NCBI GenBank assembly: GCA_947494975.1 | Contig: CANLXA010000004.1 | Span: forward strand, 341,001-405,000 | Reading direction: 5' to 3' | Length of the DNA stretch: 64,000 nt | Source: an uncultured Roseicyclus sp. | GTDB lineage: Bacteria > Pseudomonadota > Alphaproteobacteria > Rhodobacterales > Rhodobacteraceae | In this document: one piece after another, positions 1 through 64,000 of the stretch | Position numbering within the stretch: the first letter of the stretch is position 1 | Layout: each line of letters begins with the position of its first letter | The notes under the pieces: model-generated | Seen by the model: only the letters and a program-made list of their open reading frames with translations | Told to the model about the DNA's origin: nothing | Database searches by the model: none | Program-made: the position numbers and the translations under genes

Positions 1-2777
1 GCGCCGCCCCGAACGAAATCCGCGCCGCTTCCGGCATAAACGGTGTCGTTACCGGCGCCACCTGTCACCTGGTCGAGCCCGTCGCCGGACGCGATCGTGA
101 GGTTCTCGGTGCTGCCGGTCGCATCGATGGTGTCATTCCCGGTGAAGCCCTCGATCCGTTCAACAGACACCCAAGCCCCGATATTGATCGAGATACCCGA
201 GGCGTTGTTGACGATCGCGGTGTCGAAGCCGGATCCGCCATCGGCCACGAAATCCCCCGTCTCGCCGATGAAGAACTGATCGTTTCCGCCGCCACCATCG
301 AAGGTATCGTTGCCCATGCCACCCTGCATCGTGTCATCCCCATCGCCGCCGCTGAGCACGTCGTTGCCGTCGCCGCCGAGGAGGATGTCGGCCTGTGCGC
401 CGCCCGTCAGATTGTCGGCCCCACCGGCCCCGAGCAGCACCTTTGCGTCGGTTGCGCCGGAGGCATCGATCGTGTCGTTTCCGGTAAACCCGACGATACG
501 CTCCACCGACAGCCAGCCGCCAACGGCCAGCGACAGGCCGGAGCCCGCATTCACCAGCGCGCGGTCATAGCCGCCGCCGCCATCCACGATGCTGTCGCCA
601 TTGTCGGAGATGTAGAAGAGATCGTTATCGGCCCCGCCGGTGAAGGTGTCATTACCGGTGCCGCCAAGCATCACGTTCTGGCCGTCGCCGCCGGTCAGGG
701 CGTCGGCCCCGGCGCCACCGAGAAGAGTGTCATCCCCGGCACCTCCGGTGAGTCTGTCTGCACCATCACTGCCGAACAGCACGAGGCTGGCGCTTTGGGT
801 GCTTGCATCAATCGTATCGTCACCCAGGTGACCGTTGACGCGCTCCACCCCGCCCCAGCCGGCCATGTCGAGATTTTGGCCGGTGAGTTCCGTCACTTGT
901 GCGCGGTCGTATCCGCTTGGGCCGGTATCGGTCACGACATCACCGGTGGTGACATAGAAGATATCGGATTCCGCCCCGCCATCCATCGTGTCGGCCCCCG
1001 CGCCACCGATCAGGATATCGGTGCTGTCATCGCCATAAAGGACATCGTCCTGCGCGCCGCCGATCAGCGTGTCGGCTCCGGCCCCGCCCCGCAACGTGTC
1101 TTGCCCATCATCGCCGCGCAGGCTGTCGGCGCCCATGCCGCCCTCGATCGAATCGTTATCCGCCCCCCCGGCGATACTGTCGTTTCCGCCCCCCCCGAGC
1201 AGGGTGTCATCACCCGCTTGCCCGTCGAGCGTGTCCTGCCCGCCATTTCCGGTGAGCGTGTTGGCCACTGCATTGCCGATGACGGAGTCGTCGCCGGACC
1301 CGGCCACGAACTCCTCGATCATCGAGCCGCGGGCAATCCACATATTGTCGTTGCGGCCCGATCCGTAGGCGTTGAACACGGTCGACAGGGTTTCATCCTT
1401 GAGCGACACGATCTGATCGTTCGTATCGGTGGAAAAGTCGATTTTGTCGCGTCCCCCGACATCGGTGATCGTGAAGGACATCGGCGTGGTGTCGAAGTAA
1501 TTATTCGGGTCGAGCCCGGTGGTGAGATAATCGAAGGCGGCGGCAAGGTAGCTGCCGTAATCGTTGATCTCCGTCCCGGCGAAGGCGTTGGCGAAGGTGT
1601 GGCCCACACCGTAGATCGTATCGCCCGCTGTTGGGCTGTTGCCGGTATCCGCCGCGCCATAAAGCGCCTGAAGCGCAATCACGTCGATCACCATCGGGGA
1701 GATCGTGTTGGCAAAGCCCGCGCCGGTATAGAGGCTTTCATCCTGGTTGAAGTAGGACATCATCGACATCAGCCAGCTGTCGTTGGCAAACGTGTTGTCC
1801 ACACCGAAGGTCGCGTTGCCGTTATAGGCGCCCTGATGCCCAAGGCCCAAGGCGTGCCCGATTTCGTGCAGATAGGTCTGAAACGCGTAGTCGTTGATCC
1901 CGGTGCCATTATTGGCCAGCCAGGCCGTGCTGACGTTGATCCAGCTGCGCTGCGTATCGCCCGAGCCGTTCGCGACGTAGCTGGCAAAGGCGCCGCTGTC
2001 ATCGTCATAGAAGGTCATGTCCGCGAAATTGTAGGCGTTGAAGCCGGGCGCATCGGGATCGAACGTGCCGGGCACGATCACCAGATCGAATTTGACATCG
2101 ATGATCTGCTCGAAGGCCTGGAACGACCACATGGCCAGTTTCTGGCCTTCCGCGGTGAGTCGCGAGATATCGACCGTGATCACGTTGCTGACCGACGTAT
2201 CAAAGGAATGGCGCGCGCCGCCGCGGCTGACCCAGAAGCCGTCCGTGAGAAAATCGGCCAGCTCATCATGGGTGCCGAAGGGCATGGAGCCGCTATCGAG
2301 CATCGTGGTGAGGCGATAGCCGCCCGAGCCGCCGTTATTGTAGCTGCCGATATCGATGTAATAGGTGCCCGTCGCGTCGGCGGTGAAGCCAAGCGAGGCG
2401 TGAAACCCCGCGCTTGCATCGTCGTTGAGCGCAATGATCGTGCCATCGGCATCGCGGATCCGGATGATCGAATCGCTGAGCGCCGCAGACCCGTTGCCCG
2501 CGATGGTGAACACGTAGGTGCTGCCCGCCGTCAGCTCGATGGCGACAAGATCCCTGTCTCCGGTGGGCGACAGATCGCCGATGAACGTATCGGCAACCTC
2601 GATTGCATAGGTGGTCGACGTGTCGCTTGCCGCATCCGCGGTTTCGGAAATGCTTGCGTTGGACGTCACACGCGGGGGCGGTGACGCGGTTGTGTCGGTA
2701 TCGGGGGGCACGAGCCCAAGGGCGCGATAGGTGCAATCGTCGAGATAGGGCGCGAAGGCAGCACAAGTTGTACACAT
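1..2777 (-). CDS. Serralysin-like M10 zinc metalloprotease with PPC-like domain and RTX Ca-binding repeats (3' end runs off the window)
   Basis: Manual minus-strand translation from ATG at 2777 (MCTTCAAFAPYL...). Contains the HEIGHALGLGH zinc motif (~1836-1868) and many GGxGxDxL nonapeptides. No stop before position 1, so it is absent from the ORF track. Confidence 0.9.
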   Translation of the reverse strand, partial: MCTTCAAFAPYLDDCTYRALGLVPPDTDTTASPPPRVTSNASISETADAASDTSTTYAIEVADTFIGDLSPTGDRDLVAIELTAGSTYVFTIAGNGSAALSDSIIRIRDADGTIIALNDDASAGFHASLGFTADATGTYYIDIGSYNNGGSGGYRLTTMLDSGSMPFGTHDELADFLTDGFWVSRGGARHSFDTSVSNVITVDISRLTAEGQKLAMWSFQAFEQIIDVKFDLVIVPGTFDPDAPGFNAYNFADMTFYDDDSGAFASYVANGSGDTQRSWINVSTAWLANNGTGINDYAFQTYLHEIGHALGLGHQGAYNGNATFGVDNTFANDSWLMSMMSYFNQDESLYTGAGFANTISPMVIDVIALQALYGAADTGNSPTAGDTIYGVGHTFANAFAGTEINDYGSYLAAAFDYLTTGLDPNNYFDTTPMSFTITDVGGRDKIDFSTDTNDQIVSLKDETLSTVFNAYGSGRNDNMWIARGSMIEEFVAGSGDDSVIGNAVANTLTGNGGQDTLDGQAGDDTLLGGGGNDSIAGGADNDSIEGGMGADSLRGDDGQDTLRGGAGADTLIGGAQDDVLYGDDSTDILIGGAGADTMDGGAESDIFYVTTGDVVTDTGPSGYDRAQVTELTGQNLDMAGWGGVERVNGHLGDDTIDASTQSASLVLFGSDGADRLTGGAGDDTLLGGAGADALTGGDGQNVMLGGTGNDTFTGGADNDLFYISDNGDSIVDGGGGYDRALVNAGSGLSLAVGGWLSVERIVGFTGNDTIDASGATDAKVLLGAGGADNLTGGAQADILLGGDGNDVLSGGDGDDTMQGGMGNDTFDGGGGNDQFFIGETGDFVADGGSGFDTAIVNNASGISINIGAWVSVERIEGFTGNDTIDATGSTENLTIASGDGLDQVTGGAGNDTVYAGSGADFVRGG

Positions 2778-3040
2778 ATCTACCGGGCCTCAACTGGTTG
2801 CGATCAGGCGGATCGGGGTTCGGTGATGTGGTAGGGGCGGCTGCATGCGCCATAGGTTCAAGGCGGAACGCGGACAGGCTCTGTCGCCCAAGACAGGGCG
2901 ATACGCGCCGAAATCCTCAAGTCCTGTCATCTCTTGATCCCTGCTATCCCGGCCCCAGCCCCAAGCGGCGCACGCACCGCCACAACCGGCCCTATGCGGC
3001 GGCGGCATCCGTGGCCGGACCCGCTTTTACCCAATAGGCG

Positions 3041-3056
3041 TTAATCAGCATCTAAC
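3041..3056. promoter_or_regulatory. CtrA-box-like site TTAA-N7-CTAAC
   Basis: ttaatcagcatctaac is one mismatch from TTAA-N7-TTAAC. It lies in the divergent protease/gpmI intergenic region. Confidence 0.35.
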
Positions 3057-3198
3057 GTCGGACCGGTAGCGGCCCCGCCGGGGTGGGGTGCGGGCCCCAC
3101 GGGGCGATTCCGTGGCGAAAACCCGGCCAAATCTTTGTCACTCCCTACAAAGCCTGATACCCATCGCGAACCACCGAAAAGACAAGCGGTTTTTGAGC

Positions 3199-4719
3199 AT
3201 GAGCAATCCACCCAAACCTGTTGTCCTGTGCATCCTTGACGGCTGGGGCATTGGCACAACCGAGGCGGATAATGCGCCCTTGCAGGCGGACACGCCGGTA
3301 ATGGATCGGCTGATGCAGACCTGCCCCAACGCCACCCTTCTGACCCATGGCCGCGATGTGGGCCTGCCCGAGGGGCAGATGGGCAACTCCGAGGTCGGAC
3401 ACACCAATATCGGCGCGGGCCGGGTCGTGAAGATGGGTCTGGTGGAGATCAACGATGCGATTGCCGAGGGCTCCTTTGCCCAACGCCCGGCGCTGCTCGA
3501 TTTTATCCAGACGCTGAAGGAGAGCGGCGGCACCGCCCATCTGATGGGCCTGGTCAGCGATGGCGGCGTGCATTCGCAGCTGACGCATCTGGAGGCGGCG
3601 GTGAAGGTGATCGCCGAGGCGGGCGTGCCGGTGGCGATCCATGCGATCACCGACGGGCGCGACGTGGCGCCGAAATCCGCGGCGGATTTCGTGACGGGCC
3701 TGCTGGAGCGGCTGCCCGATGGCGTACGGGTGGCGACGGTGCTGGGCCGCTATTTCGCGATGGATCGCGACAATCGCTGGGATCGGGTGGAGCTTGCCTA
3801 TGACGCCATGGTGCGCGGACAGGGGGAGGCGGCAACGGATGCGGATGCCGCGATCGAGGCGGCCTACGAGAACGGCAAGACCGACGAATTCATCCCACCG
3901 TGCGTGATTGATGACTATACCGGGATGGCCGATGGCGACGGCCTCTACATGCTCAATTACCGCGCCGACCGCGCGCGCGAGATCCTTGCGGCGATGGGCG
4001 ATCCGGATTTCGACAAGTTCGACATCGACGGGCGGCCCGATTTTGCCGCCAAGTTGGGGATGGTGGATTATTCCAAGGCCCACGACGCCTACATGACTAC
4101 CGTCTTTCCCAAGCAGGAGATCGTGAACACGCTGGGTGAATGGGTCGCCAAGGCCGGGCTGCGGCAGTTTCGGCTGGCCGAGACCGAGAAATACCCCCAC
4201 GTCACGTTCTTCCTGAACGGCGGGGTCGAGGTGCCGGAGGAGGGGGAGGATCGCTACATGCCGAAATCCCCGGACGTCGCCACCTACGATCTCCAGCCCG
4301 AGATGAGCGCCGGTGAAGTGACGGAGCATCTCGTGAGGGCGATCCGGGACGGCTATGACCTGATCGTGGTGAACTACGCCAACCCCGACATGGTGGGCCA
4401 TACCGGGGATCTGGCCGCTGCCATGGCAGCTTGCGAGGCGGTGGATCAGGGCCTTGGCCAAGCCATCGACGCGTTGCATGACGTGAGTGGCGCGATGATC
4501 ATCTGCGCGGATCACGGCAATTGCGAAACCATGGTGGACCCGGAGACCGGCGGCCCCCACACGGCCCATACGACGAACCTGGTGCCGGTTATCCTGGTCG
4601 GTGGTGCGGAGGGCATGGGGCTGCGCAACGGGCGGCTGGCGGATCTGGCACCCAGCCTGTTGCAGCTGATGGCGCTGGACCAGCCCGAAGAGATGACCGG
4701 ACAGAGCCTTCTGACATGA
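3199..4719 (+). CDS. gpmI: 2,3-bisphosphoglycerate-independent phosphoglycerate mutase
   Basis: PVVLCILDGWG, GQMGNSEVGH, ETEKYPHVTFF, NPDMVGHTG and ADHGN motifs; start reassigned to MSNPPKP. Confidence 0.97.
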   Translation: MSNPPKPVVLCILDGWGIGTTEADNAPLQADTPVMDRLMQTCPNATLLTHGRDVGLPEGQMGNSEVGHTNIGAGRVVKMGLVEINDAIAEGSFAQRPALLDFIQTLKESGGTAHLMGLVSDGGVHSQLTHLEAAVKVIAEAGVPVAIHAITDGRDVAPKSAADFVTGLLERLPDGVRVATVLGRYFAMDRDNRWDRVELAYDAMVRGQGEAATDADAAIEAAYENGKTDEFIPPCVIDDYTGMADGDGLYMLNYRADRAREILAAMGDPDFDKFDIDGRPDFAAKLGMVDYSKAHDAYMTTVFPKQEIVNTLGEWVAKAGLRQFRLAETEKYPHVTFFLNGGVEVPEEGEDRYMPKSPDVATYDLQPEMSAGEVTEHLVRAIRDGYDLIVVNYANPDMVGHTGDLAAAMAACEAVDQGLGQAIDALHDVSGAMIICADHGNCETMVDPETGGPHTAHTTNLVPVILVGGAEGMGLRNGRLADLAPSLLQLMALDQPEEMTGQSLLT

Positions 4720-5834
4720 TCCGCGCGCTTGCCCTTCTGTTTGCCTTTGCGGCCCCGCTTTCGGCGCAGACCGATCCGGGTCAGACGGCGCGCGACGCGA
4801 TCCGGATGCTGGAGGATGCCGCCGCCGCCCTGACCGAGGCCGAGGGCGCGCGGGATCAGGTTGAGGCGCTGACCGCGACGGTGCAGGCCTATGAAAGCGG
4901 CCTCGACGCCCTGCGCGCCGGGATTCGCGACGCGGCGCTGCGCGAACGCACGATCCTGCTGGTGTTCGAGGCGGAGCGGGAGAGATTGGCGCAACTGCTA
5001 GGGGTTTTGCAGCGCATCGAAGAGGCGCCCGCGCCGGTAACATTGCTCCATCCCGAGGGGCCGGTGGGCACGGCGCGGCTGGGTATGATCGTTGCCGATG
5101 TCACGCCCGCCGTGGCCCGGCAGGCCACGGGCCTGCGCACACAGCTTGAAGAGCTTGCCGTTCTACGCGCCTTGCAAGACAGCGCGGTGGGGCAATTGGA
5201 GGCCGGATTGCAGGGCGTGCAACGGGCGCGCACCGAGTTGAGCCAGGCGATCGCCGACCGGGTGGACCTGCCGGAGCGGTTCTCGCATGATGCTGCCGCG
5301 ATGCAGCAGATCGTGCAAAGCGTCGACAATCTGGGCAGCTTTATCGAGGTTTTGGGAGACACACCCGCCGAGACCAGCGCGGCCCTGCCGGACTTCGAGG
5401 CGGCGCGCGGGACGCTGGCGGTTCCGGCCCGTGGAACGCTCCTGCGCCGCTTTGATGAGGCCGATGCAGCAGGCATCGCCCGGCCCGGTATACTCTACGC
5501 CGTGTCGTCCCGCGCCCTGCTGACCGCACCCTGGCCGGCATCCATCCGCTATGCCGGGCCGCTTCTGGATTACGGAAATGTCATTATCCTGGAGCCCGAT
5601 GCGGATTATCTACTTATTCTGGCGGGGGCAGGTGATCTGTTTGTCACCGCTGGTGAACTGGTTCCGGCGGACGCGCCACTGGGCCTGATGCCGGGGGAAA
5701 CCGACACCTTTGGCGCGGATTTGATCGTTTCCGATGCGCAAGGCAGTGGCGCCGGGCTGACGGAAACGCTTTATATAGAGTTGAGACAGGGCGGGAGCCC
5801 GGTGAACCCGCTGGACTGGTTCGCCGCGGATTAG
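4716..5834 (+). CDS. envC: Murein hydrolase activator EnvC family (coiled coil plus degenerate M23 domain)
   Basis: Signal peptide MIRALALLFAFAAPLSAQ, long coiled coil, YAGPLLDYGNVIIL and LYIELR...PVNP; ATGA overlap with gpmI. Confidence 0.85.
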   Translation: MIRALALLFAFAAPLSAQTDPGQTARDAIRMLEDAAAALTEAEGARDQVEALTATVQAYESGLDALRAGIRDAALRERTILLVFEAERERLAQLLGVLQRIEEAPAPVTLLHPEGPVGTARLGMIVADVTPAVARQATGLRTQLEELAVLRALQDSAVGQLEAGLQGVQRARTELSQAIADRVDLPERFSHDAAAMQQIVQSVDNLGSFIEVLGDTPAETSAALPDFEAARGTLAVPARGTLLRRFDEADAAGIARPGILYAVSSRALLTAPWPASIRYAGPLLDYGNVIILEPDADYLLILAGAGDLFVTAGELVPADAPLGLMPGETDTFGADLIVSDAQGSGAGLTETLYIELRQGGSPVNPLDWFAAD

Positions 5835-5868
5835 GCCCCGCGATGGCAGATAGAGAGGACGACGATCG

Positions 5869-7194
5869 ATGAAAAAACTGATGTATGCGGCCGTGGGCGG
5901 CATTATCGGCGGAGCGGTGTTGAGCACCCAGGTGGCCGGGCCGTTGCTGGCGCAGGAACAGGTGCGCAATGCGTCAGTCTATGAACAGCTCGATCTGTTC
6001 GGAGACATCTTTGAGCGAATCCGCCAGAATTACGTGGAAGAAGTGGACGAGGCCGAGCTGATCGAAGCGGCGATCAACGGGATGCTGATCTCGCTCGATC
6101 CGCATTCAAGCTACATCTCGGCCAATGACTTCGAAGATATGCAGGTGCAGACCCGCGGAGAATTCGGCGGCCTGGGCATCGAAGTGACGCAGGAAGACGG
6201 CTTCGTGCGCGTGATCACGCCGATGGATGACACACCGGCCATGGACGCGGGCGTGGAGGCCGGAGACTTCATCACCCATGTTGACGGCGAAGCGCTTCTG
6301 GGGCTGACGTTGAGCGAGGCGGTGGATCTGATGCGTGGCCCCGTAGGCAGCGATATCCAGATCACCATCGTGCGCGAGGGTGCCGACGAGCCCTTCGATC
6401 TGGTCATCACCCGGGACCGCATCCAGCTGACGGCGGTGCGCGCGCGGCTGGAGGGCAATACGGCGATCCTGCGGGTCTCGACCTTCAGCGACCAGACCTT
6501 CCCGAACCTGCGCGACGGGTTGGAGGGGCTGATCGAGGAACTGGGCGGGCTGGAGAACCTCAACGGTGTCGTTCTGGACCTGCGCAACAATCCCGGTGGC
6601 CTGCTGACGCAGGCGATCCGCGTCTCAGACGCCTTCTTGGAGCAGGGCGAGATCGTTTCGACCCGGGGCCGCGAGCCGCAAGATGGCGAGCGCTACAACG
6701 CCACACCGGGTGACATGATCGAGGGTCGTCCGATGGTCGTGCTGATCAATGGCGGGTCGGCCTCGGCCTCCGAGATCGTGGCCGGTGCGTTGCAGGATCA
6801 TCGCCGCGCGGTGATCGTGGGCACCAATTCCTTCGGCAAGGGGTCTGTTCAATCGGTGATGCCGCTCGCCGGGTCCGGGGCAATGCGCCTGACGACGTCG
6901 CTCTATTACACGCCGTCGGGTCGGTCGATCCAGGCCTTGGGTGTTGCGCCTGATATCATCGTGGAACAGCGCGATCCCATCATCGAGGAAGAGGATGAAG
7001 ATGGCCTTCCGGCGCGGACCGAGGCCAGCTTGCGCGGAGCGATTGAAAACTCGTCTCTCACCGAGGATGAGTTGCGCCTGCTGGAAGAAGAGCGGGCCGC
7101 GGTGGAAGCCACGGCAGCTTTGCGCAACGAGGATTATCAGCTGGCCTATGCCATCGATATCCTGACCGGCCTGAACGCCCTCGGGCCGAACTGA
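5869..7194 (+). CDS. ctpA: Carboxyl-terminal processing protease, S41 family
   Basis: LDPHSSY, GEFGGLGIEV (PDZ), DLRNNPGG and GSASASEIVAGALQD motifs. Confidence 0.95.
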   Translation: MKKLMYAAVGGIIGGAVLSTQVAGPLLAQEQVRNASVYEQLDLFGDIFERIRQNYVEEVDEAELIEAAINGMLISLDPHSSYISANDFEDMQVQTRGEFGGLGIEVTQEDGFVRVITPMDDTPAMDAGVEAGDFITHVDGEALLGLTLSEAVDLMRGPVGSDIQITIVREGADEPFDLVITRDRIQLTAVRARLEGNTAILRVSTFSDQTFPNLRDGLEGLIEELGGLENLNGVVLDLRNNPGGLLTQAIRVSDAFLEQGEIVSTRGREPQDGERYNATPGDMIEGRPMVVLINGGSASASEIVAGALQDHRRAVIVGTNSFGKGSVQSVMPLAGSGAMRLTTSLYYTPSGRSIQALGVAPDIIVEQRDPIIEEEDEDGLPARTEASLRGAIENSSLTEDELRLLEEERAAVEATAALRNEDYQLAYAIDILTGLNALGPN

Positions 7195-7197
7195 GGC

Positions 7198-7683
7198 TTG
7201 GCTGAGTTGACGCCTGAGGAGGCTGCAAAGCTTCCCTATCGCCCTTGCGTGGGGGTCGTTCTGACCAATGCGCAAGGGCGTATCTTTGCGGGCCAACGGG
7301 CGGATATGGACACGCCCGCCTGGCAGATGCCCCAGGGCGGTGTGGACGAAGGTGAAGACCCGCTCGATGCCGCCTATCGCGAGTTGGAGGAGGAGACGGG
7401 GGTGGAGCGCACCGATGTGTCTTTTGTTCGCCAGACCGCCGATTGGCTGCACTACGATCTGCCGCTTGACGTGATCCCGCACCGCTGGAAAGGCCGGTTT
7501 CGCGGGCAGGCGCAGATGTGGGTGCAGTTCCGCCTCGACGTGCCGGACGACGTCATCAACCTGACCCATAAGGATGAGGAATTCAGCGATTGGCGGTGGA
7601 TGGAGGCGGCGGAGCTTCTGGATGCGATCGTGCCGTTCAAACGTGATATCTACGCCGCGGTCCTTGCGGAATTCGGGCTGTAG
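7198..7683 (+). CDS. rppH: RNA pyrophosphohydrolase (Nudix)
   Basis: LPYRPCVG, WQMPQGGVDEGE...AAYRELEEETG Nudix box, RGQAQMW; TTG start. Confidence 0.92.
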   Translation: MAELTPEEAAKLPYRPCVGVVLTNAQGRIFAGQRADMDTPAWQMPQGGVDEGEDPLDAAYRELEEETGVERTDVSFVRQTADWLHYDLPLDVIPHRWKGRFRGQAQMWVQFRLDVPDDVINLTHKDEEFSDWRWMEAAELLDAIVPFKRDIYAAVLAEFGL

Positions 7684-7774
7684 GCCCGTCGCGACCAATA
7701 GAGGCCTTCCCTACCCGACAAGCCGATACGTTTCTGATAAGGTCATGGAACCTGTCCCTTTTCGGAGACTGCCC

Positions 7775-8260
7775 ATGATCCGCCACACCGCCTTTGCCCT
7801 CGCCCTTATCGCCGCAGGCCCCGCCTCCGCGCTCAGTTGCCTTGCCCCAAGTGTGGAGCAGACCTATGGCTTTGCGGCTGACAGCCCCGAAAATTACGTG
7901 GTCGCCGTCGGGTCCTTGTACGCGACCGGGCCAAGCAACCCGTCGCAAGGCGCGGTGGCCCAAGGCGGCGATATCAACCAGATGGTCGGCTATACCCAGC
8001 CCGCGCGGTTTGACGGCATGGTCTTTACCAGCAGCGGATTCACCAGCCCCTTCAACCAGCAGATCCTGGCGGATGTCACCTGTATCGCGGCGTGGTGCGG
8101 AGCTTACACCGATCAGGCCAATGCCCTGTTTTTCTTCCGCCAAGACGCCGATGGCAGCTATGTGCTCGAGATCAACGCCTGCCCCGGCAACGTGTTTCCG
8201 AACCTGACGCAGGCGCAATTGCAGCAAGTCTCGCAATGCTATCACGGCGGTAATTGCTGA
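7775..8260 (+). CDS. Secreted Cys-rich hypothetical protein
   Basis: RBS GGAGA, signal peptide MIRHTAFALALIAAGPASA, six Cys in the mature part. Confidence 0.75.
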   Translation: MIRHTAFALALIAAGPASALSCLAPSVEQTYGFAADSPENYVVAVGSLYATGPSNPSQGAVAQGGDINQMVGYTQPARFDGMVFTSSGFTSPFNQQILADVTCIAAWCGAYTDQANALFFFRQDADGSYVLEINACPGNVFPNLTQAQLQQVSQCYHGGNC

Positions 8261-8290
8261 ACCGGGTGGTGTGAGCGGAGGAATTGGGCG

Positions 8291-9469
8291 CTAGAGCACC
8301 TGCATCAGGCCCTCGCGCACCATCCGGCGCGCCAGAACCTTCTTGCCCGCATCGTCCAGATCTCCACCCATATCGCCGAGGCGGAAATCGGGTGTTGTGA
8401 GACAATATTCCATCGCCTCTTTCGCGTGGAGCGGCAGGACAATCTCGGCCCCCTGGCAGACAAGGCGCACCTGTTCGTCTTCCTCGATCTCGTAAATCGC
8501 ATAGATCAGATGCGGGCGGCCCCCAACGCGGCTGTCCATATCGAGCGTGTCGAGTGCGGCGATCTGGGCCATCTGACCCTCCACTCGCGGAGCGCGGGCG
8601 GTGAGAAAGTCTTCGCGGAAGCCGGTCAGAAGTTTGCTGATCGGCGCGCCGCCCAGAAGGCCGACAAGTTCCATGAAGGTATCATCATAGCCATCCAGAT
8701 CTGCGCCGTGATTGGCAAAACCGGGCGGTAACGCGCGGCGCATGGCCGGTTCCCGATGGGCCTTGGCGATGACGGCTTCGGCCAGCACATCCGCCCAAGT
8801 GCGGAACATCAGCCCGGTGGTGATATGGAGTGATGTCTCGTCGGTGGCGACGGCATCATGGGCCACACCACGGGGCAGGTAGAGCGTATCGCCGGGCTCC
8901 AGCATGAATCGCATGGTTTCTTCGCCCACATCCATGCCGCGCTCAAACCCCTGGTCGCTGAGCGGGAGTTCAATCGGCGTGGCGTAGACACGCCATTCCT
9001 TGGTGCCGGAGACCTGCAGGACGAGCACATCGTGACTGTCGTAATGGGGATTGAAGCCCTGATTGCCCGGCGGCGTCATGTAGATATTGGTCTGCACGCG
9101 GGCCGACATGGCAGCCTCCATCGCGCGGCAATAGCGCGCCAGTTGCGGCAGGCGCTCATGCAGGCCCGACAGGATCACCGTGGCGCCATCGGCGTGAAGC
9201 TGGTTGACCCGTACGGGATCGACCTGACCGGTTTCATAGGCAAAGTCGGCCGGCGTGATGTGTCCATCGGATTTGGTCACGTTGATCTCGGGATGGGCCA
9301 GGCCCATGGTCGAGACGACGCGGTCGATGTCCCCATAGCTCAGCAGATCGGCGAAATAGCCGGGCTGGCCGCGCTTGATGAGCATCGGTTTCTTCTCGAA
9401 ATACTCGGCAAGGAAGGTTTCGGGCGTCTCGGGCGCAATCGCCCAGTCAAAGCTGAAATCCTGGGTCAT
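8291..9469 (-). CDS. JmjC/Cupin_4 2OG-Fe(II) oxygenase (NO66/RoxA-like) with C-terminal winged-helix-like region
   Basis: FLAEYFEKKP N-terminus, NIYMTP...GFNPHYDSHDVLVLQVSGTKEW (HxD) and LEPGDTLYLPRGVAHDA (distal His). Confidence 0.88.
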   Translation of the reverse strand: MTQDFSFDWAIAPETPETFLAEYFEKKPMLIKRGQPGYFADLLSYGDIDRVVSTMGLAHPEINVTKSDGHITPADFAYETGQVDPVRVNQLHADGATVILSGLHERLPQLARYCRAMEAAMSARVQTNIYMTPPGNQGFNPHYDSHDVLVLQVSGTKEWRVYATPIELPLSDQGFERGMDVGEETMRFMLEPGDTLYLPRGVAHDAVATDETSLHITTGLMFRTWADVLAEAVIAKAHREPAMRRALPPGFANHGADLDGYDDTFMELVGLLGGAPISKLLTGFREDFLTARAPRVEGQMAQIAALDTLDMDSRVGGRPHLIYAIYEIEEDEQVRLVCQGAEIVLPLHAKEAMEYCLTTPDFRLGDMGGDLDDAGKKVLARRMVREGLMQVL

Positions 9470-9637
9470 CGGGGCTCTATCCGCTTGAAATCCGGTCCGT
9501 TATACACAGATCACGGCGGTGCGTATTGTTCAATCTCTCTCAACCAGTGAGGGATTCCACGCATTGACCGGTTGCATCGGATCGTTCAGGGTCCGCGCAA
9601 TCGTAAGCCAGGCATTACAGCAGAGGAGCTTCGTCTC

Positions 9638-9931
9638 ATGTCCAGCGATAAGAAGAAAAAGACACTGACCGATTCCGACATCATTACCGATCACCCCACG
9701 GGTCGCCGTGGTTTCATGGGCCTGATGGCCGCAGGCGGCGTGGCCGGTGCCACGGCAACGCTTGCCCCGCGCGCAGCCAGCGCGCAGAGCACCGATGCCG
9801 ATAACGGCGCCTGGACCGATGCAGGCGGCTGTGGCCGCGGCGGTGGTGGCGTTGCGACCGGTGCCACCGATGCCGACAGCGGCAACATCACCGATGCAGC
9901 AGGCTGGGGCCGCGGCGCGCCATATTGCTGA
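9638..9931 (+). CDS. 97-aa Tat-signal peptide protein with duplicated TDAD(N/S)G..TDA.G.GRG core
   Basis: RBS GAGGAG, RRGFMG twin-arginine motif, ASA/Q cleavage site; two 51-nt repeat units at 9791-9841 and 9866-9916. Confidence 0.85.
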   Translation: MSSDKKKKTLTDSDIITDHPTGRRGFMGLMAAGGVAGATATLAPRAASAQSTDADNGAWTDAGGCGRGGGGVATGATDADSGNITDAAGWGRGAPYC

Positions 9932-9990
9932 GCGGCGCGATACGAAAGAGGAAATGACAGACGGGTCGGTGGCGCACACCGGCCCGTTTT

Positions 9991-10929
9991 CTATTGGCGA
10001 AGGCGGGATTTCAGCGCGTCCGTGGCGTGGGCGAAAGCCCGTTGCGCGATCGGCGCTTTGGCTCGAAAGCGCAGGAGACCATGGATCAACCCCTCGGCCC
10101 GGTGATGCCACACATCCCGGCCAGCTGCGTTGAGAGCATTGGCCAGGGCTTCCCCCTCATCCACCAAAGGATCGAGCGCGGCCGTGAGGATGAGTGCCGG
10201 AGGGAGACCGTTGAGGTTCGCGCGGGCGGGTGCCGCATAGGCGTCAGGCGCCTGATCACCAAGGTATTCGGCCCAGAAGCGCCGCATGAGGGCCGCGCTC
10301 AGGAATGGCGCGTCGGCATGGTCGGTATAAGACGGAAAGCTGCAATCCGGATCCGTGCAGGGATACACGAGAAAGAGACCCGCGACTGGTGCCAACCGGT
10401 CGTCCCGCGCACGGAGTGCCGTGGCCAGTGCAAGGTTCCCCCCGGCGCTGTCCCCGCCCGCCCAGATATCACGCACCGGCCCAAGGGGTGTGCGGCCGCC
10501 GCGGAGGGCTGCCAAAGCGGCAAGGCATTCCTCCAGCGCGACAGGATAACGGTGTTCGGGGGAGAGAGCATAATCGATGCTGACCACCCGCAGGCCCGTT
10601 TCGGCCGCGAGGTCGGCGCAGACCTGGTCGTGGCCTTCGATGGAGCCAAGCATCCAGCCGCCACCATGCATATAGAGCATCGCGTCGGGCCCTGCGCCTT
10701 CCGGTAGATAAGCCCGCAGCCGCACCGGGCGTTTTGCGACCTCCATCACCCAATCCAGCGTTTCAAGCCCATTCGGGGGGATCATCGGGGTCTTTGCGGC
10801 CAACTCTTCCAACCGGTCGCGGAAGACGCCGACCGGCAGGCTTTCTTGCGGTTCGGGGAAAGCCGTATCGAGGCCGCGCACGATCTCCCAAAGCTCCGGA
10901 TGCAGACCGGGGTAGGGCGCGGCCGTCAA
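9991..10929 (-). CDS. Alpha/beta hydrolase (HSL-family esterase/lipase)
   Basis: HGGGW oxyanion motif, GDSAGG nucleophile elbow, DPL and HG catalytic residues; probable TTG start at 10929. Confidence 0.9.
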   Translation of the reverse strand: MTAAPYPGLHPELWEIVRGLDTAFPEPQESLPVGVFRDRLEELAAKTPMIPPNGLETLDWVMEVAKRPVRLRAYLPEGAGPDAMLYMHGGGWMLGSIEGHDQVCADLAAETGLRVVSIDYALSPEHRYPVALEECLAALAALRGGRTPLGPVRDIWAGGDSAGGNLALATALRARDDRLAPVAGLFLVYPCTDPDCSFPSYTDHADAPFLSAALMRRFWAEYLGDQAPDAYAAPARANLNGLPPALILTAALDPLVDEGEALANALNAAGRDVWHHRAEGLIHGLLRFRAKAPIAQRAFAHATDALKSRLRQ

Positions 10930-10933
10930 CCGT

Positions 10934-11635
10934 TCAGACCATCTTGATGACGTCTTTATCGATGGCGAGCATGTAGCCGCGCCGTGCGATGTTTTTGACC
11001 AGAAGTTCCGACACCAGTTGGTTGCCGAGCGTATCGCGCAGGCGCTTGATGCGGGTGGCACCGGCAGCTTCGTCCACATCGGATTCCAGCTTGCCGGAGA
11101 CCATCGCCTCTATCTGCGCACCGGTCAGGATGTCGTCGTCCAGCCGGGCCTCGGCCAGTACGCTGAGCGTTTCCATGGCGGCATCGGTGAGCTTGAATTC
11201 CAGGTTGTTGATCAGCACGACACGTTCCTCGCGCGACAGGATCAGCGACGACACCTGAATGCCCTGTCGCTCGATCTCTCCGATGCGGCGATTCAGGGTG
11301 ACGATCGTTACAAGGAACACCAGGCAAGCCACCAGAAGGGCGGTCGCAAAGATCATCAGAACGAAAATCACCGCGCGGTAGCTGGCCAGCACCTTGGCGA
11401 AGGTTGTGCCGGATTGTGCCAAGACCTCCAACATCCGGATGGCATCGGGATTGCGGACATCGTTGACCTCGAACACCTGCACCACAGCCTCGTTGAAGGC
11501 GTCCGCATCGGGAAGGTTCACGAAAAGCAGAACGGCGGTGGCCACCAGAACCGTGACCACCGCAAGAATACCAAGTTGAATAACGCGTGTTGACGCGATC
11601 CGTGTGTCAGAAACGGAGGAAGTATTGTCCGGCAT
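10934..11635 (-). CDS. Membrane-anchored transcriptional regulator (two N-terminal TM helices plus C-terminal OmpR-type winged helix)
   Basis: Two hydrophobic segments followed by KLTDAAMETLSVLAE...TRIKRLRDTLG...KNIARRGYML; RBS AAGGAG. Confidence 0.8.
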   Translation of the reverse strand: MPDNTSSVSDTRIASTRVIQLGILAVVTVLVATAVLLFVNLPDADAFNEAVVQVFEVNDVRNPDAIRMLEVLAQSGTTFAKVLASYRAVIFVLMIFATALLVACLVFLVTIVTLNRRIGEIERQGIQVSSLILSREERVVLINNLEFKLTDAAMETLSVLAEARLDDDILTGAQIEAMVSGKLESDVDEAAGATRIKRLRDTLGNQLVSELLVKNIARRGYMLAIDKDVIKMV

Positions 11636-11900
11636 CTGCTCTCCTTGAAGCGAGACCGGATTCGTCAAAGACCGAGCTCACCTGCACCAACGTCCAGCCT
11701 TGTGCCGCAAGACGACCGGCAACGAAGGAAGACGCGGCACCGACCGAACATGCGTTTTGAGGCACTTCGATCACACCGTAATGCAGACGCAGGGGGTTAT
11801 CCATCCTTGCGCGGTACTCCGCATAACATGCGGCATGGAGGGGGCCGGCCAGCACGCTGAGCGCGAGGGCGACAAGGAGAGGTTTCAAGAATCGTTTCAT
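11607..11900 (-). CDS. Small secreted hypothetical protein
   Basis: Signal peptide MKRFLKPLLVALALSVLAGPLHA; mature part CYAEYRARMDNPLRLHYG with two Cys; overlaps the regulator start. Confidence 0.8.
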   Translation of the reverse strand: MKRFLKPLLVALALSVLAGPLHAACYAEYRARMDNPLRLHYGVIEVPQNACSVGAASSFVAGRLAAQGWTLVQVSSVFDESGLASRRADAGQYFLRF

Positions 11901-11998
11901 CAATTTGCTCGTTTCATTGCCAGAAGGGGGCAGCTTCACGAGGGACATTGGCTGATTTCCGCTCTGTCATTCAATTACGGGGGGGCTTTCACAGGCCT

Positions 11999-12345
11999 GT
12001 TATCGGATAGCGAAGGCCTGTTTTTGCCTGACAGAACACAAGGTGGTCCGATGTCACCAACGGCAATTACCGCCGCGCATAAGACGTTTCTCCGATCCGG
12101 GCCGTTTTGCGCCCATAACCGCTTTGAAACCTGCGATTTTCATGACGAATATCTTTATCCGCCTTTGGGTGGTGTTCCGGCCCGCGCCAGGGCCTGCCCC
12201 GACCTTTCAAAGCCCATCTGAATACCCCTCGATGGCGGCCTGCCCTCTTTGCGGTTCCGTAATTCTTCAGCGTCACGCAATTGAGTCGCCCAAGCCCCGG
12301 CTTCTGGGCTGTTATCCGATAGCATCGCCCCCGGTATCCGATAGC
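11999..12345. promoter_or_regulatory. Three copies of near-palindromic G(T/G)TATC(C/G)GATAGC in a divergent intergenic region
   Basis: GTTATCGGATAGC 11999-12011, GTTATCCGATAGC 12311-12323, GGTATCCGATAGC 12333-12345. Confidence 0.5.
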
Positions 12346-12462
12346 GGCGCGGCGTCATTGCATGGCTGAGCGAACCGGGGGGAGGGTGATCCCACAAAGC
12401 GCCGAATGAGTGCGCCCCAACCTTAGATCCAAGACTGACCAGCAAGCAATTAAGGGAACAAG

Positions 12463-12912
12463 ATGATGCTTCGCACCCTCTCCAAGACACTTACGGCCAG
12501 TGCGCTGGCCATCACCCTCGCCGTCACGGGCATGGCCGCCACCGCGACACCTGCCGCCGCAAATGGACACCGCAACAATGGCGCCGAGGCTGCTGCAATC
12601 TTCGGCGGGCTGCTGCTGCTCTACGGCTTGAGCCAGGCGAACCGGAACAATTCCGTCACCCGCCACGGCCACGTCCCGCGCGTGCAACCGGTGCCGCAGC
12701 CCAATTATCGCGTGGCCCCGGCCCGGTGTTTCATCGAAGGCTACGACAATAACGGGCGTTACCGGGGTTACCGCGCCCGCTGCATGCAGAACCATGTCGC
12801 CTATCCGAACCTGTTGCCCGCCAACTGCCTGCGCCATGTCTGGACCGAGCGCGGCCAGCGCCGGATCTACGGAGCCCATTGCCTGCGCAACAACGGCTGG
12901 ACCCACGGTTAA
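12463..12912 (+). CDS. Secreted hypothetical protein
   Basis: Signal peptide, glycine-zipper-like AAAIFGGLLLLYGL, Cys-containing C-terminal region; followed by a terminator. Confidence 0.75.
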   Translation: MMLRTLSKTLTASALAITLAVTGMAATATPAAANGHRNNGAEAAAIFGGLLLLYGLSQANRNNSVTRHGHVPRVQPVPQPNYRVAPARCFIEGYDNNGRYRGYRARCMQNHVAYPNLLPANCLRHVWTERGQRRIYGAHCLRNNGWTHG

Positions 12913-12952
12913 GGCCGTGCCAATCAAGCATAACCTCCGAGCAGTCAGAGGG

Positions 12953-12989
12953 GGCGGCGCGATCTTCGGATTGCGCCGCCTTTTTCTTT
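12953..12989 (+). terminator. Rho-independent terminator
   Basis: ggcggcgc-gatcttcggatt-gcgccgcc followed by tttttcttt. Confidence 0.8.
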
Positions 12990-13005
12990 GCCCCATTGCA
13001 AGGGT

Positions 13006-13605
13006 ATGGAACCGGATTATCGGATGGAAGCCGCGCTTGATGGCCGGGTTGCCGGGGTGGACGAGGTGGGCCGTGGTCCCTGGGCCGGTCCTGTCACAGC
13101 CTGCGCCGTGGTACTGGACCCCGCGCGCGTGCCAAGCGGCCTGAACGATTCCAAGAAGCTGACGGCGGCGCGGCGCGATGCGCTCGCGGACCGGATCCTG
13201 GAGGTCGCGGACGTGTCGCTGGGATGGGCTTCTGTCGAGGAGATCGACGCCATGAACATCCGGCAGGCGACATTTCTGGCCATGACCCGGGCGCTGGCCG
13301 GTCTTGCCCATGCCCCGACCCACGCCTTGATCGACGGCAACGCCATTCCACCCGGCCTTACGTGCCCGGCCACCGGCGTGGTGAAGGGCGATGGCCGCTC
13401 CGTTTCCATCGCGGCGGCGTCAATTGTGGCGAAAGTACGGCGGGATGCCCTGATGAAAGACCTTGCCGTGATGCATCCCGGTTACGGTTGGGAGACGAAT
13501 ATGGGCTACGGCACCACCAAACACGCGGCCGGGCTACACGATCTAGGGGTCACCCAACATCATCGGCGCAGCTTTGCCCCTATCCACAAGATATTGTGTG
13601 GATAA
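13006..13605 (+). CDS. rnhB: Ribonuclease HII
   Basis: GVDEVGRGPWAGPV, LNDSKKL, LIDGN and KGDGRSVSIAAASIVAKV motifs. Confidence 0.96.
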   Translation: MEPDYRMEAALDGRVAGVDEVGRGPWAGPVTACAVVLDPARVPSGLNDSKKLTAARRDALADRILEVADVSLGWASVEEIDAMNIRQATFLAMTRALAGLAHAPTHALIDGNAIPPGLTCPATGVVKGDGRSVSIAAASIVAKVRRDALMKDLAVMHPGYGWETNMGYGTTKHAAGLHDLGVTQHHRRSFAPIHKILCG

Positions 13606-13661
13606 AATCGTAATCCGCTGATTCGAAACAAAATTGACCGATCCGCCCGGATGGGTGATTC
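13580..13661. promoter_or_regulatory. Inverted DnaA-box pair and two GANTC sites upstream of ccrM
   Basis: cTATCCACA 13580-13588 (8/9), TGTGGATAA 13597-13605 (perfect reverse TTATCCACA), GATTC at 13620-13624 and 13657-13661. Confidence 0.5.
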
Positions 13662-13680
13662 TGCCTTCAATGGACATTGA

Positions 13681-14820
<1,140 letters not shown>

Positions 14821-14900
14821 CGGAATTCCGGAGCGCTGGCGCTCCGGATCCGAACCTTGCCGCCCGCGCGCGTTTTCAGGTGTGGCGCGGGCCACCTTCC

Positions 14901-14929
14901 CCCGCCGGCTCATCCCGGCGGGCTTTTTC
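14901..14929 (+). terminator. Rho-independent terminator after ccrM
   Basis: cccgccgg-ctcatc-ccggcggg followed by ctttttc. Confidence 0.7.
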
Positions 14930-14958
14930 GTGGGGGCAAGGCGGCGGCGTTTTCCCCG

Positions 14959-14987
14959 TTGGAACGGATCCAATCCTTCCTATGTCT
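14959..14987 (+). promoter_or_regulatory. RpoH-type promoter candidate TTG-N18-CTATGT
   Basis: TTG 14959-14961 and CTATGTCT from 14980, about 20 nt before the RBS AGGAGG of the oxidoreductase. Confidence 0.45.
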
Positions 14988-15007
14988 AGACGCAGGAGGT
15001 GCATGCC

Positions 15008-15643
15008 ATGAAACTCGCAGTGATTGGAGCCAGTCGCGGAATTGGCCGGAAGGTCGTGGATGAAGCTTTGGAGCGCGGCCATCAGGTGCGCGCCATGGCC
15101 CGCTCCGCCAGCAAGATGGAGATTGCCGCCAACGGGTTCGAGGCCATGGACGGCGATGCCACGAATGAGGTGGACGTGTTCAACGCCATCGATGGGTGCG
15201 ATGCGGTGATCCTCACCCTGGGCGTCCCGCGCGATCTGCGGGTTCTGAAATCCACAACGCTCTTTTCCGATGCCACCCGCGTCCTGATCGAACAGATGGA
15301 GAAGGCTGGCATCAAACGCCTGCTGACCGTCACCGGCTTCGGCGCGGGCGATTCGGCCGACAAGCTCTCGACGCCCGAACGGCTGACGCAAAAGGCGTTT
15401 CTGGGCCGCGCCTATGAGGACAAGGATGTTCAGGAACAGCTGATCCGCGACAGCGATCTGGATTGGACCATCGCCCGCCCCGGCATCCTGTCGCACAATT
15501 GCAAAAGCGGCCAATACAAGGTGCTCACCGAAAGGTCCGAATGGCGCAACGGCCTGATCTCCCGCGCCGATGTCGCCGACTTCCTGGTCACCGCTGCCGA
15601 AGGCACCGAAATGATCGGCAAGACCCCCGCCCTGCAGCGTTGA
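15008..15643 (+). CDS. NAD(P)H-binding oxidoreductase (flavin reductase/BVR-B-like)
   Basis: MKLAVIGASRGIG Rossmann motif, DLDWTIARPG, ISRADVADFL. Confidence 0.88.
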   Translation: MKLAVIGASRGIGRKVVDEALERGHQVRAMARSASKMEIAANGFEAMDGDATNEVDVFNAIDGCDAVILTLGVPRDLRVLKSTTLFSDATRVLIEQMEKAGIKRLLTVTGFGAGDSADKLSTPERLTQKAFLGRAYEDKDVQEQLIRDSDLDWTIARPGILSHNCKSGQYKVLTERSEWRNGLISRADVADFLVTAAEGTEMIGKTPALQR

Positions 15644-15645
15644 CA

Positions 15646-15698
15646 CCCCTTCCATTGGTCCAAAATACCCCGGGGGGTGCGGGGGGCCGGCCCCCCGC
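15646..15698. repeat. Short interspersed palindromic repeat, copy 1
   Basis: ccccttccattggtccaaaataccccggggggtgcggggggccggccccccgc; ends in a perfect 20-bp palindrome and aligns with 38153-38203. Confidence 0.7.
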
Positions 15699-15740
15699 TT
15701 GATCGGCGCGCCAACGGCGCGGCGAAACCCATACAGACGC

Positions 15741-16874
15741 CTAACGCGGCAGCGGATGCAGGCCCTTGTTGTAAGGGTGCCAGTCCGTGATCTCGGGATA
15801 ATACATCGCCCGCCACCGCTTCACGCGCCGGTTCATGATGCGCACCCACAGCGGCGGCATCATCGCCACAGCCGTCATCACCGGGTAACCATAGGGCAGC
15901 TGCGGCGCATCGGCTTCGGTGTAGTTCTGTAACAGCGGAAAGCGTCGGTCGGGCTTGTAGTGGTGATCGGAATGGCGCTGCAGATTGATCAGCAACCAGT
16001 TCGAGGCCTTATGGGCCGCATTCCAGGAATGGCGCGGCTGCACATGCTCATACTTGCCCCCGCCCAGATGTTTGCGGGTGAGGCCGTAATGTTCGATGTA
16101 ATTGGTCAGCTCCAACTGCCAGATTGCAACGACAGCCTGGTTGAGGAACATCGCCAGCCCTATCCAGCCCCCGATCACAAAGGCCAGCGCCACGAAGCCC
16201 GCCTGTAACGCCAGATAGCGCCAGAACGGGTTCGACCCGTCCCGAACCGGCAGGCCCTTGCGTGCCAGCATCGCCTTTTCGGCGGCCCATGCAGACATAA
16301 ACGATTGCCTCAGAACCCTTGGGAAGAACTGGTGGAACCCCTCGTTGTACCGCGCCGTCACCGGATCGCGGCGCGTGCCGACGTAGCGGTGATGGACCAG
16401 AAGGTGCTCCGACCGGAAATGGGAATAGAGAACACTCGCCAGAAGCAGGTCCCCCAGCCACCGTTCCAGCTTCGATTTCTGGTGCATCAATTCGTGGGAG
16501 TAATTGATCCCTATCGTGCCGCTCAGAACCCCGATCCCGAAGGACAGCGCCCAAAGCTCCACCGCGCCCAGATGATCGGCGCGGGTCGCGTACCAGATCA
16601 GGCCGAAAATCGTGGCAAATTGCAGGGGCGGCCACAGAAGCGTGATGGCGCGGTACCAGAACAGCTGATCCTCCGATGTCCCCGGATCCGCGTTTTCAAG
16701 CTCAAGCCCGGCGAAATGATCGAGGACCGAGAACAGCCACCACGTGCTCAGCGGCATCAGGATCAGCCACCAACTGCCCTGCGATGCCACGAAGAGGATC
16801 AACGGGATCAACATCAGCGACAGCCAGAAGGGCAGCGCGCGGTGGAGTTTCGCAACTGTGTCTGACGGGATCAC
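15741..16874 (-). CDS. alkB: Alkane 1-monooxygenase (AlkB/desaturase family)
   Basis: His boxes HELMH, EHLLVHH, NYIEHYG and LQRHSDHH; multiple TM segments. Confidence 0.92.
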   Translation of the reverse strand: MIPSDTVAKLHRALPFWLSLMLIPLILFVASQGSWWLILMPLSTWWLFSVLDHFAGLELENADPGTSEDQLFWYRAITLLWPPLQFATIFGLIWYATRADHLGAVELWALSFGIGVLSGTIGINYSHELMHQKSKLERWLGDLLLASVLYSHFRSEHLLVHHRYVGTRRDPVTARYNEGFHQFFPRVLRQSFMSAWAAEKAMLARKGLPVRDGSNPFWRYLALQAGFVALAFVIGGWIGLAMFLNQAVVAIWQLELTNYIEHYGLTRKHLGGGKYEHVQPRHSWNAAHKASNWLLINLQRHSDHHYKPDRRFPLLQNYTEADAPQLPYGYPVMTAVAMMPPLWVRIMNRRVKRWRAMYYPEITDWHPYNKGLHPLPR

Positions 16875-16925
16875 GGGCCGTTCCCTCTCTTTCCCCTCAT
16901 AAAGTCGGCCAAGCCCGCGCGCCCG

Positions 16926-17975
16926 TCAATCATGACGCCACGCCCCCTCGGCCAGATCGAACGCCTTGCGCATCAGGGTGGGCAGGGACGATGGATTGAA
17001 GTGCGGCTTGGGCACGAATTCTCCGCGCTCTGGCACAAGGTCCGGCTGCGTGTCGGCCAGCCGAATCGCAAGGCGCAGGTGGAAATGGGTGAAGGTATGA
17101 CGGACCTCCAGTTCCGGGTCGTGCCATTCGGCCTCGAAGGGCGGTGCCTCGCTCGGCACGTCGGACCAGTCCGAGGTGGGAAATCCCAACATGCCGCCCA
17201 AGAGGCCCTTGTCGGGCCTCGTCTCCAACAGCATCGCCCCATCGTTGCGCCGCGCCAGATAGATGTAGCCCAAGCGCACCGGCTTGGTCTTTTTCGGCGC
17301 TTTCTTCGGGAGATCCGCCGCGATCCCGGCCTTGCGTGCGGCGCAGGCGGCGATGAGCGGGCAAATCCCGCAGGCCGGGGATTTCGGTGTGCAGATCGTG
17401 GCGCCCAGATCCATCAGCGCCTGGGCATGATCGCCGGGCCGCGTCTCAGGCGTCAGCCGTGTGGCGTGGCCTTTGAGGATCGGCTTGCAGCCGGGCAGCG
17501 GCTCTTCCACCGCAAAAAGCCGCGCCATCACCCGCTCGATATTGCCATCCATCACCGGCGCCGGTTGGTCGAAGGCGATGGAAGCGATTGCCGCCGCCGT
17601 GTAGGGTCCGATCCCGGGCAGCGTCAGCAATTCGGCCTCCGTCCTGGGAAACGCGCCGCCATGCTCGGCCACCACGACCCGCGCGCATTTCAGCAGGTTG
17701 CGGGCCCGCGCGTAGTATCCGAGGCCCGCCCATTCCCCCATCACATCGGCATCATCCGCTGCCGCCAGATCCGCGACCGTCGGCCAAAGCGCGGTAAAGC
17801 GCTCGAAATACGCCTTCACGGCCGCCACGGTCGTTTGCTGCAGCATGATTTCGCTCAGCCAGACCCGATAAGGATCCGCACGCCGCCCACTTCCGGGCGG
17901 CACGCGCCATGGCAGTTGCCGGGCATTTGCGTCATACCACGCCAGAATGGCCGCCCCGATCGCCTCTTCACGCAC
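16926..17975 (-). CDS. mutY: A/G-specific adenine glycosylase
   Basis: VWLSEIMLQQT, WAGLGYYARARNL, LPGIGPYTAAAIASI and Cx6Cx2Cx5C Fe-S motif. Confidence 0.96.
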   Translation of the reverse strand: MREEAIGAAILAWYDANARQLPWRVPPGSGRRADPYRVWLSEIMLQQTTVAAVKAYFERFTALWPTVADLAAADDADVMGEWAGLGYYARARNLLKCARVVVAEHGGAFPRTEAELLTLPGIGPYTAAAIASIAFDQPAPVMDGNIERVMARLFAVEEPLPGCKPILKGHATRLTPETRPGDHAQALMDLGATICTPKSPACGICPLIAACAARKAGIAADLPKKAPKKTKPVRLGYIYLARRNDGAMLLETRPDKGLLGGMLGFPTSDWSDVPSEAPPFEAEWHDPELEVRHTFTHFHLRLAIRLADTQPDLVPERGEFVPKPHFNPSSLPTLMRKAFDLAEGAWRHD

Positions 17976-18054
17976 CCGTTATCGCCTCCGGCCTGCTTGT
18001 TATTGGTTAGCATTCCCTGAACGCATAGAGTGCGCTGGACGAAAGGATCAACCC

Positions 18055-18591
18055 ATGGCCCCGCGCCCGACCAAATCCGCCGCCCCGCCGACCCGCCGCA
18101 AACGGGGCTTTGAGCGTGCAGTGACGCTGGTGGGCAAGGAATTACGCAGCCCGGCCGAGAAGCGCGGATTTGCGGAAACCAAGCTGCTGACCCATTGGGC
18201 CGAGATCGTGGGCCCGGACGTGGCCGATATGGCCCTGCCGGTGAAGGTGAAATACGGGCGCGGCTTTGGCGGCACGTTGATCCTGCTGACCACCGGGGCC
18301 AAGGCGCCGATGCTGGAGATGCAGAAAGAGGTGATCATCACCCGCGTGAACGCCTGCTACGGCTATTCCGCGATCAAGGATGTGCAGGTGACGCAAACCG
18401 CGCCGACCGGCTTTGCCGACGGGCAGGTCGCCTTCACGCCGCAAGCCCCGGCGCCCAAGCCCGCGCCGGACCCGGCGCGGCTGAAGGCTGCGACCAAACA
18501 CCTCGACCAAATTGAAAGCCCCGTCTTGCGCGATGCCTTGCACCGGCTGGCGGGGAACATAGTTACCAACCGAACCGGTAAGGAGATCTGA
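18055..18591 (+). CDS. DUF721/DciA-family protein
   Basis: LLTHWAEIVG...P.KVKY...APMLEM...RVNACYGY.A; position between mutY and dsbA. Confidence 0.8.
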   Translation: MAPRPTKSAAPPTRRKRGFERAVTLVGKELRSPAEKRGFAETKLLTHWAEIVGPDVADMALPVKVKYGRGFGGTLILLTTGAKAPMLEMQKEVIITRVNACYGYSAIKDVQVTQTAPTGFADGQVAFTPQAPAPKPAPDPARLKAATKHLDQIESPVLRDALHRLAGNIVTNRTGKEI

Positions 18592-19290
18592 GTGATGCAA
18601 CGCAGGGCCATGTTGTTGGGGGGCGCCACGGGCGTTCTGGGTGCAGGGGCATATCTGCTCTGGCAGGGGCGCACGGCACCGGTCGGGCCGCAATCGCAAG
18701 CCCCGCTGACGCCATTTGGCCAGGCCAATGCTCAGGAGACGACCGATCCCGCCGATCTGCCCGAAATCATCGAGATGACCAAAGGCAACCCCGACAGCGC
18801 CGTGACGCTGATCGAGTATGCCAGCTTCACCTGCCCCCATTGCCGGAACTTCCACCTCAACGTCTATCCGCAGCTCAATGCGAATTACCTTGAGACCGGC
18901 CTGATCAACTTCATTTACCGCGAGGTCTATTTCGACCGTTACGGCCTCTGGGCCGGGATGGTCGCGCGCTGCGGCGGCCCGCTGCGGTATTTCGGCATCG
19001 TCGATCTGCTTTACCAGCAACAGGCGGAATGGACCCAAGGCTCTCCGGCCGAGGTCGCTGAAAGCCTGCGCCGGATCGGTCGCACAGCGGGCCTGAGCAA
19101 CGAAGAGCTTGATGCCTGCATGACGGATGCCGCAATGGCCGAAGCCATGATCGCCACCTACGAGGCAAACATCGCCGTGCACGACATTCCCGGCACGCCC
19201 GCCTTCGTGCTGAATGATGAATTGCACGGCAACATGAGCTACGCGGAGTTGCAGGGTCTTCTGGACACCGCACTCGAAGCTGCGGGCTGA
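18592..19290 (+). CDS. DsbA-family thiol-disulfide oxidoreductase
   Basis: EYASFTCPHC CxxC motif, cis-Pro GTPAF, N-terminal RR/hydrophobic anchor. Confidence 0.9.
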   Translation: MMQRRAMLLGGATGVLGAGAYLLWQGRTAPVGPQSQAPLTPFGQANAQETTDPADLPEIIEMTKGNPDSAVTLIEYASFTCPHCRNFHLNVYPQLNANYLETGLINFIYREVYFDRYGLWAGMVARCGGPLRYFGIVDLLYQQQAEWTQGSPAEVAESLRRIGRTAGLSNEELDACMTDAAMAEAMIATYEANIAVHDIPGTPAFVLNDELHGNMSYAELQGLLDTALEAAG

Positions 19291-19305
19291 TCCGGGTAAT
19301 CTGCT

Positions 19306-19851
19306 ATGGATGCGCGTGAACGCGTTCTGTGCAGTGGACGGGTCTTTGCCAGCCACTACCAATTCGTGTTGTGTGAGGATCCGGAGCGCCCTCTGGCCGA
19401 TGATGAAAACTGGACCGATGCCCTGCTGATGCAGGGCTTCGCTGGCGCGCCCGAGTGGCGAATGATCGGTACGGATGCGGATCTGAACGACCACTGGATC
19501 GAACTTGCGCTGGGGGACTCGGCCCCGGTCGGCGATGATTGGCATCGCATCGTGTGTTGTGATTTCCAGACCCGGAGCGGCGCCGTCCATGTGATGGGCC
19601 TGATGGATGAAGACCCGGCAATATCTGCCCAGGTGGCGCCCGGTCCGTATGCGGCGTATGTCTGCGTGCTCAACCCCGGTATCGATCAGCACACCACCGG
19701 TGAACTGGAGGCCGGTGCGCCGCAGTTGAGCGATCAGGAACTGGCCGCGCGGGATGATCTGGAGCGGTACCGAGTGGTTCTGGTGCCGGGCGCACCAGTC
19801 CGTACCGGTGTCTTGAAGGAGGCCAATGGCGGCGGCACAGCGCTAGCGTGA
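19306..19851 (+). CDS. Hypothetical protein, possibly ComJ/Nin-like
   Basis: 181-aa acidic ORF filling the dsbA-lpxK gap; SHYQF...WTD...QGF pattern. Confidence 0.65.
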   Translation: MDARERVLCSGRVFASHYQFVLCEDPERPLADDENWTDALLMQGFAGAPEWRMIGTDADLNDHWIELALGDSAPVGDDWHRIVCCDFQTRSGAVHVMGLMDEDPAISAQVAPGPYAAYVCVLNPGIDQHTTGELEAGAPQLSDQELAARDDLERYRVVLVPGAPVRTGVLKEANGGGTALA

Positions 19852-20829
19852 TAGGGCTCGGTCCAGCGCGTCATCGAGGACGCTCCAATCCTCCAGCTCC
19901 AGGCGCACCGGCAAGGTCATCACCTGCGCGCGGTATTCGGGCGTTAGCCGCACCGCGTCCTTTTCTGTCGTGATCGCCTGTGCACCATGCGCTTTCGCTT
20001 CGCGCAGGAGACGGGTCATCAGCGCTTCGCTGAGCGGTTGGTGATCGGCCAGCCCATGGGCGGCAATCACGTCGGCCCCCATATGGCGCAGGGTCTGGAA
20101 AAACTTCTCGGGATGTCCGATCCCCGCAAAAGCCAGAACAGGCATATCGGTCAGGGGGAGGCCCGTTGGCAACGGCTGCAACGCGCCTTTCACATGCGGA
20201 CGGGTGATGCGATTGCCCCAGGCGGCTTCGAACCGTGACTGCGCCGTCTCCGGACCGATACTGAGAACGAGATCGGCGCGGGCAAGGCCTGTATCGACAG
20301 GCTCCCGCAAGGGCCCTGCGGGGATCACACCGCCATTTCCGAAGCCGCGCCAAGCATCGACCACGACAATCGACAGGTCGTAGGCGAGGCCCGGGTTTTG
20401 GAACCCGTCATCGAGGATCAGAACCTCCGCTCCCTCAGCCACTGCGGCGCGGGCGCCTGCGGCCCGATCCTTGGCGACCCAGGTCGGCAGGAATGCCGCC
20501 AACAGGAGCGCTTCATCGCCCACCTGATCGGCCCCGTGGATGCGCTCCTCCACCCGCACCGGCCCTGCCAGCGATCCGCCATATCCCCGTGTCACTGCAT
20601 GGGCGACAACGCCACGGGCCGATAGGCGTTGGGCCAGAGCGATGGCGGTGGGCGTTTTCCCGGTGCCGCCTGCGTTGAGGTTGCCCACGCAGATGATCGG
20701 CACGCCGACCCGTGCATGCGATCCGCGCGCCAGCCGCCGTGCTGTGCCCGCCGCGTAGAGTGCGCCAAGCGGGCGCAACAGGCCCGCCCTGATCCCCGGC
20801 GGCTCGTGCCAGAACCCCGGCGCGCGCAT
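19843..20829 (-). CDS. lpxK: Tetraacyldisaccharide 4'-kinase
   Basis: CVGNLNAGGTGKTP, VTRGYGG, GDEALLL, LDDGFQ and TTEKD motifs. Confidence 0.96.
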   Translation of the reverse strand: MRAPGFWHEPPGIRAGLLRPLGALYAAGTARRLARGSHARVGVPIICVGNLNAGGTGKTPTAIALAQRLSARGVVAHAVTRGYGGSLAGPVRVEERIHGADQVGDEALLLAAFLPTWVAKDRAAGARAAVAEGAEVLILDDGFQNPGLAYDLSIVVVDAWRGFGNGGVIPAGPLREPVDTGLARADLVLSIGPETAQSRFEAAWGNRITRPHVKGALQPLPTGLPLTDMPVLAFAGIGHPEKFFQTLRHMGADVIAAHGLADHQPLSEALMTRLLREAKAHGAQAITTEKDAVRLTPEYRAQVMTLPVRLELEDWSVLDDALDRALSR

Positions 20830-22124
20830 CAGGGTTGCTCCGTCTTTTCCAGCGTATCGAGGATCATGGCCAGCGCCCGGTCGGTCACATCCGCGCCGTC
20901 CGAGATCACGCCCCAGGCAGCGGCGGCCATCGCGGCGGCATCCGCCGGGCTCAGCAACCGCGCCACATCCCCGGCCAGCTTTTCCGGCGAGGGAACCAGC
21001 CGCGCGGCATCGGCTTCGGCAAGGCGCTGGTAGATGTCCACGAAGTTGGAGACATAGGGGCCATGCAGGATGGCGGAGCCAAGGGCGGCGGGCTCAAACG
21101 GGTTGTGGCCGCCAATGGCCACAAGGGACCCGCCCACGAAACTGATCGGGGCCAGGCGATACCACAGCCCCAGCTCGCCCATCGTGTCGGCGAGGTAGAC
21201 GCTTGCCTCTTCGCTGGGGCCTTCGCCCGCCGCCCGTCGGGTGAAGCGCCAGCCCTCTTGTTGCAACATCGCGGCGATCTCGTCGCCGCGCTCCGGATGG
21301 CGCGGGACAATCACCAGTAACAGGCGTGGCGAGGACCGCGTCGCCAAGCGGTGCGCCTGCAGGATCATCCGCTCTTCCCCGTCATGGGTGGAGGCGGCAA
21401 GCCAGACCGGCCGCCCTGCCAGATCGGCGGCGAGCGTGCTGCGCTCATCCTCATCACACGGCAGGGCGGCGGCCCCTTCCTTGAGCGTCCCCAGAACCTT
21501 CATGCGTTCGCCGGGCATCCCAAGGCGGCGCAAGTACCCCATCGTGAGGTCATCTTGCACAAGGGCGGCGTCAAATCGGCGCAGAAGGTCGCTGGCCATG
21601 CCGCGGGCAAAGCGCCATTTGTCATGGCTCGCCTTGGACATGCGCGCATTAAGCATCAGCATCGGAATGCCGCGATCATCCACCTCCACAACCAGTGTCG
21701 GCCACAGCTCACTTTCCGTCCAGATCGCCACGTCCGGCTTCCAATGGTCCAGAAAGGCGGTGACGAAGGGCTTGGCATCAAGCGGCGCGAACTGGTGCAG
21801 CGCCCCGTCCGGAAGACGGTCCGCCATCAAGGCGGCGGAGGTGACGGTGCCGGTTGTGATCAGGATCGTCAGGTCCTCACGCTCCTCGAGGAGGCGCCGG
21901 ATCAATTCCAGAACCGCCAGGGATTCGCCGACCGAAGCCGCATGAAACCAGATCAGCGGCCCGTCCGGGCGCGGCCGCACGGCGACGCCGCGGCGCTCGT
22001 CCAGCCGCGCGGCGTCTTCCTTCCCGGCGGCCAGGCGCTCGCGCAGCTTGCGTTCGGCAAAGGCGCGCGCGCCCCGGGCCGACCAGGCAAGATAGAGGCG
22101 AAGAAGGACCGATGATTGCGCCAT
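20829..22124 (-). CDS. waaA: 3-deoxy-D-manno-octulosonic acid transferase
   Basis: IWFHAASVGES, ESELWP, AASTHDGEE, VPRHPERG and GGHNPFEP motifs. Confidence 0.96.
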   Translation of the reverse strand: MAQSSVLLRLYLAWSARGARAFAERKLRERLAAGKEDAARLDERRGVAVRPRPDGPLIWFHAASVGESLAVLELIRRLLEEREDLTILITTGTVTSAALMADRLPDGALHQFAPLDAKPFVTAFLDHWKPDVAIWTESELWPTLVVEVDDRGIPMLMLNARMSKASHDKWRFARGMASDLLRRFDAALVQDDLTMGYLRRLGMPGERMKVLGTLKEGAAALPCDEDERSTLAADLAGRPVWLAASTHDGEERMILQAHRLATRSSPRLLLVIVPRHPERGDEIAAMLQQEGWRFTRRAAGEGPSEEASVYLADTMGELGLWYRLAPISFVGGSLVAIGGHNPFEPAALGSAILHGPYVSNFVDIYQRLAEADAARLVPSPEKLAGDVARLLSPADAAAMAAAAWGVISDGADVTDRALAMILDTLEKTEQP

Positions 22125-22132
22125 GATCTGTC

Positions 22133-22378
22133 TTAGCTTCCAAGCTCTTCGGTGGGCGAAGCCTCGGTGCCCTCATCGCGCAGGCGATGAATATGGGCGA
22201 TGAAATAGCGCATATGGGCATTGTCCACCGTGCGCTGCGCCTCGGATTTCCACGCGTCATAGGCCGATTGGTAATCGGGGAACATGCCGACGACATGGAT
22301 GTCTTCGGGGTTCTCGAACTCGGTCTTCTGCGGGTCTTTCAACTCACCACCAAAGACAAGGTGCAGGCGTTGCGGCAT
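22133..22378 (-). CDS. DUF4170 domain protein
   Basis: QRLHLVFGGEL...VGMFPDY..A..AW...AQRTVDNAHMRYFI; typical position upstream of waaA. Confidence 0.85.
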   Translation of the reverse strand: MPQRLHLVFGGELKDPQKTEFENPEDIHVVGMFPDYQSAYDAWKSEAQRTVDNAHMRYFIAHIHRLRDEGTEASPTEELGS

Positions 22379-22563
22379 GGGGATCTCCGGGCAATGGATC
22401 TGGTCACGGATTGCGCGGGAACCCTTAAGGGGTGGGGCGGGGGCGTCAAGCGGCGACGCCGCGTTTCGGCGACCTGACGCGAATGTCAGGGTGGGGTTTC
22501 CCTGCATAGCGGACAGGTGCGGTACGGCGCATATTCATGTCAACGCAAACAAAGGACACTCCA

Positions 22564-22737
22564 ATGACCAAGACATTTTCTGCATTCATCGCAGCCCTCG
22601 TCCTTGCCGCCACGCTCGCTGTCGATACCGCACCTGCATCGGCTTGGTCCTTTGGTGTCGAAGGTCCCAGCCGCCTTTCAGGAACGGATCTCGGTTCTGG
22701 CCGCATCTCCGGGACTGATCTCGGTTCCGGTCGGTAA
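22564..22737 (+). CDS. 57-aa secreted micro-protein with tandem R(L/I)SGTDLGSG repeat
   Basis: RBS AAAGGAC, Sec signal ending APASA/W; 30-nt tandem repeat 22671-22730 differing almost only at synonymous sites. Confidence 0.7.
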   Translation: MTKTFSAFIAALVLAATLAVDTAPASAWSFGVEGPSRLSGTDLGSGRISGTDLGSGR

Positions 22738-22750
22738 TCCCGGCCGGCGC

Positions 22751-22899
22751 GCGAGGCGGCCTCGCTCTCTCCCTCCCCCACACTCTCCGTAGGGGCCGCC
22801 TCGCCAGATTTTTCTGATTTCCCTGCTTCCCCAGCCCCCGCTGCGATTTTCTCCGCTGCGGGGGTGTCTGTTTGGGCCCAAAGGTAAGGAGAGCCTTAC
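22751..22899. repeat. Cluster of inverted repeats (structured non-coding segment)
   Basis: GCGAGGCGGCC 22751-22761 pairs with GGCCGCCTCGC 22794-22804; also CCCCCGC/GCGGGGG, TTTGGGCCCAAA and GTAAGG-agag-CCTTAC. Confidence 0.55.
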
Positions 22900-22995
22900 T
22901 CGCGCGGGTTGCGGTACTCGCGTAGGTTGATCGGGCAAGCACGATGGACGGACACCGCATAAGGCCCACGATTTTTCAAAGAACCGATAGCTGCC

Positions 22996-23178
22996 ATGAC
23001 CATTCGCATCTCCCTTCTCTTCCTGGCCACGCTTTTGTTCGTGATTGTGCTTGCGACCCTCTCAAATTCAGCGAATGCGCATTCCGAGGATGCCATACTG
23101 GCGGATGATTTCTCCTCCAGCCGGATCCTCGCCACGGGGCCCTTGAGTGTTGTCGTGTTCGAGGTTTCGCGGCGCTGA
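22996..23178 (+). CDS. Possible 60-aa secreted micro-protein
   Basis: Hydrophobic N-terminus ending SANA/H; weak RBS; no recognised motif. Confidence 0.4.
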   Translation: MTIRISLLFLATLLFVIVLATLSNSANAHSEDAILADDFSSSRILATGPLSVVVFEVSRR

Positions 23179-23219
23179 CGCCGCAGGGAGCTTGAGCGGT
23201 CTTGTGCGCCCATCCGCGG

Positions 23220-24002
23220 CTACGCAGACGCGCGCAATCCCACCAGATCCCCATGCACGGCCGAGGCCCCGGCGATCACACCGTTCACCTGCGGGGTCGG
23301 GTTGTTGAAGCGGAGGCTTTTGCCCTGACCGTCAGACACAACGCCGCCAGCCTCTTCGATGAGGAGCGTGCCCGCGGCGATGTCCCATTCCCATGTCGGC
23401 CTCAGCGTGATCATCGCATCGAACCGTCCCTCCCCCACAAGCGACATCCGGTAGGCCAGGGACGGGCGATATGACCTGCCGAACCGAGGCACGCCGCGCG
23501 GCCAATGGTGCGGTTGCAGATTGCCCCTGGTTGTGAGGATCGTCGCATCCTTGAGGTCCACGGGCGGGGTAACGCGCAGGGGGGTGTCGTTCATGGTGGC
23601 ACCTGCCCTGGCGGCGGCGGCGTAGAGCTTGTTCCGCATCGGCAGAAACACGGCCGCTGCCGTCACCACGCCGTTGCGCGCGACGGCCAGCGAATGGGAA
23701 AAGCTGCGCCCGCCTTCGATAAACGCGCGGGTCCCGTCAATCGGATCGCATATGAACACATGCTCTTGCGCCAGGCGCGCGGCGCTGTCTTCGGTTTCTT
23801 CGCTGAGCCAGCCGTAATCGGGCCGTGCACCCAGAAGGACCTCATGCAGCATGGCGTCAATGGCCAGGTCGGCCTCCGTCACCGGCCCCTCGTCGCCCTT
23901 GTCGAAAACGTCCGGGTTCTGTCCGAAATGGCTCCGCGCGATGTCTCCGGCGCGCAGGGCGGCCTCGATCAGAAGCGCGCGGTCCTCCTCAGGCCCCGGC
24001 AA
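23220..24002 (-). CDS. Inositol monophosphatase/CysQ-family phosphatase
   Basis: GPVTEAD, WLSEE, CDPIDGTRAF and WEWDIAAG motifs. Confidence 0.9.
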   Translation of the reverse strand: MPGPEEDRALLIEAALRAGDIARSHFGQNPDVFDKGDEGPVTEADLAIDAMLHEVLLGARPDYGWLSEETEDSAARLAQEHVFICDPIDGTRAFIEGGRSFSHSLAVARNGVVTAAAVFLPMRNKLYAAAARAGATMNDTPLRVTPPVDLKDATILTTRGNLQPHHWPRGVPRFGRSYRPSLAYRMSLVGEGRFDAMITLRPTWEWDIAAGTLLIEEAGGVVSDGQGKSLRFNNPTPQVNGVIAGASAVHGDLVGLRASA

Positions 24003-25338
24003 TCGTCAGCCCCTCGACCAAAAGCGAGGGGACCACGCGGCTCAGATGGCCGCGCGCGTCATTGGCGGGGACGAGGCCGCGCAGCATGTCGCGCAGGTTG
24101 CCCGCGACGGTGCATTCATTGACCGGATAGGCAATCTCGCCGTTCTCCACCCAGAAGCCCGCCGCCCCGCGTGAGTAATCGCCCGTGGTGGCGTTAATCG
24201 AAGATCCGATCATCGACGTGATCAGGAGGCCGGTGCCCATCTGCGCCAGCAACCCATCGCGATCCACATCTCCCGCCGCCAGCCTTGCATTGCCGACGGT
24301 GGGCGAGGGGGGCGCGCCAGTGCCGCGGGTCGCCGATGCAGTGGAGGGCATCGACAGTTTGCGCCCGGTGGCGAGATCCAGCGTCCATCCCGTCAGGATC
24401 CCGTCTTTCACGATTTCCCGATCCGCCGTGGGCAGGCCTTCGCCATCGAACGGGCGGCTCGCCGAGGTGCGCGGGCGATGCGGTTCCTCGATCAGGCTCA
24501 GACCCTTGGGCAACACCTGCTCCCCCAAAAGCTCCCGCGCCCAGGACGCGCCGCGCGCGATGGAGGTTCCATTGGTGGCCGACAGAAGGTGCCCGATCAG
24601 CGCCGATGAAATCCGCTCGTCATAGACAACCGGATAGGTGCCGGTGGGGGGCTTGCGCGCGCCAGCCCGGGCAACGGTGCGTTCGGCCGCAAGACGGCCG
24701 ACCTCCTCCGGCGCCATCAGGTCGGACAGGTGATTGCGCGCATCGCCATAGTAGTCCCGCTCCATCCCGGTGCCCTCGCCGGTGATCGCAACGCAGTGGA
24801 CACCGAAATCCGACCGTCCATAACCGCCTGCAAAGCCGTTCGTGGCCGCCAGATATATGCGGCGGCGCGAAAAGCCCGCGCCTGCGGTTGAGACCTGGCT
24901 GATGCCGTCGATCTTCAGGGCCGCGGCTTCGGCCTCCAGCGCCATATCTTCCATGCGCGCCGGGTCCGGATCCTGGCCCGGATCTTCCATGTCGAGTGCT
25001 GCACCATCACGCACGTCGCTCAGTTGGTCGGGATCGGCCAGCCCGGCATAGGGATCTTCGGGGGCCAGGCGCGCCATGGCGACGGCCCGTTCGGCCATTT
25101 CGGTGAGCGTTGCCGCCTCGGTGTCGGAGGCAGAGACACAGGCCTGCCGCTGCCCAACCAAAACCCGCAGGCCCAGTTCGATCCCCTCCGAGCGTTCGGC
25201 CTGTTCCAGCGTGCCGTTCAACACACCGATGGACATCGACGTGCCATCAACCACGAGCGCATCCGCGGCGTCGGCCCCGGCGCGCGTCGCGGCCTCAAGA
25301 AGGGCCTGGGCAAAAGGGGCGAGGGCAGTGTCGGTCAT
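23989..25338 (-). CDS. TldD/PmbA family protein (PmbA/TldE-like)
   Basis: GLRVLVGQRQA, RPFDGEG, GDYSRGAAGFWVENGEI..PVNE.TVAGNL; no HExxH. Confidence 0.92.
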   Translation of the reverse strand: MTDTALAPFAQALLEAATRAGADAADALVVDGTSMSIGVLNGTLEQAERSEGIELGLRVLVGQRQACVSASDTEAATLTEMAERAVAMARLAPEDPYAGLADPDQLSDVRDGAALDMEDPGQDPDPARMEDMALEAEAAALKIDGISQVSTAGAGFSRRRIYLAATNGFAGGYGRSDFGVHCVAITGEGTGMERDYYGDARNHLSDLMAPEEVGRLAAERTVARAGARKPPTGTYPVVYDERISSALIGHLLSATNGTSIARGASWARELLGEQVLPKGLSLIEEPHRPRTSASRPFDGEGLPTADREIVKDGILTGWTLDLATGRKLSMPSTASATRGTGAPPSPTVGNARLAAGDVDRDGLLAQMGTGLLITSMIGSSINATTGDYSRGAAGFWVENGEIAYPVNECTVAGNLRDMLRGLVPANDARGHLSRVVPSLLVEGLTIAGA

Positions 25339-25453
25339 GTTCGGATCCTTGGGCGCGTGGGTTCGGTTGGAGGTAGGGCGCTGCGCGGGAGGGTGCAAGC
25401 AAAACGGCCCGCGTGGGGATCACGCGGGCCGCTGCAATCGCGTGGTCTGGCCG

Positions 25454-26956
25454 CTATTGAAGTGGCAGGCCATTGGCCGTGATGGACCCGTCCGCGCCAA
25501 ATTCAATGGTACTTTCGAGCGTGTCCGGTGTCGCGCCGGGCCGCGCGAAGGCATTGGCCGCGCCCCGGACAAAGGCGCCCTGTTCAGCCGGCACAAGGCC
25601 ACCCGCGATCAGCGCATCCAGCAGCGCATTGCCGCCGGACAATTGCAGATCGGCGGAGCCTACGGGCATCGGCATGGGCTGGTTCGGGGCAAAGGTCATG
25701 TCGGCGGTTCCCGTCAACTCGGCCCCGCCCACGGCCACGCGCATTTCGTTGACCGTCAGCGCCCGCAATTCGCCCGGAGGGGCTGCCATGGTTTCGGGAT
25801 CGAGACCCAGGAGATCGACCAGCACCAGCACCTGCCCGGTCGCATCCAGTATGACCGAGGCCGGATCCCGCGGGATCGCCCCGCCGGGGTCGAACATGCC
25901 CCAGATCGCATCAGACATCGTCATGTCCTGATAGGCGATACGCGCCGTGACATCCTGTGGCGCGTCATCGGCGGCAAGCGGTACGCTGAATTGCAATTCG
26001 CTCGAGCCGACGGACACATCGATCGGCACTGGCAGATCCGCGGCCGAAATACGCGTGCGCATCCCCGTGGCCGCGATGTCGTAGCTGAGCGAGGTCTCGG
26101 AAAAGTCGAAGCCGATGCGCCCGCCATCGTTGGAATAGGCGACCGCGAAGTTCTCGCTTGGATCTTCGAACGCCATCTCGAAGGCGACGCCGCCATAGCT
26201 TGTGGTTCCGGAGAGCTCCAGGCCCGGCGGAACCTGCCCTTCAAACTGATTCAGGGTCGCCAGCGACAGGATCGTTCCGGCGGACGTGCCCTCGATCCCG
26301 GTTGCGGTCATACCCGCCTTCAGGCGGCCCTCCTCACCGGGGGGCGGGAGGACGTCGAGGACCATGGAAAACTGCTCCGCGCTACCGGTGGAGGAAAACC
26401 GCATCACGTCGCCCTCCGCCCCGGTGCCGGTGATGTCGTAGGTCGAGGCGAGGCCGGTCATCTCCATCTCGAGATCAATGGTCGGCGGCGGGCCGTCCCC
26501 GCCCCAGATCCGGCCGTCGGTGACCAAGATCCGGTCGGCAGTATACACATAACTGCGCGCGCCGGCATCGCCGGACACGGTCACATCGAGATTCTCGTGC
26601 TCCATCAGCAGTTCGATATTGGCACGAGGGTCGTTGACGCCGACCTCGAAGCTGATCACCATGGAATAGAGATCGGAGAACGCAACGCTCAGCGTTCCAT
26701 CGGCATTCTCGACCATCTCGATCCGGTCCATGATGCCCTGAACCATCACGTCCTCTTCCTCGAAGGTGGTCGTGAAGTTGGTCAGGACAAGGCCGGTATC
26801 CGTCGGGGTGGCCGTGGCGGTCACGGTCTGGCCGGACAGGGTGGCCTGGGCCTGCCATTCCTCCCAGATCTCGGCGGCCAGGGTATCTGAGGCGGCGGGC
26901 AGGGCGCCGGCGACCAGAAGGGCAAGAGTGGAAAGACCAAAAGAAATGCGCTGCAT
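25454..26956 (-). CDS. DUF2125-like secreted protein
   Basis: Signal peptide, long acidic beta-rich body, C-terminal ANGLPL; recognised by overall resemblance only. Confidence 0.7.
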   Translation of the reverse strand: MQRISFGLSTLALLVAGALPAASDTLAAEIWEEWQAQATLSGQTVTATATPTDTGLVLTNFTTTFEEEDVMVQGIMDRIEMVENADGTLSVAFSDLYSMVISFEVGVNDPRANIELLMEHENLDVTVSGDAGARSYVYTADRILVTDGRIWGGDGPPPTIDLEMEMTGLASTYDITGTGAEGDVMRFSSTGSAEQFSMVLDVLPPPGEEGRLKAGMTATGIEGTSAGTILSLATLNQFEGQVPPGLELSGTTSYGGVAFEMAFEDPSENFAVAYSNDGGRIGFDFSETSLSYDIAATGMRTRISAADLPVPIDVSVGSSELQFSVPLAADDAPQDVTARIAYQDMTMSDAIWGMFDPGGAIPRDPASVILDATGQVLVLVDLLGLDPETMAAPPGELRALTVNEMRVAVGGAELTGTADMTFAPNQPMPMPVGSADLQLSGGNALLDALIAGGLVPAEQGAFVRGAANAFARPGATPDTLESTIEFGADGSITANGLPLQ

Positions 26957-27108
26957 CGGAGGTAGGCTCCATCAAACGGTGATTTATCGTGCAATCGTCT
27001 AGGGGCACCGCCGGGGCGTCAAGTGCCGATAGCCGGAATGTGGCTGGCCTCCGCCCGTCGGCGGCGCTACCTCTGGGGGCAGATCACCCTTGGGGAAAGG
27101 ACCGGATC

Positions 27109-27861
27109 ATGACCCATATGCTGAACGGAAAAGTTGTTGCGATTACCGGGGCCAGCCGCGGCATCGGAGCGGCCACCGCGCGTGAATTTGCCGACCTCGG
27201 CGCCAAGGTCGTGCTGCTGGCGCGCAGCCGGGACGCGATTGCCGCCTTGGCCGGAGAGATCGGCGATGCTGCCCTGGCCGTGCCATGCGACGTGATGCGA
27301 TTTTGGGAGGTGGAGGCCGCGCTCAATGCTGCCGCCGACACCTTCGGGAGCCTCGACGTGTTGATCAACAATGCCGGCGTGATTGAGCCCGTCGCCCGCC
27401 TGCAAGATGCTGATCCCGACGGCTGGTCCCAGGCCATCGATATCAATCTCAAGGGCACGTTCAACGGCATTCGCGCGGCGCTGCCGCTGATGGAGGGCCG
27501 GGGCGGAACAATCATCGGCATCTCATCGGGTGCGGCCACAAGCGCGCTTGAGGGATGGTCGCATTATTGCGCGTCCAAGGCGGCGGCGCTGATGCTGACC
27601 CGGTGCCTGCACAAGGAGATGGGAGATCGCGGGATCCGGGCGCTGGGTTTGAGCCCCGGAACCGTGGCCACGCAAATGCAGGTTGAGATCAAGGCCTCGG
27701 GCGTGAACCCCGTGGCGCAACTCGACTGGTCCGACCACATTCCACCGGAATGGCCCGCCAAGGCGCTGGCCTGGATGTGCACACCCGACGCCGATGAGTA
27801 TCTGGGCGGCGACATCTCGCTCCGCGATGAAGGCGTGCGGGCCAAGGTGGGCCTCGCGTGA
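27109..27861 (+). CDS. Short-chain dehydrogenase/reductase
   Basis: ITGASRGIG, NNAG and YCASK motifs. Confidence 0.92.
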   Translation: MTHMLNGKVVAITGASRGIGAATAREFADLGAKVVLLARSRDAIAALAGEIGDAALAVPCDVMRFWEVEAALNAAADTFGSLDVLINNAGVIEPVARLQDADPDGWSQAIDINLKGTFNGIRAALPLMEGRGGTIIGISSGAATSALEGWSHYCASKAAALMLTRCLHKEMGDRGIRALGLSPGTVATQMQVEIKASGVNPVAQLDWSDHIPPEWPAKALAWMCTPDADEYLGGDISLRDEGVRAKVGLA

Positions 27862-28475
27862 TCGAGACGTCCGAAGATGGCGGCGTCCTGACCATAACGC
27901 TGAACCGCCCCGACAAGGCCAATTCGCTGACCGAGGCGATGCTGCGGGATCTGGTGCGGCTCTTCAGGGGCGCGCGGGATGCCCGTGCCGTGATCCTGAC
28001 CGGGGCGGGCGACAAGGTGTTTTCAGCGGGTGCCGATCTGGAGGAGGCGCGGGCGGGGCTCGCCACATCGCCGGTTTGGGAAGACGCGTCGAGCGCCTTG
28101 GCGGACTTGCCGTGCCCGACAATCGCGGCGCTGAACGGAACCTTGGCGGGCGGCGCCTTTGGCATGGCTCTGGCGTGCGATCTGCGGATCTCGGTGCCCC
28201 ATGCGAGCTTCTTCTACCCGGTCGCGAAGCTGGGGTTCCTGCCGCAACCTTCCGATCCCGGGCGATTGCGCGCGCTGATCGGGCCCGCACGCGCCAAGCT
28301 GATCCTTTTGGCGGGCGCACGGATTTCCGCGGAGGAGGCGTTGCGCTTCGGCCTGATCGACAGGCTCTGCGCGCCAGAGGATCTGATGCGCGAGGCTGAC
28401 GCCCTGACCCAGACCGCGCGGGATGGCGACCCGGCAAACCTTCAGCAGATCAAGACCATGATCCGTCAGGCCTAG
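27858..28475 (+). CDS. Enoyl-CoA hydratase/isomerase family
   Basis: ITLNRPDKANSL, FSAGADL, AALNG...GGAFGMALACDLRI. Confidence 0.9.
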   Translation: MIETSEDGGVLTITLNRPDKANSLTEAMLRDLVRLFRGARDARAVILTGAGDKVFSAGADLEEARAGLATSPVWEDASSALADLPCPTIAALNGTLAGGAFGMALACDLRISVPHASFFYPVAKLGFLPQPSDPGRLRALIGPARAKLILLAGARISAEEALRFGLIDRLCAPEDLMREADALTQTARDGDPANLQQIKTMIRQA

Positions 28476-28611
28476 GCCAATAATGGTGCCGCAACGTCAG
28501 TGTCCGCCTCCTTCTTTGGCTACGCCAAACGCGTCGGCGGAGCCGGCACCTCGCCCTGCGGGCATCGGTGCCGGGTCGCTGCGCTGTCCGGATGTTGCAT
28601 GTCGCACGGCA

Positions 28612-28926
28612 TCAGACGCGTTGTCGCCGTTTCCATCCGCGCCGTCCGCCAGGCGTTTTCGAATGAAACTCATCCGGCCGTTTGCGGACCCAATCCACGA
28701 AGCGCGCAATCCGGGCATGGCTCCGCAGTGCGTCGACATTGTTGTAGGCCCGCGCAAGCTCGGCCTCGGACAGCGTCGCATGGATCTCGTTGTGGCAAAT
28801 CTGATGCAGCAACACGGTCGGCCCACCTTTCCCTCCGCGCAACTTGGGTATCAGATGGTGCAGGCTTTGTTTGGCGTCCGGCGGGATCGGGCGCTGGCAG
28901 AGCGGGCAGATGGGGGTGTCGTTCAT
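28612..28926 (-). CDS. Small stand-alone HNH endonuclease family protein
   Basis: CPLCQR...HHLIPKLRGG...LHQICHNEIH; start reassigned to MNDTP. Confidence 0.85.
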   Translation of the reverse strand: MNDTPICPLCQRPIPPDAKQSLHHLIPKLRGGKGGPTVLLHQICHNEIHATLSEAELARAYNNVDALRSHARIARFVDWVRKRPDEFHSKTPGGRRGWKRRQRV

Positions 28927-30130
28927 GGCTGAAGAGAATGGCGTGCCGGGCGCGCCCGGCAAGGCAGAGGCCATCGATGCGCTGGTGATCGGGTCGGGCC
29001 CCGCGGGGTTGATGGCCGCGGAAACCCTTGCACAAGCCGGGCGGCGCGTGACGATTGTGGAGGGCAAGCCGTCGGCCGGGCGGAAATTCCTGATGGCGGG
29101 AAAATCCGGCCTGAACCTGACCAAAGACGAACCGAGTGGCGCATTTCTGGCCGCTTATGGACGCGACGCGGATTGGCTTGCGCCTATGATCGCATACATG
29201 GATCCGGTCGAGGTCATGGCCTTCGCCGAAGATCTGGGGCAACCGATCTTCACGGGTTCGACGGGGCGCGTGTTTCCACGGGCTATGAAGGCCTCACCGC
29301 TTCTGCGCGCATGGCTGAACCGGATTGACGCGAAGATGCGTTTGCGTTGGCGCTGGACGGGGTTCGAAGGCGACGCATTGCGGTTCGAGACGCCGGAGGG
29401 GCCTCGGCTGCTCGCCCCTGGGGTCACGGTTCTGGCGCTCGGCGGCGCGAGTTGGTCCCGGCTGGGATCGGACGGGGCATGGGCGCCATGGCTGGCCGAA
29501 CAGGGCGTGGGCATCGCGCCGTTCAAGCCCGCCAATGTGGGGTTTGTCGTGCCCTGGTCGGCCCATATGGACCCGTATTTCGGCCAACCGCTGAAGAATA
29601 TCGCACTTCTCGCAGATGGGCGACCGACCCGGGGGGAGGCGGTGATCTCGTCACGCGGATTGGAAGGCGGCGGGATCTACGCGGTCTCGGGCGCGGTTCG
29701 GGATGGCGCGGATTTGGCCATCGATCTGATGCCGGATCGCGACGAGACCGCCCTGACGAAGCGATTGAAAGGGCGGCCAACGAAACAGACGCTGACCAAG
29801 GCGCTTACCAATCTGGGCCTCGACCCGGCCAAGCGCGCCCTTTTGCAGGAATTCGCGCGGCCCCTGCCCGATGATCCGGCCGCCTTGGCCGCCCGGATCA
29901 AGCACCTGCCCGTTGCCCATGAAGGCCCGCGTCCGATGGACGAAGCGATCTCTACCGCAGGCGGCGTCCGCCGCGCGGCCCTGGGCCCCGGCCTGATGCT
30001 CAAGGCGCGGCCCGGCATCTTCGTCGCCGGTGAAATGCTGGATTGGGAGGCGCCCACCGGCGGTTACCTGATCACCGCGTGCCTTGCGACGGGCAAATGG
30101 GCAGGCGAACACGCTGCGCGGTATTACTGA
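28925..30130 (+). CDS. HI0933/TIGR03862-family flavoprotein
   Basis: VIGSGPAGLMAA, GRKFLMAGKSGLNLT, GSTGRVFP, EAISTAGG and GEMLDWEAPTGGYL motifs. Confidence 0.92.
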   Translation: MAEENGVPGAPGKAEAIDALVIGSGPAGLMAAETLAQAGRRVTIVEGKPSAGRKFLMAGKSGLNLTKDEPSGAFLAAYGRDADWLAPMIAYMDPVEVMAFAEDLGQPIFTGSTGRVFPRAMKASPLLRAWLNRIDAKMRLRWRWTGFEGDALRFETPEGPRLLAPGVTVLALGGASWSRLGSDGAWAPWLAEQGVGIAPFKPANVGFVVPWSAHMDPYFGQPLKNIALLADGRPTRGEAVISSRGLEGGGIYAVSGAVRDGADLAIDLMPDRDETALTKRLKGRPTKQTLTKALTNLGLDPAKRALLQEFARPLPDDPAALAARIKHLPVAHEGPRPMDEAISTAGGVRRAALGPGLMLKARPGIFVAGEMLDWEAPTGGYLITACLATGKWAGEHAARYY

Positions 30131-30158
30131 CCATTCGCAGGTGGCCGGGTTTGCCGCG

Positions 30159-30761
30159 TCAGGCCCCACGCGCCACGGCGGCCTTGAAGGCTGGCCGTGC
30201 CTTCATCATCGCGTCATGGGTCAGGAGGCGTTCATTCGTGACCTCGAACTTCGCGTTCTTTGCCCATCCCACGCAATGGGACAAAAGGATATCGGCGAGC
30301 GACATCGCCTCACCCGCCACAAACGGGCCGCCGGGCGCCATGCGCGCGGCGATGGCGTCCTGGTTCCGGGCAAATTCCCAGCGCAGGCTGTCCTTCACGG
30401 CCGGCACCCGGTGCTCTTCGGGCAGGATGAAGGAATGGCGCGCGGCTGCCCAAAGGATCGCGTCGATCTCATCATTCACGGCCTGTACGAAGGCATCCTG
30501 ATGCGCGCGGGCCAATGTGCCGGGCGTGGTCGTCAACGCGCCATGCGTGTCGGCCAGATAGGTCATGATCGCGACCGAATCCGGGATAGGATCGCCATCC
30601 ACCACCAGAACAGGGACCTTGCCCGTCGGGTTCAGCGCGCGCACCTCGTCGGAGCGCGGGCTCGCGGCGACAAGCTCGAAGTCCTGCTCCAACTCTTCCA
30701 GCATCCAGATCACCCGCATCGCGCGGCTGCGCAGGCCCCCGAAGACCACGTATTTGCTCAT
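30159..30761 (-). CDS. Glutathione S-transferase family
   Basis: SRAMRVIWMLEEL, LNPTGKVPVL, DSVAIMTYL; ATGA overlap with holA. Confidence 0.9.
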   Translation of the reverse strand: MSKYVVFGGLRSRAMRVIWMLEELEQDFELVAASPRSDEVRALNPTGKVPVLVVDGDPIPDSVAIMTYLADTHGALTTTPGTLARAHQDAFVQAVNDEIDAILWAAARHSFILPEEHRVPAVKDSLRWEFARNQDAIAARMAPGGPFVAGEAMSLADILLSHCVGWAKNAKFEVTNERLLTHDAMMKARPAFKAAVARGA

Positions 30762-31792
30762 CGTCTTCCCCCTCTGCCCGGCAGCATCGCCAACCGGATC
30801 AATGTGCGTTCCATCACAGCCATCTGCGGCGCCGCCCCGCCCGACCGCAGCGTCAGATCGGTGTCCACAAGCATGGAAAGCGCGGTTTCCAGTGCGTCGC
30901 GGCCCCAGCGCCCGGCCTGCCGCGCCATTCGGTCCCGGCGGGGCCCGAAGACGGGCGGGCGCATCGCCTGGAGGCCGGCGGCTGCCCCGTTCGGGTGGCT
31001 CGCCGCCATGTGCAGCGCGCGAAAATGGCGGAGCGCCGAGATGCAAAGCGTCACCGGGGCGACGCCCTGTTGGGACAGGCGTATCAGGATCGGGCCGATG
31101 GCGCCGGTCTCGGCTTCGGCGGTGGCGTGAAGGATATCGTCGAGCTCCGCGTCGCGGGTCAGGGGTGCCGTGGCTTCGATATCCGCGGGGCTGACGGGCG
31201 TGGCGTCGCCGCGTTTATAAAGCCCGAGTTTCTCGATCGTCTGACGAAGATCGGCTGGCCCCAAAGATCGCGCCAATGCTTCGAGGTCGCCCATGGCGTT
31301 GGGGTCCGTTGCCGTTATGCCCGCCTCTTTGAGCCAGTCTTCGATCTCGGCCCGGCCGGGCGGATCGTCGTAGATCGCCGCCGCATAGGCCTGCTTCGAT
31401 CCCTCGAACACCTTGCGCAGGGCAGATTTGGCAGTCAGCCGCCCGGCCGTGGCGACGATCTGCGCGTCGCCTGCAACCCAATCGGCAAAGGCGGCGGCAA
31501 AGACCTTGGACAGCCCATCGGTGGCGCCATCCACCAGCACGGCGCGTGGCCCCGGAAAGAACCCCACCGCCTTCACCGCATCCAGAAGGATCGCGGGATC
31601 GGATCTGAGCTCCGCCCCGGCCATCCGCGTCAGGCGCATTTCTTCTTCGGCGTTCTCGCCCAAGAGCGCGGCCATCAGGTCCTGCCGCTTCAACGCGACC
31701 CGCATCGCGTCATCGCCGAAGATCAGGCAGCCGGCGGCACTCGTATCGGGGCGTTTGAAATAGGCGTTGGCGTCGCGGGTCGAAAGCTTCAT
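30758..31792 (-). CDS. holA: DNA polymerase III delta subunit
   Basis: Position in the leuS-lptE-holA order; LIFGDD, EKLGLY and PPVFGPRR motifs. Confidence 0.9.
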   Translation of the reverse strand: MKLSTRDANAYFKRPDTSAAGCLIFGDDAMRVALKRQDLMAALLGENAEEEMRLTRMAGAELRSDPAILLDAVKAVGFFPGPRAVLVDGATDGLSKVFAAAFADWVAGDAQIVATAGRLTAKSALRKVFEGSKQAYAAAIYDDPPGRAEIEDWLKEAGITATDPNAMGDLEALARSLGPADLRQTIEKLGLYKRGDATPVSPADIEATAPLTRDAELDDILHATAEAETGAIGPILIRLSQQGVAPVTLCISALRHFRALHMAASHPNGAAAGLQAMRPPVFGPRRDRMARQAGRWGRDALETALSMLVDTDLTLRSGGAAPQMAVMERTLIRLAMLPGRGGRR

Positions 31793-32274
31793 GACCAGCC
31801 GGGGGCACCGGCGATCAATCGGCTGACCAATTGATCGGCCAGCACGACGGCCAAACGGTCCTCGGCATCGCGACGGGCCGATGCCGTGGCAACCGGCGAC
31901 GCGGTGGTGGCATAGGCGGTGAAGCTGGAGACGTCGCCAGTCTCCACCACCCGGCCCGTCGCGGCCTCGGTCACGGTGAAGGCAAGGCTCCCGACCACGT
32001 TGATCCGATCGATATTCTCTGCCTCGTCAATTGCGATGTTCCGCTGCGATGTGTCGAGTGCGTAGGACAGATCATAGGCTGAGCCGATGCCTAGCCGGTC
32101 TTCCAGGCGGGCGACCAGTTCGAATTCCAGGCGCGTATCGGGGGCCGCGACCCGGATCTGGTTGCGGATCACACGCCCCGACCCGCCCGGGCCATAAACC
32201 GGCGTGAAGTTGCACGCCCCCAGCGGCAGGGAGGCGAGGGCGACGATCAGGGTTCTGCGATTAAACGACGACAT
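31789..32274 (-). CDS. lptE: LPS assembly lipoprotein
   Basis: Lipobox LGAC followed by NFTPVYG; lies between leuS and holA. Confidence 0.85.
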
Positions 32275-34834
32275 TCACGATCCGGCCGGGCACAACGATG
32301 ACTTTTTTCGGCGCATTTCCGGCAAGCGCCTTCACCACAGCGTCGTCTGCAAGCGCGATCTTTTCAACCTCTTCCTTGCTCGCGTCCTTGGCGACGACGA
32401 TTTCGGACTTGCGCTTGCCATTGATCTGGATCGGCATGGTGACGGTCTCCTCCACCAGCATCGCCTCATCCGCCACCGGCCAGGGTGCGTTTGCGATCAG
32501 GCCCTCTCCGCCCTGATGGGCCCACATATCTTCGGCCAGATGCGGCGTCATCGGGGCCATCAACTGCGCCAGCACCATGACGGCCTCACGCTGCGTTGCA
32601 TAGGAGGCATCGGATTTCTGCAACGTGTTGGTGAAGGCATAAAGCTTTGCGATGGCGGCGTTGAAGCCAAAGCTCTCGACCCCGTTGGTGACATCGAAGA
32701 TCGTCTTGTGCATCGCGCGCAGCAAATCTTCGTCGCCCTCCCCGGCGGCGCTGCGGTCCATCTCCCCGATCCGATCGCACAGCGACCAGACGCGACCCAG
32801 GTGCTTAAACGCGGCCTCGGCGCCCGAGGCCGTCCACTCCACGTCGCGCTCGGGCGGCGAATCGGACAGGACGAACCAACGGGCGGTATCGGCGCCGTAT
32901 CGCCCGATGATGGCAATCGGGTCGACGACGTTGTTTTTGGATTTCGACATCTTGGCAGAAGGGATGACTTCTACCTGCGTGCCGTCCGCCAGGAAGCCAC
33001 TGCCGTCGCGCAGCTCCACCGTCTCGGGGTAGTGATAGACCGGGCGGCCCTTGTCATCGGTGGTTTTGTAGATGGCATGGGTCACCATGCCCTGCGTGAA
33101 CAGGGCGTCGAACGGCTCAATGGCCTTTCGCGGCAAGTGCCCGGTGATATGCATCGCGCGGGCGAAGAACCGGGAATAGAGCAGGTGCAGGATCGCATGC
33201 TCGATCCCGCCGATATATTGGTCGACGTTCATCCAGTATTCGGCTTCGGCCTTGGACGTCGGCGTATCCGCATGGGGGGCGGTGAAGCGCGCGTAGTACC
33301 AGCTGGAATCCACGAAGGTGTCCATCGTGTCCGTCTCGCGCTTGGCCGGCGCGCCACAGGCGGGGCAGGGCACATCGCGCCAGGTCGGGTGCCGGTCCAG
33401 CGGGTTGCCGGGGATGTCGAACGTGACATCGTAGGGCAGCTCGACCGGCAGATTCTCCTTCTTCTCCGGCACCACGCCACAGGCGTCGCAATGGACCACC
33501 GGGATCGGGCATCCCCAATAGCGCTGCCGCGACAGCCCCCAATCGCGCAGGCGGAACTTCGTGACGCCCTGGCCCACACCCTGTGCTTCGCAAAACGCGA
33601 TGGCCGCATCGATGGCGTCCGATCCGGTCTGAACCTCGTCGCCCGCAAAGCCCGCAACGTAGCGCACGGGGTCCGTCTTGGGCGGGACAAAGGCCTCGCC
33701 CCCATCCTCGGGACGCGTGAAACCCTCCTCGCCCGTTTCCGGCACGTAGGTCGAAATCACCGGCAGGTCGTATTTGCGCGCAAATTCCAGGTCGCGCGCA
33801 TCATGGGCGGGGCAACCGAAGATCGCGCCGGTGCCGTACTCCATCAAGATGAAATTTGCGATGTAGACGGGCAGCTGCGCCGCGGTGTCGAACGGATGGC
33901 GCACCTTGAGACCGGTGTCGAAGCCCAACTTTTCAGCCTTCTCCACGGCCTCTGCCGTTGTGCCGCCCTTGCGGCACTCGGCGCAGAACGCGGCAACGGT
34001 TTCATCCTTCGCCTCCAGCTCCTTGGCCAGTGGATGATCGGGCGAGATACCGACGAAGCTCGCCCCCAACAGCGTATCGGGGCGCGTCGTGTAGACCTCC
34101 ACCCGATCATGGCCGCCCACGGGCTCTACCAGACCGAACGCAAATTGCAGTCCGCGCGATTTGCCGATCCAATTGGCCTGCATCAGCTTCACTTTGGCGG
34201 GCCAATCATCGAGGTCGTCCAGCGCTTCCAGCAACTCATCGGAATAGTCGGAGATCTTGAAGAACCACTGCGTCAGTTCCTTGCGCTCCACCTCCGCGCC
34301 CGAGCGCCAGCCCTTTCCATCCTCCACCTGCTCGTTCGCCAGAACCGTCATGTCCACCGGATCCCAGTTCACGACGGCATTCTTGCGGTCGATCAGACCG
34401 GCCTCCATCATGTCGATGAACAGGGCTTGCTGCTGGCCATAATATTCCGGGTCACACGTTGCCAGATCGCGGGACCAGTCGATTGAGAACCCCAGCGGAC
34501 GCATCTGGTCGCGCATGTCGTCCATGTTCTTGTAGGTCCAGTCCTTGGGGTGAATACCCCGATCCATCGCGGCGTTTTCCGCCGCCAGACCAAACGCGTC
34601 GAACCCCATCGGGTGCAGCACATTGTGGCCTGTCGCCAGCTTGTAGCGCGCGATCACGTCACCCATCGTGTAATTGCGCACATGCCCGATATGGATGCGG
34701 CCCGACGGGTAGGGGAACATCTCCAGCACGTAATATTTGGGCCTGTCGCCCTCCATCGTGGCAAGAAACGTCCCGGCCTCATCCCAGGCTTTCTGCCATT
34801 TCGGCTCAATCGTGGATGGGTCGTAGCGGGACAT
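32261..34834 (-). CDS. leuS: Leucine--tRNA ligase
   Basis: [13 protein letters not shown] (HIGH), [16 protein letters not shown] and [13 protein letters not shown] motifs. Confidence 0.99.
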
Positions 34835-34860
34835 CTGTTCGTTCCTTGAGGAGATGACAT

Positions 34861-34886
34861 GAAAACGCCGGGCGAAGGGCCCGGCG
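34861..34886 (-). terminator. Terminator-like hairpin between the DUF3576 gene and leuS
   Basis: cgccgggc/gcccggcg stem, followed on the minus strand by TTTTC. Confidence 0.55.
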
Positions 34887-34915
34887 ATGTGTTTAGAAAG
34901 CTCTAGCGCGCGGGT

Positions 34916-35407
34916 CTAGAGGCGACCATCGGCAACCCGGAGCTGGCGCGCACGCGTCAGGATGGCATCTTCAACCTGGCGCGCCGTCTCGCGGCTGACG
35001 GCTGTGCCGTTGCGGCCTTGCAGGGCAACCCGCAGGCTGCGTGCCTCCAGCGCCGGGTCGGTCACGTAGACGGTGGCGCGATAGGCGCGGCTGCCACCCG
35101 GCGGCGTCGCATAGCCGAATGCCATGATGCCGGTAAACGGATCGGCGGCCTCCAGGGGCATGAAATCGAGGATCTCCAGCGAGGCGCGCCACAGATACCG
35201 GTTCACCTCAACCGTAACGGAGGGGTCGTCGTTATTGCCGAACAGGTCCCAGATCGACTCGCGGTCGGGATCTTGCACCACGCCTTGTTCGATCAGGCGC
35301 TGGTTCTGTGCCTCGGTGTCGTTGGCAAAGTTTCTGGTGCCGTTGCATGCCACAAGGGCTCCGCTCAGCAGAACCATACACACGAGGGTTGTGGCGCGTC
35401 TCAACAT
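34916..35407 (-). CDS. DUF3576-family lipoprotein
   Basis: Lipobox LVAC; VNRYLWRASLEILDFMPL..ADPFTG; IEDAILTRAR-type C-terminus (VEDAILTRARQLR). Confidence 0.85.
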   Translation of the reverse strand: MLRRATTLVCMVLLSGALVACNGTRNFANDTEAQNQRLIEQGVVQDPDRESIWDLFGNNDDPSVTVEVNRYLWRASLEILDFMPLEAADPFTGIMAFGYATPPGGSRAYRATVYVTDPALEARSLRVALQGRNGTAVSRETARQVEDAILTRARQLRVADGRL

Positions 35408-36210
35408 GTTAGTTACCCTGCTCAAATTGCCCGGCCACGTTTACAGAAGCGCCCCCGCACCGGCAAGGGGCGCTGTAGCGGGCGGGCGAAAGCCAGATAT
35501 CGTTGTCATGGTGCTCCTGCCGCATGTGCCCGACTCCACTGGATTGCGCGCATCGGACCCACCGACATCATACAGGCGCCGGCGCGCGCCGGCGCAGCAA
35601 CGATGGGCAGGCCCCTAGCGCACGATCTTCCAAGGAATGTCGGTCGACGTTCCGCGGTTGCCTATGCGGATCGCTCTTGGGGCCAAACCGCGCCGGACAA
35701 GGTTCTCCAGCTTTCCGTGCAACGGCCTCGGCAATCGACCTGCCCCGACGGATCAAGCCAACCCCCCCCGACACGAGCGTTCATCGTGCCGCCAGACAGG
35801 GCACATGTCCGGGTGGACGCCTGTTGGCACCATCAGGTTTCACGTGCGGCATTGGGGCCAATGGTGAAGCCGCTCGCATCGGAACGGGTGCTGGACGTGT
35901 CGATTGATGCCCGACGGCGGCCGATTCTGTGCCAGACGATTCGATACCCGTGCTGCGGCGGCATCAGGTCGGCCGCTGCCCCCACAACCACCAAAAGGAT
36001 GCGATTTCCCTTGTTCCGAAGGATTCCCGGGGTATTCGCGGCAGGTCGCCCGGTGAAACTGTGGCATGTCTGCACCAGCCACGCGGCAACCGAACCTTCC
36101 CCCCGGCGGCTTCCTTGCAATCAAAGTGGTGACGGGCGAGAGAAGGTCATACCCAATTCCGATGTTTGGTTTTGGGGTGCACCTTCTAAGTGAACACGAG
36201 GGAATAAACC

Positions 36211-37368
36211 ATGAAAAAGGTTCTCTTCGCCACGACCGCGCTTGTCGCGACCGCAGGCGTAGCATCGGCCGACGTCGCTCTGAGCGGCTCTGCTGAAATG
36301 GGTGTTGTCGGCGGGTCCGGCTCCACCATCACGCAATTCCACCAGGATATCGACGTCACCTTCACCCTCTCCGGTGAAACCGACGGCGGCATCACCTTTG
36401 GTGCAGCCATCGACATCGACGAAGTCGCGGGCGCAGCACCTTCCGTTGCCACCACTGGTGATGATGGCGGCGTTGCAATCTTCATCTCCGGCGACTTCGG
36501 CACCCTCACCATGGGTGACACCGATGGCGGCTTTGATGCTGGCATGCAGGAAGTGAACATCGGTTCGCCGGGTTCGATCGATGATGCTGAGACCACGCAC
36601 GCTGGTTACACTGGCAACAACGGTCTGGACGGCTTCTACGATGGCCAGGTTCTGTCCTACAGCTATTCCGTCTCCGGCTTCACGATCACCGGCTCGATCG
36701 AGATGGACGACGACGCAAACCACGGCGCCACGACCGCTCCGGTTTCTGCCACTGCTGGCGCTCGCGCCGCAGCGTTCAACATCCCCACCAACGCTGGTGA
36801 GCTTGTTGGCGGCGACGGCCTCACCGGTGACGCTGTCTTCGGCATCGGTGCAAGCTATGCCGGTACGTTCGGCGGCGGTTCCTACACCATCGGCGGTGGC
36901 TACCAGACGGTCGAAGATTTCGATCCGGTCCTCGCAGGTGGTCAGAGCATCTCCATCACGGGTATCTCCGCGACGGTTGCGCTCGACAACGGTCTGTCTG
37001 CAGGCGTCAACTACTCGATGATCGACGTTTCCGGTCTGGCGGTTGTGGCACCCGGTACGGCGTCCTTCTCCGGTACGCACATGGCAATCGGCGCGTCCTA
37101 CACGTTCGATGACATCACCGTGCACGCCAACTACGGCCAGTTCGACTGGGATCCGACTGCTTTCGCAACGGACTCCTCCGGTTATGGCCTGGCGGCGTCC
37201 TATGACCTCGGTGGCGGTCTCTCGGCCCACCTCGGCTACGGTTCGTCCTCGATCGATGCTCTGAACGCATCGTCCGTCGGTTCGTCCGCAGTTGAAGGCG
37301 CCTCTCCTGCCGCTCCGGCACTCGGCACCTCGAGCACCTGGTCGCTTGGCCTGGCAATGTCCTTCTAA
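36211..37368 (+). CDS. Outer-membrane porin (Rhodobacter type)
   Basis: MKKVLFATTAL signal, GETDGGITFGA, YDLGGG and C-terminal Phe; strongly biased codon usage. Confidence 0.93.
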   Translation: MKKVLFATTALVATAGVASADVALSGSAEMGVVGGSGSTITQFHQDIDVTFTLSGETDGGITFGAAIDIDEVAGAAPSVATTGDDGGVAIFISGDFGTLTMGDTDGGFDAGMQEVNIGSPGSIDDAETTHAGYTGNNGLDGFYDGQVLSYSYSVSGFTITGSIEMDDDANHGATTAPVSATAGARAAAFNIPTNAGELVGGDGLTGDAVFGIGASYAGTFGGGSYTIGGGYQTVEDFDPVLAGGQSISITGISATVALDNGLSAGVNYSMIDVSGLAVVAPGTASFSGTHMAIGASYTFDDITVHANYGQFDWDPTAFATDSSGYGLAASYDLGGGLSAHLGYGSSSIDALNASSVGSSAVEGASPAAPALGTSSTWSLGLAMSF

Positions 37369-37390
37369 TCCTGGCGGATTATCGGATACG

Positions 37391-37424
37391 GAAAGAGCGG
37401 GCCTTGCGCCCGCTCTTTTCTTTT
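37391..37424 (+). terminator. Rho-independent terminator after the porin
   Basis: aaagagcgggc-cttgc-gcccgctcttt followed by tctttt. Confidence 0.85.
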
Positions 37425-37438
37425 GGCCTAACAGCTTC

Positions 37439-38092
37439 ATGTCCCTGTCCGAGATCACCGCCCGTATCACCGCCACCGCGCAGGCCAAGGGCCGCGATCC
37501 GGCGGATATCACCCTGATCGCCGTTTCCAAGGTGCAGCCTGCCGCAAGGGTTGAGGCCGTGCTGCAGGACGGCCACCGCATCTTCGGGGAGAATCGGGTG
37601 CAGGAGGCGCAGGGGCGCTGGCCCGAGTTCCAGTCCCGCTTCGACGGCATCGACCTCCATCTGATCGGTCCGCTGCAAACCAACAAGGCCCGTCAGGCCG
37701 TGGAAATGTTCAGCGCCATCCACACGCTCGACCGCCCCAAACTCGCGAAACGCTTCGCCGACCTCGCGCAGGAGCGCGGCACAAGCCCCGAGCTGTTCAT
37801 CCAGGTCAATACCGGGGAAGAGCCGCAGAAGGCCGGATGCCTCCCCGCCGATGCCGACGCCTTCATTGCCGATGCCCGGTCCATGGACCTGCCGCTCAAA
37901 GGTCTGATGTGCATCCCGCCGGTTGAGGAAGAACCCGCGCTCCATTTCGCGCTTCTGGCCAAGATCGCCGCCCGAAACGGCCTCACGGGCCTCTCCATGG
38001 GCATGTCCGCGGATTTCGAAACCGCGATTGGGCAGGGTGCCACCCATATCCGCGTGGGCTCCGCCATCTTCGGCGAACGCGCCTACGACTAG
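37439..38092 (+). CDS. yggS: YggS-family PLP homeostasis protein
   Basis: LIAVSK, FGENRVQEA, HLIGPLQTNK, LSMGMSADF and RVGSAIFG motifs. Confidence 0.95.
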   Translation: MSLSEITARITATAQAKGRDPADITLIAVSKVQPAARVEAVLQDGHRIFGENRVQEAQGRWPEFQSRFDGIDLHLIGPLQTNKARQAVEMFSAIHTLDRPKLAKRFADLAQERGTSPELFIQVNTGEEPQKAGCLPADADAFIADARSMDLPLKGLMCIPPVEEEPALHFALLAKIAARNGLTGLSMGMSADFETAIGQGATHIRVGSAIFGERAYD

Positions 38093-38152
38093 CGCGCCCT
38101 CATCGCAGCCTCGGCTTCAACCCAATATGTCGCTAAGGTTAAGGGCCGCTCG

Positions 38153-38203
38153 CCCCTTCATCTTGGCAAAAAACTCTGGGGGGTCAGGGGGGCTAGCCCC
38201 CTG
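38153..38203. repeat. Short interspersed palindromic repeat, copy 2
   Basis: ccccttcatcttggcaaaaaactctggggggtcaggggggctagccccctg; aligns with 15646-15698. Confidence 0.7.
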
Positions 38204-38208
38204 CGTGG

Positions 38209-38724
38209 TCAGCGCGCCAAAGCGTCAGGTACGATCAACCGGGTGGCATAAGAGATCCGCGGCACGATCCAGCGCAAATGATCCGGCCTGACGCCGACAC
38301 ACCCTTCGGTCGGTCGACCCGGCCCGCGCCATCGATGGATGAAGATCGCCGATCCGCGGCCGCGCTCCGCATAAGGCCAATTCCAGTTCGTCACCAGAAC
38401 GATGTCATACAGCCGATCGCCGCGCGCCAATCGCTCCGCTGACCCGCGATACGGCGCGCGGACCATGAGGTTGTAGTCCTCATCTGCCGCATCGTCCGAC
38501 CACAAATCAGCCGGCCCTATGGGAATCGCCCAGTCACAGGGGCGCGCCAGCCGGTCGGCCCGGTAAAGGCATCCGACAATCCCGTGCACCCCCACCGGCG
38601 TGCCGCCGTCCCCCTCCCGCTTGTCCCGCACCACGCCGCCACGCCCGACGACGAAGGGCAAACGTGCCCCCCAGAATCGCAGGCCCGAAGGCGTCAGGAT
38701 GATATCCTCGGGTGATGCCGTCAT
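38209..38724 (-). CDS. L,D-transpeptidase family protein (YkuD-like)
   Basis: KREGDGGTP.G, GRGSAIFIH...PTEGCV motif. Confidence 0.88.
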   Translation of the reverse strand: MTASPEDIILTPSGLRFWGARLPFVVGRGGVVRDKREGDGGTPVGVHGIVGCLYRADRLARPCDWAIPIGPADLWSDDAADEDYNLMVRAPYRGSAERLARGDRLYDIVLVTNWNWPYAERGRGSAIFIHRWRGPGRPTEGCVGVRPDHLRWIVPRISYATRLIVPDALAR

Positions 38725-39134
38725 GGGTCGGGCAGGCCGTCAAAGGCGGGAATGTCGTCAGGGATCTGCTGATATGGTTGCATTTCGGCAGTATAGATCG
38801 CCGCGCGAGGCCCTCCGTAAGCCGACGGGTCATCCAAGGTACCGATCTTTAGGATTGCTGCGTCCAATCCTGGCCGACGCGTCACGATATGGGTGCCACA
38901 TTCCCCACAAAACTCGCGGGTCACCGGCGCGTCGAGGTCGTTGCGCACGAAGCTCTTGGGCACCCCTGCCACATAGGAAAACCCGGCAGATGGGATCGTC
39001 ATGAAGTAATTCGGGCCACCCCCTGAAACATGGCTGCAGGCCCGGCAATGGCATTGTGCCTTGAAAAACGGCTTGGCGGTCACCTCGTATCGCAGCGCGC
39101 CGCAGTAGCAGCCGCCGGTCAGCGTCTCGCTCAT
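38721..39134 (-). CDS. GFA family protein
   Basis: GGCYCGALRY, CHCRAC and FCGECGT motifs. Confidence 0.9.
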   Translation of the reverse strand: MSETLTGGCYCGALRYEVTAKPFFKAQCHCRACSHVSGGGPNYFMTIPSAGFSYVAGVPKSFVRNDLDAPVTREFCGECGTHIVTRRPGLDAAILKIGTLDDPSAYGGPRAAIYTAEMQPYQQIPDDIPAFDGLPDP

Positions 39135-40204
39135 AACAAATGCCCCGACTTGTCGCGTTTCACATTAAGGTAATGGGCGTTGAAGCGGTTGGTCGGCGTT
39201 ACCAGCGGCACCCGTTCGGCCACCTCTATCCCCTCTTCACGCATCATTTCCACCTTGCGTGGATTGTTCGTCATCAACCGCACGGCACCAAACCCCATCC
39301 GTTTCAGCAAATCGGCCCCGATCCGAAAGTCCCGTTCATCGTCCTCGAACCCCAGCCGATGGTTGGCCTCGACCGTATCGAATCCCTGATCCTGAAGTGC
39401 ATAGGCTCGCATCTTGTTGGCCAGCCCAATGCCGCGCCCCTCCTGGTTGAGGTAGAGCAACACGCCTTCACCCGCTTTGCCCATCTCGGCCAAGGCCGTG
39501 CGCAATTGCGGCCCGCAATCGCATTTCATCGATCCAAGCACATCGCCGGTGAAACAGGCAGAATGAAGTCGCGCCAGCACCGGTTGCGCGCGGTCCGGCC
39601 GCCCGACCTCGATCGCGTAGTGTTCGATTTCCGCATTGTCAGGGCGGAAGATGTGCAGCCGCCCGGCCTCGGCCAGTTCCATCGGCAGCCGGGCGGTCGC
39701 GACGGCCGCCATCGGTGCATGCCCGGCGAGGTCCTCGGCGGCGGCGTCCGCAGGCAGGACCGTCAGGCCCTCCGGCACTTGCGACACCGAAACCGCCGCA
39801 ACAGCTGGCAGAAGCTGCGCCGATTTCGCGAGGACAAGCGCCAGACGGTGCAGGCTGGCATCCCCCTCGCGTTCCTCGCGGAATGGCCCGCGCAACGGCG
39901 CGCCCAGATCGCAGGCCGGGTCGGCCAGCTCACACAACCACCGCGCCCCCGCATCTGCCGGCATCCGGATCCGGGCGATATCGCCGTCATAGATCCGCAC
40001 CTTGAGCGTCTCCGCGCGCCATCCGGTGATCGCCGCCACAACCGGGCCCAGGGCGCGCAGCCCTCCCAACCGAGTGTCCGACGCCGTCTCGCAGGCCATG
40101 ACCACCAGTGCGTGATCGCCCGCCTGCAGGGCCACGGGCAAGCCGACGCGCAGATCGCTGCGCGCGCGGGCCACCAAATCGGAAATTGTCGGCAAAAGGC
40201 TCAT
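39131..40204 (-). CDS. ribA: GTP cyclohydrolase II
   Basis: RLHSACFTGD..GSMKCDCG, QEGRGIGL.NK and RLMTNNP.K motifs. Confidence 0.95.
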   Translation of the reverse strand: MSLLPTISDLVARARSDLRVGLPVALQAGDHALVVMACETASDTRLGGLRALGPVVAAITGWRAETLKVRIYDGDIARIRMPADAGARWLCELADPACDLGAPLRGPFREEREGDASLHRLALVLAKSAQLLPAVAAVSVSQVPEGLTVLPADAAAEDLAGHAPMAAVATARLPMELAEAGRLHIFRPDNAEIEHYAIEVGRPDRAQPVLARLHSACFTGDVLGSMKCDCGPQLRTALAEMGKAGEGVLLYLNQEGRGIGLANKMRAYALQDQGFDTVEANHRLGFEDDERDFRIGADLLKRMGFGAVRLMTNNPRKVEMMREEGIEVAERVPLVTPTNRFNAHYLNVKRDKSGHLL

Positions 40205-40355
40205 GGTCCAAACCCTTAACCCCTCCCTGACGGAAATTGAAACATTCCCTCACACACTCACACACGCCCGTGAGGCATGGTTACATCCGTAGACAAACCG
40301 CACCCCACGCGGTCATGTCATCGCAACGGAACACGAAAGACGGGAGGCCACGCAC

Positions 40356-41042
40356 ATGGCAAACCTCAAGAAAATCCTTCTGGTCGACGATGACGATGAC
40401 CTGCGTGAAGCGCTGAGCGAACAGCTTGTGATGACCGAGGACTTTGATGTGTTCGAAGCCGCCAATGGATCGCAGGCGATGGAACGCGCCAAGGAGGGCA
40501 TCTACGATCTCGTGATCCTCGACGTGGGTTTACCTGACACGGATGGCCGCGAATTGTGCCGCCTGATGCGCAAACAGGGCGTGAAATGCCCGGTTCTGAT
40601 GCTGACCGGCCATGACAGCGACGCGGACACGATCCTGGGCCTCGACGCCGGGGCCAACGACTACGTAACGAAACCGTTCCGCTTCCCGGTCCTTCTGGCC
40701 CGCATCCGCGCGCAACTGCGTCAGCACGAGCAATCCGAGGATGCCGTGTTCCAGCTTGGGCCGTACACGTTCAAGCCCGCCATGAAGATGCTGATCACCG
40801 AAGATGAGCGGAAGATCCGCCTGACCGAGAAAGAAACCAACATCCTCAAATTCCTCTACCGCGCGCAGGATGGTGTCGTGGCCCGCGATGTGCTGCTGCA
40901 CGAGGTCTGGGGCTACAATGCCGGTGTCACCACCCACACGCTGGAGACTCATATTTACCGCCTGCGCCAGAAAATCGAACCAGATCCGTCAAATGCCCGC
41001 CTTCTTGTGACCGAATCCGGCGGCTATCGTCTGGTTGCGTGA
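40356..41042 (+). CDS. OmpR-family response regulator
   Basis: LLVDDD, ILDVGLPD, GANDYVTKPF receiver plus LTEKE...VWGY...THTLETHIYRLRQK winged helix. Confidence 0.95.
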   Translation: MANLKKILLVDDDDDLREALSEQLVMTEDFDVFEAANGSQAMERAKEGIYDLVILDVGLPDTDGRELCRLMRKQGVKCPVLMLTGHDSDADTILGLDAGANDYVTKPFRFPVLLARIRAQLRQHEQSEDAVFQLGPYTFKPAMKMLITEDERKIRLTEKETNILKFLYRAQDGVVARDVLLHEVWGYNAGVTTHTLETHIYRLRQKIEPDPSNARLLVTESGGYRLVA

Positions 41043-41060
41043 CGGACAAGATTCCCCGGT

Positions 41061-41141
41061 ACCGGGATCCCGACCTCCCTCGGGAATGGTATCACTCTCC
41101 CTGTTGGACTTGGCCCGGGCGTTCGCGTCCGGGTCTTTTTT
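41061..41141 (+). ncRNA. Candidate 3'-UTR-derived sRNA (SorX-like), unit 1
   Basis: CCUCCC-loop hairpin, CTCCCTGTTG at 41097-41106, CCCGG..CCGGG hairpin and T-tract directly after the response regulator. Confidence 0.6.
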
Positions 41142-41207
41142 ATGCGGGAGACGCCGGGATTGACCCACATCAAATCGTGCCACGCATTGGCGGTTTATAC
41201 CCAATGG

Positions 41208-41256
41208 CACAACCTCCCTGTTGTCTGGCCCGGACCATCGCGTCCGGGTTTTTTTT
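41208..41256 (+). ncRNA. Candidate sRNA, unit 2 (tandem paralog of unit 1)
   Basis: ACAAC-CTCCCT-GTTGT hairpin followed by TGGCCCGG...CGCGTCCGGG-T8; 117 bp after unit 1. Confidence 0.55.
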
Positions 41257-41283
41257 GCCGCGCGGCGCGGCTAGGCTATCGGT

Positions 41284-43185
41284 ATGCTCTGCTTGCTCCG
41301 TCGCTGCCTTGGCCCCGCCCTGATTTGCCTCCTTGCCGCACCGGCCTTGGCCGAAAGTCATGAGGTCGTTGATTCGTTTTGGATGAATGGTGGCCTGCCG
41401 CCCGCCGGGCGGTGGTCTTCCTTCGCACCCGGGTTTTCACCAGGCTTCGTCTCGGTTGCGCGCCATGATGGTGTGTCCGGCACCGTGATGATGAGCTGCG
41501 GTACTGGCGCGGATCTCGAAGGGCTTGGCCTGGGCCTGAACTTCGCGCTTCCCCCGAATGTCGACCCCGACGAGGGCGCGTTTTTCGTGCAGGTGGGTGA
41601 TCTGGTGCTCCCGGCGGGCGGTGAGCCGCAGGTGGTCGATGGCCAATTCGTCGGCATCGGCGTTCCGAGTGTGCAGGGCGGCTATCCCAACCCGTACTGG
41701 CCCGGCCAGATTGCCCTCTTGCGTGCGCTGGCGGGGGAGGCCCGGATCGGGGCCCTTCATGCCACTGATGGGGTGCAAGACAACGCAGTTCCCGTCTGGT
41801 CCATGACAACGCAAGAGGCCGACGGCCTGCGGGCCCTGCGCGAGAATTGCGGGGATCTTTCTCCGCTGGCAGATCGGGAACCGGCAGCGGCTCCGGCACC
41901 TGCGCCGTCCCCGGCTGCCTGGGTTTTTGTCCCCTCCGACCGGCCCGCCTTTTACGACCGCGCCGACTTCATGCGCGGGGATACGTTCGGCCTCACCCTC
42001 TACTGCGATCCGCGATATGACGGGATCGGCTACGGGATCGACACCGAGGTCATGCAGGCCTCTGGTTTTGAATGGGGTGATACCCTGCTGCTCGCGGTCG
42101 ACGGGATGGAGGTGGCGATGCCGCTCGCCGCCACCGATGTGGGTTATGTCTCGGCGGAGGGCGCAGGCTATGCGCCCTGGATCGATGGCCCCGAAGCGAT
42201 GACGGCACTTCTGAGTGCGGGGCAAGCGGCCCTGGTGCGGGTTGCCGCCGCGGATGGCGCGCGGACCGAAATTCTCGACTTGACCACCGATCAGGTCGAC
42301 GGCCTGCGCCCGGTGGTCGAGGTCTGTGGCGCAAGCGCGGTGTCGGAGGCCCCCGAGACACTGGCGAATGACGGCGAGGCTCAGCCGGAACCGTCAGCCC
42401 TAACGAACGCCGAACCCGAACCCGCACCTGCGGCTCAGCCCGAGCAAGCTGCGCCGACCGGCCCGGCCTTTGCCGAGACGCCGATCCCGCCGGATGTCAC
42501 CCTTGGCCCCACCGCCGCCCCCGGCCCCGGTGGCCCTTCCTGGGAGTTGACAGCCGGCACGGATCGCTGGTCCACCCTGACGGGGCGTCAGACGGACCCT
42601 GATACCGCCATCGAATTGGGCGTGGCCTGCGCCGAGACAGGGCCGGTCTTCTACCTGCGTCTGACAGGCCCTGCGGAGCCCCGTGACGATGTTAGCTTGC
42701 TGGTGGATGATGATCAGCAATTCTTTGTCGACGGGGGTGGGTTCGATAACCTGCTGTTCTTCGAACCCGTCCCCGGCCTGATCGACGCGTTGAGCTTGGG
42801 CGCGAATGTGGACGTATTCGGCAGCTTCCCACCGGCCCGGTTCCATCTTCGCGGCTCCATGCGGGCGCTGGACGCCGCGTTTGCGGATTGCCGGGATCAG
42901 TGGCCAAGCGGCGCTGGAACCACGGAGGACCGTTTCCTGACAGAGGTGCTGGAGCGTGTCCGCCAATCGTGCAGCAATATTGGCTCCACCGGCGGGGCCT
43001 TGGGCGAAGGGGCCGTGAGTTTTTCGGAGGCCGGGGCGGAAGTCGACTACAGGAATATCCGTTGCGGGGGCGCGGGATCTGCCGCCAGTGTCGGGGCGGG
43101 ATTCTGTGGCGCGCGTGGCTGCCTTGTTGAGACCTGGATGCGGGATGACGAGGGTTTCGCCTTGACCGATCAGACGATGCGCTAG
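41284..43185 (+). CDS. Secreted multidomain hypothetical protein (three related domains plus Cys-rich tail)
   Basis: Signal peptide ending ALA/E, Pro/Ala linkers, repeated W...C...C domain pattern. Confidence 0.75.
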   Translation: MLCLLRRCLGPALICLLAAPALAESHEVVDSFWMNGGLPPAGRWSSFAPGFSPGFVSVARHDGVSGTVMMSCGTGADLEGLGLGLNFALPPNVDPDEGAFFVQVGDLVLPAGGEPQVVDGQFVGIGVPSVQGGYPNPYWPGQIALLRALAGEARIGALHATDGVQDNAVPVWSMTTQEADGLRALRENCGDLSPLADREPAAAPAPAPSPAAWVFVPSDRPAFYDRADFMRGDTFGLTLYCDPRYDGIGYGIDTEVMQASGFEWGDTLLLAVDGMEVAMPLAATDVGYVSAEGAGYAPWIDGPEAMTALLSAGQAALVRVAAADGARTEILDLTTDQVDGLRPVVEVCGASAVSEAPETLANDGEAQPEPSALTNAEPEPAPAAQPEQAAPTGPAFAETPIPPDVTLGPTAAPGPGGPSWELTAGTDRWSTLTGRQTDPDTAIELGVACAETGPVFYLRLTGPAEPRDDVSLLVDDDQQFFVDGGGFDNLLFFEPVPGLIDALSLGANVDVFGSFPPARFHLRGSMRALDAAFADCRDQWPSGAGTTEDRFLTEVLERVRQSCSNIGSTGGALGEGAVSFSEAGAEVDYRNIRCGGAGSAASVGAGFCGARGCLVETWMRDDEGFALTDQTMR

Positions 43186-44432
43186 GCCGATTTGGGCAGC
43201 CTCAACCGCGCCACGCCGTAAAGGAAGAGCGCCGCGAACACACCGGCCCCCACCAGAAACACCAGCCGAAGCGCGTCTTCGCGGCCCATCCCCGGCTCGG
43301 CGAGCGCCATGATCCAGCCGCCCGCCAGGGCGCCCACCGGCATCATGCCCCAGCCGAAGAATCGATAGATCGAATTGACCCGCCCCAGAAGCGCATCGGG
43401 GATCATCCGCTGCCGGAACGACACCGTGACCACGTTCCACAGGACCGCGACGAAGGTTTCCAGGAACAGAAGACCAACGGCGATCCAGACGGAACTTGTG
43501 GCATAGAGCCCCACAAAAGGCAGCGGCATCAGCGCCAGCGCCACCCACAGGCTGCGTTCCGATCCCAGCCGTTTCGCCAAGGCCGGGCAGAGCAACCCAC
43601 CCGCAACACCGCCCGCTGCACCCGCCGTCAGCAACATGCCATGGCCCACGGCGCCAAGGCCCAGAACCTCCTGGCTATAGAGAACCAGAACGGTGAAGCC
43701 GGCCATGTGGGCCGCGTTCAATCCGCCCAGGATCAGCGCCAGTTGCAGGATCACTTTGTGTTGCCTGAGCCAATCCCACCCCGCCCGCATTTCGCGCCAG
43801 AAGCTCTCGCGCGCCGCCTGTGCGCCCCGGGGCGGAAAGGCAATCGCCCAGACGGCAAAGGCGGCCAGTGCAAACCCCATCGCCTCGAAGATAAACGGCG
43901 CCGGCACGGCCATGGCGATCAACAGACCGGCCAGGGGCGGCCCCACGAATTGGCCCATCACCTGCTCAACCGACCAGATCTGTCCGTTGGCTTCCTCAAG
44001 TCGGTCCTTGGCCACCACGGAGGGGAGCGCCGTTTGCGCCGCATTGTCCCGGAATACCTCCGCCGTGCCCATCAGGAACGCAAGCGCGGCAAGGCCACCG
44101 ATCATCCACGCGACCTCCGCGCCGCTGGCCTCGCGCGGCCCCGCGACGATCAGAGCGACAACGGCCAGCGCCAGCGCCATGCGGGCCAGATCGGCGCGCA
44201 CCATCATCTTTTGCCGGTCCGCCCGGTCGGTCCAGACGCCCACGGGCAGGGCCCACAGGAACCACGGCAGCCGCGTGGCGAAGGCCACGATCGCCAGCGC
44301 GCGGGGATCGGTGGTGATCAGTGTTGCCATCCACGGAAAGGCCAGCGCCCCGATCCCGTCCGACAGGTTCGCCATACCCGCCCCTGACATCAACAAGCGG
44401 AAGTTTCGGTTTTCGCGGATCAATGCGGCCAT
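43182..44432 (-). CDS. MFS transporter (macrolide-efflux/DHA3-like)
   Basis: RNFRLL, G.W.DR.DR motif, about 12 TM segments, GRVNS; start reassigned to MAALIRE. Confidence 0.9.
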   Translation of the reverse strand: MAALIRENRNFRLLMSGAGMANLSDGIGALAFPWMATLITTDPRALAIVAFATRLPWFLWALPVGVWTDRADRQKMMVRADLARMALALAVVALIVAGPREASGAEVAWMIGGLAALAFLMGTAEVFRDNAAQTALPSVVAKDRLEEANGQIWSVEQVMGQFVGPPLAGLLIAMAVPAPFIFEAMGFALAAFAVWAIAFPPRGAQAARESFWREMRAGWDWLRQHKVILQLALILGGLNAAHMAGFTVLVLYSQEVLGLGAVGHGMLLTAGAAGGVAGGLLCPALAKRLGSERSLWVALALMPLPFVGLYATSSVWIAVGLLFLETFVAVLWNVVTVSFRQRMIPDALLGRVNSIYRFFGWGMMPVGALAGGWIMALAEPGMGREDALRLVFLVGAGVFAALFLYGVARLRLPKSA

Positions 44433-44490
44433 GGCGCTCTCCTTTGCGGACCACCTTGCCTCTGCCCGGCAGACAAGCACAATGGCCCCC

Positions 44491-45453
44491 ATGCGTTTCC
44501 TTGCCCGCCTGATCCTCGCCCTCCTGCTGATCACCATCATTGCCCTCACCGGGTTCCGCATTGCGGCCCATCTGCGGGAGACAGAGGCACCGGCCGATCT
44601 GGCCCCGGATGACGGGCGACTCGTGCCGACGGCTCTGGGCGGCATCTTCGCCATCGAACGCGGCCCGGCGGAGGGCCCTCCGGTCTTGCTGATCCACGGC
44701 TCCGTGGGCTGGTCCGGCAGCTGGCGTCACACGCTCGACGCTCTGGCGGCAGAGGGGTACCGCGCCGTGGCGATCGATCTGCCGCCCATGGGCTTTTCGG
44801 ATCGGGATCCGGCCGGCGATTACAGCCGCGCCACAACGGCGGCCCGCATCCTGGCCTTTGTCGAAGCCTCCGGCGCACAGCCCCACATCGTGGCTCATTC
44901 CTTCGGCGCGGGCGCGGCGGTGGAGGCCGTGATGCAGAGCCCCGATGCGTTCGCGTCGCTCACCATCGTCAATGGCGCCTTACCGCTCGATCCTGCCGAG
45001 GATGCCGCCCTGCCGCTCCCCCTTCGTCCGCTCTGGGTGCGCGAGCTGTTCATGGCCTCGACCGTGACCAACCCGCTGGTCTCCCGCCCGCTTCTGCAGA
45101 ATTTCCTGCACCGCAAGGAGGCCGCCACCGATGACGTGCTTGAGGTTCTGGCCCGCCCCAGCCACCTCGACGGCGCGACGGAGGCGCTGGCCCTGTGGTT
45201 GCCCGCGGGCCTCTTGCCACCCGCTGGTCTCCCGTCCGTGTCTTCGGCGGCCTATGCCGATATCGGCGTCCCCACGGCGATCATCTGGGGCGCGGAGGAT
45301 ACCACCACGCCGTTGCCCCAGGGCGAAAACTTGCATGCCCTGATCCCCGACAGCACCCTGATCGTCTTGCCGGATATCGGCCATATCCCCATGATCGAGG
45401 ACCCGGAAGGCTTTGATGCGGCCTTGATCGACGTGCTGGCCGGTATGCCATGA
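44491..45453 (+). CDS. Alpha/beta hydrolase with N-terminal membrane anchor
   Basis: LLIHG, DLPPMGFS, AHSFGA nucleophile elbow, WGAED and GHIP.IEDP. Confidence 0.88.
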   Translation: MRFLARLILALLLITIIALTGFRIAAHLRETEAPADLAPDDGRLVPTALGGIFAIERGPAEGPPVLLIHGSVGWSGSWRHTLDALAAEGYRAVAIDLPPMGFSDRDPAGDYSRATTAARILAFVEASGAQPHIVAHSFGAGAAVEAVMQSPDAFASLTIVNGALPLDPAEDAALPLPLRPLWVRELFMASTVTNPLVSRPLLQNFLHRKEAATDDVLEVLARPSHLDGATEALALWLPAGLLPPAGLPSVSSAAYADIGVPTAIIWGAEDTTTPLPQGENLHALIPDSTLIVLPDIGHIPMIEDPEGFDAALIDVLAGMP

Positions 45454-45483
45454 CGCGCCATCCGTCCCGTGCTAGGCAAGGCC

Positions 45484-46128
45484 ATGAAAGCTGACTTCGA
45501 TCCCGAGGATGTCCTGGATTTCTGGTTCCCGGATAATGGCCATTGGACCACACCCGAGAGCCATATTGCGTTCTGGGATGAGCGGATGCGCGGCGGCATG
45601 GATACCACGATCTGCGCGCGCTTCGCGGAGCTGACCGACGCGGCGGCCCGCGGCCTGCTTGACCATTGGGCCGAGACCCCGCGCGGGCGGCTGGCGCTGA
45701 TCATCGCGCTGGATCAATTCCCCCGGTCGCTCTGGCGCGACACGCCCGCGGCCTTCGCGCAGGACATCAAGGCCTGCCGCCTGTGCCTGGAGGGGATCGA
45801 CAACGGCCACTACGCGGCGCTGGACAACATGTGGGAGCGCCAGTTCTACATGATCTCGATCTCGCATTGCGAAGGTCCCGACCATCTGGCGCGTATGGAT
45901 CTGTGCTGTGAACTGACTGCGGCGGATGTCGAAACGCTGCCGCCCGAGATTGCCGCCATGGGGCCCATGGCGATGGAGCAGAACAAGCGGGTGCGGGCCA
46001 ATATCGATCGCTTCGGGCGGCACCCGCATCGCAACGAAGTTCTTGGCCGCCCCTCCTCCCCGGAGGAACAGAGTTACATTGACACCGGTGATTTTCCGCA
46101 CCAACGCAAGATCGAGAACCTGGCCTAG
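45484..46128 (+). CDS. DUF924 family protein
   Basis: VLDFWF, LDQFPRSL.R, RFGRHPHRN.VLGR.S..EE motifs. Confidence 0.88.
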   Translation: MKADFDPEDVLDFWFPDNGHWTTPESHIAFWDERMRGGMDTTICARFAELTDAAARGLLDHWAETPRGRLALIIALDQFPRSLWRDTPAAFAQDIKACRLCLEGIDNGHYAALDNMWERQFYMISISHCEGPDHLARMDLCCELTAADVETLPPEIAAMGPMAMEQNKRVRANIDRFGRHPHRNEVLGRPSSPEEQSYIDTGDFPHQRKIENLA

Positions 46129-46288
46129 CCTTGGACCAAAGGCGGCATGGGCCGCCCGGCGCAACTTCCGCCTCTCAAATAAGACCGCGCTATCTTCTGG
46201 CGCTTGCCCGCGCCGTAACGCACGGCCTCTGGACACGCCCGCCCTATCCCCTATCCTCCGCCGCTCACCCAGATCGGAGCCTCAGCCC

Positions 46289-47077
46289 ATGCCTTTCACC
46301 CTCGCCACCTGGAACATCAATTCGGTCCGCCTGCGGCAGGGCATCGTGGCACAGTTGATGACCGAGGAGGCGCCGGACGTTCTGTGCCTTCAGGAATGCA
46401 AAAGCCCGGTCGACAAGATCCCGGTGGAGGTCTTCCACGCCCTGGGCTACACCCACATGGTGGCGCGGGGGCAGAAGGGGTACAACGGCGTCGCGATCTT
46501 TTCCAAGATCCCGATGGAAGAGGCGGGGTCTCATGAATTCGCGGGCCTCGATCACGCCCGCCACATCGCCGGAACGCTCGAAAACGGGGTCACGATCCAC
46601 AACTTCTATGTGCCTGCCGGTGGCGACGTCCCGGATCGGGAGCAGAACATAAAGTTCGGCCAGAAGCTCGATTACCTGACTGACATGCGCGACTGGGCCC
46701 GCGAGGAGAAGCCGCAAAAGAGCATCCTTGTCGGCGATCTGAACATCGCGCCGCGCGAAGACGATGTGTGGTCTCACAAGCAACTGCTGAAGGTCGTCTC
46801 CCACACGCCGATCGAGGTTGAACACCTCGCCGAAACTCAGGATGCGGGCAAGTGGGTCGACATCACCCGCAAGGACATCCCCGATGGCCCGCTGTTCAGC
46901 TGGTGGTCCTATCGCTCACCGGATTGGGATGCGGCGGACAAGGGACGGCGGCTCGATCACGTCTGGGCGACACCCGACATCGCCAATGCCGGGCACTCCT
47001 CGCGCGTCGCCCGCCATGTGCGGGGATGGGAAAAACCCTCCGATCATGCGCCGGTCTTCGCAACATTCGACCTCTGA
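46289..47077 (+). CDS. xth: Exodeoxyribonuclease III
   Basis: ATWNINSVR, LCLQECK, GQKGYNGVA, GDLNIAP, RLDH and PSDHAPV motifs. Confidence 0.95.
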   Translation: MPFTLATWNINSVRLRQGIVAQLMTEEAPDVLCLQECKSPVDKIPVEVFHALGYTHMVARGQKGYNGVAIFSKIPMEEAGSHEFAGLDHARHIAGTLENGVTIHNFYVPAGGDVPDREQNIKFGQKLDYLTDMRDWAREEKPQKSILVGDLNIAPREDDVWSHKQLLKVVSHTPIEVEHLAETQDAGKWVDITRKDIPDGPLFSWWSYRSPDWDAADKGRRLDHVWATPDIANAGHSSRVARHVRGWEKPSDHAPVFATFDL

Positions 47078-47139
47078 CCCCTTGGCGCGCCCGGCCCCCG
47101 CCCGCATATAGGGGCCAACAACGCCAATAGACGGAGCTC

Positions 47140-48051
47140 ATGATGCTCGAATTCGGAACCTCCCCCGCCGATGCCCCCGCGGACGTGATCAAGGACACCA
47201 CCGACGCCACTTTCATGGCCGATGTGGTCGACGCCAGCAGCCAGACGCCCGTGATTGTCGATTTCTGGGCGCCATGGTGCGGGCCCTGCAAAACGCTCGG
47301 GCCGCAGCTTGAAGCCGCCGTGACCGCCGCCAAGGGCCGCGTGAAAATGGTGAAGGTCAACGTGGACGAGAACCAGCAGATTGCCGCGCAACTCCGGGTG
47401 CAGTCGATCCCGACCGTCTATGCCTTCCACAATGGCCAGCCCGTCGACGGCTTCCAGGGCGCCGTGCCCGAAAGCCAGATCAAGGATTTTGTCTCCAAAC
47501 TGGCGGATCTGTCGGGCGATGATGGCGGCCTGGGCGAAGCCATCGAGGCGGCCGAGGAAATGCTGGCGCAGGGCGAGGTGGCCGATGCCGCCCAGACTTT
47601 CGCCGCCATCCTCGGCGAGGAGCCGGAAAACGCCGCCGCCATGGGCGGCCTTGCCCGGGCGCATCTTGCGCTGGGTCAGATTGATCAGGCCGAGGCCTTG
47701 CTCAGCACCGCACCTGACGCGGTCTTCAACGCGCCCGAGCTGGAAGCCGCCCGCGCCCAGATCGCGCTGGCCCGTCAGGCCGCCGATGCGGGCCCGCTGG
47801 CCGAATTGAAGGCCGCGATGGAAGCCAACCCCGATGATCTGCAGGCCCGGTTCGATTACGCCCAGGCGCTCCATGCCGATGGCGATATCGAAGCCGCCGT
47901 CGACCAATTGCTCGACTTGTTCCAACGCGACCGGGAGTGGAACGACAGCGCCGCCAAGACACAGCTTTTCACCATCTTCGATGCGCTCAAGCCGCAAGAT
48001 CCGATTGCTCTGAACGGTCGTCGCCGCCTCAGCTCGATGATATTTGCCTAA
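47140..48051 (+). CDS. Thioredoxin-TPR chaperedoxin (YbbN/CnoX family)
   Basis: DFWAPWCGPC followed by a TPR-like helical C-terminus ending RRRLSSMIF. Confidence 0.92.
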   Translation: MMLEFGTSPADAPADVIKDTTDATFMADVVDASSQTPVIVDFWAPWCGPCKTLGPQLEAAVTAAKGRVKMVKVNVDENQQIAAQLRVQSIPTVYAFHNGQPVDGFQGAVPESQIKDFVSKLADLSGDDGGLGEAIEAAEEMLAQGEVADAAQTFAAILGEEPENAAAMGGLARAHLALGQIDQAEALLSTAPDAVFNAPELEAARAQIALARQAADAGPLAELKAAMEANPDDLQARFDYAQALHADGDIEAAVDQLLDLFQRDREWNDSAAKTQLFTIFDALKPQDPIALNGRRRLSSMIFA

Positions 48052-48078
48052 GACAAGGATCATCCTAGGTCATTCGGA

Positions 48079-48723
48079 ATGAGATTGCCTGCCGACCTCC
48101 CGGATACGATCCCGGTCTTCCCTCTGCCGGGGGCGCTTTTGTTGCCACGGGCGCGGCTGCCGCTTCATATCTTCGAGCCGCGCTATCTGCAGATGATCGA
48201 CGATACGCTCAAGACGGCCCATCGCCTGATCGGCATGGTGCAGCCCTACGAGGTGCCCGGCACCCAGGAAAAGCGCCTGCACACGATCGGCTGCGCGGGC
48301 CGCCTGACGCAGTTTTCCGAGACCGAAGATGGCCGCTACATGATCACGCTGGCGGGCATGTCCCGCTTTCGTGTGCAGCAGGAGGTGACGGGGTTCACAC
48401 CGTACCGCCGCTGCGATGTGACGTGGGATGGGTTCAGCGCCGATCTTGGCGCGACCGAGGAAGACAAGACCTTTGAGCGCGACGCCTTCCTCGACGTCCT
48501 CGGCCGATATTTCGAGACGATGGACCTGTCGACCGACTGGGACAGCCTGAAGGAGGCGGACAACGAATTGCTGATCAATTCGCTGTCCATGCTCTGCCCC
48601 TTCGACCCTGAGGAAAAGCAGGCCCTGCTGGAGGCACCATCGCTGACCACCCGTCGCGAAACCCTTGTCACGTTGCTGGAATTCGCGATGCGCGCCACGT
48701 CCGATGAAGAGCGGATGCAATGA
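48079..48723 (+). CDS. LON substrate-binding (N-terminal) domain protein
   Basis: IPVFPL.GALLLP...[10 protein letters not shown] and EDGRY motifs. Confidence 0.92.
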
Positions 48724-48917
48724 GCGAACCGGAGGAGGCGCCCCCGCCTGCGATTGATCGGCGTATGCTCGAAGCCCTCGTTTGCCCGATGACGCAAGCC
48801 CCGCTCAGCTATGATGCCAAGGCCCAGGAGCTGATCTCCAAGGCCGCACATCTGGCCTACCCGATCCGGGGCGGCATTCCGATCATGCTGGAAGAAGAAG
48901 CCCGCAAGCTCGACTAG
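48720..48917 (+). CDS. Trm112 family protein
   Basis: LEALVCP.T...L...[21 protein letters not shown]. Confidence 0.92.
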
Positions 48918-49327
48918 AGGTCGCGCGATGTGCGGCGATGCATCAGCCCGCCGACGATCATCAGGATGAGCCCACACACCACTCCGACCCCGACCATGCT
49001 CCATCCCATGGCTTGATCGGTCTCGAACGTGTCGAGGCGACGGGCGAACTCCGTCTCGTCGGCGATGCTGTAGAGGAAATCGTTGAAGAAGGCCTGCATC
49101 CCGGCCAGCGGCGCCGTGAGGGCCGCAGCCCCGATGGCGATGATGCCCCGCGCCGTTGCTCGACGGTCGGTGCCGGCGACCCAGATCAAGGCACCGGCCA
49201 TCGCGGCCAGCACAAGGCCCGCGGCCATCGCACGAAAGGGTGTTGTGACCGCGCTGATCGTGACCCAGCAGATCGCCACGATAATGATGCAGGTGAAGGC
49301 AAGCGTCAGGGCTCGGGACCGCGTCAT
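48914..49327 (-). CDS. Small 4-TM membrane protein (paralog B)
   Basis: Four hydrophobic segments; ALIW.A.T..RA.ARG..A.GA motif shared with the adjacent gene. Confidence 0.75.
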
Positions 49328-49331
49328 TTGA

Positions 49332-49772
49332 TCAACTTGCCCCGGTATCACGGGTGCAGGGCGCGCGATGCATCAAAGCGCCGATCAGGATCAGAATGGC
49401 CCCGAACACCATGCCAAAGACCAGCCCGGCCGAGGCCAGGATCGAGGTGATGGCAAGGCTGCTGGCCGCGTCGTCGCTCAGGCCCTCGGCACTTTCCAGC
49501 GCGACAAGGGCGGTGTCCGCAATCTGCTCACCCCAAGCGCCCAGGCCCGCCATGGGTACGAAAACGAAGACGGCCCCAAGCGCGAGAAATCCGCGTGCGA
49601 AGGCGCGTTTTCCGGTCTCCGCGAACCAGATCAACGCGCACGTCGCCGCCGCCGAAACCAAACCGGTGAGCGTGGCCGTCATGGCGGAGGTCAGGCCGAT
49701 CACGAACAGGAAGGCGAAGAGGAACGACAGGATCCCGAACAGGATCAGCGCGGTCAGTTTTGGGCCGGTCAT
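49332..49772 (-). CDS. Small 4-TM membrane protein (paralog A)
   Basis: Four hydrophobic segments; same shared motif and G.LMHR C-terminus. Confidence 0.75.
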   Translation of the reverse strand: MTGPKLTALILFGILSFLFAFLFVIGLTSAMTATLTGLVSAAATCALIWFAETGKRAFARGFLALGAVFVFVPMAGLGAWGEQIADTALVALESAEGLSDDAASSLAITSILASAGLVFGMVFGAILILIGALMHRAPCTRDTGAS

Positions 49773-49930
49773 CAGGGCACCTCGGCATATTGGAGTAGCA
49801 TCATGTTACAGGCCCGGCGCACAGGCGGCCAAGGTGGGGCAAACCGGTAGTCGGCCTTCGGATTGATAGAGTATTGATATACCCCGATCCAGTTGGCGAG
49901 GGCGTTTCGGGCGCTTCGAACGGGGCTGGA

Positions 49931-51148
49931 TCAGAGCGCGCGGCCCTGCATCAGGCGCGGTAAGTCGCCCGTCAAACCTGCAGCCTCGCGAATGAAGGTC
50001 CGCCGCAGGCCGGGCAGCGCGCCGATGACGCCCATCCCGACATCCCGGACCGTGCGGAGGGCAGAATTATCGTTCGAGAACAGCTTGTTGAACGCATCCG
50101 TGGCAATCGCAAGGCTCGCCGTATCGAACCGACGCCATTGCTGATAGCGCGCCAGCACATTCGATGCGGCGATATCCTCGCCCCGGCGTTTCGCGTCCGC
50201 CAGCACTTCCGCCAGCGCGCCGACATCCCGCAGTCCAAGGTTCAGACCCTGCCCCGCAATCGGGTGAATTCCATGGGCCGCATCACCCACCAGTGCCAGC
50301 TTCTCGGCCACGAACGCGCTGGCGAGGCTGAGGGAGAGGGGGTAGCTATATCGTTGACCAGACAGGGAAATATCGCCCAGGAAATCCCCAAAGGCCGGGC
50401 GCAGCGCATCCAGAAACGTGGCGTCATCCGCCGCCGCCAACTCGCCCGCGCGCGGCTCCGTCTCGGACCACACGATGGAGGATCGGTTGCCCGGAAGCGG
50501 CAGGATCGCCAACGGGCCGCCCGGCATGAAAAACTGCTGCGCCACGCCGTTATGGGGCCGCTCGTGATCCACCGCGCAGACCAGCGCCGTCTGCCCGTAT
50601 CCCCACCCAGTCCGTTTGATCCCGGCCCGGTCCGCCACGCCGGATCGCCGACCATCCGCTCCGATCAGAAGCCGCCCGCGCAACACGTCCCCACCGTCAA
50701 GCGTTACCGATGCCAACCCGTTGGTATCTTGCGACAAAACCCGCGCACCGGCCCGATGTGTGATCAGCGGTTCGTGCTCCATCGCATCCAGCAGTGCGCG
50801 GCGCAGATAACGGTCCTCCAGCATATGGCCCATCGGGCCTTCCTCGATCTCGGCATGGTCGAAATGCAGGAAAAAGGGCGCGGCACCCTCACCAGCGCGC
50901 CCGTCAGAGGCCTTGATCTCGAGGATCGGCTGCGCGTGATCCGCGACCTCCCCCCAGATCCCCAGCGCGTCCAGCATCCGTACCGACGCCAGCGCCAGCG
51001 CATAGGCCCGCCCGTCAAAGCCCGCATCGGCGCGGGTCACGGCGGGCAGGGCGTCCAGAACCACGCTCGACAGGCCCGCCTGCGCGCAGGCAAGTGCTAG
51101 GCAGGGTCCGTTTAACCCCCCGCCAACAATCAGAATTTCCGCATCCAT
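49931..51148 (-). CDS. UbiH/COQ6-family FAD-dependent hydroxylase
   Basis: IVGGGLNG, GADGRRS, GDAAHGIHPIAGQGLNLGLRD motifs. Confidence 0.93.
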   Translation of the reverse strand: MDAEILIVGGGLNGPCLALACAQAGLSSVVLDALPAVTRADAGFDGRAYALALASVRMLDALGIWGEVADHAQPILEIKASDGRAGEGAAPFFLHFDHAEIEEGPMGHMLEDRYLRRALLDAMEHEPLITHRAGARVLSQDTNGLASVTLDGGDVLRGRLLIGADGRRSGVADRAGIKRTGWGYGQTALVCAVDHERPHNGVAQQFFMPGGPLAILPLPGNRSSIVWSETEPRAGELAAADDATFLDALRPAFGDFLGDISLSGQRYSYPLSLSLASAFVAEKLALVGDAAHGIHPIAGQGLNLGLRDVGALAEVLADAKRRGEDIAASNVLARYQQWRRFDTASLAIATDAFNKLFSNDNSALRTVRDVGMGVIGALPGLRRTFIREAAGLTGDLPRLMQGRAL

Positions 51149-51242
51149 TTTACTCATGCCCCTGAGTATCGGGCGCGTGTGGGGATTGTCCATGCGGCGC
51201 GGCGTCGTTAGCGTTTCCCGGCGGACCTTGGGGGATGAATGC

Positions 51243-52565
51243 ATGGATTGGCTCTGGAAAAGCGCGTGTGACATCGGGCGCGGCATTGGCGCCGGGGATG
51301 TCGATCCCGTCGACCTGACAGAAGCCTATCTGGAGGCTGCCAGCGATCATCCCTACGCCACCCGGATCTACGCCCGGTTCACCCGCGAACGGGCGCTGAA
51401 TGAGGCGATCGCCGCCCATGATCGCGCCCGCCACGGCATCCGTCGCGGGCTTCTGGACGGCGTGCCGATCAGCTGGAAGGATCTGTTCGATACGGCCGGT
51501 GTCAAAACGGAAGCCGGATCGAAGCTTCTGGAGGGCCGCGTCCCGGCGCAGGATGCCGAAGTGCTTTCCAACGCGACTCGTGTGGGCCTTGTGTGCCTGG
51601 GCAAAACCCACATGACGGAGCTTGCGTTTTCCGGGCTTGGGGTGAATCCCTCGACCGCGACGCCGCCCAATTTCAACGATCCCGAACTTGCGCCCGGCGG
51701 CTCCTCGTCTGGTGCTGCCACCTCCGTCGCCTACGGGTTGGCGGCGGCGGGCATCGGATCGGACACCGGTGGATCGGTGCGCTTGCCGTCCGCGTGGAAC
51801 GATCTTGTGGGCTTCAAGCCCACCCACGGCGCGCTGTCGCTTGCGGGCGTCGTCCCGCTGGTGGAGCGGTTCGATACGGTCGGGCCACTGTGCCGCAGTG
51901 TCGAGGATTGCGCCGAGCTGTTCGCTGTGATGGGCCATCGCGCCGCGCCGGACCTGCGCGAAGCCTCGCTCAGCGGCACCCGTCTTATGGTTCTGAATCC
52001 CTATGCCAGCGATGTCCGCGATGCGCCGGGGGCGGCGTTCCAATCGGCGGTGGAGCGGCTCAGCGCCGCGGGCGCGCAGATCGATACCGCTGAAAGCGCC
52101 GCTGTCGATGAGGCCATGCAGACCACCCTTTCCCTTTATACCGCAGAGGCTTACGGCATATGGGGCAAGGTGATCGACGCCGATCCGGACAAGATGTTCC
52201 ACCGCATCCGCGACCGGTTCCGGCAAGGCGCCGATGTGAAAGCCGCCGATTTCGTCGCGCTCTGGCAACGGCTCCGCGTGCTTCGGGCGGCATTCTGGAA
52301 CCAGGCCGCCGCCTATGATGCCGTGATCATTCCGAGCGCCGCCAACACCCCGCCCAATGTCGAACGTCTCGACAGCGATGACGACTACTTTGTGACGGAA
52401 AACCTGCTGACCCTGCGCAATACGCGGGTCGGAAATCTTATGGGGGCCTGCGCGATATCGCTGCCCACGGGCGTTCCGTCGACGGGGATCATGTTCATGG
52501 GTGCCCCGGGGCAGGATGATCGATTGCTGCGTCTGGCCGCGGGGGCCGAGGCGGCGTTGTCGTGA
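51243..52565 (+). CDS. Amidase signature family protein
   Basis: LDGVPISWKDLFD, PGGSSSG, GSDTGGSVR.P motifs; start reassigned to MDWLW. Confidence 0.93.
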   Translation: MDWLWKSACDIGRGIGAGDVDPVDLTEAYLEAASDHPYATRIYARFTRERALNEAIAAHDRARHGIRRGLLDGVPISWKDLFDTAGVKTEAGSKLLEGRVPAQDAEVLSNATRVGLVCLGKTHMTELAFSGLGVNPSTATPPNFNDPELAPGGSSSGAATSVAYGLAAAGIGSDTGGSVRLPSAWNDLVGFKPTHGALSLAGVVPLVERFDTVGPLCRSVEDCAELFAVMGHRAAPDLREASLSGTRLMVLNPYASDVRDAPGAAFQSAVERLSAAGAQIDTAESAAVDEAMQTTLSLYTAEAYGIWGKVIDADPDKMFHRIRDRFRQGADVKAADFVALWQRLRVLRAAFWNQAAAYDAVIIPSAANTPPNVERLDSDDDYFVTENLLTLRNTRVGNLMGACAISLPTGVPSTGIMFMGAPGQDDRLLRLAAGAEAALS

Positions 52566-52704
52566 CAGGACAGGAGCGACATGTCCTGAAGGCCACACCC
52601 GCCTGATTCTGCGCCCGTTTTTCTGGACCCGGACGCCCCGCTTCGCTATCCTTCGGTCAAACAGGGCAAAACGACCCTGATCTTGAGGCAGCAAAGCAGG
52701 TCCC

Positions 52705-53886
52705 ATGGCCTTTCCGGAGCGGTTTTCGAACCTCCCAGATTATGCATTTCCGCGTTTGCGGACATTGCTTGATGTGCATGAGCCGGGTGGCGAGCCCGTG
52801 CTGATGACCATTGGTGAGCCGCGCCATGCCTTCCCGCCCTGGATCGGCGACGTGATTACCACGCATCTGCAAGGCTTTGGTCGGTATCCCGAGAATGATG
52901 GAACGATGGCCCTGCGCGTGGCGCAGGCCGATTGGCTGGGGCGTCGGTTCGGCATCGATGTGGCGGCCGATACGCAGATCCTTGCGCTCAACGGCACCCG
53001 CGAAGGACTCTACAATGCCTGCATGGCGCTCTGCCCGGAGCGCAAGAATGGCAAGCAGCCCGTCGTGCTGACGCCCAACCCGTTCTACCAGGTCTATGCC
53101 GTGGCCGCGCTGTCAGTCGGGGCGGAGCCGGTCTACCTGCCTGCAACCTCCGAGACAGGCGATCTGCCTGATTTCCATGCCGTCGATCCCGCGATCCTCG
53201 ACCGGACCGGCATCGCCTACATCTGCTCGCCCGCGAACCCGCAAGGCGCCGTGGCGTCCGAGGCCTATTGGGAGGCCCTGATCACGCTGGCCGAACAGCA
53301 CGATTTCAAGATCTTCGCGGATGAGTGCTATTCGGAGATCTACCGCAACGCGGCCCCAGTGAGCGCGCTTGGCGTCGCGCAGCGCATGGGCGCGGACCCG
53401 GAGCGGGTGATGATCTTTCACTCGCTCTCCAAACGCTCCAACCTGCCCGGCCTGCGTTCCGGCTTCTGCGCGGGCGGCCCGGAAAGCATTGCCCGCATGA
53501 AACAGCTGCGTGCCTATTCCGGAGCGCCCCTGCCGATGCCGCTGCAGGCGGTTGCGGAAACGGTCTGGGCGGACGAGGCGCATGTCGAGGACAACCGTGC
53601 ACTGTACCAACAGAAATACACCATCGCGGACGAGATCTTCGCCGATGTCCCCGGATACCAAGGCCCTGAGGCGGGCTTTTTCCTGTGGCTTCCTGTCGAT
53701 GATGCCGAGGCCGCAACGCTGAAGCTTTGGCGCGAGACGGGGGTGCGGGTTCTGCCCGGCCACTACCTTGCGCGCGAAGTGGATGGCGTGACGCCCGGCC
53801 AGGACCGGATCCGCGTGGCGATGGTGGCAGAACAAGAAGAAATGCGCCGGGGGCTGATGACGCTCCACAAGGCGCTATACGAGTGA
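52705..53886 (+). CDS. PLP aminotransferase class I/II (DapC-like)
   Basis: GEPRH, CSPANPQG, DECYSEIY and SLSKRSNLPGLRSG motifs. Confidence 0.92.
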   Translation: MAFPERFSNLPDYAFPRLRTLLDVHEPGGEPVLMTIGEPRHAFPPWIGDVITTHLQGFGRYPENDGTMALRVAQADWLGRRFGIDVAADTQILALNGTREGLYNACMALCPERKNGKQPVVLTPNPFYQVYAVAALSVGAEPVYLPATSETGDLPDFHAVDPAILDRTGIAYICSPANPQGAVASEAYWEALITLAEQHDFKIFADECYSEIYRNAAPVSALGVAQRMGADPERVMIFHSLSKRSNLPGLRSGFCAGGPESIARMKQLRAYSGAPLPMPLQAVAETVWADEAHVEDNRALYQQKYTIADEIFADVPGYQGPEAGFFLWLPVDDAEAATLKLWRETGVRVLPGHYLAREVDGVTPGQDRIRVAMVAEQEEMRRGLMTLHKALYE

Positions 53887-53897
53887 GGTAAGACCAA

Positions 53898-56708
53898 ATG
53901 GCCTATCAGACCCGACAGCGTGAGCCGCTTCTGGATGGACATATGCACGAGGTGCTGATGCGCCGCGGGCAGGAGATGTTCGGCATGGCGTTGATGGGCC
54001 TCGCCGTGGCCCTGGCCGCACTATTGTGGAGCTACGTGCCGGAGGATCCGAACTGGATGGCCGCCACCGATGCGACGCCCGAAAACCTGCTGGGGCGGGG
54101 CGGTGCGTCGATTGCCGCTGTCCTGATCATGATCATGGGGTTCGCGGCATGGGTTCTGCCGGTCGCTGCCATGGTCTGGGGCGTGCGGTTCTTGATTCAT
54201 CGCGGCCACGAGCGGGCCTTGGGTCGCGTCCTGTTTCTGCCGATCGCGATTGCGCTGGCGGCGATTTATGCGGCAAGCCATGTGCCGCCGGCCGATTGGC
54301 CCCATTCCTTCGGGGCGGGCGGGTTGTTCGGTGATACGATCCTTGGCGCGGTGCTGAACGCCCTGCCGCTTGCGCCGCAATTCGGCATCCGGATCGCGGC
54401 CTTCGCCGCATTCCTTGCCACGGTTGCGATGCTGGTCTTCGTGCTCGGGATGACCCGGCGCGATATCGGCCTGACGCTTCGGTTCCTCCTGATCGGCCTG
54501 ATGGCGACGGGGTCTGCTGTTGCGCGCATTTTGCAATCACTTGGCCGCCGGGCCGGGGCCACGGCGCAGGCCGTGCAGGCCCGCCGCGCCGCCGCCCGGG
54601 CCGAAGGCACGCAGCGTGTTGCCGTGGCCGATCCTCGGGTGCGCCGTGCGGGTGTTTCCGTTGAACCGGCGATGGATGCCGGGGATCTGGACGCGGATAC
54701 GGCGCAGCCCACCGGCCTTTTCGGCCGGATGCCGCGCCTTTTGCGCGATCCCGAGCCGCCATTGGAAGGTCCGCTGCCCGAGGCTGATCCGGTGCTTGTC
54801 GAGGGTCTGGATTACGGTCAGCCGCCGGGTGATGATCGCGTTCGGTCCCGCATTTCCGAAGCGATCCGCGCCCGTGTACGCCAACCCAATACGATCACCG
54901 ATGTGGCCGCCCGCGCCCGCGTCACGCCCGGAACACCGTCACGCGTGCCGCAGCTGAACCGGATCGAGCCGCCCCTGACCGCTGGTGATGTCCCCGCGGA
55001 GGCGCCCATGGCGAGTGTTGAGCCGGTGGATCTCTACGATGACGCCCCGGAGCCCGCTCCTGCCCCGCTCCCGCAGGCACAGCCCGCCTTGCAGCGGCGC
55101 GTGGTGCAGCAGCCCACCCGCAAGGCCCCGGCGCAGTCGCGGCAAGCCAAGGCGGATCAACAGCCATCCCTGCCGCTGAGCGAGCCGGAGCCCTATGAAT
55201 TCCCGCCGCTGACGCTGCTGACCAATCCGACGACGATCGAGCGTCATCACCTGTCCGACGAAGCGCTCGAAGAAAACGCGCGGATGCTGGAAAACGTGCT
55301 GGATGATTACGGCGTGAAGGGCGAGATCGTGAGCGTGCGCCCGGGCCCCGTCGTCACCATGTATGAACTGGAACCGGCGCCGGGCCTCAAGGCGTCGCGC
55401 GTGATCGGCCTGGCCGACGATATCGCGCGCTCGATGTCCGCACTCAGCGCCCGCGTGTCCACCGTTCCGGGCCGTACCGTGATCGGCATCGAATTGCCCA
55501 ACCAGAACCGTGAAATGGTGGTCCTGCGTGAAATGCTGAGCCATCGGGATTTCGGGGACGGCGCGCACAAGCTTCCGCTGGCTTTGGGCAAGGATATCGG
55601 CGGTGAACCCGTTATCGCGAACCTCGCCAAGATGCCCCACCTGCTGATCGCGGGCACGACCGGTTCGGGTAAGTCCGTCGCGATCAACACGATGATCCTC
55701 AGCCTGCTGTACAAGCTAAAGCCGGAAGATTGCCGGATGATCATGATCGACCCGAAGATGCTGGAACTCAGCGTCTATGACGGCATCCCGCACCTCCTGT
55801 CCCCCGTTGTGACGGACCCCAAAAAGGCCGTCGTGGCGTTGAAATGGACCGTGGGCGAGATGGAGGAGCGGTACCGCAAGATGTCCAAAATGGGCGTGCG
55901 GAATATCGATGGCTACAATTCCCGCGTGAAGGACGCACTGGACAAGGGTGAGATGTTCTCTCGCACCTTCCAGACGGGTTTTGACGACGAGACGGGTGAA
56001 CCGGTTTTCGAGACCGAAGAATACCTGCCCGAGAAGATGCCCTATATCGTCGTCATCGTCGATGAGATGGCCGACCTGATGATGGTCGCAGGCAAGGAGA
56101 TCGAGGCCTGCATCCAGCGCCTGGCCCAGATGGCGCGGGCCTCGGGCATCCATATCATCATGGCCACGCAACGCCCCTCAGTCGATGTGATCACCGGTAC
56201 GATCAAGGCGAACTTCCCGACGCGGATTTCCTTCCACGTCACGTCCAAGGTGGATAGCCGCACGATCCTGGGGGAAATGGGCGCCGAACAGCTTCTGGGC
56301 ATGGGCGACATGCTCTACATGGCGGGCGGGGCCAAGATCACCCGTGTGCACGGGCCGTTCTGTTCCGACGAGGAAGTCGAGGAAATCGTCCGCCACCTCA
56401 AGAGCTTCGGCCCGCCGGATTATGCCTCCAGCGTTCTGGAAGGGCCTGATGAGGACAAGGAAAGCGATATCGACGCGGTTCTGGGCCTCGCCACCGGCGG
56501 CAATACGGGCGGCGAAGACGCGCTCTACGATCAGGCGGTGGCGGTGGTGCTCAAGGACCGGAAATGCTCGACCTCCTACATCCAGCGCAAGCTGGGCATC
56601 GGCTACAACAAGGCCGCGCGCCTGGTGGAACAGATGGAGGATAACAGCCTCGTGTCGAGCGCCAACCATGTGGGCAAGCGCGAGATCCTGGTGCCGGAGC
56701 AGGACTAG
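53898..56708 (+). CDS. ftsK: DNA translocase FtsK
   Basis: N-terminal 4-TM region, [16 protein letters not shown] Walker [13 protein letters not shown] and gamma domain [17 protein letters not shown]. Confidence 0.98.
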
Positions 56709-56717
56709 GGATGCGGG

Positions 56718-56791
56718 TTATCAAGGTTGATAAGGTGGGTTAATACTCTGACTTAGAATGATTTTCAGATTCTTATTAACCTTCTGCTAAC
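56718..56791. promoter_or_regulatory. AT-rich segment after ftsK with a perfect palindrome, a GANTC site and a CtrA-like box
   Basis: TTATCAA-gg-TTGATAA 56718-56733, GATTC 56768-56772, TTAA-ccttctg-CTAAC 56776-56791. Confidence 0.4.
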
Positions 56792-56911
56792 CATAAAGGC
56801 ACGGTTTCACCCGCATCCGGCTTAAGCGTCGGTTGCCGGGGAGGATGGGCGAGTGCCGTCCGCGATCGCGGCGCAGGACGGTCGCTGTCCATGGCCGGGT
56901 GCGAGCCCTAA

Positions 56912-57301
56912 TCACCCTTTGATAATCGCTGTTTCATCCCACACTTGTGCAGAATTCGGGTGAATTGATTTTTCCGGTTTATACTTGCCGGGATCGTCCA
57001 GTGAAGACGCGTGTACGTATATCCGATCACGCATCCGTAGGCTGTTCCGCGTAATCTGAGACCCGCAAGCCGGACAGAAACCACTGAAGGTTGACTGACC
57101 CGATCCGCCCGACATTTCGTATATTTTGCACGTGTTGGATATTGAGAAACCCTCGAGTGCGAGAGGCATCATCTCTGAATGACCCGAGCCGGTGAGCTGT
57201 TGGCAATCACGACAATGGCAGCGAAACGCGGGGGCATCCAAACGGGTGCCTTCATAGCGCACCAACCCACATTTGCATCCACCAAACAATCGCTCTGACA
57301 T
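56912..57301 (-). CDS. GFA family protein (islet gene 1)
   Basis: GGCKCG.VRY, CHCRDCQ and FCPACGS motifs; visibly lower GC than its neighbours. Confidence 0.88.
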   Translation of the reverse strand: MSERLFGGCKCGLVRYEGTRLDAPAFRCHCRDCQQLTGSGHSEMMPLALEGFSISNTCKIYEMSGGSGQSTFSGFCPACGSQITRNSLRMRDRIYVHASSLDDPGKYKPEKSIHPNSAQVWDETAIIKG

Positions 57302-57479
57302 CGCTGTTCCTCCGCTTCGAAACGTTAGAATAGAACTCTCGCAATGTCAGCTTTGGCCCGCACAGCGACCTTTGGTTTCTCCAAGTCGTGGCAGACGCAA
57401 AAACGGCGGCAGGTGACACTACTGACATATCTTGGTGGAGGCGTGTGCTATCTTCGAAGAAGGCTTGTGTGGGAGAGCA

Positions 57480-57959
57480 ATGATGAGCGGCATCGAGAAC
57501 TACAAATCCCAATCAGGTAAACTGATCCCTGTCTTTCGAATGGAGATAAATACACGACCGGATGATGCCGAAAGACTGTTGGACACCATCTTCAAGGTTC
57601 ATCCGCTTGCTGTTGGCGCTTACGAGCGAAATGCAACGGTAACTGCTCAGGGAGCTGAGACAGGAAGACCTGGAGAACAGACTGTTACGCGGATTCACAA
57701 CGAGGATTTCGAGGCCGATGGCACCGAGGTTTATCCCTCGGTCGAGCTGAAGGTGTCTTTCGAGCGCGATGTGCAGCTACTCCAAAAGATCATGGAGGCC
57801 GTTCTCCACGCCCATCAGTATGAGGAACCAATCATTCACATCCGCGAGGAATGGGCCAGCCGCGCAAACTACACGCCAAAGAACGATAATCCGAACCGTT
57901 GGTGGAACGACGGGCGCGGCACTCCCGAGATGGTTTCACTTGACCAAAGTCGTAGATAG
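57480..57959 (+). CDS. Stand-alone PII-like/NIF3(YqfO)-insert-like protein (islet gene 2)
   Basis: GAYER, AVLHAHQYEEP motif (cf. HPYEEP of the YqfO PII-like insert); RBS GGGAG. Confidence 0.7.
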   Translation: MMSGIENYKSQSGKLIPVFRMEINTRPDDAERLLDTIFKVHPLAVGAYERNATVTAQGAETGRPGEQTVTRIHNEDFEADGTEVYPSVELKVSFERDVQLLQKIMEAVLHAHQYEEPIIHIREEWASRANYTPKNDNPNRWWNDGRGTPEMVSLDQSRR

Positions 57960-58160
57960 CTGGTCATCCCGAACGACAGCAAAGTCCCGCAAACCTGCCA
58001 TCGTCCATGGCTCGCTCATCCGGCCCGTTTGCCCGCCCCGGATCGGCGCGGGTTCGGCGATCACCAGCCTTTGATTGCGGGTTTTCCGGGCCTGTTATCG
58101 TATAGCGGCGCGGCTATGCCTATATCTTCGGTAAGCATTTCGAATCGGAGAGAAAATCCC

Positions 58161-58769
58161 ATGCCGATCACCCGCCGTGCCCTTTTGGGGACCAGCGCCG
58201 CCGCTATTCTCGCCCCCTCCGCGGCCTTCGCCAATGCGATCCCGCTTGCGGATCTGTCCCGCTATCTCAACAGCCTCGACACCGCCGAAAGCCCGTTCAC
58301 GCAGATCAATTCCGATGGCACCGTATCGACCGGCACCGTGTTCATCCACCGCCCCGGACGGGTGCGGTTCGAATATGACGATGACGATCTGCTGGTGATG
58401 GCCGGCGGCGGACAGGTGGCGATTTTCGATGGTCGTGCCTCGGGCCCGCCGGAGCAATATCCGCTGCGCGAAACGCCGCTGCGCATCATCTTGCAGCAAA
58501 ACGTGAATCTGGGCCAATCGGGCATGGTGAGCGAGCATTCGTTCGACGGCACCTCCACCCGCGTCGTGGCGCGGGATCCGGAGCGGCCCAATATCGGGTC
58601 GATCACGCTGGTCTTCACGCCCAACCCGATCGAATTGCGGCAATGGATCATCACCGATGAAGGCGGGTCGCAGACCACCGTGATCCTCGGTGCGCTGGAG
58701 GTCGGCGGGCGCATCCCGGCGCGCTACTTCTCGATCCCGCAGGAAACCAATGCGCGCAATGGCGGCTGA
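58161..58769 (+). CDS. lolA: Outer-membrane lipoprotein carrier protein
   Basis: LSRYLN, FTQ...G...RPGRVRFEY, YPL.ETPL and LRQW motifs. Confidence 0.9.
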   Translation: MPITRRALLGTSAAAILAPSAAFANAIPLADLSRYLNSLDTAESPFTQINSDGTVSTGTVFIHRPGRVRFEYDDDDLLVMAGGGQVAIFDGRASGPPEQYPLRETPLRIILQQNVNLGQSGMVSEHSFDGTSTRVVARDPERPNIGSITLVFTPNPIELRQWIITDEGGSQTTVILGALEVGGRIPARYFSIPQETNARNGG

Positions 58770-58772
58770 CGC

Positions 58773-59348
58773 CTAGCAGCTGGCCAATTGCATCCGGTAG
58801 ATCTCGGCGCGCTGTTCCACGCGCGTCGCGACCTCCAGCAGCCACGGCTTGGAATTGTGGCTGCCCCTTGCATAGCCGGTATGGCCCTCGTGGTAGGCGA
58901 GGTACTGGTTGCGCGTGTCATGCAGCGGGATGCCGTTCCGTTCCAGCGTCAGGTTCATGTACCAGCCCATGAAATCGGTTGCGTCGTCGATATCGGTGCG
59001 CCGGGCGCGGCGATTTCCGGTATCCTGCTGATACTCCGCCCAGGTGCCGTCGAGCGCCTGGGAATAACCGATCGCCGAGCTCTGCCGCCCCATCGGGATC
59101 ACGCCAAGCGCGAACTGGAAGGGGGGGCGGATATCGCCGTCGAACCGGCTTTCCTGATGGATGGTGGCCATCTGCACGTGCACGGGCACGTTCCAGCGCC
59201 GTTCTGTCCGGCGCATGGCACGCATGTAATTGGGCCGTTCCCGGCCCAATGCGCATGCATCATCCAGATTTCGGGGGCTGTCGAATTCCCGCGATCCACA
59301 TGCCGCGAGAGAGGCCAGAAGGCCTGTCAAAAGGGTGCGTCTATACAT
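58773..59348 (-). CDS. Lytic transglycosylase (SLT-like) lipoprotein
   Basis: Lipobox LAAC, IHQESRF, SSAIGYSQA, YLAYHEG..GY motifs. Confidence 0.88.
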   Translation of the reverse strand: MYRRTLLTGLLASLAACGSREFDSPRNLDDACALGRERPNYMRAMRRTERRWNVPVHVQMATIHQESRFDGDIRPPFQFALGVIPMGRQSSAIGYSQALDGTWAEYQQDTGNRRARRTDIDDATDFMGWYMNLTLERNGIPLHDTRNQYLAYHEGHTGYARGSHNSKPWLLEVATRVEQRAEIYRMQLASC

Positions 59349-59436
59349 TGGCCTGCTCTGCCTCTGGGTGCCGCGTTTTCACGGCTTGGGGCGGAGTATA
59401 GGCTAAAATGCTGCGCATGAAAACTGGTGGATTGCC

Positions 59437-60324
59437 TCACCCGGGCAGAAGGAACGACAGTGTGATCGGCAGCGCCGCGATGGCCAGAAGCGTGGAGACG
59501 ACGACAAGGCCCGCAACCGCCTCGGCCTCGGCCTGGTAGCGCTCGGCCAGCAGGTAGGAGGTGACGCCAACCGGCGTGACGAGTTGCAGGATCAGCACGC
59601 TGAGCGCCAGCTGGTCGAGGCCGAGCGCCAGTCCCACGGCGAGGCCGACGCTCAGGCCGATGGTCAGCTTTATCACCGATAACCCCAGGGCGGGCAGGGC
59701 GCGTTCGGGCTTCAGACGGGCGACTGCGGCACCAAGCGTCAGCAACATCAAGGGAATGCCAAGCTGCCCCATCAGGCCGATGCCGGTCATCGCCACCTCC
59801 GGCGGCGTCCAGCCAAGGGCGAGGCAGGCGACGCCAAGAACGGAGGCCCAGACCATCGGTTCTTTCAGGACCCGGGCGGGGTTCTGCACACCCGCGACCA
59901 TCCACAGACCCAGCGTGAACATGATGATCGCCATCACCGCGAAGACGACGATGGCAAGTCCAAGGCCGGTCTCGCCGAAGGCGAAGAGCGCCAGCGGCAG
60001 GCCCAGATTGCCGGTATTGCCGAAGGTCAACGGGGCAAGATAGCCGCGCAGGTTCAACCCCAAGCTCCGAACGATGCCCCAGGTGATAAGTGCGACGAGG
60101 CCATAGGCGATGGCGGCGGCAAGGCTCAGGCTCGCCAGGGCCGCGGGCGCGATCTCGGCCTGCACCAGCGTCGCGAAGATCAGGCAGGGCACGGCATAGG
60201 TCATGGCCAGCCGGGTGACGAATTCCGTCGGGTAGTCGTGCCCGAACCGCACCCAGGCAAACCCGGCCGCGCCCAGGAAAAACACCGGCGCGGTGATCTC
60301 GAGCACTGTCAGGGTCAGGTTCAC
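59437..60324 (-). CDS. AEC (auxin efflux carrier) family transporter
   Basis: About 10 TM segments, FGNTGNLGLPL and IPLML.TLG motifs; probable GTG start. Confidence 0.9.
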   Translation of the reverse strand: MNLTLTVLEITAPVFFLGAAGFAWVRFGHDYPTEFVTRLAMTYAVPCLIFATLVQAEIAPAALASLSLAAAIAYGLVALITWGIVRSLGLNLRGYLAPLTFGNTGNLGLPLALFAFGETGLGLAIVVFAVMAIIMFTLGLWMVAGVQNPARVLKEPMVWASVLGVACLALGWTPPEVAMTGIGLMGQLGIPLMLLTLGAAVARLKPERALPALGLSVIKLTIGLSVGLAVGLALGLDQLALSVLILQLVTPVGVTSYLLAERYQAEAEAVAGLVVVSTLLAIAALPITLSFLLPG

Positions 60325-60411
60325 AGACTGTTTCCCTTGAAATCGGCCCGCCAGCATGGACAAACCGGGGCTGCCTTCGGTAACAAATATCTGGGAACCC
60401 AGGGGCTAGCC

Positions 60412-60738
60412 ATGCTTGAGACTCACGCCAAATACAATATCGGACAGGTTGTGCGGCACCGCAAACACCCGTTTCGGGGGGTTGTCTTTGATATCGATCC
60501 GGAGTTCTCGAACACCGACGAATGGTATGACGCGATCCCCGAAGAGGCGCGCCCTCGCAAGGAGCAGCCGTTCTACCACCTGTTGGCGGAGAACGATCAG
60601 ACCTATTACGTGGCCTATGTATCGGAGCAGAACCTTGTTCCCGACTATACCGGCGAGCCGGTGAGCCACCCTGATCTGCCGGACCTGTTCGGCGAGTTTC
60701 AGGACGGGTATTACCCGTTGGAATATCAGCTGAACTAG
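60412..60738 (+). CDS. hspQ: Heat-shock protein HspQ (YccV family)
   Basis: KYNIGQVVRHR..PFRGVVFDIDP, QPFYHLLAEN, YVSEQNL motifs. Confidence 0.93.
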   Translation: MLETHAKYNIGQVVRHRKHPFRGVVFDIDPEFSNTDEWYDAIPEEARPRKEQPFYHLLAENDQTYYVAYVSEQNLVPDYTGEPVSHPDLPDLFGEFQDGYYPLEYQLN

Positions 60739-60787
60739 GGGCGTGCCTGGCCGGGGCCGGGCCGGGGCTGGGGCCGGTTGCGGTGCC

Positions 60788-61402
60788 TTAGCCGAGCGTA
60801 CGCAGGTGCTGCGTAAGTGCGTCGATATTGCCACCGCGCGCTTCCAGCATCGCGCCGATTTCCGTGCGTTCCGAGATCATCAGGTTCACACCCGCGATGA
60901 TCAGGTTGAAGAAGAGCGGTCGCCCCGACCCGTCCGAGACCAGCCAGCGCAGCTCGAACGGCGCCTCGTTGCGCATGTTGACGGTGGTGATGACCTCGAA
61001 GAACGACCGCACCGGGCGCGCATCGTTCACGGCGATGGAGCCGCCGATGAATTCACGGAACCGACGGCCGTATTTGGCCGAGAAGTAATCCTGAAACGCC
61101 TCGGTGAAGGCGCGCATCTGGGCGCGCGACGCGGAGCGTGCGGGCGGCCCGAGGACCGAGCGCGCGATGGTCGGCACATCGGCATAGGTGCGGAAAATGC
61201 GCTCCATTTCCGGCAGGACAACCGCCTCCGATCCGCCGGCCCCGATCACCCGGTTCACATCCGCCACGGCGGCCTCGACGAGGGCGCGGGCCTGCCCCGC
61301 GGTCAGGGCCTGGGCCGGGCGCGGCAGGAACGGGAGCGTGGCGCCCGCGAGCAGGGATGACAGAACGGCGCGGCGGCGGAAGCTGAGGAGGTTATTGCAC
61401 AT
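60788..61402 (-). CDS. mlaC: MlaC/Ttg2D phospholipid-binding protein
   Basis: RRR signal region, ADVPTIARSVLG, IIAGVNLMISER.E motifs; adjacent to mlaA. Confidence 0.85.
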   Translation of the reverse strand: MCNNLLSFRRRAVLSSLLAGATLPFLPRPAQALTAGQARALVEAAVADVNRVIGAGGSEAVVLPEMERIFRTYADVPTIARSVLGPPARSASRAQMRAFTEAFQDYFSAKYGRRFREFIGGSIAVNDARPVRSFFEVITTVNMRNEAPFELRWLVSDGSGRPLFFNLIIAGVNLMISERTEIGAMLEARGGNIDALTQHLRTLG

Positions 61403-62231
61403 AGGGATCAAAATACGGGTCCGAGTAAGGGTCATAATTCGGGTCTGCGGCAACGGCGGCGGCGGCCGCCGCCGGATCTTCGTTGGCATAGGGATCTTCA
61501 TATGCCAGGTCCGCACCCCCCAGTTCAAAACGGCGCTGCTGCAGGTAGAGCGAGCGGAGCTGCGCGTAGCTGTCAGCGCTTTCGTACAGGATGGAATCGA
61601 TGGTTGTATCGAATTGATACCGTGAATCGAGCCCCGATGCGACGCTTGTTGCCATCAGATACGTGCTTTCCGGCGTATCGACGAGGTGACGGATCGGATT
61701 TAGGGCGAAATCCACCACCATCCCGACCGTATCGCGCGTGGTGGAAGGGCCAAGCACGGGATGAACCACATAGTCGCCCTCGCCGAAGCCGTAGATATGC
61801 ATCGTCTCGCCGAAATCGGTCGGCTCTTCGGGGATCCCCATGGCGCTGGCCGGGTCCAGCAGGCCGCCAAGCCCGATGGTGGTGTTGATGGCGAACCGCA
61901 GCGTGTTCTGCGCCGCATCGCCCAGCCGCAATTGCAGCAGGTTGTTGAGCACATGGCTCGGCTGGCTCAGGTTCGACGCGAAATTGGAGACACCCTGGCG
62001 CACGGGTTCGGGAATACTGTTGCCATAGGCATCCGAGGACGGGCCAAGCACGGCGCGATCCAGCGCGAGGTTGAATTCGTGGGCGGCGCGGTTGCGCGTC
62101 TCGTGCTCATCGGCGATCTGGTCGCCCGGCGGCAGCGTGGCCGGGCCACAGGCCACAAGCGTCAGAACCACGCCAATTGTACCGAGGTGTCGTATCGTCC
62201 GTCCGACTGGCAGCGTCGTGTGAGCGTGCAA
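61392..62231 (-). CDS. mlaA: MlaA/VacJ lipoprotein
   Basis: Lipobox LVAC, RFAINTTIGLGGL.DPA, DFGET, P.LGPSTTRD; probable TTG start with RBS GAGGGG. Confidence 0.92.
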   Translation of the reverse strand: MHAHTTLPVGRTIRHLGTIGVVLTLVACGPATLPPGDQIADEHETRNRAAHEFNLALDRAVLGPSSDAYGNSIPEPVRQGVSNFASNLSQPSHVLNNLLQLRLGDAAQNTLRFAINTTIGLGGLLDPASAMGIPEEPTDFGETMHIYGFGEGDYVVHPVLGPSTTRDTVGMVVDFALNPIRHLVDTPESTYLMATSVASGLDSRYQFDTTIDSILYESADSYAQLRSLYLQQRRFELGGADLAYEDPYANEDPAAAAAAVAADPNYDPYSDPYFDPYVQ

Positions 62232-62392
62232 TTCAATCCCCTCGCGTCTGGCCGATTTGCAACATGTTGGCCGCGGAACTCTTTCGAAAGAGTATCGTGC
62301 AACTATGCAGGGCGGCACCCCCTTGCTACTTCGTCTGCGCAGCTTGAGAGTGTCAAGACGTGCACCGTTCACAACCGCGCGCCGGAGGGCAT

Positions 62393-64000
62393 TTGGCGAA
62401 GATGAGCCGACAACGCCGACCCCACCTGGATGAGCTGGCCGAGTTCCGGCGGCGCAATGCGTGGATCCTCTGGTCCGTTCTGCTGTTCTCGATGTTCGTC
62501 AACGTCCTGATGATGACCGGGCCGCTCTACATGCTGCAAGTGTATGAGCGCGTCCTGGGCTCGGGCAGTGAAGAGACGTTGCTGGCCCTGTCGATCCTTG
62601 TGGTGTTCCTGTTCGCGATGATGGGAATCCTTGATTTTGCACGCGCCCGGCTGGCGGCGCGATACGGCGCCCGCTTGCAAGAGGCGTTCGATGCCCGCGT
62701 GTTCCGGGCCGCCATGGCGCGCGCGCAACGCACCGGTCAGGCGCAGACGGCGCTGGGTGATCTGGCCTCGGTTCAGCGGCTCACATCCTCCCCCGTCTTC
62801 ATGGCGATCTTCGATCTGCCCTTCACGCCGCTGTTCATTCTGGCGATCTTCACCTTCCATGCCTGGCTTGGCTGGATGGCCGTCGGTGGCGCCATCCTGC
62901 TCATCATCGTGACGTTTCTGAACCGCGCTCGGACCGCCTTGCCCCTCACCGAAGCGGCGGAAACCAGCCGAATGGCCGACCGGATGGCCGGTGAGATGCA
63001 GTCGGAGGCGGAAATCATCCGATCGCTGGGGATGCAGGGCGCCGCCTTCAACCGGTGGCACCGCCAGCGCGAACAGGCACTTGATCTGTCGATGCGCGCG
63101 GCCGACCGGGTGGGCGGCTATTCGACCCTGTCGAAATCACTGCGCATGTTCTTGCAATCGGCGATCCTTGGCCTTGCGGCCTATCTGGTGTTGCAGGGCG
63201 ACTTGCGCGCTGGTGCGATGATCGCGGGCTCGATCCTCATGGGCCGCGCTTTGGCGCCGATCGATCTGGCGATCGGCCAATGGTCGATGATTTCAGAGGC
63301 GTTGCGCGGCTGGGGCCGGCTGCGCACGCTGTTGAAGGATGAGGTGGAGGAACCCGAGCGCCTGAGCCTGCCGCGCCCGGCGGCTGCGCTCGAGGTTGCC
63401 GGCCTGACGGTGGCGCCCCCGGGCGAAAGCAAGCCGTCCCTGCGCGGTGTGTCGTTCCGGCTGGAGCCCGGCGAAGCCATCGGCGTAATCGGGCCCTCGG
63501 GGTCAGGCAAATCCACATTGGCCCGCGCCGTCACCGGCGTCTGGCCGCCGGGGGGCGGATCGATCCGCCTGGATCGCGCCACGCTCGATCAATACGATCC
63601 CGACACGTTGGGCAAGCTGATCGGATACCTGCCGCAATCCGTGACCCTGTTCGATGGCACGGTGGCGGAAAACATCGCCCGCCTCGATCCCGCGCCCGAC
63701 GGGTCCGCCGTGACAGCGGCCGCCACCGCGGCGGCGGCTGATACGATGATCCGGGCCCTGCCTGACGGCTACGATACGCAGGTGTCCGGCCTTGGCCCGC
63801 GTCTGTCGGGCGGGCAGATCCAGCGGGTCGGTCTGGCCCGCGCGCTCTATGGCGATCCGGTCCTGCTGGTGCTGGATGAGCCGAACTCGGCGCTCGACCA
63901 CGAAGGGTCGGAGGCGTTGAACCGCGCCGTCGAGGGCATGAAGAAGCGGGGCCTTGGGGTGTTGATCATGGCGCATCGTCCAAACGCGATCCAGCAATGC
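62393..64000 (+). CDS. Type I secretion system permease/ATPase (PrtD family), truncated at the window edge
   Basis: Manual translation: FSMFVNVLMMTGPLYMLQVYERVL, Walker A GPSGSGKST (63491-63517), LSGGQ and LVLDEPNSALD; start is TTG 62393 or ATG 62402. Confidence 0.93.
   Translation, partial: MAKMSRQRRPHLDELAEFRRRNAWILWSVLLFSMFVNVLMMTGPLYMLQVYERVLGSGSEETLLALSILVVFLFAMMGILDFARARLAARYGARLQEAFDARVFRAAMARAQRTGQAQTALGDLASVQRLTSSPVFMAIFDLPFTPLFILAIFTFHAWLGWMAVGGAILLIIVTFLNRARTALPLTEAAETSRMADRMAGEMQSEAEIIRSLGMQGAAFNRWHRQREQALDLSMRAADRVGGYSTLSKSLRMFLQSAILGLAAYLVLQGDLRAGAMIAGSILMGRALAPIDLAIGQWSMISEALRGWGRLRTLLKDEVEEPERLSLPRPAAALEVAGLTVAPPGESKPSLRGVSFRLEPGEAIGVIGPSGSGKSTLARAVTGVWPPGGGSIRLDRATLDQYDPDTLGKLIGYLPQSVTLFDGTVAENIARLDPAPDGSAVTAAATAAAADTMIRALPDGYDTQVSGLGPRLSGGQIQRVGLARALYGDPVLLVLDEPNSALDHEGSEALNRAVEGMKKRGLGVLIMAHRPNAIQQC

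Follow-up and report, generated by a model that had tools for sequence, protein, structure and literature searches.

Human NO66/RIOX1 and MINA53/RIOX2 are JmjC histidyl C3-hydroxylases of the ribosomal proteins Rpl8 and Rpl27a. Among bacterial ROX enzymes we know of only one with a proven substrate, RoxA/YcfD, which acts on uL16. TorD, DmsD, and NapD are cytoplasmic chaperones that bind their cognate Tat signal peptides, and export follows maturation. PF08007 hydroxylases are also found as RiPP tailors, namely, PhaI (phaeornamide; PMC8784127) and BipG (biphenomycin; PMC12707348), and CzlI (curacozole) is a JmjC-type Fe/2OG hydroxylase that tailors a RiPP (PMC11575548). CinX/DurX, YhhC, CanE, and SmaO are Fe/2OG Asp beta-hydroxylases acting on RiPPs (PMC12186529); the terms JmjC and cupin have no occurrences for these enzymes in that paper. 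Bufferins are periplasmic copper-binding RiPPs that are modified by MNIO enzymes and carry Sec signal peptides (PMC11626156).

The window analyzed here is a 64,000-nt stretch of DNA from an uncultured Roseicyclus sp. (Rhodobacteraceae; contig CANLXA010000004.1, positions 341,001 to 405,000). A preliminary description, made from the letters of the window, had paired a JmjC oxygenase with a small repeat-bearing ORF and proposed that the encoded peptide is the enzyme's substrate. Both ORFs are real, and the enzyme length of 392 aa, its intact HxD...H triad (from PF08007 and the NO66 alignment), the divergent gap of 168 bp, the 97-aa ORF, its two 17-aa repeats with their 75-nt period, and its final residues, APYC, are all confirmed (Table 1). 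The start of the small ORF, previously given as 9639, is corrected to the ATG at 9638. The explanation that we favor, and consider probable, is that the adjoining precursor would undergo leader-guided hydroxylation in the cytoplasm, most likely on Asp, followed by Tat export.

Table 1. Positions in the window of the oxygenase gene, the peptide gene, and the region between them
Feature	Position	Strand	Evidence
Gene for 392-aa Fe(II)/2-oxoglutarate JmjC oxygenase, ROX fold (predicted)	8291..9469	-	ORF list, PF08007, AF2, Foldseek
C-terminal winged-helix-like domain, residues about 310-392, beta-beta-beta-beta-alpha-alpha-beta	8294..8542	-	AF2 secondary structure, ROX full-length alignment
JmjC catalytic domain, residues 108-227	8789..9148	-	Pfam envelope
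H142; D144; K157; H204	9044-9046; 9038-9040; 8999-9001; 8858-8860	-	NO66 alignment
Divergent intergenic region, 168 bp	9470..9637	.	Alignment of 35 intergenic regions
TTGAC, invariant, -35-like for the peptide gene	9564-9568		Intergenic alignment
GAGGAG ribosome-binding site	9623-9628		Intergenic alignment
97-aa precursor gene: leader, Tat signal, 48-aa Gly/Asp-rich core	9638..9931	+	ORF, homologues
Leader motif K8-T-L-T-D-S-D-I-I-T17	9659..9688	+	Homologue alignment A1, logo
Twin-arginine signal: R23-R24-G-F-M, Gly/Ala-rich h-region, R45 in c-region, A47-S-A49	9704..9784	+	
Core repeat 1, TDADNGAWTDAGGCGRG, T52-G68, with Cys65 at 9830-9832	9791..9841	+	Sequence
Core repeat 2, TDADSGNITDAAGWGRG, T77-G93, then APYC with Cys97 at 9926-9928	9866..9916	+	Sequence

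The oxygenase, which has no signal peptide, matches PF08007 (JmjC_2) with an E-value of 1.9e-30 and 105.5 bits, against a Pfam gathering cut-off of 22. The motif PHYDSH supplies H142 and D144, and RGVAHD supplies H204; by alignment, H142, D144, K157, and H204 correspond to H340, D342, K355, and H405 of NO66, K157 being the 2OG-binding lysine. The triad and this lysine are invariant in an alignment of 45 enzyme sequences (A2), and Tyr328 of NO66 is retained as Y130. Ser421 of NO66 is replaced by G219, which is invariant in the alignments, so the substrate pocket is not the one found in histidine hydroxylases.

The AF2 model of the oxygenase has a pLDDT of 90.9, and a full ROX fold is predicted: JmjC domain, helical dimerization domain, and C-terminal winged helix are all present in the model. 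In Foldseek the model aligns with NO66 over its full length (TM 0.71, 25% identity, about 440 columns), and it also matches MINA53 and YcfD full-length. NO66 and MINA53 are the best matches by both sequence and structure (E = 1e-30; TM 0.71), sharing the three-domain architecture, the HxD...H triad, the 2OG lysine, and the active-site tyrosine, although, past residue 294, the C-terminal domain does not resemble NO66 in sequence. RoxA/YcfD, the bacterial C3-hydroxylase of uL16 Arg81, belongs to the same PF08007 family and has the same fold, but the oxygenase is not its orthologue: YcfD scores E-values of only 5e-8 to 2e-7 and ranks 26th or lower in Foldseek, and hhalign with RoxA covers 68 columns, the core strands only. 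An NCBIfam scan of the oxygenase gave no match and no equivalog. The enzyme is thus closer to NO66/MINA53 than to RoxA/YcfD, and the clustering with RoxA/YcfD, without linkage to the peptide, that the preliminary description had named as evidence against its proposal is not what we find.

The small ORF is, on comparative grounds, more than a chance reading frame, since it has homologues, since the upstream elements TTGAC and GGAG are conserved across the aligned intergenic regions, and since many of its codon changes relative to homologues are synonymous only (for example, 37, vs. 20 that change the amino acid, relative to L001). There are 35 close homologues, and 216 were found by profile search; 342 peptide clusters at 50% identity are present in the representative library. 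In the peptide alignment (A1), L10, D12, I15, and T17 of the leader are invariant. So are D53, D55, G57, D61, R67, and G68 of the first repeat, with C65 nearly so, and D78, D80, G82, D86, G89, G91, R92, and G93 of the second, together with the C-terminal C97. The two repeats are identical at 12 of 17 residues and at 41 of 51 bases. A third, shorter motif, TDxD...ITD, is seen near the N terminus of the peptide (residues 11-18). The AF2 model, built on the 35-sequence alignment, is disordered (pLDDT 49).

Pfam and NCBIfam scans of the peptide and five distant relatives returned no meaningful family, and no current Pfam or NCBIfam model covers the peptide family. We considered calcium loops of the EF-hand/DxDxDG or TSP type-3 kind and rejected them: the core motif (DxDNG or DxDSG) is one residue shorter, and no Pfam match at E <= 1 places the repeats among such loops, even for a multi-repeat relative of 406 aa.

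The sequence features of a Tat signal are plain in the peptide. GRRGFMG...ASA/Q fits the expected order of a [ST]-R-R-x-F-L-K-like motif, an h-region of weak hydrophobicity, and an AxA site, with cleavage predicted after ASA and before Q50. In A1, R23 and R24 never vary and F26 hardly does, RRxFL occurs throughout the peptide family, and several homologues are named twin-arginine translocation signal domain-containing proteins by NCBI. The curated Tat models TIGR01409 and PF10518 did not match the window's peptide at E <= 0.01, and relatives reached Tat-type models only below threshold (TIGR01409, E = 0.27; TIGR02811, E = 0.0013).

The intergenic region has a nearly constant length among the 35 loci, about 160-180 nt. 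A scan of it for consensus promoters and terminators found no full sigma-70 match and no terminator, and the intergenic alignment contains no conserved palindrome that would hint at a metal regulator. An Rfam scan of the window gave no matches. A search of sequencing runs for the region returned DNA and metagenome runs only, with no RNA-seq run among them; sequence words of the window's organism occur in macroalgae and algae metagenome runs.

Enzyme and peptide are found as a pair in more than 100 genomes and metagenome contigs, and the pairing is not due to chance. The co-occurrence search that the preliminary description had proposed, now carried out, links the peptide strongly to this JmjC clade. 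Of 38 peptide-bearing genomic loci, 35 have the enzyme divergently adjacent; one of the remaining three is ended by a contig edge, and two Rhodospirillales loci (L015 and L035) have the peptide without an adjacent enzyme. In the reverse look-up, from further enzyme homologues, the peptide lies alongside in three out of three. On assessable metagenome contigs with enzyme homologues, an adjoining ORF of the same kind is present in 59 of 69, down to 37% enzyme identity, and three more peptide variants beyond these 59 were recognized by eye at metagenome loci. Six assessable metagenome loci, among them L057 and L058 (54% identity), have the enzyme and no recognizable peptide within 3 kb.

The pair is divergent in the clade with at least 50% enzyme identity, whereas in the group with 30-43% identity the two genes are co-directional in 27 of the 31 peptide-bearing loci. 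A locus carries between one and three precursor paralogues in tandem. The pair is kept in Hyphomicrobiales, Cohaesibacteraceae, and Cochlodiniinecator though all other flanking genes differ, and no third gene family was found to recur with it across loci. Within the Rhodobacteraceae, adjacency could in part reflect conserved synteny near rnhB and ccrM. We considered the esterase, an upstream ORF of 228 aa, and the downstream pair of membrane winged-helix and secreted proteins as parts of the system and rejected them, since outside this family they are absent beside the enzyme and peptide genes; no gene for an MNIO (DUF692) and its partner protein stands next to these two genes in the window. 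RiPP systems feature a short precursor gene that adjoins the gene of a modifying enzyme and is inherited with it, and such a gene is present here. Taken together, the linkage counts, the changing flanks, and the occurrence of both orientations give strong comparative support to the proposed enzyme-substrate module.

These data also bear on the view that the enzyme is a housekeeping hydroxylase of a ribosomal protein, like RoxA/YcfD or NO66, and the secreted protein a mere conserved neighbor. Such a role would suit the full three-domain fold, the ribosomal hydroxylases that head the lists of structure and sequence matches, and the label 'ribosomal protein L16 Arg81 hydroxylase' given by JGI to many homologues; divergent transcription means that there is no operon in this clade, and some enzyme homologues (L057, L058, and others) have no nearby peptide. 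However, the adjacency outlasts a full turnover of the flanks and a switch in orientation, and it is still seen where the enzymes have diverged to 37% identity; the family, patchily distributed over marine Alphaproteobacteria genomes and unassigned metagenome contigs, is unlike a ribosome modifier of that kind. The similarity to YcfD is weak (E about 1e-7; 68 hhalign columns, with no NCBIfam equivalog), and the NO66 residue that binds His216, Ser421, is a glycine here. We therefore regard this view as improbable.

In the wider peptide family, the leader and the cores behave differently. The leader consensus, K-T-L-[TS]-D-x-[DQE]-I-x-T-x-R ... RRxFL, is nearly constant: in a logo of 112 distinct peptides, L is present in 106, D in 100, I in 106, and T in 92, and the motif is kept beside enzymes of 37-46% identity whose peptides have unrelated cores. 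The cores range from TDADNG..GRG in two or three copies, through TDSDSG..ADPAGNGRG repeated 13 or more times, to K-rich SDPDSKKK repeats devoid of Gly and Arg, and only Asp-richness (10-37%) and [ST]DxD are common to all of them. A constant leader set against at least four unrelated core types is the conserved-leader/variable-core feature of RiPPs, and the leader motif offers a simple handle for genome mining. That LTDSDI might be a recognition leader had been suggested earlier, and the suggestion gains support from its being the most conserved segment of the peptide while the cores diverge. Some distant relatives lack the LTD motif (e.g., MKKGKLSRRSFL in P0269), and one (at L105) has no RR signal.

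The core itself had been described as rich in Asp and Asn. Its Asp-richness holds across the family; Asn is not universal. Nor is the family confined to short peptides, since some members extend to about 400 aa and carry 13 repeats or more. Long relatives measure 280-407 aa with nine to 13 or more repeats, some of them with lipoprotein boxes, compared with 48 aa for the mature product in the window, so the wider family seems to shade into modified proteins.

Since the leader is the only segment conserved family-wide, one may ask whether it is itself the target. Hydroxylation of, for example, D12 would then serve as an O2-, Fe-, and 2OG-dependent gate, controlling whether an Asp-rich protein that is otherwise unmodified is exported by Tat; the leader does contain the [ST]Dx[DE] motif of the cores, and it is itself part of the Tat n-region. 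In the precedents from RiPPs and Tat chaperones, however, a conserved N-terminal motif serves for binding and is not the substrate. Every core type has Asp-rich repeats, which suggests selection on core chemistry, and L120 and P0269 have no LTD motif but keep repeats and enzyme. We judge a leader target to be improbable.

Within the favored explanation, the residue modified in the core would most economically be Asp, since GRG and Asn are not universal among the cores. To our knowledge, the characterized ROX and PF08007 enzymes have Arg, His, or Orn as their targets, and Asp is not among them. As a counterpoint to Asp, the window's own clade conserves its GRG arginines no less strictly than its aspartates: R67/G68 and G91/R92/G93 do not vary among the marine sequences. 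The same pair could accordingly produce C3-hydroxyarginine at R67 and R92, as RoxA/YcfD and JMJD5 do, with Lys as the target in K-rich soil relatives and the aspartates serving only for function or recognition. All characterized ROX/PF08007 hydroxylases use basic or imidazole side chains in Gly-rich loops (GRGNAGGLHHH in Rpl27a and FGGGNHQH in Rpl8; also YcfD, JMJD5, PhaI, and BipG), and the change from Ser421 to Gly219 could widen the pocket.

Several observations nevertheless argue against Arg. The soil-type cores beside enzymes of 40-43% identity have no GRG and almost no Gly or Arg, so there is no common family-wide arginine target; at L025, the middle repeat of a three-repeat paralogue has GWGYSG instead of GRG. 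The segment before HxD resembles that of NO66 (PPGNQGF vs. PPNSQGF). No acidic residue is evident at the place of YcfD Asp118, although the mapping is weak, with no confident alignment there. The Arg-binding residues of YcfD are D118, M120, Y137, and S208 (PMC5862942); we abandoned their mapping onto the oxygenase, as hhalign with Escherichia coli RoxA covers 68 core columns only and the published numbering does not fit the E. coli positions. On balance we consider an arginine target unlikely.

Under hydroxylation of the core at Asp, the reading we prefer, the two genes would form a self-contained module in which a cytoplasmic ROX-type JmjC oxygenase has the neighboring small protein as its dedicated substrate. 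The enzyme would recognize the leader K-T-L-[TS]-D-x-[DQE]-I-x-T-x-R in the n-region of the substrate's Tat signal peptide, probably through its C-terminal winged-helix domain, which we infer to be a candidate leader-binding module. In that domain the motif GDLDD..GK..L.RR...EGL is retained in enzyme homologues below 50% identity, and winged helices fused to PF08007 have been described as RRE-like (PMC12710340). Side chains in the Asp-rich repeats would be hydroxylated, most likely at C3 of Asp in [ST]DxD, and the finished, intrinsically disordered product would leave by the post-translational Tat pathway. Signal peptidase I, cutting after ASA, would then take off leader and signal in one piece, making a dedicated protease or transporter unnecessary. 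The mature 48-residue Gly/Asp-rich peptide would have Cys65 and Cys97 available for a periplasmic disulfide and would act outside the cytoplasm, plausibly binding hard cations such as Ca2+ or Fe3+.

These results point to a previously undescribed enzyme-substrate pair of a kind already known, RiPP-like Fe/2OG tailoring. For the enzyme clade, which lies nearer to NO66/MINA53 than to RoxA, there is an obvious candidate substrate; since this is genetically encoded alongside, the chemistry of the clade is directly testable. More tentatively, and with the balance somewhat against it, the pair may represent a new RiPP-like class. Its sole and defining maturase would be a ROX-type JmjC oxygenase; its leader would lie inside the Tat n-region, leaving the tasks of a dedicated protease and transporter to signal peptidase and the general Tat pathway; and its products would be secreted or lipid-anchored poly-(beta-hydroxyaspartate) peptides and proteins, the ribosomal equivalent of the beta-hydroxyaspartate metallophores made by non-ribosomal synthetases. 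The hosts would be marine Alphaproteobacteria and the organisms behind the more distant metagenome contigs. If the favored explanation holds, a ribosomal peptide can be matured by a JmjC enzyme alone, and a RiPP leader can sit within a Tat signal peptide, which would explain the missing dedicated protease and transporter. Bacteria would then secrete Asp-rich repeat peptides and lipoproteins in hydroxylated form, and their likely cation-binding role would be relevant to the metal and calcium biology of the relatives of the window's organism.

Compared with NO66 and MINA53, whose substrates are ribosomal proteins, the host here is bacterial, the candidate substrate is a neighboring exported peptide with no conserved His, and the serine that holds the substrate histidine in NO66 is Gly219. 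The E. coli roxA gene, unlike the enzyme gene described here, has no annotated precursor gene next to it; its neighbors are pepT and phoQ. We know of no case in which CinX/DurX, YhhC, CanE, or SmaO is paired with a Tat-exported precursor; their conversion of Asp to beta-hydroxy-Asp on a ribosomal peptide is the chemistry proposed here, and SmaO-type precursors likewise have Asp in Gly-rich GD/DG contexts (PMC12186529). PhaI, BipG, and CzlI share, by description, a JmjC-type Fe/2OG enzyme beside a ribosomal precursor and the hydroxylation of side chains. They are, however, accessory enzymes in clusters with arginases, lanthionine synthetases, MNIOs, radical-SAM enzymes, proteases, and transporters, whereas the JmjC oxygenase is the only enzyme here, its precursor has a Tat signal, and Asp-rich repeats in tandem make up the cores. 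Bufferins resemble the peptide in carrying an export signal on the precursor in place of a dedicated protease and transporter, and in a product thought to be a periplasmic metal binder; they differ in using an MNIO/DUF692 enzyme with a partner protein, conversion of Cys to thiooxazole, and Sec, where the present system has a JmjC enzyme, a Tat signal, and putative metal binding. TorD, DmsD, and NapD, finally, are of unrelated fold and do not covalently modify their substrates, whereas the JmjC enzyme, which we infer to bind the n-region of a Tat signal in a comparable way, would also hydroxylate the protein that carries it.

The small ORF is a genuine gene and is conserved. Searching by sequence returned 35 homologues of 92-110 aa and searching by profile 216; when 1.84 billion cluster representatives were searched exhaustively with a profile, 342 clusters matched at E <= 0.001. 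Across the 35-sequence alignment, the N-terminal half is invariant at L10, D12, I15, T17, R23, and R24, the first repeat at D53, D55, G57, D61, R67, and G68 (C65 nearly so), and the second repeat and C-terminal end at D78, D80, G82, D86, G89, G91, R92, G93, and C97. Many codon differences from relatives are synonymous only; against locus L001, for example, 37 are synonymous and 20 change the amino acid. No Pfam or NCBIfam model covers the family in scans of both, and source annotations call its members hypothetical or [quoted passage not shown]

The preliminary description proposed that a JmjC oxygenase modifies a neighbouring Tat-exported repeat peptide (8291-9931). Both of its ORFs were confirmed in the window, as was the 168-bp gap between them; the end of the small ORF held, but its ATG lies one base before the position implied. 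The 97 residues comprise MSSDKKKKTLTDSDIITDHPTG, then RRGFMGLMAAGGVAGATATLAPRAASA with a predicted cleavage site behind it, and then QSTDADNGAWTDAGGCGRGGGGVATGATDADSGNITDAAGWGRGAPYC. The two repeats are present as described, identical at 12 of 17 residues and 41 of 51 bases, and the N-terminal region carries a shorter copy of the motif, TDSDIITD. AlphaFold2 with the family alignment predicts a disordered peptide (mean pLDDT 49). In 35 aligned intergenic regions, the upstream TTGAC and a GGAG ribosome-binding site are conserved and the length is nearly constant (~160-180 nt).

Features of the window around the oxygenase and peptide genes
Feature	Coordinates	Strand	Length	Remarks
ORF	4521-5834			no Pfam match
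S41 C-terminal processing peptidase	5869-7194	+		PDZ domain; housekeeping
NUDIX hydrolase	7198-7683	+		housekeeping
ORF upstream of JmjC gene	7574-8260	+	228 aa	overlaps NUDIX gene; no Pfam match
JmjC oxygenase	8291-9469	-	392 aa	PF08007 (JmjC_2, formerly Cupin_4), E 1.9e-30
TTGAC	9564-9568			conserved upstream element
Peptide	9638-9931	+	97 aa	ATG at 9638
First repeat	9791-9841		17 aa
Second repeat	9866-9916		17 aa
Alpha/beta-hydrolase ORF	9991-11079	-	362 aa	Abhydrolase_3, hormone-sensitive-lipase type
Protein	10934-11668	-	244 aa	hydrophobic segments; weak C-terminal Trans_reg_C (OmpR-type winged-helix), E 0.001
Protein	11607-11948	-	113 aa	signal-like N-terminus, two Cys
RNase HII	12988-13605	+		housekeeping
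CcrM-like N6-adenine DNA methylase	13714-14820	+		RAMA domain; housekeeping

The pairing of the two genes is strongly supported. When one genome was scanned for each species, 38 peptide-encoding loci emerged, in Roseicyclus, Roseibacterium, Nioella, Rhodophyticola, Gymnodinialimonas, Cochlodiniinecator, Ahrensia, Cohaesibacteraceae, Hyphomicrobiales MAGs, and two Rhodospirillales MAGs. In 35 of them, the next gene upstream is a divergently oriented JmjC homologue (52-85% identity), which faces a single peptide gene or two or three tandem paralogues; one locus ends at a contig edge, and the two Rhodospirillales loci (L015 and L035; ~10001-10290) have other genes in the enzyme's place and no adjoining JmjC gene. 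The peptide homologue of these two keeps leader, repeats, and APYC intact, and in L035 a 553-aa ORF adjoins it on the same strand. On reverse look-up, three enzyme homologues taken from genomes outside the 38-locus list (Roseibacterium elongatum, "Maritalea mobilis," and Fontisubflavum oceani) each have a divergent neighbour of 96-102 aa that is clearly a peptide homologue. Rhodobacteraceae carry the pair beside a syntenic block of a membrane winged-helix protein, a small secreted protein, RNase HII, and a CcrM-type methylase. None of these flanks occurs in the loci of Hyphomicrobiales and Cochlodiniinecator, where the pair is nonetheless intact. Hyphomicrobiales/Cohaesibacteraceae loci (L006, L010, L012, L013, L019, L025, and L030; about 9480-9870 in each) hold a second paralogue of 110-115 aa between the enzyme and the canonical peptide, with three repeats instead of two, the middle one degenerate (e.g., TDNDLGTGSDPAGGGRHG, or GWGYSG replacing GRG).

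Scanning metagenomes with the enzyme alignment gave 80 loci with enzyme homologues (35-96% identity), which were searched for six-frame ORFs matching the peptide HMM or a leader pattern. Sixty-nine loci were assessable, with 600 nt or more of sequence upstream of the enzyme; in 59 of these a matching ORF lies within 1.5 kb, and variant forms were spotted by eye in three more (L065, L087, and L105). At enzyme identities >=50%, 18 of 21 assessable loci have the peptide, all divergent; at 43-50%, 10 of 13 (six divergent, four co-directional); and at 30-43%, 31 of 35 (four divergent, 27 co-directional). In co-directional loci the peptide gene comes first. The module reaches far past the window's clade. 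A peptide is missing from the vicinity of some enzyme homologues (L057, L058, L067, L080, L086, and L123), as might be expected if the enzyme were a housekeeping ribosomal hydroxylase; this is unlikely, since the linkage survives changed flanks, orientation, and sequence. All-against-all clustering of the ORFs of all loci revealed no third co-travelling family beyond the Rhodobacteraceae synteny, and the unit therefore consists of two genes; as previously stated, no protease or transporter gene accompanies it. Metagenome runs from macroalgae, algae, sediment, and aquatic sources contain near-identical sequence words from 8291-9931, which suggests an alga-associated marine Rhodobacteraceae as source; no RNA runs holding such words were found.

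Several flanking genes merit separate comment. The 244-aa/113-aa gene pair is conserved (55-90% identical) across Rhodobacteraceae loci, where it is invariably situated between the peptide gene and those for RNase HII and the CcrM-type methylase; we rejected it as part of the module, as it does not adjoin the JmjC-peptide pair in Hyphomicrobiales. The esterase ORF (362 aa), which adjoins the pair in the closest relatives only, overlaps the 3′ end of the 244-aa gene by 146 nt. Its first ~49 residues probably reflect a mis-called start reading through the neighbour's coding region, because homologues align only from residue about 50 and residues 3-49 also "match" in esterase-free loci (L014 and L027). 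Homologues of the 228-aa ORF, found in close relatives only and duplicated in L008 and L009, align only from residue about 65-88, the start of the signal-like MIRHTAFALALIAAGPASALSC; a secreted, Cys-containing protein of ~160 aa or a lipoprotein is the probable product.

The idea of a leader, likewise, is strongly supported: The motif is nearly constant over 112 distinct peptides, and the cores diverge. Its consensus is K-T-L-[TS]-D-x-[DQE]-I-x-T-x-R (L in 106, D in 100, I in 106, and T in 92), with RRxFL and a hydrophobic stretch a few residues further on; P0269, a distant relative, and L120 lack the LTD motif, and L105 lacks the RR signal. Post-signal regions diverge widely. The window's own core type is TDADNGxxTDxxGxGRG (two to three copies, two Cys); others are [ILV]TD[SA]DxGxxADPxGxGRG (five to at least 13 copies, proteins up to 407 aa), Lys-rich [ST]DPD[SK]KKK repeats that lack GRG and have hardly any Gly, CSDSDPYDPAGRGRHC, DKDKGDAEDD-type repeats, and more. 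Only high Asp content (10-37%) and [ST]DxD-like motifs are common to all. Several relatives have a lipoprotein box (e.g., LAGC) where AxA would be. Multi-repeat relatives (L119 449-1669, L088 3-866, L078 1-564, L120 1910-2833, and L060/L061) carry TDSDSGxxADPAGNGRG in tandem, several with an LAGC or TGC box after the Tat motif; judged from these, the family also holds large repeat proteins besides short peptides, and some members are probable Tat-dependent lipoproteins. In metagenomic SDPDSKKK-core relatives (L070, L074, L075, L081, L082, L092, L097, and others), the peptide ORF lies just upstream of the JmjC gene on the same strand, and the peptides end in a conserved DPDG[AS]R[YLF], in contrast to APYC in the marine clade.

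The enzyme is, by its model, a complete ribosomal-oxygenase (ROX) fold protein with JmjC, dimerisation, and winged-helix domains, and does not cluster with RoxA/YcfD, the bacterial uL16 Arg81 hydroxylase. It is not a RoxA orthologue, because the best Foldseek match of its confident AF2 model (pLDDT 90.9) is the human ribosomal oxygenase NO66 over full length (TM 0.71, 25% identity), followed by MINA53, with YcfD of E. coli and Rhodothermus ranked 26th and lower; in phmmer, NO66 scores E 1e-30 and YcfD about 1e-7; no NCBIfam equivalog matches; and hhalign against E. coli RoxA covers 68 core columns only. The HxD...H triad described earlier (H142 and D144 from PHYDSH, H204 from RGVAHD) aligns, together with K157, with human NO66 H340/D342/H405 and 2OG-binding K355 in phmmer. 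NO66 holds its substrate histidine by Tyr328 and Ser421 (PMC9994133); Tyr328 is kept as Y130, and the Ser421 position is an invariant G219, so the pocket is not the same as in the histidine hydroxylases. The C-terminal motif GDLDD..GK..L.RR...EGL is kept in homologues of <50% identity.

The pattern seen here, in which the leader is constant, the repeated cores diverge, and a single enzyme is co-inherited, is the one expected for leader-guided peptide modification. In the best-supported model, the cytoplasmic oxygenase would dock on the leader in the n-region of the Tat signal and hydroxylate the Asp-rich repeats, Tat would export the modified, disordered product, and signal peptidase would cut off leader and signal in one piece; in some relatives the lipoprotein pathway would perform this final removal. 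We regard such an enzyme-substrate pair as reasonably probable; it would account for the absent protease or transporter gene, the unusually conserved n-region, and the post-translational export route. Asp would be the most economical common target given the same pattern, an assignment we hold less firmly than the pair itself. The chief competing target is the invariant arginine of GRG, consistent with what ROX and PF08007 enzymes are known to prefer, namely basic residues in Gly-rich loops, although it leaves soil relatives without GRG unexplained. A cation-binding role of the product might be suggested by analogy only.

The minimal cassette that we found, with JmjC as sole enzyme and putative Tat-exported repeat substrates, is undescribed in Pfam, NCBIfam, and the searchable literature, in which no paper combines JmjC and twin-arginine. 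PF08007 or JmjC hydroxylases in RiPP pathways are already known: PhaI (phaeornamide; PMC8784127) and BipG (biphenomycin; PMC12707348) act on ornithine, and CzlI (curacozole; PMC11575548) acts on phenylalanine. A 2025 survey reports that PF08007-fused winged helices resemble RiPP recognition elements and that bacterial homologues are found in RiPP-like contexts (PMC12710340). Fe/2OG Asp beta-hydroxylases of RiPPs include CinX/DurX, YhhC, CanE, and SmaO (PMC12186529), and bufferins (PMC11626156) and lipoprotein-pathway peptides (PMC13056109) are RiPP precursors with genuine export signals.
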